The notes beneath the pieces were generated by a model. The model saw nothing but the letters and a program-made list of their open reading frames with translations, had not been told where the DNA came from and did no database searches. Position numbers and translations under genes: made by a program. DNA of 64,000 nucleotides, from positions 28,458,001 to 28,522,000 of the forward strand of contig OZ024752.1 of the NCBI GenBank assembly GCA_964016885.1, in the 5' to 3' direction. Numbering within the stretch: position 1 is the first letter of the stretch; each line of letters begins with the position of its first letter. This DNA is from Eledone cirrhosa (lineage: Eukaryota). This document shows, piece after piece, positions 1 to 64,000 of the stretch.

Positions 1-147
1 ACATACATACATTCATATGTACACACACACATACATACATACATATATACATACATACATACATTCATACATACATACATACATACATACATACATACAT
101 ACATACGTATATACGTACATACATACATACATACATACATACATACA

Positions 148-183
<36 letters not shown>

Positions 184-484
184 CATACATACATTCATAC
201 ATACATACATACATACATACATACATACATACATACATACATACACACACACATACATACATACATATATACATACATACATACATTCATATGTACACAC
301 ACACATACATACATACATATATACATACATACATACATTCATATGTACATACATACATACGTACATACGTACATACGTACATACATACATACATACATAC
401 ATACATACATACATACATACATACATACATACATACATACATACATACATACATACATACATACATACATACATACATACATAC
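1..484. repeat. (ACAT)n microsatellite
   Basis: Direct reading. Confidence 0.98.
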
Positions 485-835
485 ACGTGTATGTTTTTCG
501 TTTACAATCGAATTATTTAGCAATTAACTACGATCTTAGGTTAAAGATGTAGCCATCGTTTCCAATTTTGTTTAACATTCTGGCTAAGAAGATCACAGGC
601 GAGACAGAGATGATAAATAGATCGAAATATGTGCTCGTGTTTTTGTGTAACCTTTTACAATGTATTTTTTATTATTTCAGACGTAATATTGGGGGAAGTT
701 TGTTTTGCATTTCCTTTTGCTATATTTTGCTATATTCTGGCGTTTTTCCCAGAAACATTTCTCTCTAGATAGCCATAAATCCCAATAAAACACACGTAAA
801 CACATAGACAGAAATACACAACCTTAAATAGCTGT

Positions 836-842
836 TTGTGTG

Positions 843-918
<76 letters not shown>

Positions 919-933
919 GTGTGTGTGTATGTG

Positions 934-982
<49 letters not shown>

Positions 983-1139
983 ATAAATATATATATGTAT
1001 ATATATATATAAATATAGAGAGAGAGAGATCATATACATATATACATATATATATATATATACATACATATATACATATACATAGATATACATCCATATA
1101 TATATATATACATACATATATATATACATATATATACAT

Positions 1140-1230
<91 letters not shown>

Positions 1231-1275
1231 TACATATAAATACATATATATATATTTATTTATATATGTGTATGT
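836..1275. repeat. Compound (TA)n/(GT)n microsatellite, representative of dozens of such tracts in the window
   Basis: Direct reading; source of the [12 protein letters not shown] ORFs. Confidence 0.98.
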
Positions 1276-1997
1276 AGATATATAAATGTCAGTGTACGGG
1301 TGTTTGTGATAATGTTTTATATGCGTCTGTATGACAGTCCCCGCCATAAAAAAATCCCACTTTTTATATAATCTAATATTAATATATGAAAGAGATTTTT
1401 TTAGATTAACGATTGCATTTCATTACAAGATTTTTAAAAAGTCTTTGACCTAAAGTGGAGGTCTTAGTCCTTCATTCATAATGGGACATTTCTGTCGGAT
1501 TCAAGTTTGTCGATTTTAGCAAATTATTTTAATAGACAGAACATTTTTTTCAATTACAGAATTTCTCTACTGATGTTTTTGATATTTTTGTTTTTTATAA
1601 ATTTAATTTCACTGCAGAATAGAAATAAATTTAATTGTAAATTTTAATGATTTAGAATTGTTTAATTTTTTTGTTTTTCTTGTGTCACGTAAAGATTTGT
1701 TGTTTTGTTAAATTATACTGTGCTACAATGGTTTGGTCTGCAATAAGATTAAATAAATAAATAAAAAGCCAGCTTGAAGGAAGAATTAAACACATTTAAG
1801 ACAAAATGTCTGGCGCATGTAAAAAAGAAGAAATCACAAAAAACATCCTGGTTAACTATGAGAAAATGGCAAGGACGAAAATTATAATCTTTCTGCAGCT
1901 GTTAATGCGACAATTAATAGTGATTCAACTGTTTTTTAGTCACTGTCTGTGCACCAACATTGACTCTTGAGACCGACATATTTTAACATAGCTCGGC

Positions 1998-2004
1998 TAT
2001 ATAT
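1998..2004 (+). promoter_or_regulatory. Putative TATA box of S-crystallin gene 1
   Basis: TATATAT 127 bp upstream of the ATG; gene 2 has TATATAA 130 bp upstream of its ATG. Confidence 0.55.
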
Positions 2005-2124
2005 TAGGCTACCATCTGGAATCAGCTGTAGTCTTATTTCTGCTCTTACATTGCAAGATAGAATAACTAACCTGTTATCTGCACAATATTAGCAGCAACA
2101 ACAAATCTACTGCAAACATCAACC

Positions 2125-12544
<10,420 letters not shown>

Positions 12545-12799
12545 ATGACAAGAAAACAAAGACGAAAATTATTTTATTTTTAATCTACAGTACTGTGAAA
12601 TTATGTGGAAAAATAATTTAGTTTGAAGTGAGGCGTATGGATAGATATGACAGTGCAGTCTTACCTTCACTTTCACTGGAGAATACAAATTAGATATTGA
12701 AAACAAAATGATGACGGTGCAGCGTAACCAATCATAATTTAGCTTTGTAAACTTTAAACGTTTGATTTGTTTAATTAATGAAAAAGTTGAAAATAACGA

Positions 12800-12805
12800 A
12801 ATAAA
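12800..12805 (+). terminator. Candidate polyadenylation signal, gene 1
   Basis: AATAAA about 255 nt after the stop, followed by a T-rich tract. Confidence 0.4.
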
Positions 12806-13279
12806 TGTTTTAAGAGAAAAAAGATATTGAAATTTGTTTTCTTTTGGCAATGCAATTGAAAGTTCATTTGTTAATCATATTTTGTACAAGGTTATTAAAT
12901 TAATCTCAAAATGGAATCGAAACTGGCCATAGTCAGTTGAATAATTCACTTCTTGATATATTTAGTATTTTTTTATATTATTTTAGTATCTAACTTTGAA
13001 TAATTCACAGACAACCAGATTTAACTCATGAGTGCATATACAGTATAAAAAAAAATCATTTACTTGTAGATTATCTACAAAATTATGTATGCTAGATTGC
13101 TTTGATAATAATGCTAAAATTAAACAAAAGTATTCTTAATATCTATCATTAAATATATGTTAATATGCAGTATACATATGTACAAAGTATGATGACTTAT
13201 TCATAGCTTTCTATTAAATTTAAAAATTGATTTATCAATTATATAGTTACAATATATCTCACATAAACAAGCATACATA

Positions 13280-13620
13280 CACAGGGACTAGAGCTCCATC
13301 GATTTCGATGATGTGTTCCAGTCGTTCAATCAATGGAACAGTCTGCTCATGAAATTAAACTGTATGTGGCTGAGTATTCCACAGAAACGAGCACCAACAA
13401 CGTAATTTTCATGGGGATTCAGTATGAAAAAGTGTATGACAAAGGTATCGCCTTGAATCCTAGGTATAGTCAGTGAGACGAACTTCAAAGTATTTTCTTT
13501 CTATCTAATTTCCCTCCCAAGGCTACGATAAATGACAATTACCCAAGATGCCAAGCAGCGGGATCGAACCCGGAACCTAATGATAGTGAAGCGAACTTCT
13601 CAACCATTCGGCCATGCTGC
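13280..13620 (-). mobile_element. Second tRNA-derived SINE family; related pieces near 55920-56060 and 62030-62140
   Basis: Minus-strand head GGCCGAATGGTT...GGTTCGATCCC; body segment CTGCTCATGAAATTAA..GTGGCT...TTCCACAG shared with the 62 kb piece. Confidence 0.6.
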
Positions 13621-14011
13621 ATCAATACATACACACATACAAGCACACACACACACACGGACACATATACACACATACACACACACACATACATACACAC
13701 TCACATATTTATACACACACAGACAATCACACACACACAAGCACATACACTCAATTACATCAGACGTTTCAGTCCATTCTCTACAGCAGTGTTCTTCATC
13801 GATTGAGTCGACTGTGTGTTCCCAGGGGTTTTGATACATTGGATAATCTAACACACACACAACTACTTGTCAACAACTGAGAATTTATGTCGAAAATTTA
13901 GATACAATATATTTATATATTTAAGCAAAGGAAATATGTTTGGAACGCTGCGAGCGAAGTTTGGAATTGAAATAGAAATAGAAGCTTCACCGTAATATTT
14001 TGATTAAATAA

Positions 14012-14862
14012 TCTACATATCTAAAGCAGAGAATATGTCCCCCTAAAACTCGACAATCACCCAACCGATGTTTTTCAAACTTCACACGTGTAATACAGTC
14101 GTGTGACTGTTTTGAGCAAAAGATATTTCAAATTTTCAATGCCCTAGGGACCACATTAGGCGAAAAATCGCATATTTTAGGCTTTAAAGGCTTTTTGAAG
14201 TATTACGGAACAATAATCCAGGCGATTTCTTCAAAATTTGCATTACTTATGCCGTTTAAAGTGTTTTGAGCAAAAAGGATTTTCTCATTTTTTGCCCCAG
14301 GGACCGCATTAGGCGAAAAAACGATTGTTTTAAGCATTTTGGTTGCGTTAGGGCCTGTAACTCGAGAAGTACCCAACCGATTTTTTTTTAAACTTTGTAT
14401 ATGCATTACTTGTTTTACAAATTTTCTTGACTGAAAAAGATTTTAAAATGTTGCCCAGGGACCGCATTGTTTAGAATTTTGGTTGCGTTAGGGCCTGTAA
14501 CCTTAAAAGTATCCAACTAAATTCCTTCATGCTCTCCACCACTGCATTCCCACATGCTTACTTCTCTGTAACTATTGATTTCATTGTACCATAGCAGAAC
14601 AAATACATGTTCGGTTTGTCGAATGCCTTTTTACTTAACCCTATCGTCTTGGCTTTCGTGGGTTGAATATTTTCCTCTCAGGCACCCAATTAAGTTAAAC
14701 CCCTGGTAATCTACGACGAATTTTGTTTATAAGCACATCATGTTTATAAGACACCATCACCAGGCCGAGGTATTCCGTACTTCTCTCTACTGTTTCAGAA
14801 AGGAGGGATAAACATGCCAATCTATGTTTAGAATCCCGAGCAACGCCGGGCCATTCTGCTAG
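14012..14862 (+). mobile_element. Non-autonomous Helitron-like element
   Basis: 5' TC, subterminal hairpin CCCGAGCAACGCCGGG, 3' CTAG, inserted between A and T. Confidence 0.7.
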
Positions 14863-14928
14863 TATAGTCTAATAATGGGACGTGTGTGCTGTTACACATC
14901 TTTTTCCGTTTAGTGTGTTTATACGCCC

Positions 14929-15110
14929 CGGCAGTATCGGTAGAGGGAGGGACGCCATGCTTTGCAGCATAGAGTTAAAGCCCTTGTCATTCTGAGTTCA
15001 AATCCCGCCGAGGTTAACTTTGCCTTTCATCCTTACGGGGTCGATAAAATAAAGTACCAGTAATTCACTGGGTAATTGCTGGCCTTGTGCTAAAAGTAGA
15101 AACAATTATT
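14929..15110 (+). mobile_element. SINE subfamily 1 copy
   Basis: Same boxes, core and tail. Confidence 0.85.
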
Positions 15111-15630
15111 TAGTCAAAATATTGCGGCGAAGCTTCTATTTCTATTTCAATCTATATAACTATATATTTGTTCGTTTATTTACGTTTACTTATTAAATAA
15201 TACAAATCTCTCATTTATAAACAGACAAATAATTTAACCACACCATATCAACTCCACTGCGAAAAGACTAACACACTGCCACTCCGATAGCTTACATTGT
15301 GTTGCAGCCATAACAGCGCCAAATAGAAACCAAACGAAATAAATATTATACATTTATATTACACGAGATTAAACCCATTTCTGATATCTAGATAAGCTGC
15401 GCCTATGAACTTTACAAAGAAGTTTCCATTACTGAAACACCGTACCATAGGAAATAGAAAAATGAAAATAGAAATTGAATAATACAGTCTTCTCCTCCAC
15501 CCACGAAAGATAGCAAGGAAGTATTCCAACTCTAGCTCTTTCTTCCATCATTCTTGCGTCAAGCTCGCATGACGCACTTCGAAATCCCTGCACCGATGAC
15601 TAGCTATCCTCGCATTGAGTTTCTCATTAT

Positions 15631-17534
<1,904 letters not shown>

Positions 17535-17543
17535 TATATATAA

Positions 17544-18130
17544 AATTAGAATTGGTGCTCTGAAATAGCGATATATATATGAATGTATATATAGTGTATT
17601 TTGCAATACACTGTATGCTTAATTAAAAGCATTTTGAAGACCATACGCTATTGTTTTAAAGTAGCGACATTGTCGCTTACTTAATTTTCTGCAAACAGGG
17701 GGAGATAAGTTGAAAGCGTTGTTTCGTACTATTTGGAACTTGTCAAAACTCACTACTCTCCCCGTCTGCTGAATATTATGTGTGTTGGATAGAATTAAAT
17801 TAGTTGGATATAATTAAATTAGAATTGCAGTAACAATCAGGAACTGATTCTAATTTTCAATTTCTGCTGGGCCAGCGACCGCTCTGTAAAATCAGTTTCC
17901 GATTGTTACTGGAATTCTATAAGAATCCAACACACGTAATGTTCGGCAGACGTGGAGAGTTGTGAGTTTTGACAAGTAGCAATTAGTACGAAACAGTGCT
18001 GTCAACTTATCTCCCCCTGTCTGCCGAAGATTTAAGTAAGCGACAATGTCGCTACTTTATAACAATAGCGTATGGTCTTCAAAATGCTTTTAATTAAGGC
18101 ATACAGTGTATTGCAAAATACACTATATAT
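17544..18130. mobile_element. Family B foldback element, copy 1 (diverged arms)
   Basis: Inverted arms around a spacer shared with other copies; hammerhead motif in each arm; ends in (TA)n. Confidence 0.85.
17964..18008 (+). ncRNA. Minimal type I hammerhead ribozyme, U3:A8 variant (family B)
   Basis: gagtt-TTGACAA-gta..tac-GAAA-cagtgctg-TC^aactt; degenerate partner on the minus strand at 17707-17751. Confidence 0.7.
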
Positions 18131-18133
18131 ACA

Positions 18134-18185
<52 letters not shown>

Positions 18186-18192
18186 TATGTAT

Positions 18193-19991
<1,799 letters not shown>

Positions 19992-20152
19992 TTGGTGCTC
20001 TGAAATAGCGATATATATATATATGAATGTATATATAGTGTATTTTGCAATACACTGTATGCTTAATTAAAAGCATTTCGAAGCCCTTACGCTATTGTTT
20101 TAGAGTAGTGACAGTCTCACTTACTTCAATTTTCAGCAAACAGGGGAGATGA

Positions 20153-20197
20153 AGCTGACAGAGCTCTGTTTCACACTTTTTGGTGCTTATCAAAGCT
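20153..20197 (-). ncRNA. Minimal type I hammerhead ribozyme, U3:A8 variant (family B, opposite arm)
   Basis: Exact reverse complement of 20397-20441. Confidence 0.72.
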
Positions 20198-20396
20198 ACC
20201 TACTCCGCCTGTTTGCTGAAAATTGTGAATGTTTGATTCTTATAGAATTCCAGTAATAATCAGGAACTGGTTATACCAATTCTAATTTTCAATTTCTGCT
20301 TGACCGGCAACCGCTCTGTATAATCAGTTCCTGATTATTACTAGAATTCTATAAGAATCAAACATTCACAATTTTCAGCAAACAGGCGGAGTAGGT

Positions 20397-20441
20397 AGCT
20401 TTGATAAGCACCAAAAAGTGTGAAACAGAGCTCTGTCAGCT
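20397..20441 (+). ncRNA. Minimal type I hammerhead ribozyme, U3:A8 variant (family B)
   Basis: agct-TTGATAA-gcac caaaaa gtgt-GAAA-cagagctctg-TC^agct. Confidence 0.72.
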
Positions 20442-20690
20442 TCATCTCCCCTGTTTGCTGAAAATTGAAGTAAGTGAGACTGTCACTACTCTAAAACAAT
20501 AGCGTAAGGGCTTCGAAATGCTTTTAATTAAGCATACAGTTTATTGCAAAATACACTATATATACATTTATATATATATATATCGCTATTTCAGAGCACC
20601 AATTCTAATATATATATATATATATATATACTCTGCTTTGTATTGAGTACCTTACTTACTGTGGCTACTCCCGATTGAACCCGAGATAAA

Positions 20691-20741
<51 letters not shown>

Positions 20742-21209
20742 TATAATCGTAAGGAACAAGGATTCAGCGTTGCATCATAATATATTTAATAACATATGTT
20801 CCACTATCGATCAGCTCGAGGCAAGACCTATTATAGATCGAATCTGACTCTGTAATCGAAAGGTCGTCAGATATGCTTAGTATATGATTTGTTCTCCGAT
20901 TCTGTGTGTTGAAATCTCTCTTCAAATCTTGTTTTACCTCACGGAGTTCAGACCGTGTCTATCTGTCGTCTGACATCTCTTGATTAAGGACGATATGTTA
21001 ACAGAATATATATATATATATATTAAAATAACAGATTAATGTTTAAGCAAAGAATCGGTGCTTTCACCCTTAACGGGATCTTGCTTAAACTTTAATCTGT
21101 TATTTTAATAAATATTTGCTCTACGGTTCTTATATATTTGATATATATTTATCCTTATCGAGCCCTCTTTGGATTTTAGTCTTCAAATTTATTATTATTA
21201 CTATATATA

Positions 21210-21319
<110 letters not shown>

Positions 21320-21347
21320 TGTCAGTCAAGTTTGCAATTTTCAACTG

Positions 21348-21391
<44 letters not shown>

Positions 21392-21429
21392 CAGTTGAAA
21401 ATTGCAAACTTGACTGACACCACAGAATA

Positions 21430-21468
21430 TGAACCTGAAGATTGCGAAAGCATGAAAGTACTTGTTCA
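21430..21468 (+). ncRNA. Minimal type I hammerhead ribozyme motif
   Basis: tgaac-CTGAAGA-t tgc gaaa gca t-GAAA-gtac-TT^gttca; 5-bp stem I, palindromic AGTACT stem III. Confidence 0.68.
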
Positions 21469-21792
21469 ATTAACACTTAGCATATAATATTCTACCATAC
21501 TATTTCATTCTAATACCAATGTAAATTTTAAAGGATTGTAAATAAAACTAGTAAATCACACAAAGTTGGAATTCCTTTTATTAATATATATGAACGATAT
21601 CAAACGTTTCTGTTAGAATAGTCTAACTTCGTGAAACCTTGGGTAATGGAATAATTATATTCTGTTGTTTATTATATAATTAAATAGCTCTGTACAATAC
21701 ATAGAGCACTCTTCTTTCCTTTACCTTTTCCACGGAAATACTTAACACACACACATACATACATATATATAAATATATATATATATATATAT

Positions 21793-23895
21793 CCAGGGGG
21801 TGTAACTAGGAGTTACTGCAAGTTCACCAGGGTGAGCACTCGATGTTTAGGTTCACTTCTGTGATGATATGTAGAGCTATACAGAGTGTAAAATATAGAA
21901 AGGATAAAAAGGACGATTGATTATTCCTTCATTGCATTTATTGATAGGTGACGCGCGTTTCGCCACTGATCAGCTCAAGGTTCGATCTATATCGATCCTA
22001 CCCGACTCAATAATCGGCAGCTCGACAGACCGTCTTAAAATGCTATAACAAAACGAAATACATGCTATGTGGTAAAGTCAGATATTCAAGAGTTTGACAA
22101 AATGAGTTGTTTTGATTGGTGGGCAGGATCAAGGCGGTGTACTGGTCTGTAGTGTATATGGGGGTGGGTGTTATGGTGAGATGTTGGTGACGGTCTGTGG
22201 ATGAGGTGGGCTGTGATGTGGTGGTGGTGGTGGTGGGTTGGCCTTGGCGTGTAGAGTATGTGGGGGTGGATGTGATGATATGGTGGTGGTTAAGGTTATT
22301 TAGTGGGATGGGCTGTGGTATGAGGTTAGTGGATTGTCAGTAGACGGGTTGGCATGTGGGTGGAGGTGTGGTAGTGGTGCCGTTGTCTATGGTAGCGGCG
22401 TTTGTGGTGGTGTGGTGGATGTATTGGTGGCGTCAAGGTCCTTACATAGATACATAGTTAGACGCTCTTCGTCTGACAGATACCTTGTTTATACGTATAC
22501 GTACACACATATATGTACATATGTGCACATATATTGTTGTATAAACACACACAACATAAAACACATACGCACATCCTTTCCCACACATATCGGCATACGC
22601 TCACACACAGCCATATGTATATGTACACACATGTATGTGTATGCGCGCATGCGGACACGAATATGGAGAGTGGGGGAAGTATCGGTGGGGGTGGCGAACG
22701 ACAGAGATGGGGGGAAGGTGAGAGGCGATGTAGAATGTGTTTTACATATATATACATACACATGGGTATGGGCACATGGACTCACACTCATGTATGCAAC
22801 ATATACACATACACACTCGCACACACGTATACTCACACATATATATATATATACACATATATATATATATATACACATATATATATATATACACACACAT
22901 GTACCGACAACACACACATACACGCACATATACACATACATGCACATACATGAGCTCACCTACACATACAGTCAGATTTACCCATATACATATATGTAGA
23001 CGTACACATACACACACATACATACACATACATATATACACACACATACACATATGCATACACATACACATATATATATACACAGATATATATATACACA
23101 CACATAGACATATGCATACACATGTGTATGCATACACTGTGTATGCATATGTCTATGTGTGTGTATATATATATCTGTGTATATATATATGTGTATGTGT
23201 ATGCATATGTGTATGTGTGTGTATATATGTATGTGTATGTATGTGTGTGTATGTGTACGTCTACATATATGTATATGGGTAAATCTGACTGTATGTGTAG
23301 GTGAGCTCATGTATGTGCATGTATGTGTATATGTACGTGTATGTGTGTGTTGTCGGTACATGTGTGTGTATATATATATATATATGTGTGAGTATACGTG
23401 TGTGCGAGTGTGTATGTGTATATGTTGCATACATGAGTATGAGTCCATGTGCCCATACCCATGTGTATGTATGTGTATGTATATATATGTAAAACACCTT
23501 CTACATCGCCTCTCACCTTCCCCCCATCTCTGTCGTTCGCCACCCCCACCGATACTCCCCCACCACCACCACATCACAGCCCACCTCATCCACAGTTCGT
23601 CACCAACATCTCACCATAATACCCACCCCCATATACACTACAGACCAGTACACCGCCTTGATCCTGCCCACCAATCAAAACAACTCATTTTGTCAAACTC
23701 TTGAATATCTGACTTTATCACATAGCATGTATTTCGTTTTCTTATAGCATTTTAAGACGGTCTGTCGAGCTGCCGATTATTGAGTCGGGTAGGATCGATA
23801 TAGATCGAACCTTGAGCTGATCAGTGGCGAAACGCGCGTCACCTATCAATAAATGCAATGAAGGAATAATCAATCGTCCTTTTTATCCTTTCTAT
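21793..23895. repeat. About 2-kb foldback element (centre near 23126) between (TA)n tracts, hammerhead-like motif in each arm
   Basis: 21895-22230 pairs with 23565-23895; 22678-23125 pairs with 23128-23560. Confidence 0.88.
23759..23843 (+). ncRNA. Hammerhead-like motif with an A6-to-U core change; mirror copy on the minus strand at 21947-22031
   Basis: ggt-CTGTCGA-gctgc...gtggc-GAAA-cgcgcg-TC^acc, followed by AATAAA. Confidence 0.55.
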
Positions 23896-24015
<120 letters not shown>

Positions 24016-24739
24016 TAATATTTGATGAACATTTACATGTTTTAGTTGCAATTGACTAATAAGATCGCTAGAGTGAAAAATCTTAATTCAACAACATAAG
24101 GTCTGCCTGTACGATCTAGAAAATAATAAATCAATACTCACAGACTCATATGGGCAAAAAGCCTTGGTACCTAGACACGTTTAAAATTCAAAATACAAAC
24201 TTTTTCCGCAGATCGGTCAGAACTTCAAACTTCAACCATGTTTCACAAAGGATGGTATAATAGTAAAATAATTAACTAATTAGCAGTGAGTTAATCAACT
24301 TTTTCTGTGTTTATCAATAGGCACCCAGATAAAAATAAAATAACTCTACCTCAGAAAAATATCTAAGGTCTGGTTAGCGTAGCGAAAATACACGAGGTTT
24401 TGCACACGGCTTATTCCAGTCCTCTAACGTCCCACACATAGTTCTAGAAATAACAGCCGTTTATATGGGATTACAAAATTCAGCTCACCTGGGGGAGCAG
24501 TGATAAATAGCTTAGAGTTTAGACTCAAAGGGGTCATTTACAATCATTTCAGCTCTAGGAATCGCTTCTGAGCAGTATAAATTAATATTTGATGAACATT
24601 TACATGATGAACATTTGATGAACATTTACATTTACAACTAAAACATGTAAATGTTCATCAAATATTAATTTATACTGCTCAGAAGCGATTCCTAGAGCTG
24701 AAATGATTGTAAATGACCCCTTTGAGTCTAAACTCTAAG

Positions 24740-24805
<66 letters not shown>

Positions 24806-24845
24806 GATATTAAATAAATGGAAACTATAATTATAAAACCATATT

Positions 24846-24910
24846 TATTTCATTATACATATTTCAGGAATACCAAATTAAAATATGGTATGCCTTCATC
24901 AGACAAAATA
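24846..24910 (-). ncRNA. Minimal type I hammerhead ribozyme motif
   Basis: tattttgt-CTGATGA-aggcatacca..tggtattcct-GAAA-tatgta-TA^atgaaata. Confidence 0.68.
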
Positions 24911-26021
24911 CAATATATAAACAGTTTTATAAATAATTTTGACGTACCCTATTAGATGCGACCATTATTTTTGGAAGCTGTCTGAATACTGAGATGTTTA
25001 TAATTATTTTATTAGTTATAGTGTTAAGCACAGTTATAAAAAGACGGAGAGAATATATATATATATATATTCTCATACAGTCAATAATTTAATTAACTCT
25101 GAATTATTAAAATACCCAGCAAATTAGAGTGTACACTTATACGTTAATCTGTAAAGAAAAAACGATTTTGTGTTGGTGGGAGACTGGAGTTTCCCAATCC
25201 AGGGATAGATATTCATATACATATAAATACACACACACACACACACACATTTCTTCTCCCCATTTTTTCACATATATTTACCTAAACTGCGATTCTGGTT
25301 TTTTTCTCTCTCTCTCTCTTACTGCTCCCTCGCTCTCTCTGTTTCTCCTACTTTCTTTCGCCCCCTCTGTCATGTCAGTTAACTCTTCCTCACACTTCCA
25401 CTCACTCACTCACTGTTTCTCCTCTTCTCACTTCTTCCCGTTCGCGACGAAATCATTTTCTCTCTTTCTCACATTTGAATTCGCTCCTGAAAGGTCTTTT
25501 TTCTAAGCGCTCATATATTCACCTAGCTTATGCTAACAGAATAACTATGAAGCTTGTTCCCTTCCTTCTACGGTTAGCTATCCTCTTTGTTGTTATCTTG
25601 TTTCACTCGCTTTACGCGTTTTAATTGTCCTAATAATTTAATTTAGTTATTATTGCACCGACGTGAGGTATATGATTTTTAATGCAATGAAATATCTATG
25701 ATCGTCGGCAAATCACTGATGAGGGACTTATTTTATTACATGTTAGCCATGTGCAACCAGCAGTATTCTTCTCCCCATTTTTTCACATATATATATATAT
25801 ATATATATATATTGGTTAGAGAACTGGATTCGCTATCGTGAGGTGATCAGTTCGATCCTGTACCAGGCGATGCGTTATGTCTTTGAGCAAGACACATTAT
25901 TTCACGTTGCTCCTTCTAGTTGGAGTTGCGACTGATAAATAGTATTAGCAATTGGAAGACCAACGGAAACAACTTCCAACAACATCTCTAGTTCTTTTCA
26001 ACGAAAGTCGATCGACTGTTA

Positions 26022-26080
<59 letters not shown>

Positions 26081-26222
26081 CGAATATGAATAAACGAAGC
26101 TAATTTTACCCTGTTGACTTACACTTCTTGTTTTCACATTACTCCGGAATAAACAAACCACCATGCGCACTTCGTTGAGTGCTCCAACCTGCATACTGAG
26201 ATGTCGGTAAACAACATTCTCC

Positions 26223-26281
<59 letters not shown>

Positions 26282-26483
26282 TTTACGTATCTCGATACGT
26301 AGAAAAAAAGGGCGGATAGGTGATACATATAGTTATTTGCCAAGTAGCGTATGCCAAAGGTGCTCGATACTAGTGCCGGCAGTATTAAATATTCGAAGTG
26401 TTAATATTTAGTGGGCTAGAGAGTTAGCAGAACGTAAGCACGTGGGAAAGTAAAAAATCGGAGAATAGACCGTTAAAACATGT

Positions 26484-26543
26484 TTATTTAAAATATCATC
26501 TACGTACGTTTCGCCCAGTTGGGCTTCTCAAGGGCATAAATAA
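26484..26543 (-). ncRNA. Hammerhead-like motif (U3:A8) in the 3' pseudo-LTR of the Penelope-like element
   Basis: TTGAGAA-gccc aact gggc-GAAA-cgtacg-TA^; proximal stem I is weak. Confidence 0.5.
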
Positions 26544-26834
26544 TCACAAGTGTTCCTTATATTGCTCGGAAAGAGTTTTTGGGGTTAAATCCACATCAAG
26601 GTTCATTGCTCGCAAAAATATCTTGTTTTGATTTTGCAGCAGGTCAAGGGAGGTAACTCTGGCCGGTGTTAGGGCAGTCTTTCCCGGACAAATTTTTTTT
26701 TTTTTTTTTTTTTTTGCCGCATCCGTTTGTCTGAGGCTGGGTCTGGTATGCAAGGATTGTTTCCTGGGTGTTATTTTGCAGCGCCTGCCCGCCGGGGTGT
26801 TAAGACTTGTTGCAGGGAGATCCAGTGTACTATT

Positions 26835-28570
26835 TCACTCTTCATCCTTAACCCATCTGAAGAAGGATATTTTTAAGCGATGTGTACAACTTATCGCTGT
26901 TTCAGCTCTGCTGTTGATGAGCTCGTGGGGTGCAGTTATGATGTGGTAGAGCTCCATGAGGCAAAGATCGCATTTCCTCTTGAAGTTGTACGGTGCAGCC
27001 CTGCCGACAATCTCCCAGTGCGTGGAGAAGCTGATGTTTAAGTCCTTTAGTGATGTGATGTAGTCCGCGAACGAGGTGGAGTGCCTTAGTTTTCTATTTG
27101 TGAAAGAGTGGAGATGTGTTCGAAACCTAATTTTGAACGGGCCGGAGGTGGCCCCTATATAATGTTTAACGCTATTGTGGCTAGTAATAGTGCATCTATA
27201 TATAACCCTATCAGTCAAGCAGTATCCTCTAAGGGGGCAGCGTCCTCTGTCGCGGCAGTTGCAATTTCTGTCGCGGTTCCGTCTATTTCCCACGGTAAGG
27301 CTATCATTGTTGCTGCCTACGTTGTTACCTACGCTACCGCAGCTGCCGTTAGCACAATTACAACCCACAGAACGCGGGGTGGTGCGATTGTTATTCCGCA
27401 CGTCATGTTCTGCATGTTCCCCAGTCATTTCGCGGTTATTCTGGTTGCGTCTGCGGATGCCGTTGCCAACACTATTGGATGCTGCCAGGGAGTTGTTAAG
27501 GCCGATATAGTTATTGTCAGGTGTAGGTGCGTCTGTGTCGAGGTGCTGTGTCTTGGTGATCTTACTGTGGTTCGTTGTTCCTATGATGTCTGCTAGGTTA
27601 GGAGTAGTAGAGAAGGATATTTTTATATTGTTCCTATTAAGAATTTTTCTATACCTATGGTTGGGCGGGAAGTTCTTCTCTAAGGCTTCGAAGAACATCC
27701 GGGGTATGTTGGAGGCCACACTCCGAGAGTAGGGTGGGTGGGGGTGGGTGGAACCATAGGACGTTACGGTGGCGATTACGTGTCCTTGTACTTTTGCTAC
27801 GGGTGGTTCCATCTAAGTGTGGTTCCGCTCTTATGTGTGTTAATGCGCAGTCTCCCGTTCGGTGCCCCTTTCACTTTATGCTCGGGTGCACTCTTTCTAC
27901 CTCTTCCAAGTTTATGTACACGAAGATGTTGGTTGGAAGGCGTTGGTAGTAGGCCGTCGCCTTTGTTGGTTTTGTAATAGGGGAATAGTTTGAGTAATCT
28001 ACAGTGTTCACCGTCGCCGGGGGTGTGATCTTTGGTACGGTTATCTATTCTATTATATCCGACTTCAACGAGGTCGCCGCGTGATCGGTTATATGTATGG
28101 CTTACTATAACGTTAGTTTTATGAGGGGGGTGGTTTCTAGAGCTAGTGTTAGGGATGTAGGAAATTCCTCGGTTAAAGCCGGCGCTTATCAGGGCCCTAT
28201 TGTAGTAATCAGCCGCTTGGTTGAAGATATCCTCATTGGCGGATAGCCTCGAGATTCTATGTGAGATACTATAGACTATGGAGTTGAGAGTCTGCTTAGG
28301 GTGGTTGGAGGCATAATTAATATAAGAGAGGCACTCTCCAGGCTTATGGTATGGCTTGTATAAGCCCGTACTCAACTCCAGGGTCACGTCCAGGAAGTTG
28401 ACAACCCTGTGGTTGAGGTCCATAGTTACGGATAGGCCGTATGACTTAAAGAACCTGTGTATATGTTTGTTAAGGTTCTCTATCCTACGGGGGCTATGGT
28501 TCCTAACGGTAAACAGGGTGTCGTCCCTATATACACCTCCTTGTAGGGCCGGTATTTCTTACCTAAGCTT
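26835..28570 (-). pseudogene. Disrupted PLE RT/endonuclease ORF
   Basis: ORFs 27797-28423 and 26835-27812 overlap in different frames; the N-terminal RT motifs are missing. Confidence 0.88.
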
Positions 28571-28791
28571 ATTCTATGTGTGTGTGTGTTTTCATTGAAA
28601 ACACACACACACATAGAACAAACAACCAACCAACAACATGTAAATAAATAAACAAATAGATAAATGAACACAAACACACACAGACACCCGGATGTGGCGC
28701 ATGCGCAAACTGAGCACACAACACACACACAGAAATAAAATGGCGTAGGACAGAAGAAAGGAAAGGCACAGAAACAAAGAAAGGAATCCCC

Positions 28792-28836
28792 AGTCACTGA
28801 AGAGGTCACAGAGTGTGTGACGAAAGGACTATGACT
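28792..28836 (+). ncRNA. Minimal hammerhead ribozyme motif (family A)
   Basis: agtca-CTGAAGA-g-gtcaca gagtg tgtgac-GAAA-ggac-TA^tgact. Confidence 0.65.
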
Positions 28837-28994
28837 ATATATAAACAACTATCTGGTTGTGGAACCAACCAACCAACCAGAAATTTATAAATTTGTAGAT
28901 TTGTAAATTTATAAATTTATAAATATATAATAAATTGAAGTGAAGGCAACTGGTGCGTGTGTTTCTTATTGGCAACATGACCCTCCCAAAGTAT

Positions 28995-29089
<95 letters not shown>

Positions 29090-29692
29090 ACAGTCGATCG
29101 ACTTTCGTTGAAAAGTACTAGAGATGTTGTTGTTTGCCCCAGTTTGTCAATACTGCAGCAAATTAGAGGAAATTACGTTTCATTTTTAAATATTCCTATC
29201 GTGTTTACGGACGTATATCGAAATAGAATATCTAATTGTCCTTATTTAAAACGTTATGCTGTGATACGAAACTGGTTTCTCTACTGCTTGTTTATTAAAT
29301 TTAGCCATTATGCTGAGGCGTCTCTTCTTGGCTATATTTCTTTCCAGGTATAGTAAGTATATCTGGAAGATTTATGTCTGGAAATATATGGTATAAAAAT
29401 ATAAAAAATATATATCTAAAAGAATGATTCAGTTCAATGAATTGGTTAGTTTTTAAAAATTGCCCACAGAGATTTGTATTCATATATGTGAATTATTTAT
29501 AAGTTATTGTTTAACTGTATATCCTGGGTCTAAGGTATATAGCGTGACGAACGTTAAGTTGTAAGGAGGAAACTTTGCCAATATCAGAATTAATAGACAG
29601 AGCCCCTGGCAATGATATATCTAGGAGCGAAGTGCTTATATAGGGAGAGCCAGGTAGTTTATAGCTTTTATAATTGGACATATAGAAGTGAG

Positions 29693-29752
<60 letters not shown>

Positions 29753-29869
29753 CAGATTAAAGTTTAAGCAAAGAATCGCTACTTTCACCCTTAACGGATC
29801 TTCTGAAACTAAAAAGTCAAACTGTGAACGCAGAAGTAAATATTTCAAAAGACGTTGCAACCGAAGGAA

Positions 29870-30170
29870 GACAGGAAGATGATACTTTGGTTCGTGGAAA
29901 CGTTCCCTGGCAAAGAACGGGAAAAAAACGAAGATAATACGTCATTATTAGGTGCGGTGAAAACAATTACACGCAAAGACAAAACCACGTTTATGGTATA
30001 AATGAAGTCGTAGACTAATATTCTATTAGGTGGTTCATAGAGACGTTCTCTGGCAATGAACGGAAAAAACGAAGATGATACGTCATTATGTGGGGCGGAG
30101 AACAATTACACAGAAAGACAAAACCACGTAAATGGTATAACTGAAGTCGTAGACTAAAATTCTATTTAGG
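29870..30170. repeat. About 2.3 diverged tandem copies of a roughly 140-bp unit
   Basis: Repeated GAAGATGATACGTCATTAT...ACAATTACAC...AAAACCACGT..ATGGTATA...GAAGTCGTAGACTAA. Confidence 0.75.
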
Positions 30171-30837
30171 AAACCGAGTGATTCTCGGCTTCAGAGTTAA
30201 GAATAAAGTAAATAAAATACAGAGGTAATTGAAATTAAATATATACATGCACGCATCCGTATACGTACATACACAAGCATACGCGAAAACACTCATCATG
30301 GGTATGCAAATACAAGCACGTACACTAAAAAACACGCACGCACATACAGAACCCACGCAACGCCTGGACCCGCACACATACGAACGTATACACCAAATAC
30401 ACATAAAAATATATATAAAAATATATATAAATATGCGTGTGTGTGTGCGTGTATACACATAATTAAATAAACGTATATAAATATACACACATAAATATGT
30501 ATATAACGCGCGCACACGCATACCTACATGTAAATACACATATGCTTGCAGGCGTACGTCAACCAAAAGACAACGTACACATATACACACACCCTACATA
30601 CATACGAACCCGCATACTCACACACGCAAACTCACGTATACACATAACCAAGTGCACATGTACCAGCATATATAATATACGCCATAACATGAACAAGCAA
30701 ATATACCTACGAGAAAGTATACGTACCTTCACAAAACATACAGGTAATATATACTTACCTATACAGATAACTAATGGTATAAACATAAGATATAGTTAAC
30801 TACCACATCAAGGCGTAAAATATCCGCATTATTACTA

Positions 30838-31025
30838 TGGTGGGTTGGCAGTATCGGTGGAGGGTCGGACGCCATGCTTTCCAGCATAGTTACGTCCCTT
30901 TACGATCTGAGTTCAAATCCCGCCGAGGTTGACTTTGCCTTTCATCCTTACGGGGTCGATAAAATAAAGTACCAGTAATGCACTGGGTAATTGCTGGCCT
31001 TGTGCCTAAAGTAGAAACAATTATT
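30838..31025 (+). mobile_element. SINE subfamily 1 copy
   Basis: Same boxes, core and tail. Confidence 0.87.
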
Positions 31026-31031
31026 ACTATA

Positions 31032-31074
<43 letters not shown>

Positions 31075-31226
31075 ATAGATTTCGAGTATATGTTGGTTGT
31101 ATACCAACACCTCAGTGTGCAGGCTGGAGCACTCGACGAAGTGCGCAGGTTGGTTTGATTACTCCGGAGTAATGTAAAATAAAGTAAAATAAAAAGTCAA
31201 ATGTTTAAAATTTAGCTTCGTTTATT

Positions 31227-31281
31227 ACTGCTATATATATTTCGGTGACAGCCATCTTTGGCTGTGACCTCTTCAGGCAGT
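31227..31281 (-). ncRNA. Minimal type I hammerhead ribozyme (mirror copy)
   Basis: Exact reverse complement of 31656-31710. Confidence 0.82.
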
Positions 31282-31655
31282 CCGAATTAGTGTGGTATAG
31301 ACAAGTACATATGTTGTTGAGGTGTATAATAACAACACTACCAACACAATAACAACAATAACAACACTACCAACACAAGAATTGAGGTCAGATGTACCTA
31401 ACAATAACAAGAACAACAACTACAGATTGGCTTGCCTCAGAACGAACTTCTATAGACTTTTGAATGAGGAATGTTCTAACAACTGACCAATGAGAGGAGA
31501 AGAGGCACTGTGACACTGAAATTCGTTTGTTTGAATTCATATGATTCCAGTTCCTCTGTGAAATAACAACTCAACCAGGAACTGGGCATATCAGAGTATT
31601 GACAAAATTATACACCTCAACAACATATGTACTTGTCTATACCACACTAATTCGG

Positions 31656-31710
31656 ACTGCCTGAAGAGGTCACAGCCAAAGATGGCTGTCACCGAAATAT
31701 ATATAGCAGT
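31656..31710 (+). ncRNA. Minimal type I hammerhead ribozyme
   Basis: actgc-CTGAAGA-ggt c acagcca aaga tggctgt c acc-GAAA-tatata-TA^gcagt, then AATAAA. Confidence 0.82.
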
Positions 31711-31755
31711 AATAAACGAAGCTAAATTGTAAACATTTGACTTTTTACTTTACTT

Positions 31756-31824
<69 letters not shown>

Positions 31825-31879
31825 TTAAATAAATAAGTCAAATGTTTAAAATTTAGCTTCGTTTATATATATATATATA

Positions 31880-32260
31880 ATTAGAATTGGTGCTCTGAAA
31901 TAGCGATATATATATATGAATGTATATATAGTGTATTTTGCAATACACTGTATGCTTAATTAAAAGCATTTCGAAGACCTTACGCTATTGTTTTAGAGTA
32001 GTGACAGTCTCGCTTACTTTAAATTGTCAGCAAACAGGGGGAGATAAAGCTGACAGAGCTCTGTTTCGTACTTTTTTGGTACTTATCAAAGCTAAGTACT
32101 CCACCTGTTTGCTGAAAATCATGAATGTTTGATTCTTATAGAATTCTAGTAATAATCAGGAACTGATTATGGTATAAACATAATTTCTGCTTGACCGGCA
32201 ACCGCTCTGTATAAAAGTTCCTGATTATTACTAGAATTCTATAAGAATCAAACATTTATG
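31880..32260. mobile_element. Family B foldback element, copy 3 (right arm truncated)
   Basis: Same terminus, arm and spacer sequence. Confidence 0.85.
32048..32093 (-). ncRNA. Minimal type I hammerhead ribozyme, U3:A8 variant (family B)
   Basis: agct-TTGATAA-gtac caaaaaa gtac-GAAA-cagagctctg-TC^agct. Confidence 0.78.
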
Positions 32261-33980
32261 ATTGATTTTTTTAGTTTCAGAACATCCCGTTAAGTGTGAA
32301 AGTCTGTTATTTTAATATATATATATAATTATATATTCGTGTACAGATATTTTTTCATACACAAAAACAAAATATAAACAAACGTATTTATTTCACGAAA
32401 GCACAGACGGCTTATCGTCATTGTTACTGCCGATATGCCACCCAAAAGTCCTAGCCTGGCCGCAAGATCAGATTTTCCAGAAGAAAAAATGTTACTAGAG
32501 CAACATAGAGACTAAGCTTCGCGATTACCATCCACAAAGCTCAGGGTCAAACCCTAAAAGTGGCTGGCCTTCATCTGGGAAAACCATGGTCAATTCTATG
32601 TAGGATGCTCTAGAGTGAGCTAAGGAAGAGGAGAGGAAGGAGAGAAGGAGAAAAGAAACCTACAATGAAAGAACATCTTAAAATTTACCCAAGCCAAATG
32701 TATTTATTAACATTTCTATCTGCAGGTTCTTAGCAAGCTTACTGGCGCTTTAGTATGGTATTCAATTCTCATATCGTTTTTGATTGATATGGTGCATATA
32801 TCGCAGCTATTCATGTTTTAAACATTAGATAACGATTGCTGATGTATATTGTACGACAGAATTAGTTGAAAAGTATTTTGAATGGACAAATAAAAGAGAT
32901 ATAAAGGAGAGCTGTTTGTTGGTTGGTTCCTTCGCGTATCACACGAAAAAAAAACGAAAAGTGACATTCTGAAAGTATGTACGGGATTGGGATAAGAGTA
33001 TATCCAGGAAAGTTTATTGATACTAATTTTATAACACCAAAGAAGAACAAAGACATACCACGTGTGCTAACCAACCTGACTGCTATTTCTAGCAGGCTGC
33101 GAATCGAACATAGGGGATTTTCTCTGCGAGTTCGTTGTCAGTGATGATCGTGTTTCGCAGCCTATGTCTCCAATTCCAACGGTGGATTACACACACACAT
33201 ACACACACACACGCACACACACACACACGCACACACACGAACACTCACACAGGCACACACACACACACATATATATATACATACAAACACACATATATAT
33301 ATATACACACACTCACACTCACACTCACACACACTCATATATATATACACAAACACGCACAAACATACATACACACACACACACAATACACACACACTGT
33401 AAACAAGTCAATGCATTCAATACAGACGTTTTCTCTTCTACCGGTCTTCTCTTATCATTTGTTAACCTTGGCGAAGCTGGGTACCTCAACTAGTTAACGA
33501 TAATATTCGATTCGTTAGCAATTATGCAAACAGCCTCTTTAAGTCATTCTTGCTCTTGTGTTGGCAAGTAAACAGATTACATTTTTTGTATTAAGCCATG
33601 TATAGCGATAAACTATTTGTTATTTATACATATATATATATATAAAGAATTAATATCTAGTAACATATATATACATATGTATATATATGTTACTAGTTAT
33701 TAATTCTTTATAATTATCTCCAAATTATTTGTCGAGCAATATTGGCCATGACTGCTGCTATGGTAGCAGGCAGGCCGCTGTCTTATTAGCAAACCACTTT
33801 CCACTGATTGACCTCGATGTCACGTGATTGATTCTTTTTGAATTTGCCACCGACGCAGAGGCAGTGATTTTCTCAATGGCTAGGAATTCAGTCCACGCTT
33901 TGCTATTTTCTATCCACTGAATTATTTTTTAATAAGTTTCCAGAGTCCACGCTTTGCCTGGATAATTAGATGAGAATAGT

Positions 33981-34060
33981 CTTCCCTGACGACGGAATGC
34001 TTCTCAATGTTTTCTTCGGAAAATATATTTATTCCATTCCAGAAACTAATTAGTTGGAAG
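33981..34060 (+). ncRNA. Type I hammerhead ribozyme motif
   Basis: cttcc-CTGACGA-c ggaatg...cattcc a-GAAA-ctaattag-TT^ggaag. Confidence 0.72.
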
Positions 34061-34106
34061 TGATATTTTAGTAAGTAAGTTAATTTTATAATTTTCTTAT
34101 TTTATG

Positions 34107-34195
<89 letters not shown>

Positions 34196-34362
34196 TGTTA
34201 TATTGAAAGCGTCTCAACCTTCTTAAGGAACCAAATAAATATATATATATTTTTTTAAATAAGAGTCCAGTTGCATTTTCGATTTCATCCTTTTTTATTT
34301 ATACTTCCACTCGTGTAGGACACCTCGGTTATTTTTCATTTTGTAAAAAAAAAAAACCTCAC

Positions 34363-34426
<64 letters not shown>

Positions 34427-34645
34427 CGTTTCTGAATTTGTTTAGCAAGATTCTTTATCTGAAATCGTGTGTTGAAACCGATATTGTTATACTTTGGGAG
34501 GGTCATGTTGCCAATAAGAAACACACGCACTAGTTGCTTTCACTTCAATTTATTATAATAAATTTATAAATTTAGGAATTTATAAATTTATAAATTTCTG
34601 GTTGGTTGGTTGGTTGGTTCCACAACCAGATAGTTGTTTATATAT

Positions 34646-34690
34646 TGTCAAAGTTCTTTCGTCACACATTCTGTGACCTCTTCAGTGACT
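34646..34690 (-). ncRNA. Minimal hammerhead ribozyme motif (family A)
   Basis: Reverse complement of the 35242-35286 motif. Confidence 0.6.
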
Positions 34691-35241
34691 GGGGATTCTT
34701 TTCTTTGTTTTTGTGCCTCTCCTTTGTTCTGTCCTACGCCATTTTGTTTCTGTGTGTTGTGTGCTCAGTCTGCGCATGCGCCACATCCGGGTCTCTGTGT
34801 GTGTTTATATTCGTTTATTTATTTGTTTATTTACATGTTACCGGTTGGTTGTTTGTTCTGTGTGCGTGTGTGTTTTCATTTTGTCCTTAATTGTAAGTTG
34901 TAATGTTGCTGTTCCACTCATATTTTCTATTTAATTTTGGTTGTAATTCTTTTGATTATTGCCTCAATAAACATAAAAGAATTACAACCAAAATTAAATA
35001 GAAAATATGAGTGGAACAGCAACATCACAACTTACAATTAAGGACAAAATGAAAACACACACGCACATAGAACAAACAACCAACCGGTAACATGTAAATA
35101 AACAAATAAATAAACGAATATAAACACACACAGACACTCGGATGTGGCGCATGCGCAGACTGAGCACACAACACACACACAGAAACAAAATGGCGTAGGA
35201 CAGAACAAAGGAGAGGCACAAAAACAAAGAAAAGAATCCCC

Positions 35242-35286
35242 AGTCACTGAAGAGGTCACAGAATGTGTGACGAAAGAACTTTGACA
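35242..35286 (+). ncRNA. Minimal hammerhead ribozyme motif (family A)
   Basis: gtca-CTGAAGA-g-gtcaca gaatg tgtgac-GAAA-gaac-TT^tgac. Confidence 0.6.
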
Positions 35287-35439
35287 ATATATAAACAACT
35301 ATCTGGTTGTGGAACCAACCAACCAACCAGAAATTTATAAATTTATAAATTCCTAAATTTATAAATTTATTATAATAAATTGAAGTGAAAGCAACTGGTG
35401 CGTGTGTTTCTTATTGGCAACATGACCCTCCCAAAGTAT

Positions 35440-35489
<50 letters not shown>

Positions 35490-36154
35490 TATTCAATTCA
35501 ATAATTTCTGTGTGCGTAAGTGTATGTGAGTGAACTGGTGTGCGGATGTAATGTTTTTGGACACTTGAGCATATGTGTCTGCCCCAGTATCTATGCTGGT
35601 ATAAATCTTTGTTGGAGCTCTCGGTCTTTTAAAGTTAAATTCTCATTGGTCATGTGACAATTTGAGTTGGATAAAATGTGTGCCATATTCGATATTAGTG
35701 ACTAAAACTGTTAAACTAATAAAAGAACCATAGTATATATAAAGACCTCCTTCGGTCATGAATGACTGTGGATTTTACATCTAGAAAGTTCCCCTCCATG
35801 ACATAACCCCAAGGAAGGTGTTTTTGTGGAAGACCACCATTCTCACATGTATATCAGTATCTGCTCTATAGCCAACCCCACCGATGTTATCTAAAGGAAA
35901 GGCAATGGGTGATATAGCTTGGTACGAGTTATCACAACTCAATTCTGAGCAATGTAAAGTAAAGTGTCTTGTTCAAAGACACAACACAGCATTCGGTCCA
36001 AAAATCGAACTGACAACCTCACGATTGTAATCCCAACGCTCCAAACACTATATATGTATATTCTATGTCCGTTTGTGTATATTTCATGAGACCATGAATC
36101 TGTCACCAGGAATTTCCAATCCAATGAGGAAAATGTTGTGTACAAGTTCATCAG

Positions 36155-36353
36155 CAGACCTGTCAGCTCTCTCCGTAGGGCGAAGAGATCCCCCCACTCA
36201 CTCTGGAGTGGGTAATAGATGTCTTCTTTTGTAAAAAAAAATTGGTCTAGCTTTCATTATGTAAAGTCTCCCCATTTGACCTCATTTCTCCCCGTTTTGG
36301 GGTACTTTTTTCATGGTACTCGCCGTTTGGATTTTTAGAGGTTGGCAGGTCTG
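36155..36353. mobile_element. About 200-bp MITE with CAGACCTG.. terminal inverted repeats; second copy inverted at about 57333-57528
   Basis: TIRs at both ends, TSD-like TCATCA(G/A) flanks, homologous copy downstream of gene 2. Confidence 0.65.
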
Positions 36354-36593
36354 TCATCAATCACCAAGCACAGCTTCCTTCTCAACGGTATCTATATTAT
36401 CGAAGAGAAAGGATTACATAGGAATAGCAGACAGATACGTGGTAAGAATACCATACATGATGCGTTAACTAATGAAAACCTGTAAGCTGAACTAATATAT
36501 ACGAGATTATATATATTCTCTTCCCTGAGATAGTCTCCTCTCTTACTTGGTTCGTAGTTTAACCATGTATGTAACTCATATAGAGCCACACTC

Positions 36594-36638
<45 letters not shown>

Positions 36639-37495
36639 TACATACTTAGACAACCCCATATACATATGTGTATGTGTTGTCTGTGTGTGTTTTGTGGGGG
36701 TGTTATATATTCACACCATTACACATGACTTCTCTTACTTGGTTCGTAGTTTCACTATGTATGTGAACTCGCGTAGAGACACACTCCACTATATATATAT
36801 ATATTTGCATATATATTGAGACAACCCTATATATATATGTATGTGTTTGTGTGTGTGGTCTGTGTTTTGTGGCGGGGGGTGCATTCACACCATTACACAT
36901 GCATATATGTACATGTGTGTTAGTCATAATATAAAAAAATATAAATGCAAAACAAATATATAATCAAACAAAGGAAAAGACAAAAGATTCTTGTAGTTTT
37001 AGTTGCTATTGTTATTTCCCGGCATTGTTTTACTTGTTGAAATTGCTAGTGTTCTGTCAAGATTGACGACATTTCCTATTGAAACGTATGCCAAACGCAA
37101 CATTTATATGAAAAGTGCAAATTGCATTAAAGTGTTTGACCATGACAATTAACTATGTCTCTTCAGTTCATTTTGGACAATTGCCTAGACTACAGTATTT
37201 CGTACTTTAACAACAACTCACTGCTTGAACAACGTCTTCGTTCACTTTTCTAAAATTACGAGGAAATTCATTCACACTGAAAAATCTTTTCCTTTGTCTT
37301 CAAACTTTTTTCATGCTGCTCACAGTTTTCAATGCTATTTATGCTTTTTTTTAATTTTGATTTAAAATTTCTCTTAAAATATAACATATAATATAAAATA
37401 AAAATATTTTAAATATTTTATTATATTTAAAAACTCAATGTTTAAGTATTTTAGACAAAATGATGTGCGTGTGTGTATATATACGTGTGTGTGTT

Positions 37496-37528
<33 letters not shown>

Positions 37529-37543
37529 TATAGAGAGAGAGAA

Positions 37544-37669
<126 letters not shown>

Positions 37670-38052
37670 TTAAATAACACAAATCGATTTTTTATTATCT
37701 TAATGATATAAAATTGAGTTAATTTAAGAAAGAAAGAAAAATATTTTTTCACATTATAAAAATTCAATCGCACCAATCTTATTGAATATAAACTATATAA
37801 CCAGTGAGAATGTTATATATATGTAAACACTTTAATGCAGGCAAGATAAAAGCAGAACTAATATAAATAGATATTTGGTGCATCGAGGTCAAAATTATTT
37901 GAAGTTACATTCTCATTCATATTGTACATTTATTTGACCTTTTTTTCTATCCTAACCTACTCATTAACACCTGTCCTCCTATTAACTTTATTTTGACATT
38001 AGCTCATAACTAAAATTACTGAATGTTATATATACTGAAGGGTTCATCTCGC

Positions 38053-40524
38053 TAGTACTAATGAGCGCCCATTCCAAGCGTGCCCATGGAGGATAGAGCG
38101 TACCCCGCCATCAGGTACCCTCTATCATCCACCCCCGAGGCCAGCGCCAAGCGTTTGCGTGACCAGTTAAACGCCAAGCATATCATGGGTGGGTGATGTC
38201 TCGGCCGCAGTCAGAGTTGTTGCCTCAGAGGACACTGTCCTCCAACCCACCGAGGAGGTCCTGGCTGCTCTGCGACTCAAACACCCTGAGCCACCCACTG
38301 ACCTCAGACCCATACCCCCACCCGACCTCCACTTGCTCCTTGTGGTTTCTGATGCAGACATTATGTCCGCCATCAGGTCCTTCCCAGCTAGAAGCTGCGG
38401 AGGTGTTGATGGTCTCCGACCAGGCCACCTCAAGGAGTTGATATCCCCCCTCTCCGCTGATGCCCGGCGCCGCCTTCTAAGTGGAATTGCGGCGCTGACC
38501 AATAGGCTCATCCATGGCGCCCTGGACCCTTACGCCCGAGGCCTCTTTTTTTCGGCCAGCCTCACCACTCTCAGGAAGAAAGAGGGTGGCATACGCCCCA
38601 TCGCTGTGGGCGATGTCTTCTGGAGGCTGGCTGCCAAGGTGATCTGCAAGTCCGTAACACATGAACTGGGTGAGGAGTTTAGTCCGGTGCAACTGGGTGT
38701 CCGGTGGCTGTGAGGGGGCCGCCCATGCAACCAGGCAGTTCTTCAACAGCTGCCCATCGGAACCGGCATCCAGGGACTCCAGGCACCTCATTGTCAAGCT
38801 TGACATTGTCAAGCTTGCCTTCAACTCTTTACACCGGGATCATCTGCTCGAGGCCTGCCTCAGCCGAGCCCCCCTCTGCCTACCCGCTGGCCTACCTGTC
38901 GTATGGAGCCCCGAGCAAGCTCCTTGATGCTGGTACGGTCTCACCCTCGACTACTGGGGTCCAACAGGGCGAACATTTGGGACCCCTCCTGTTCGCCATT
39001 GGTATTGACCACATCGCCCGGAGTATCACGGCCCCTCTCAGCGTTTGGTATCTGGATGATGCTACGTTGGGCGGGCCCGTACGGGCGGTCTGCCATGATC
39101 TTCAATCGGTGGTTCTTGCCCTGGCGGGAATCGCCCTCCAGGTCAACTCGGCCAAGTCGGAGGCGGTGAATGTCAGCCTCGATGCTGTGAGCTTTGCAGC
39201 GTCCGTCTTGGACGTGCGGTCCATCTCCGCCAAGTTAAGGTGACCCCCCCCCACCCCCCCAAGAGGTTGTCCTCATCCTCGGGTCACCGATCCACCCGCC
39301 GGCCATCCGCTCCACCATCAGGTCCAGGCTTCAACAGCTCCAGACTCTCACGAGCCGACTGGGCTTGATTGACGGCTACCCAGCTCTCTTTCTGCTGAGG
39401 AACTGCTTCGCCATGCCGAAGCTCCTCTATACACTCCGCAGCGCTCCGTGTTACACCCAGACATCTCTCCTCGCTGACCTCGATACTTGTATCCGAGCAG
39501 TAGCTGAGGAGATATGCAACGTCAAGTTTGACGACATAGGGTGGCAACAGGTCAGGTATGGCGGCCTTGGCCTCCGGTCCCCGATCTCACTAGATTTGCC
39601 GGCGTATCTTTCGTCGGTAAACTCGTGCCACGTCCTCGTCAGCAAGGTTCTTCAAAACACAACAGAACCCTCTGTGTCCAGAGAACGTGAGGCCGCCTGT
39701 GAGACGTGGGACCGGTTGGGACTTATCCCAGTAGCCGTCTATCCTCCTTCTCCCCCTATTGACGTCAAGTACCCCCAACGCACTTGGGATGCCATCCAGT
39801 GCAGCCTGGCCTCAGACACGCTCACGCGCCAGTTGGACCAGCACTGCTCTGCTTGTTTTCGTGCGGCCTCCAAACCCCACAGTGGTGCCTGGCTCCATGC
39901 CCTGGCCTCCTTTTTCACTGGCACGCAGCTAGACAACCATAACCTGCGCATCGGCGTTTCCCTGAGGCTCGGCATCCAGATCTGCCAGCCACATCGCTTT
40001 CCTGTCGCCACAGTGGCGATCGCATTTCACGCCATGCTTCCCTCAACGAAGTCATTAAGCATGGCTTGGACACTGCAGCCTTCCCTTCCCAGCTCGAGCC
40101 GGTGGGGCTGGATCGAGGGGACGGCAAAAGGCCAGATGGCATGACCATCTTCCCGTTCCGCGGTGACAACCCTCTCGTCTGGGATGCCACTTGCACCGAC
40201 ACGTTCTGCAGCCGCAACCTGGTGCAGTCTGCGATTGATCCAGGTTCTGCTGCACGTCGGGCTGAGGGGGCCAAACTCCTCAAATACCGGTCGCTCTCCG
40301 ACAGGTTTGCGGTCGTACCCCTGGCAGTGGAGAGTTCTGGTGTCCTCGGCCCCACAGCTACCTCCTTACTCACCACCATAGGCGCTGAGCTGGCCAGCCG
40401 CAGGTGTGAGGCCCGCGAGTTGGAGTGGCTTTTCCAGCGCGTCTCCCTTGCCGTCCTCCTGGGAAACGCCTTCTCCATTCTGTCCGCCAGGGATGTGGGT
40501 GGGCCCCATCGCGTACCGTTGTAG
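38053..40524 (+). mobile_element. Degenerate CRE-clade non-LTR retrotransposon (RT plus restriction-like endonuclease), frameshifted and 5'-truncated
   Basis: Motifs across frames: GGIRPIAVGD, QLGV..GGCEGAAHA, KL.FNSLHR, GVQQGEHLGPLLF, WYLDD, GGLGLRS, HSGAWL, RPDGMT..WDATCTDT, K..KY, PLAVESSGVLG; visibly much more GC-rich than the flanks. Confidence 0.9.
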
Positions 40525-40754
40525 TTATTGTAGAAGAAACAGGAAGACAACAATTTCAATGAATTGCTGGTGTGTTTGGTTGTTCATACATCCACGCACA
40601 CACACCACTACGTAAGTATATACATTGTTAACGAATACTGATTTATATATATATAAACTCTTCCTTTCCTCTTGCTTTCTTTTCTTTCCTTCCCTATATA
40701 TATACACATAGTGTAGGTGGTTCAGTGAAATACTGGTGTTAGTACCAAAGAAAG

Positions 40755-40811
<57 letters not shown>

Positions 40812-40836
40812 TATATATAAACGTTTGTATATGTAT

Positions 40837-41020
40837 AATTGTTTCTACTTTAGGCACAAGGCCAGCAATTACCCAGTGTATTACTGGTACTTTATTTTAT
40901 CGACCCCGTAAGGATGAAAAGCAAAGTCAACCTCGGCGGGATTTGAACTCAGATCGTAAACGGACGTCACTATGCTGGAAAGCATGGCGTCCGACCCTCT
41001 ACCGATACTGCCAATCCACC
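40837..41020 (-). mobile_element. SINE subfamily 1 copy
   Basis: Reverse complement of the consensus. Confidence 0.87.
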
Positions 41021-41193
41021 GTATAATAAAGCCAAAACAGTGCAGGTATGGACATAGAATAAAGAATGCAAATGCAAAAGATATTGTTGACAATTAGTCT
41101 TTACCTTAGATTTATTTAAATGTGTCACACACAGAAACAAAATGGCGTAGGATAGAAGAAAGAAAAGGCACAGAAACGAAGAAAGGAATCCCC

Positions 41194-41238
41194 AGTCACT
41201 GAAGAGGTCACAGAGTGTGTGACGAAAGGACTATGACT
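41194..41238 (+). ncRNA. Minimal hammerhead ribozyme motif (family A)
   Basis: Identical to 28792-28836. Confidence 0.65.
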
Positions 41239-41398
41239 ATATATATAAACAACTATCTGGTTGTGGAACCAACCAACCAACCAGAAATTTATAAGTTTGT
41301 AGATTTGTAAATTTATAAATTTATAAATATATAATAAATTGAAGTGAAAGCAACTGGTGCGTGTGTTTCTTATTGGCAACATGACCCTCCCAAAGTAT

Positions 41399-41495
<97 letters not shown>

Positions 41496-41588
41496 TGACA
41501 TAGTCACTACTTTAAAACTCATAGCGAATGGTCTTCAAAATGTTTTTAAATAAACATACAGTATATTATCAAATATACTATACATACA

Positions 41589-41631
<43 letters not shown>

Positions 41632-41692
41632 GTTTCAATACACGTTTACAGATAAGAAATCTTGCAGAACAAGTTCAAAAACGAAGTATATA

Positions 41693-42080
41693 CGAGGGTA
41701 ATCCCAAAAGTAAGGTCTCCAAAGCGACGGGGACGCAGAGAGACTGTTCGTACGGCTCTTGTGATTGGTGCTTCCTTTACTCCCAAACAAGCATGCGCGT
41801 GCTTCGCTGGGATGCCCAATCTTGGCTTGGTTGAGAATGGGGCTCCGGTTGGACGCTACCGCCAAGTGCGAATTTCGCTCAGTTATTATATACGAGGGCA
41901 ATCCCAAAAGTAAAGTCTCCTTCCGAGGAAAACATGCATGAAGATCGGCGGATCACTCTGGGTGCTCTCTGCATTTTGGTTCCTGGGGTTTCCCGAAGCA
42001 CCATCCGAAGCACCATCCACAGGATTTCAACGGAAAAGTTGCAATATCGGAAGGAGACCTTACTTTTGGGATTGCCCTCG
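41693..42080 (+). mobile_element. Mariner/Tc1 deletion derivative with a duplicated left TIR
   Basis: TIR CGAGGG(T/C)AATCCCAAAAGTAA(G/A)GTCTCC at 41693 and 41893, reverse complement ending at 42080, TA flanks; internal EDRRITLGAL...GVSRSTI..HRISTEKLQYRK resembles the mariner HTH region. Confidence 0.85.
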
Positions 42081-42149
42081 TATATATATATCGAAATGTT
42101 ACATTATAAAAGAAGTTACTACCAGATAGTAATATTTTTTTCTACTTTA

Positions 42150-42622
42150 GCATGGCGTCCGACCCTCTACCGATACTGCCAATCCACCGCCGATAGTAAT
42201 AATATAAGGTGGCGAGGGTGGTGGATAAGCAGAATTGGAAGAGCGTCGGATAAAATGTGATTACGGTATTTGTTCTGATTCTTTACATTCTGTGTTCAAA
42301 TCCCACTGCGGTCAACTTTGCTTTCCATCCTTCTGGAGTCGATAAAATACAGTACCAGTCATGTACTGGGGTTGATTTAATCCCCTTAGCCCTTCCTCTG
42401 AATTAGCTGCTTTTATCGTTGAATTAGAAATAAATAATTGGTTCTACATTTGGCACAAGGCCAGCAATTATCCACTACATTACTGGTACTTTATTTTATC
42501 GACCCCGTAAGGATGAAAGGCAAAGTTAACCTCGGCGGTATTTGAACTCAGTCCGTAAAGGGACGTAACTATGTGTTGGAAGGCATGGCGTCCGACCCCC
42601 AACCAATACTGCTAATCCACCA
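42150..42622. mobile_element. SINE cluster: partial head (-), one copy (+, about 42220-42430), one copy (-, about 42436-42622)
   Basis: Shared B-box and core in both orientations. Confidence 0.8.
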
Positions 42623-43139
42623 ATAATATGAAGAGTTTTGGTGAAGAACTCGAAAGAGTTTCAATAACTAATGTTATGTCTCTAAGAATGCATTACGTGT
42701 GACCTATTATATATTGGATTTTTTCTATATTTTTACTGACTTTCAAATTTGACTACTTTGTCCATTTTCATAAATATTCAGACCAGATTATATTTTTCAT
42801 GCAGTTATTGACCTGTTGGTGTTCCGGTAGGTCATCAACTACGCCACATCTACCGAATATATAATATATGAATTAGTATAATTGGATTAGATATTAGCAT
42901 CAGCATCATACCACATTATGCCTGATGGTTGGCAAATGTGCGATGAATGCTTCTTCTCCATGTTTGTCCATCCTTAACCATATCTTCAACTCAGTCAATA
43001 AATTGGTTCCTGTTAACATTAGCACAATGGAACCAAGCGATTCATCTGCGGCCTGGTCCCGTAATGTTCTCAGTTGCTGCAGTAGTGATATGTCACTTCA
43101 AATCCTTTCCAGCAGAACCGCGTAATATATGTTAAGATA

Positions 43140-43423
43140 TGATTTTTTGGAACAGTTCATATTTTCCATAAATCAAAAATGACGTTCACTTTTCTAAAGA
43201 TAGATGTGACGATATGTACGAAATACACGATAGAACTCAATATACTTAGATTCCCATTAAACAAATTTGTTGTGTTGTATTTAGAATACGACATATTTCT
43301 AAGATGCTAAACAATACTATTGAGCGGAGCAAAGAAAAATGAGAAATAATTTCTTAATTTTATAGCTCAACGAGTCTTAAACTAGAATAACTATACTTGT
43401 ACTAATAGAAATATATATTACGT
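43140..43423 (+). repeat. Diverged direct duplicate of the start of gene 2 intron 1 (46680-46953)
   Basis: Colinear matches from GATTTTTTGGAACAGTT to CTATACTTGTACT..TAGAAATAT.TATTACGTA. Confidence 0.85.
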
Positions 43424-43774
43424 AGTTTATTGTCATCTCCTAATCCAGCCTCAGGGATTTGATAAGATCCAACGTAAAGACAGCCAAATGTTTACCATGA
43501 CATAGATAACTGATTGGGTATCAATAGATCTATTGTCATTAGATCCATTGTCAGTTCCAGAATTACCATTGTACTCACTTTTTGGAACACTATATGTTTG
43601 CTACATCTTACGGAATATATTAACTTAACACTTTAGTATTATGTCAAAATAAAATTTTGTATAAATAATGATCTGCACGATACAGATTTTAGACTGTATA
43701 AAGCATATTTGAGCTGATTTATGGTATAAGTGAAATTTTAGTTTAATCCACTTTTATTTTATATATATATGTAT

Positions 43775-43883
<109 letters not shown>

Positions 43884-43997
43884 CGTGCGTGTGTGTATGT
43901 ATGCATGAATATATATATATAGATATATGTATCTATGTATATATATAAATATATATATACATATATATGTGTGTGTGTGTGTATGTATATGTGTATA

Positions 43998-44041
<44 letters not shown>

Positions 44042-44049
44042 ATACATAC

Positions 44050-44081
<32 letters not shown>

Positions 44082-44304
44082 GAAAGATCGAGTATCGAAA
44101 AATCGGCGCACGAGTTCACGATAAACGAAATTCGATATGAGCGGCAGAGGGCTCAATAATTCAGATGAATCAGAGCTATAATATATATATATACAATATA
44201 CATACATATATATATATACACACACACACAATATACATACATATATATATATATATACATACATATATGTGTGTGTGTAATGTATGTATATATGTGTGTG
44301 TATA

Positions 44305-44358
<54 letters not shown>

Positions 44359-44450
44359 AACGAGTAGGACCCCGACGGCTGAGTTCAAGCCGTTTCGACG
44401 GCTAATTCTGGACTAAATGGTCCACCTGGTTCCTTACCACATTTCCTCCG

Positions 44451-44497
<47 letters not shown>

Positions 44498-45017
44498 CAT
44501 ACATTACACACACACATGTACGTATATGCAAAAAATTATATATGCCTAATACCATTGCTTGTTTCCTTCCTGTATATGATTAATGCATTTACACTCTCTT
44601 AACGCTTGCATATGTACTCGTTTTACGAGTAACTTTCTACCTTAATGCCTCTTTAATTGTTATACTATTCCCTTATAATCTCTGTCGCTTGCATTCCACT
44701 CTGTACCTTTATAATTTGTAAATTTTAATTTGTAATTTTAATTATTGTACAATTCTCTTGTAATCTGTGTCGCCTCCATTTCACCTTGTAAATACAAAAG
44801 TGTTGACAACATTAATTCACATGTATCTATATGATTGTTTAGTTGAATATGAGGTTAATTATATGTACAAACATTGGTACTGCTCCGATGAAATCAAACG
44901 ATAGTTTGGAAGAAACGATTGTCAGCAATAAAATGATTTGAACATAGTTTTGATTATTGTGTAATTTACAGTTACATACATATATGTATGTGTATATATA
45001 TATATATGTATGTCTAT

Positions 45018-45094
<77 letters not shown>

Positions 45095-45281
45095 GTGTGT
45101 GTGTATGTATATTGTATATGAATATATATATATATATTGTTATACTTTGGGAGGGTCATGTTGCCAATAAGAAACACACGCACCAGTTGCTTTCACTTCA
45201 ATTTATTATAATAAATTTATAATAAATTTATAAATTTCTGGTTGGTTGGTTGGTTCCACAACCAGATAGTTGTTTATATAT

Positions 45282-45326
45282 TGTCATAGTTCTTTCGTCA
45301 CACACTCTGTGACCTCTTCAGTGACT
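45282..45326 (-). ncRNA. Minimal hammerhead ribozyme motif (family A)
   Basis: gtca-CTGAAGA-g-gtcaca gagtg tgtgac-GAAA-gaac-TA^tgac. Confidence 0.62.
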
Positions 45327-45494
45327 GGGGATTCCTTTCTTTGTTTCTGTGCCTCTCCTTTGTTCTGTCCTACGCCATGTTGTATATATATATTTATTTA
45401 TATATGTATGTATATTGTATATATATATATATATATATAATTATATATATATATATGTATGTATGTATATTGTATATATATATTTATATATATA

Positions 45495-45611
<117 letters not shown>

Positions 45612-45647
45612 GCATATTGTATATATATATATATATATATATATGTG

Positions 45648-45688
<41 letters not shown>

Positions 45689-46369
45689 ATATATATATAT
45701 GTATATGTACATATACATACACACATATATACATTGTTATTATCTTCAGGGTGAATTGGATCAACTGTCTGAGTGACGGAGAGATAGGCGAATCAATATA
45801 AAATCCTTCCGTTTATGTTCTGGTATCAAATTCTGTTGGATTTGAATTGTTCATTCAATCTTTAGAAATCGATACAATAGGGACGCATTATAAACTATAA
45901 TCTATTTAATCTACATTTTCACCTCCGCAAAATCACCAATAGGGAAGTAGAGCCTTCTTGGATTCGCGCAGGCTGGAGGAAATGTTAATTAGCAGAATAC
46001 TAATTACTCAAAATAACAACAATATATATATAAACAAATAATTGAAAAATAAAATGAATCAGCACCGCTAAATGGTAATTTATAAGACAAGGAGAGTAAT
46101 TAGTTAAGGCGGTGTTAAAGACGCGGTGGACCTCATTAGCTCTTTGATGTTTAACTAATGTATGTATGTGTTTGTTTGTTGTTTGTGTGCAGGTGTGTGT
46201 ATGTGTGTGTTTCTACGCGTGTGAATATTTCCGGCAGTGTGTAGTGATTGTCTTTATTGTTGCATAAGTATATGTGTGTATGTGTGGCGTAATAATGTAT
46301 TAGTGAAGTGAGGAAGCCATGTTTTTGTCGTGATGGTAGGAGGTAACAATGAATTAGAATGACCGTGGT

Positions 46370-46376
46370 TATATAA
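46370..46376 (+). promoter_or_regulatory. Putative TATA box of S-crystallin gene 2
   Basis: TATATAA 130 bp upstream of the ATG, same spacing as in gene 1. Confidence 0.6.
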
Positions 46377-46448
46377 GGACCTTGCACATTGGTTGAGATT
46401 AGATTCAGTCTACTAACTAGTCAGCTCTAGCACAGGACTCTTGCATAG

Positions 46449-56911
<10,463 letters not shown>

Positions 56912-57204
56912 GAATTCACTTAACCAATAAAGAGAAAACTTTATAAAATGTTAAATAATAATTGACTAATTAATCAAGTCATTAACGAACAAAGAAACAA
57001 AAAACAACAAATGTTCCTAAAAGAAAATACTGGAAAAAGTTATATCGTCATAACGATGATAATCTAACTTACAACAATAGGAGTTCTCTCGAGTTTTGTT
57101 TAAACCATCTAAAACATCAACATCGGGAAAATAATATTAAATTAAACATTTCAAAATTATCTTTACTGGAAATCAAGTATAATCTCACATTTTAAAAAGC
57201 ATAA

Positions 57205-57210
57205 AATAAA
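57205..57210 (+). terminator. Candidate polyadenylation signal, gene 2
   Basis: AATAAA followed by a GT/T-rich tract; a more proximal AATAAA lies at 56926-56931. Confidence 0.45.
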
Positions 57211-58394
57211 TTTGTTTTCTTTAAACATATATATAATGTTGTTGCTGTTGCTGCTGTTGTTTTTTGTAATTTTTTTTTTTTTTGTATTGTTTTTGCTTTA
57301 TCACAGATGACCGTTCTTTATTAGACATGTTTTAGACCTGCCAACCTCTAAAAACCCAAACGGGGAGTACCATGAAAAAATTGCTCCAAATCGGGGAGAG
57401 ATGAGGTAAAATGGGGATATTTTATATGATGAAATCTATACCCATTTTCACAAGAGAAGACATCTCTCACCCATCCCAAGGTGGGTGGGAGATCTCCCCT
57501 TTTCGGTCGGGGAGAGTTGACAGATTTGCGGTGTACTAATATATTTATTATTGTTAGTAGAAATGGCTCAGGGCAGCATTATACGATATTTACATACGTT
57601 TCTTAAACGTTCGAACAACCAATTATAGTACTTTTAACTTATTAATTTTCTCTCTGTGTTGATAAAATACGTACAACTGTGTACTGGTGTTTGATTTTAT
57701 CACTAACATTTACCTTATCAATAGTTTACCTAGTGCCAATATATATAATCAATATTATTATGGTTGCCGTTGTTGTTTTCTTAAAGTCAGGTGTTGAGTT
57801 AATGTGTTGCTTTCAACCATTGTGTATCATCTATCTAAACTATATGATCAAATTACGTCTTTGAAATATGAAACTATGATACATTGCTTTTGTTGTACAA
57901 ACATTTCCCTGCAAATTACTACACTTCATGTTCTGTGAGAGTCATGTGTTTATTATCATTTCAATGGTTTAATGTGTTTGTATAGACTCGTAATTACTGT
58001 TGAAGTCGTACGTGTACCGTGGTGATATACAATGTATATTTAGTATGTTAAAACTGGGGGAGCCCAACCCCTCCCCAAATCTAAGCATAACCAGATCAGA
58101 TGCAAAGAGAGAGTGAGAGAATGGAATTGAAAATAGGATATAGGGGAAGAATTGAACTTCAGAACAATACTGCAACATTTTTTTATCGACCAATTTTTAT
58201 CTCAGCGGGTTTTGAAATATGAGAACGAATACCATAAGGCTTTCTTACCGACTTTACCGTTTCGATGTTTAAGGTGAGAATATCAGACCCACAAAGACTC
58301 ACATATGTACACTACATGAAAACATACACACATGCACGCACGCACACAAGCACACCCACATACAAGCACTTCCACATACAAAGACATATTAGGA

Positions 58395-58730
58395 TTTTAA
58401 TCTCAACTTTTAAGGGAGTCGTAGGGGCGCTGTATTCATATACAGAGTTTATTGGGCCGATTTTTAAAGCTGGCGGAGCCCATCTCTTCTCAAAGTCTGA
58501 ATCCAGCAGCTTTCTGCCAGAGAAAGAAAGAGAGTGTGAGAGAATGGAAGGGAGAAAAAGAAACAGAGTAAGAATCGACCCTAGTACTAGACTGGTTCGT
58601 TTTCTATCAACCTTGAATGAATGAAAGGCAAAGTTGGCCTCCGTAGGATTTGAACTGAGGGCAAAGAGCCGATATGAATACTGAAAAGCATTCTATCTGA
58701 CGATCTAACGACTGTCAGTTCGCCGCCTAT
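58395..58730 (-). mobile_element. SINE subfamily 2 copy
   Basis: Reverse complement of head, core and tail. Confidence 0.78.
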
Positions 58731-60538
58731 CTAAAATACATTGACAATTCAAAAGGGTATATTAATCAAGAACTTATATATAAGAATATATATTGAGTAT
58801 TGTTCTAAAGTAATTTTGAATTTATTTTCCAAAGATGAATATGTGCCTGTATTTCGTGACAGTTGATCTTATTCATTTGTCATGCTATCCGAATCGCCTA
58901 ATTCAACCTGTTTATATATATTTCTCCTACCAACTTTCTTCCATTCGAGAAAGATAAGTTAGTATCTTAAATTTTCATTATGAGTATATCTCATTACCCA
59001 TAGTATATCCACAGCAGACAACCATAATCTCTTCTACAGGAGTTTGCTAACATATTCCATATGACCATTCAACTAAATAATATTTTCTACAGATGGTGAA
59101 ATGTTCACCAATTTTATTTATTGGGTCCGAGAACATGTATTTACTGCATTCCATTCCATATTTTATGCACATAAATGTCATCCACACATAGTCAGCCGAA
59201 ACATTTCATGCCAGAACTGCACAAATCTTCAGTCCAGAGACATTGATAAGATAATTAGATTCGAATATAAGATATAAATTATTCTACGTAAACAGATCCA
59301 AAATTGTAATTATATATATGAAGGAAAACTCTAACATCATGCATAACTTTTCTGAAACCTCTTAGATTGTCACTACTACTGCGGTTATTCGCAATCGAGT
59401 ACGACTTGGTATATACCATGCTTTCGTTAACAATTTTAGATGCCTGTACGAGCAGACATAAGCATATATTTCCTATACATTCTTCCTTTGATCCAAATGG
59501 CTAGAATTTTCATCTAAACGAATGAAAGGTAAAGTAAACCTCGGCGGGATGTCAGCTAAATACGTACAGACTCGGAATAAATATTCAACGCTCTAACGAC
59601 TACCAATTCATCCACCTCCTGCTTTCTAGGTATATCTAAGTATTAGCGACAGTGTTTGATCCTGATATGGTACACTTAGGCAATTAGATATATTAATTTA
59701 GTACGCTGCAGTGAGCTGAAAAGTATATATCGAGGCCATATCAGCGGTAAGAGATAAATAAAACACTGTAATACGTACTGAGATTAGTCAGTTGTAAATT
59801 TCTAGCAAATGTACCGCTGTCTCAGGCATGGATTGAGATAAATTGTATTGTTAATATAGTTGCTTTGTATCATTAGAAGAAGCAAATATTTTATACCATA
59901 ATGTAAAAGGAGGCTTGATCGTAAATGTTTACATATGTAATACATGCAATTTGAATGTTTGAATTGGAAAACATACACAACATATATTATATGAAGTTGT
60001 CAAGTTGATCATTCTTTTTCAGGTTCAGCTTGTAATACATGACTTCTTAAATCTGGGTTTCCATAATGCCAATGAAAGCTTTTACATTATTTTACAAGCA
60101 GCATGTTTTCTTTTATTTTTTCATGTTTTTCTAAAAGAGCTCAGCCACACTGTAAATCGTCACTATTGATTAATTGAATAGAGTTAATTTGTTTCATAAA
60201 ATAGCTGTCAGGGTTTGCAAATGGACTCCGAGAAAAATCAATAGAAATATTAATGTCTAAATTTTGTTCCTACAGTTTGTTTTTTAATCATGTTTTTTAA
60301 TCATTTTTTATAATCATTTTTTTATATTTTTCTCAATTGGTTTCCTTAGTTCGTGTCATTTGTTGTTGTTGTTTTTTTAATTTTAGAATTTAATTTTTTA
60401 ACGAATTTCTAACTTCAGTATTCGTTTTAGAACATTAATCACAAACGCGCAAATTTGGAAATGCTATGAAGAAGAATTTCAGAACAAAATTTTTTTTTTT
60501 TAAGCTAGTTCTGTTAACTCTGTCATGGAGCAAATCTC

Positions 60539-60668
60539 TTAAGCTGATAATATCGGATGTCTCACAGAACCATCATTATCATCATCATCTTCTTCACCAA
60601 TAGCATCACCATCATATGCATCACCAAAACTATCTTTCTTCTCTTCCGCCCCCTCAGCATGATCATCT
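60539..60668 (-). CDS. Probable terminal coding exon of an unidentified convergent gene (acidic C-terminus)
   Basis: Minus strand: T-rich tract then ...aattcag|, then DDHAEGAEEKKDSFGDAYDGDAIGEEDDDDNDGSVRHPILSA*, followed by A-rich UTR-like sequence with AATAAA at 60117-60112; upstream exons not found in the window. Confidence 0.5.
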
Positions 60669-60959
60669 CTGAATTTCGATTAACAGAAGAACTTAATATT
60701 GAATGTAAAACAGAAAAAATATCTGTATGCCACTTGTCAGAAATCATCTTTAATAAAAAGTCACAGATTTTTTTTTAAATGAAGTATGAGTCCAATTACT
60801 GTTCCAATAAAAATACACTAGTCGTCAGAGAGGCATTTGCAACTGTTAGTATGTGGCTATCCTCAATATACATCAGTATTTAAAAGGTGCATAAAACCTA
60901 GATCTTAAAGGTTATTTGAATGTATGTCGTTAATAACCATATCCTCTAACACGTTAAGC

Positions 60960-61500
60960 CTCATATGCTCCTTAATGTCCACCAGTACGGCTTCCATAAA
61001 TCAATTCCACTGTAAATCTGCTGTCATATGTCATTATTCAAAAGTGTGTCTTCAAAAGTGAGTCTTATATCTTGAGAATTTGACCCAAACAATGACGTTT
61101 CAATTGATACCATCAAACTATTTGACCGTGTCTAGTATACAAAGGTCCTAGTTATGGTGCCTATCTATAGAAGGTATCGGTTTCCCCGTCTCTTGAAGCG
61201 ATTGCTGACTGTACTATATGATCAAATGCTTAATTATAACCTTCCATCACTACATGAATGTCATCATTGCTGAAACGTCCAACGCAAAGAATTTCTTGAC
61301 AGATAATAATATCATCCATCAATGCCGTATCACTTATTTGTATATACATGCAACCAAAATAATATTCCATCAATATTGCTCAAATGATGATATCGTTGAT
61401 CACCGTACTATTCTTCCCTTGTGGAAATCGAGCTTGAATCATTTAACATTACAACAGAACTATTTCACCTCAACTGGCCCTACTTTCTTGAAATATTTCA
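60960..61500 (+). mobile_element. Ancient LINE RT relic
   Basis: Decayed RT motifs LLNVHQYGFHKS (about 60968-61003) and VSIDTIKLFDRV* (about 61097-61135). Confidence 0.5.
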
Positions 61501-62516
61501 ATGCAGAAAATAATACCGTAACATCCACATGGTTGTGGGACTAATCTCTTCAATACGTTCTATATAAATCACCTACATCCAGATATGTTTCGGCCAATAA
61601 TGTGTGAGCTATGTGTTTATGTATACGTAGTTTTCTCGTATTGTTTGTGGACAAACATCCCACTTAATTGAAATGCATTTGTCTTTATCTAAATTATTGC
61701 TTCATCTTTTTTATTTTATAGTGTGTGTGTGTTAGAGATAGATAGAGAGAGAGAGAGTGTGTGTGTGTATGCATGTGTGTGTATGTCTGTGTGTGTGAGC
61801 ATATGTGTGTATGTCTGTGTGTGTGAGCATATGTGTGTATGTGTAACGGTGCCAATCATATTAGAATTAGTGAAATTTCTTCTATAGAGAAATACAGATA
61901 TGTGGACCACTATAGTGAGAGGAATTCAATCACAAGATATTGCTTACGTGATATATACACAATCTAGGATTCAGAAACCGCACGAAACTACCTTAGACAC
62001 ATAATACTCTCACCTATTTGGAATACACATGATGGTCCTTCGTCAGTTTCGACAATCACTGTTCCAGTTGTTTGATTAACATAACTGCCTGCTCATGAAA
62101 TTAACGTGTAAGTGGCTAAACATTCCACAGTACTTAACACCACAACTCTCCCGCTGGGCAGTCATTGTTTCATATCCAGCCGACCACACCGGTCCTCACA
62201 AACCCATACCTACACACGTACGCGCGCTCATGTATAAGCACCCCAATTAAAAACAAAAGCACAAACACACACACACACACAAACGCACACACACACACAT
62301 ACACACGCACACACAAATAAAATTAGGAATAAACGCGCGCGCACACACACATTCACATTAAAATATGTATATATATATGCACACGAGTAGCCTTCCCTAT
62401 GCACTCAAATACATATGCCCACATCCACGAAACGAAATAGGGCCAATGCTTATATATATATATATACCCATCATTTCATAGAACACAGCAAACACTGGAA
62501 TTTTTGTTTTTTGTCG

Positions 62517-62616
62517 GATCACCAGTCTGATGAGCAGATAGATAATGCAGACGAGTTAATACCTTTTATGGATGACTTTCACCCAATCCTCTGCGAAACG
62601 CGCGTAACAGGTCGAT
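62517..62616 (+). ncRNA. Type I hammerhead ribozyme motif with a long loop II
   Basis: accagt-CTGATGA-gcaga...tctgc-GAAA-cgcgcg-TA^acaggt (one stem I mismatch), then AATAAA and (TA)n. Confidence 0.72.
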
Positions 62617-63002
62617 ACACAATAAAATGAAATAACTAGATCGAAACGATAGTTCATCGTTTTCATATATATATATACACACATATATATACACACATAT
62701 ATATACATATACACATACACACACACATATATGATATATATGTGTGTGTGTGTGTGCGTGTGTGTGTGTGTGCGTGTGTGTGCATGTATGTATCTATGTA
62801 TATATGTATATATATATATGTGTATTTGTGTTTGTGTATGTATGTATATATGTATATATATATATATGTGTATGCGTGTATATATAATAATTTGTATATT
62901 TATACGGCTGCAACAAACACAGATACCTTCTAAATTTTTATTTCTATGTCAAATTTTGTAATAGGAAATAACAGAAAAGTAATCACGAAATGATGATCGG
63001 AA

Positions 63003-63081
<79 letters not shown>

Positions 63082-63086
<5 letters not shown>

Positions 63087-63535
63087 CGTACAGTAGTATG
63101 TATATATATACATACATGCACACATATATATATGTACGTATGGATTCACCAAACATTTATTATAATGCTCGGTGTGTTTGTAAACAAACATCCCGTATTA
63201 AGCCGTAGTGTCTAGCAACCACCGTTGCTCGTTTTTGTTCAACTCTGACAAAGGAACGCTGTACTAGTTTCAAGCTTGTTAGCTATCGTCAGCAACGTAT
63301 ACCTTCCTGCCAGATAGTTGAACGTCCGAAAGTATATACTTTCCTTATGCATATTAACGGCTGAGTAGCCCAATTTGCATATCGAGTGGGCTAATCGGCC
63401 GGGTGCACCGAAAACGATAAACGGAAAAAATGAAACGAAATTTCATTTCCCACTCTTTGTACGTCCGTTACTTAAATATAAGTGAATCCATACGTACAGT
63501 AGTATGTATATATATATATACATACATGCATATAT

Positions 63536-63613
<78 letters not shown>

Positions 63614-63940
63614 TACTGTACGTCTGTATACATATGTGTATGTACGTATACATACTTATATTTAATATATACATGCACACATATATATATGTACGTATGG
63701 ATTCACCGAACATTTATTATAATAAGCTTGAAACTAGTACAGCGTTCCTTTGACAGTGTTGAACAAATGAGCAATGATGGTTGCTAGACACTACGGCTTA
63801 ATTCGGGATGTTTGTTTACAAATATCCCGAGCATTATAATAAATGTTCGGTGAATCCATACGTACATATTTATATGTGTGCATGTATGTATATATATATA
63901 CAAACTACTGTACGTCTATATACATATATGTATGTACGTA
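63082..63940. repeat. Nested inverted-repeat element next to (TA)n, with a hammerhead motif
   Basis: 63082-63275 pairs with 63724-63920; shorter internal inverted copies surround the (TA)n at 63548-63610. Confidence 0.8.
63256..63298 (-). ncRNA. Minimal type I hammerhead ribozyme motif
   Basis: acgttg-CTGACGA-t agct aaca agct t-GAAA-ctag-TA^cagcgt. Confidence 0.75.
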
Positions 63941-64000
63941 TAAATCGAGAACTAATATATTTCTCCATTGTACTTTGTTGTTTGTTTTGTTGTTTTCATT

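What the first reader, a model, noticed from the sequence alone, without database searches (positions are those of the whole stretch)
26280..29000. Chimeric insertion linking a coding Penelope-like element to a non-coding family A element through a micro-foldback
Seen: the minus-strand PLE ORF breaks off about 40 nt upstream of YRDD (near 28571). It abuts a perfect 23-bp palindrome (28572-28594 and 28596-28618) that is the folded-back 5' end of a plus-strand family A copy. The composite is bounded by (TA)n on both sides. The PLE's own 3' tail (26280-26830, TTGAGAA hammerhead) does not resemble family A. Established: PLE insertions often show inverted 5' junctions from template switching. Inference: one RT event jumped between two different RNAs, which would be direct evidence that family A is mobilised in trans by PLE machinery.
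Basis: partly seen in the sequence, partly recalled or inferred. Interest (0 to 1): 0.72.

Follow-up and report, generated by a model that had tools for sequence, protein, structure and literature searches.

The report
Two Penelope families joined head-to-head
What looked like a jumping gene fused to a non-coding passenger is the tail ends of two different protein-coding Penelope-type jumping genes joined back to back, likely because each was copied into one side of the same DNA break at the same time.

Summary
The junction is in the assembly as described and occurs once in the genome. But 'family A' is not a non-coding passenger. It is the 3' UTR/pseudo-LTR of a second autonomous PLE (Neptune-type, over 25,000 3' ends), cut 8 nt behind its stop codon. 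The partner is Hydra-type. The pieces face opposite ways and each ends at its own family's usual start site, so an RNA-to-RNA jump or trans-mobilisation is not supported. Same-family inverted insertions pair one tailed with one tail-less end (67 of 67; the scan noted this two-start pattern before on other DNA). The chimera fits that rule. Cross-family joins recur (12 of 154 loci). Their arms look age-matched (rho 0.74, n=12; weaker without query-biased arms), yet obey the end rule only at chance (7 of 13). Best reading (0.52): two ribonucleoproteins primed opposite ends of one (TA)n break, and their cDNAs were joined by snap-back repair. Sequential insertion plus deletion stays close (0.36). 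No spanning reads or empty site could be seen. Known for L1; not found described for PLEs.

The parts
26227..26278 (.). left (TA)n target tract
26279..28571 (-). PLE1: 5'-truncated Hydra-type Penelope-like element (part of RT, thumb, linker, GIY-YIG, 3' UTR/pLTR, tail); this copy is broken by an early stop and a frameshift
26279..26439 (-). PLE1 'tail' (about 160 nt): the copy ends at the family's long (tailed) end
26490..26545 (-). PLE1 hammerhead-like motif with variant core UUGAGAA; cleavage untested
   Evidence: no Rfam hammerhead hit
28520..28531 (-). YRDD codons of the PLE1 RT
28572..28594 (-). 23-bp fold-back copy of the first 23 nt of the PLE2 arm; joined to PLE1 with 1 nt of possible microhomology
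28596..28998 (+). 'family A' = 3' UTR/pLTR of PLE2 (Neptune-type), starting 8 nt after the ORF stop and ending at the family's short (tail-less) end
28792..28836 (+). PLE2 minimal hammerhead motif (CUGAAGA...GAAA); predicted cut after about 28831 from recalled consensus; untested
28999..29088 (.). right (TA)n target tract
25977..26024 (+). 44-48 bp of flank (end of a SINE-like copy) that is duplicated in inverted orientation on the right side
29085..29132 (-). inverted duplicate of 25977-26024; a 22-mer of it occurs only at these two places in the genome
26078..26226 (.). older fragment of another (TA)n-associated repeat family (best other copies 94%) between two TA tracts

Best explanation
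The composite is two 5'-truncated arms of two different coding Penelope-like elements joined at their 5' ends inside a (TA)n tract, and it likely formed in one event in which each element's own enzyme primed its own RNA on one end of the broken tract (twin priming with two RNAs). Shown: identity, orientation and end type of both arms, and the junction anatomy. Inferred: the PLE2 cDNA stalled just behind the stop codon, snapped back on itself for 23 nt, and was joined to the PLE1 cDNA by microhomology-type repair. Inferred: two independent ribonucleoproteins acted, not one RT in trans, because each arm ends at its own family's start site and cross-family joins as a class do not keep the tailed/tail-less pairing.
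For: (a) 76 of 154 sampled loci are same-family head-to-head insertions. Both ends could be typed in 67, and all 67 pair a tailed with a tail-less end. The tailed arm can be much shorter than the other (L063: 218 nt against 3.9 kb), so arms are separate cDNAs, not a simple fold-back. The window chimera has the same tailed plus tail-less layout. (b) Its junction (1-nt overlap, short templated piece) resembles same-family junctions: 49 of 76 overlap by 1-14 nt, and 9 of 76 have templated inserts. L068 folds back within 4 nt of the same PLE2 site. L193 repeats the architecture, micro-foldback included, with two other families. (c) Private substitutions are similar in the two arms: 14 of 2268 and 1 of 403, Fisher p 0.71. 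(d) Across directly joined cross-family PLE-type pairs, arm ages correlate: rho 0.74, 12 of 18 pairs with enough sites, side-free permutation p 0.012-0.016. Same-family arms give 0.71 (n=102). TA-separated neighbours give -0.10 (n=41), and PLE-to-LINE/SINE joins -0.07 (9 of 10). (e) The PAc enzyme nicks and extends both strands and has two start sites bounding the tail (PMC11167929, main text). L1 makes opposite-orientation two-RNA chimeras (PMC13174262 passages; 10.1101/2024.08.27.596794 section 9).
Against: Cross-family joins keep the end pairing in only 7 of 13 typed cases (5 of 18 not typed), against 67 of 67 (Fisher p 6e-6), so the window's fit is a coin toss. The age correlation weakens without the three pairs whose arms I had used as search queries: n=9, rho 0.67, side-free p 0.16. 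Poorly sampled families inflate private rates, and I chose the pairs by eye. The window's own age test has little power. Same-family arms usually come from one template (closer than the median other copy in 37 of 38 PLE1 and 14 of 19 PLE2 pairs), so two-RNA events are exceptions. 27 of 154 anchors join non-TA DNA at their 5' end, so target deletions may be common. The 23 bp can also be read as the stump of an older PLE2 inverted arm.
Confidence: 0.52

Rival explanations
1. Sequential insertion plus deletion. Either an older symmetrical PLE2 inverted insertion lost all but 23 bp of one arm when PLE1 arrived or when the palindrome broke, or one element inserted in the TA tract at the other's 5' end and the intervening TA was deleted.
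For: End pairing among cross-family joins is at chance, 7 of 13. Three-part cases (L150, L156, L129, L216) look like same-family inverted pairs with one arm replaced. PLE 5' ends also abut LINE and SINE copies with no age match. PLE2 is very dense: 25,840 exact 3' motifs. Both families target the same tracts.
Against: Age correlation is seen in cross-family PLE pairs but not in TA-separated neighbours. No TA remnant lies at this junction, whereas 49 of the 76 anchors with neither a same-family inverted arm nor a PLE1/PLE2-type partner keep TA within 20 nt of their 5' end. The arms of the window chimera are similarly young.
Confidence: 0.36
2. The composite is a rearrangement bridge: two synchronous insertions at nearby or distant TA tracts swapped partners, or a local micro-inversion accompanied the event, as described for L1.
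For: 44-48 bp of flank is duplicated in inverted orientation around the region and nowhere else. None of 115 same-family insertions had a comparable unique duplication; the 4 hits read as neighbouring repeats. Partner swapping would give age-matched arms with random end pairing, as seen. L1 precedent: 10.1101/2024.08.27.596794 section 9.
Against: The inverted flank copy may be an older fold-back around the TA tract. Of the other 15 cross-family joins checked, 3 had flank hits, all reading as repeats. No reciprocal junction was looked for.
Confidence: 0.06
3. One reading: one RT jumped from one RNA to the other, and family A is a non-coding element moved in trans by the PLE1 enzyme.
For: There is no TA at the junction, and the composite has one TA boundary on each side.
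Against: Family A is the pLTR of an intact coding PLE. The arms are in opposite orientation (PMC13174262: template switching gives same orientation). Family A's end is the one its own family uses. PLE2 is about 20 times more numerous than PLE1 by exact motif count (25,840 against 1,295).
Confidence: 0.03
4. Assembly or library artefact (chimeric read).
For: No record spanned the junction.
Against: That run output shows records cut at the adjacent repeat, so the test could not work. The fold-back is only 23 bp. Similar joins occur at other loci. Both arms carry private substitutions and end at biological start sites.
Confidence: 0.03

Closest known systems
EN+ PLE insertions with an inverted 5'-truncated copy and a one-sided tail (PMC8557442, passages and section 11; PMC3846280, passages and Discussion)
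   Same: Head-to-head arms, (TA)n target, tail on one end only, palindrome at the inverted junction.
   Different: There the inverted arm is of the same family, and PMC3846280 explains it by self-priming. Here the arms come from two clades whose proteins do not align, which self-priming cannot produce.
L1 twin-priming chimeras with a second RNA (PMC13174262, passages) and bridges of two L1s joined 5' to 5' (10.1101/2024.08.27.596794, abstract and section 9)
   Same: Two different RNAs in opposite orientation, joined at truncated 5' ends in one site.
   Different: Different retroelement class. No poly(A) and no readable target-site duplication here. Both partners are autonomous and probably used their own enzymes. 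In L1 the single event is supported by TSDs or tumour/normal data; here it is inferred.
Poseidon_Ac (PAc) in vitro mechanism (PMC11167929, main text read)
   Same: Two RT start sites bounding the tail; both strands nicked and extended; AT-rich target.
   Different: Different clade; the tails here are 60 nt (PLE2) and about 160 nt (PLE1); two-RNA products were not examined there.
Animal non-LTR retrozymes (10.64898/2026.07.22.740005, abstract only)
   Same: Family A in isolation looks like one: short, hammerhead motif, very high copy.
   Different: Family A is contiguous with a coding ORF in 37 of 38 relatives, so it is a truncated autonomous PLE, not a retrozyme.

Membership tests
Hydra-clade PLE (PLE1) | RWK and DKT motifs, no GxKF/Y | tested here: met
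   RWK at 55, DKT at 137, no [GP]xK[FY] in the 927-aa L005 frame; criteria from PMC8557442 section 11
Hydra-clade PLE (PLE1) | CxCX5C linker, C-terminal GIY-YIG, CxxC and CxH motifs | tested here: met
   CxCX5C at 786, YIGAT at 820, CxxC at 883, CxH at 911
Hydra-clade PLE (PLE1) | canonical hammerhead in the pLTR | tested here: inconclusive
   core reads UUGAGAA in 170 of the 174 matches in the eight commonest patterns (overlapping loci not removed); no Rfam hammerhead hit; cleavage untested
Hydra-clade PLE (PLE1) | placement in the RT phylogeny | not tested
   no reference PLE set fetched; Pfam gave no hit
Neptune-type PLE (PLE2 = family A) | single ORF with RT and C-terminal GIY-YIG, flanked by direct pLTRs | tested here: met
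   L072: 1167-aa frame, YVDD at 792, YIGET at 1080, family A on both sides
Neptune-type PLE (PLE2 = family A) | CX2-5CxxC linker before the endonuclease; (TA)n targeting | tested here: met
   CX4CxxC at 1041; ends abut TA. The linker is shared with Nematis (PMC8557442), so the clade label is tentative
Neptune-type PLE (PLE2 = family A) | placement in the RT phylogeny | not tested
   no tree built
non-LTR retrozyme (family A) | non-coding unit with no linked ORF | tested here: not met
   37 of 38 closest copies extend into the ORF
RT template-switch chimera | both RNAs in the same orientation | tested here: not met
   arms are head-to-head; only the 23-bp stub lies in line with PLE1
twin-priming chimera | opposite orientation, joined at 5' ends, each 3' end at a priming site | tested here: met
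twin-priming chimera | single event shown by one target-site duplication or an empty allele | not testable with these tools
   a TSD cannot be read in (TA)n; no relatives are held for this genome; reads inconclusive

The most novel reading that the evidence does not exclude
Cross-family PLE bridges are a recurrent product (about 8% of sampled loci) of two ribonucleoproteins from different PLE clades priming the two ends of one (TA)n break at once. This would show that the inverted arm of PLE insertions is an independent first-strand cDNA rather than a self-primed fold-back. It would also give PLE clades a route to exchange parts, and some bridges may mark germline inversions.
Probability: 0.45. 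Interest if true: 0.6.

Novelty: new variant of a known kind. Interest (0 to 1): 0.38.

Why it matters
How PLE tandem and inverted structures form is named as an open question in PMC8557442, and PMC3846280 proposed self-priming. Arms from two non-alignable clades, together with the strict tailed/tail-less pairing in same-family insertions, favour two separate primings on the two break ends. They give a direct in vitro test: two RNAs, two proteins, one TA target.

Tried and rejected
Family A as a non-coding or retrozyme family: rejected. Family A as the pLTR of PLE1: rejected; PLE1 has its own pLTR in tandem copies. A spreading composite element: rejected; the junction 19-mer is unique. Read support: 4 runs laid on the junction stretch, none spanning, records cut at the adjacent repeat, so no verdict; no RNA holder listed. 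Pfam found nothing in either PLE protein. Rfam found no hammerhead, only sub-threshold hairpin matches to the palindrome. The MFE fold of the PLE2 motif is no better than shuffles (z -0.74); the PLE1 motif gave z -2.2. End pairing as a one-event test for cross-family joins: no discrimination, 7 of 13. First-pass 'ends' of partner families P3 and W were internal microsatellites and were re-typed. In one search the L074 arm was scored against a second fetch of itself; I used the value. L215 could not be oriented and was dropped (79 of 80 positional loci; 20 of the 100 listed motif places were not fetched as separate anchors, mostly second arms of pairs). Empty-site comparison: no relatives held. 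Paper searches for a PLE cross-family or twin-priming report listed none; the library lacks most subscription papers, and no supplements were read. PMC13282606 (passages) added nothing on this.

Full report
Observation. The window is G000:C12:28458001-28522000 in a 3.0-Gb animal genome. The sequence features hold. A perfect 23-bp inverted pair lies at 28572-28594 and 28596-28618. A minus-strand PLE (PLE1, 26279-28571) breaks 40 nt before YRDD. (TA)n bounds both sides. All 29 other PLE1 copies fetched continue in PLE1 sequence across the break, and none has family A nearby. The junction 19-mer occurs once in the genome, so this is a single locus, not a spreading composite. Contigs and reads of 4 runs did not span the junction, but records were cut at the adjacent repeat, so this says nothing.

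What family A is. Genomic relatives of family A run upstream into an ORF with YVDD and a GIY-YIG endonuclease. L072 holds a 1167-aa frame with family A on both sides as direct pseudo-LTRs, and the stop codon lies 8 nt before the base matching 28596. Of the 38 closest relatives, 37 extend into the ORF. Family A is therefore the 3' UTR/pLTR of a second autonomous element, PLE2, with 25,840 exact copies of a 3' 24-mer; PLE1 has 1,295 copies of its hammerhead 25-mer. By the motif criteria of PMC8557442 (passages and section 11), PLE1 is Hydra-type (RWK, DKT, CxCX5C, CxxC, CxH) and PLE2 Neptune-type (CX4CxxC linker). No tree was built. The two proteins do not align. The claim of trans-mobilisation of a non-coding RNA thus loses its basis.

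How these families insert. I classified the 5' side of 154 anchors: 38 PLE2 best hits, 37 PLE1 best hits, and 79 PLE1 taken by position on C1. 76 had a same-family inverted arm, 49 met (TA)n directly, 27 met other DNA, and 2 met PLE2 or a relative. Each family has two fixed 3' ends, with and without a tail (60 nt in PLE2, about 160 nt in PLE1). Both ends could be typed in 67 of the 76 inverted insertions, and all 67 pair one tailed with one tail-less end. Arms are often very unequal, and the tailed arm can be the short one, so they are separate cDNAs. They usually share a template: arm-to-arm distance is below the median distance to other copies in 37 of 38 PLE1 and 14 of 19 PLE2 pairs. Junctions overlap by 1-14 nt in 49 of 76 and carry templated inserts in 9 of 76. 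This matches the two start sites and two-strand priming of PAc in vitro (PMC11167929, main text) and the one-sided tail in PMC8557442. Earlier scan notes reached the same two-start picture on other DNA; I had the count before looking.

The chimera. PLE1 ends at its tailed end and PLE2 at its tail-less end, each exactly where its own family ends. The arms face away from each other. On the minus strand the sequence reads PLE2 antisense, 23 nt of PLE2 sense, then PLE1 sense, with 1 nt of possible microhomology. An RNA-to-RNA jump gives same-orientation products; opposite orientation indicates twin priming (PMC13174262, passages). L068 folds back within 4 nt of the same PLE2 position, so the fold-back is ordinary junction chemistry. 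Private substitutions are 14 of 2268 in the PLE1 arm and 1 of 403 in the PLE2 arm (p 0.71, low power).

Is it a class? By my reading, 12 of the 154 anchors join another PLE-type family with no TA between (95% interval 4-13%). One of 116 PLE1 anchors (L130) joins PLE2 itself. L193 repeats the window's architecture, micro-foldback included. Partner families P3, W, V and P4 have ORF matches. The others are called PLE-type only from hammerhead-like motifs and paired TA ends, and may be non-coding. Two tests point different ways. End pairing: 7 of 13 typed cross-family joins are complementary (5 of 18 untyped), which is chance and unlike 67 of 67 (p 6e-6). Age: arm divergences correlate in cross-family PLE pairs (rho 0.74, 12 of 18 with at least 100 scored sites per arm, side-free p 0.012-0.016), as in same-family arms (0.71, n=102). 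They do not correlate in TA-separated neighbours (-0.10, n=41) or PLE-to-LINE/SINE joins (-0.07, 9 of 10). Without the three pairs whose arms were my search queries the result is weaker (n=9, rho 0.67, side-free p 0.16). The controls used the terminal 250 nt and the test pairs whole arms. Age-matched arms with uncoordinated ends are what two independent ribonucleoproteins acting at once would leave. Sequential insertion with deletion explains the random ends as well, and the age match less well. For this locus it has a neat version: an older PLE2 palindrome cut back to a 23-bp stump.

An extra clue. 44-48 bp of left flank (25977-26024) recurs inverted at 29085-29132, and a 22-mer of it is found only at these two places. 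None of 115 same-family insertions showed a comparable unique duplication. The site has seen another templated repair or a micro-inversion; its timing relative to the chimera is unknown. Synchronous L1 insertions make such bridges at inversions (10.1101/2024.08.27.596794, abstract and section 9).

Verdict. The best reading is two-RNA twin priming by two PLE machineries (0.52). The mechanism is known for L1. Five paper searches listed no report of cross-clade PLE bridges, within a library that lacks most subscription papers. PMC3846280 (Discussion) favours self-priming for the inverted junction, which a two-clade join cannot be. The scan has noted a comparable PLE/hammerhead-unit chimera elsewhere, with the same unresolved rival (e1-9518051, not checked here). 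This is a new variant of a known kind, interest 0.38.

Noticed in passing
window 25977-26024 and 29085-29132: A unique flank stretch is duplicated in inverted orientation around the whole TA/insert cluster: an old fold-back, templated repair or micro-inversion.
   Followed up: partly
window 34425-35443: Same-family inverted PLE2 insertion of a second subfamily (92% to the 28596 copy): tailed left arm, tail-less right arm, 21-nt loop. Further PLE2 3' ends at 41126-41402 and 45126-45381.
   Followed up: yes
window 29748-31032: Another direct head-to-head join with no TA between: a PLE-type family (short end) and a SINE-like 3' end.
   Followed up: partly
window 26525-26531 (minus): The PLE1 hammerhead core reads UUGAGAA family-wide instead of CUGANGA. 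This could be a compensatory swap of the C3-G8 pair (recalled; PMC11167929 tests C3G/G8C). Activity untested.
   Followed up: partly
window 26285-26315: Five clustered differences in the PLE1 tail turn an imperfect hairpin into a longer palindrome, like a local template switch.
   Followed up: no
window 38167-40583: Frameshifted non-LTR retrotransposon remnant with a weak RVT_1 match.
   Followed up: no
window 18294-19886, 19964-20630, 21893-23897, 31172-31765, 44358-44452: More inverted repeats (the last read), probably two-armed insertions of other families; the 31172 and 44358 ones carry hammerhead-like motifs.
   Followed up: partly
L150, L156, L216, L129: Three-part cross-family composites: one family's inverted pair with one arm's 3' part replaced by another family.
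   Followed up: partly
L072 ORF and window 27250-27520: Both PLE proteins carry asparagine-rich low-complexity stretches, as described for rotifer Penelope elements (PMC3846280).
   Followed up: no
L125:oriented 3-3098: A 1032-aa open frame of an unrelated non-LTR retrotransposon beside a PLE1 insertion.
   Followed up: no
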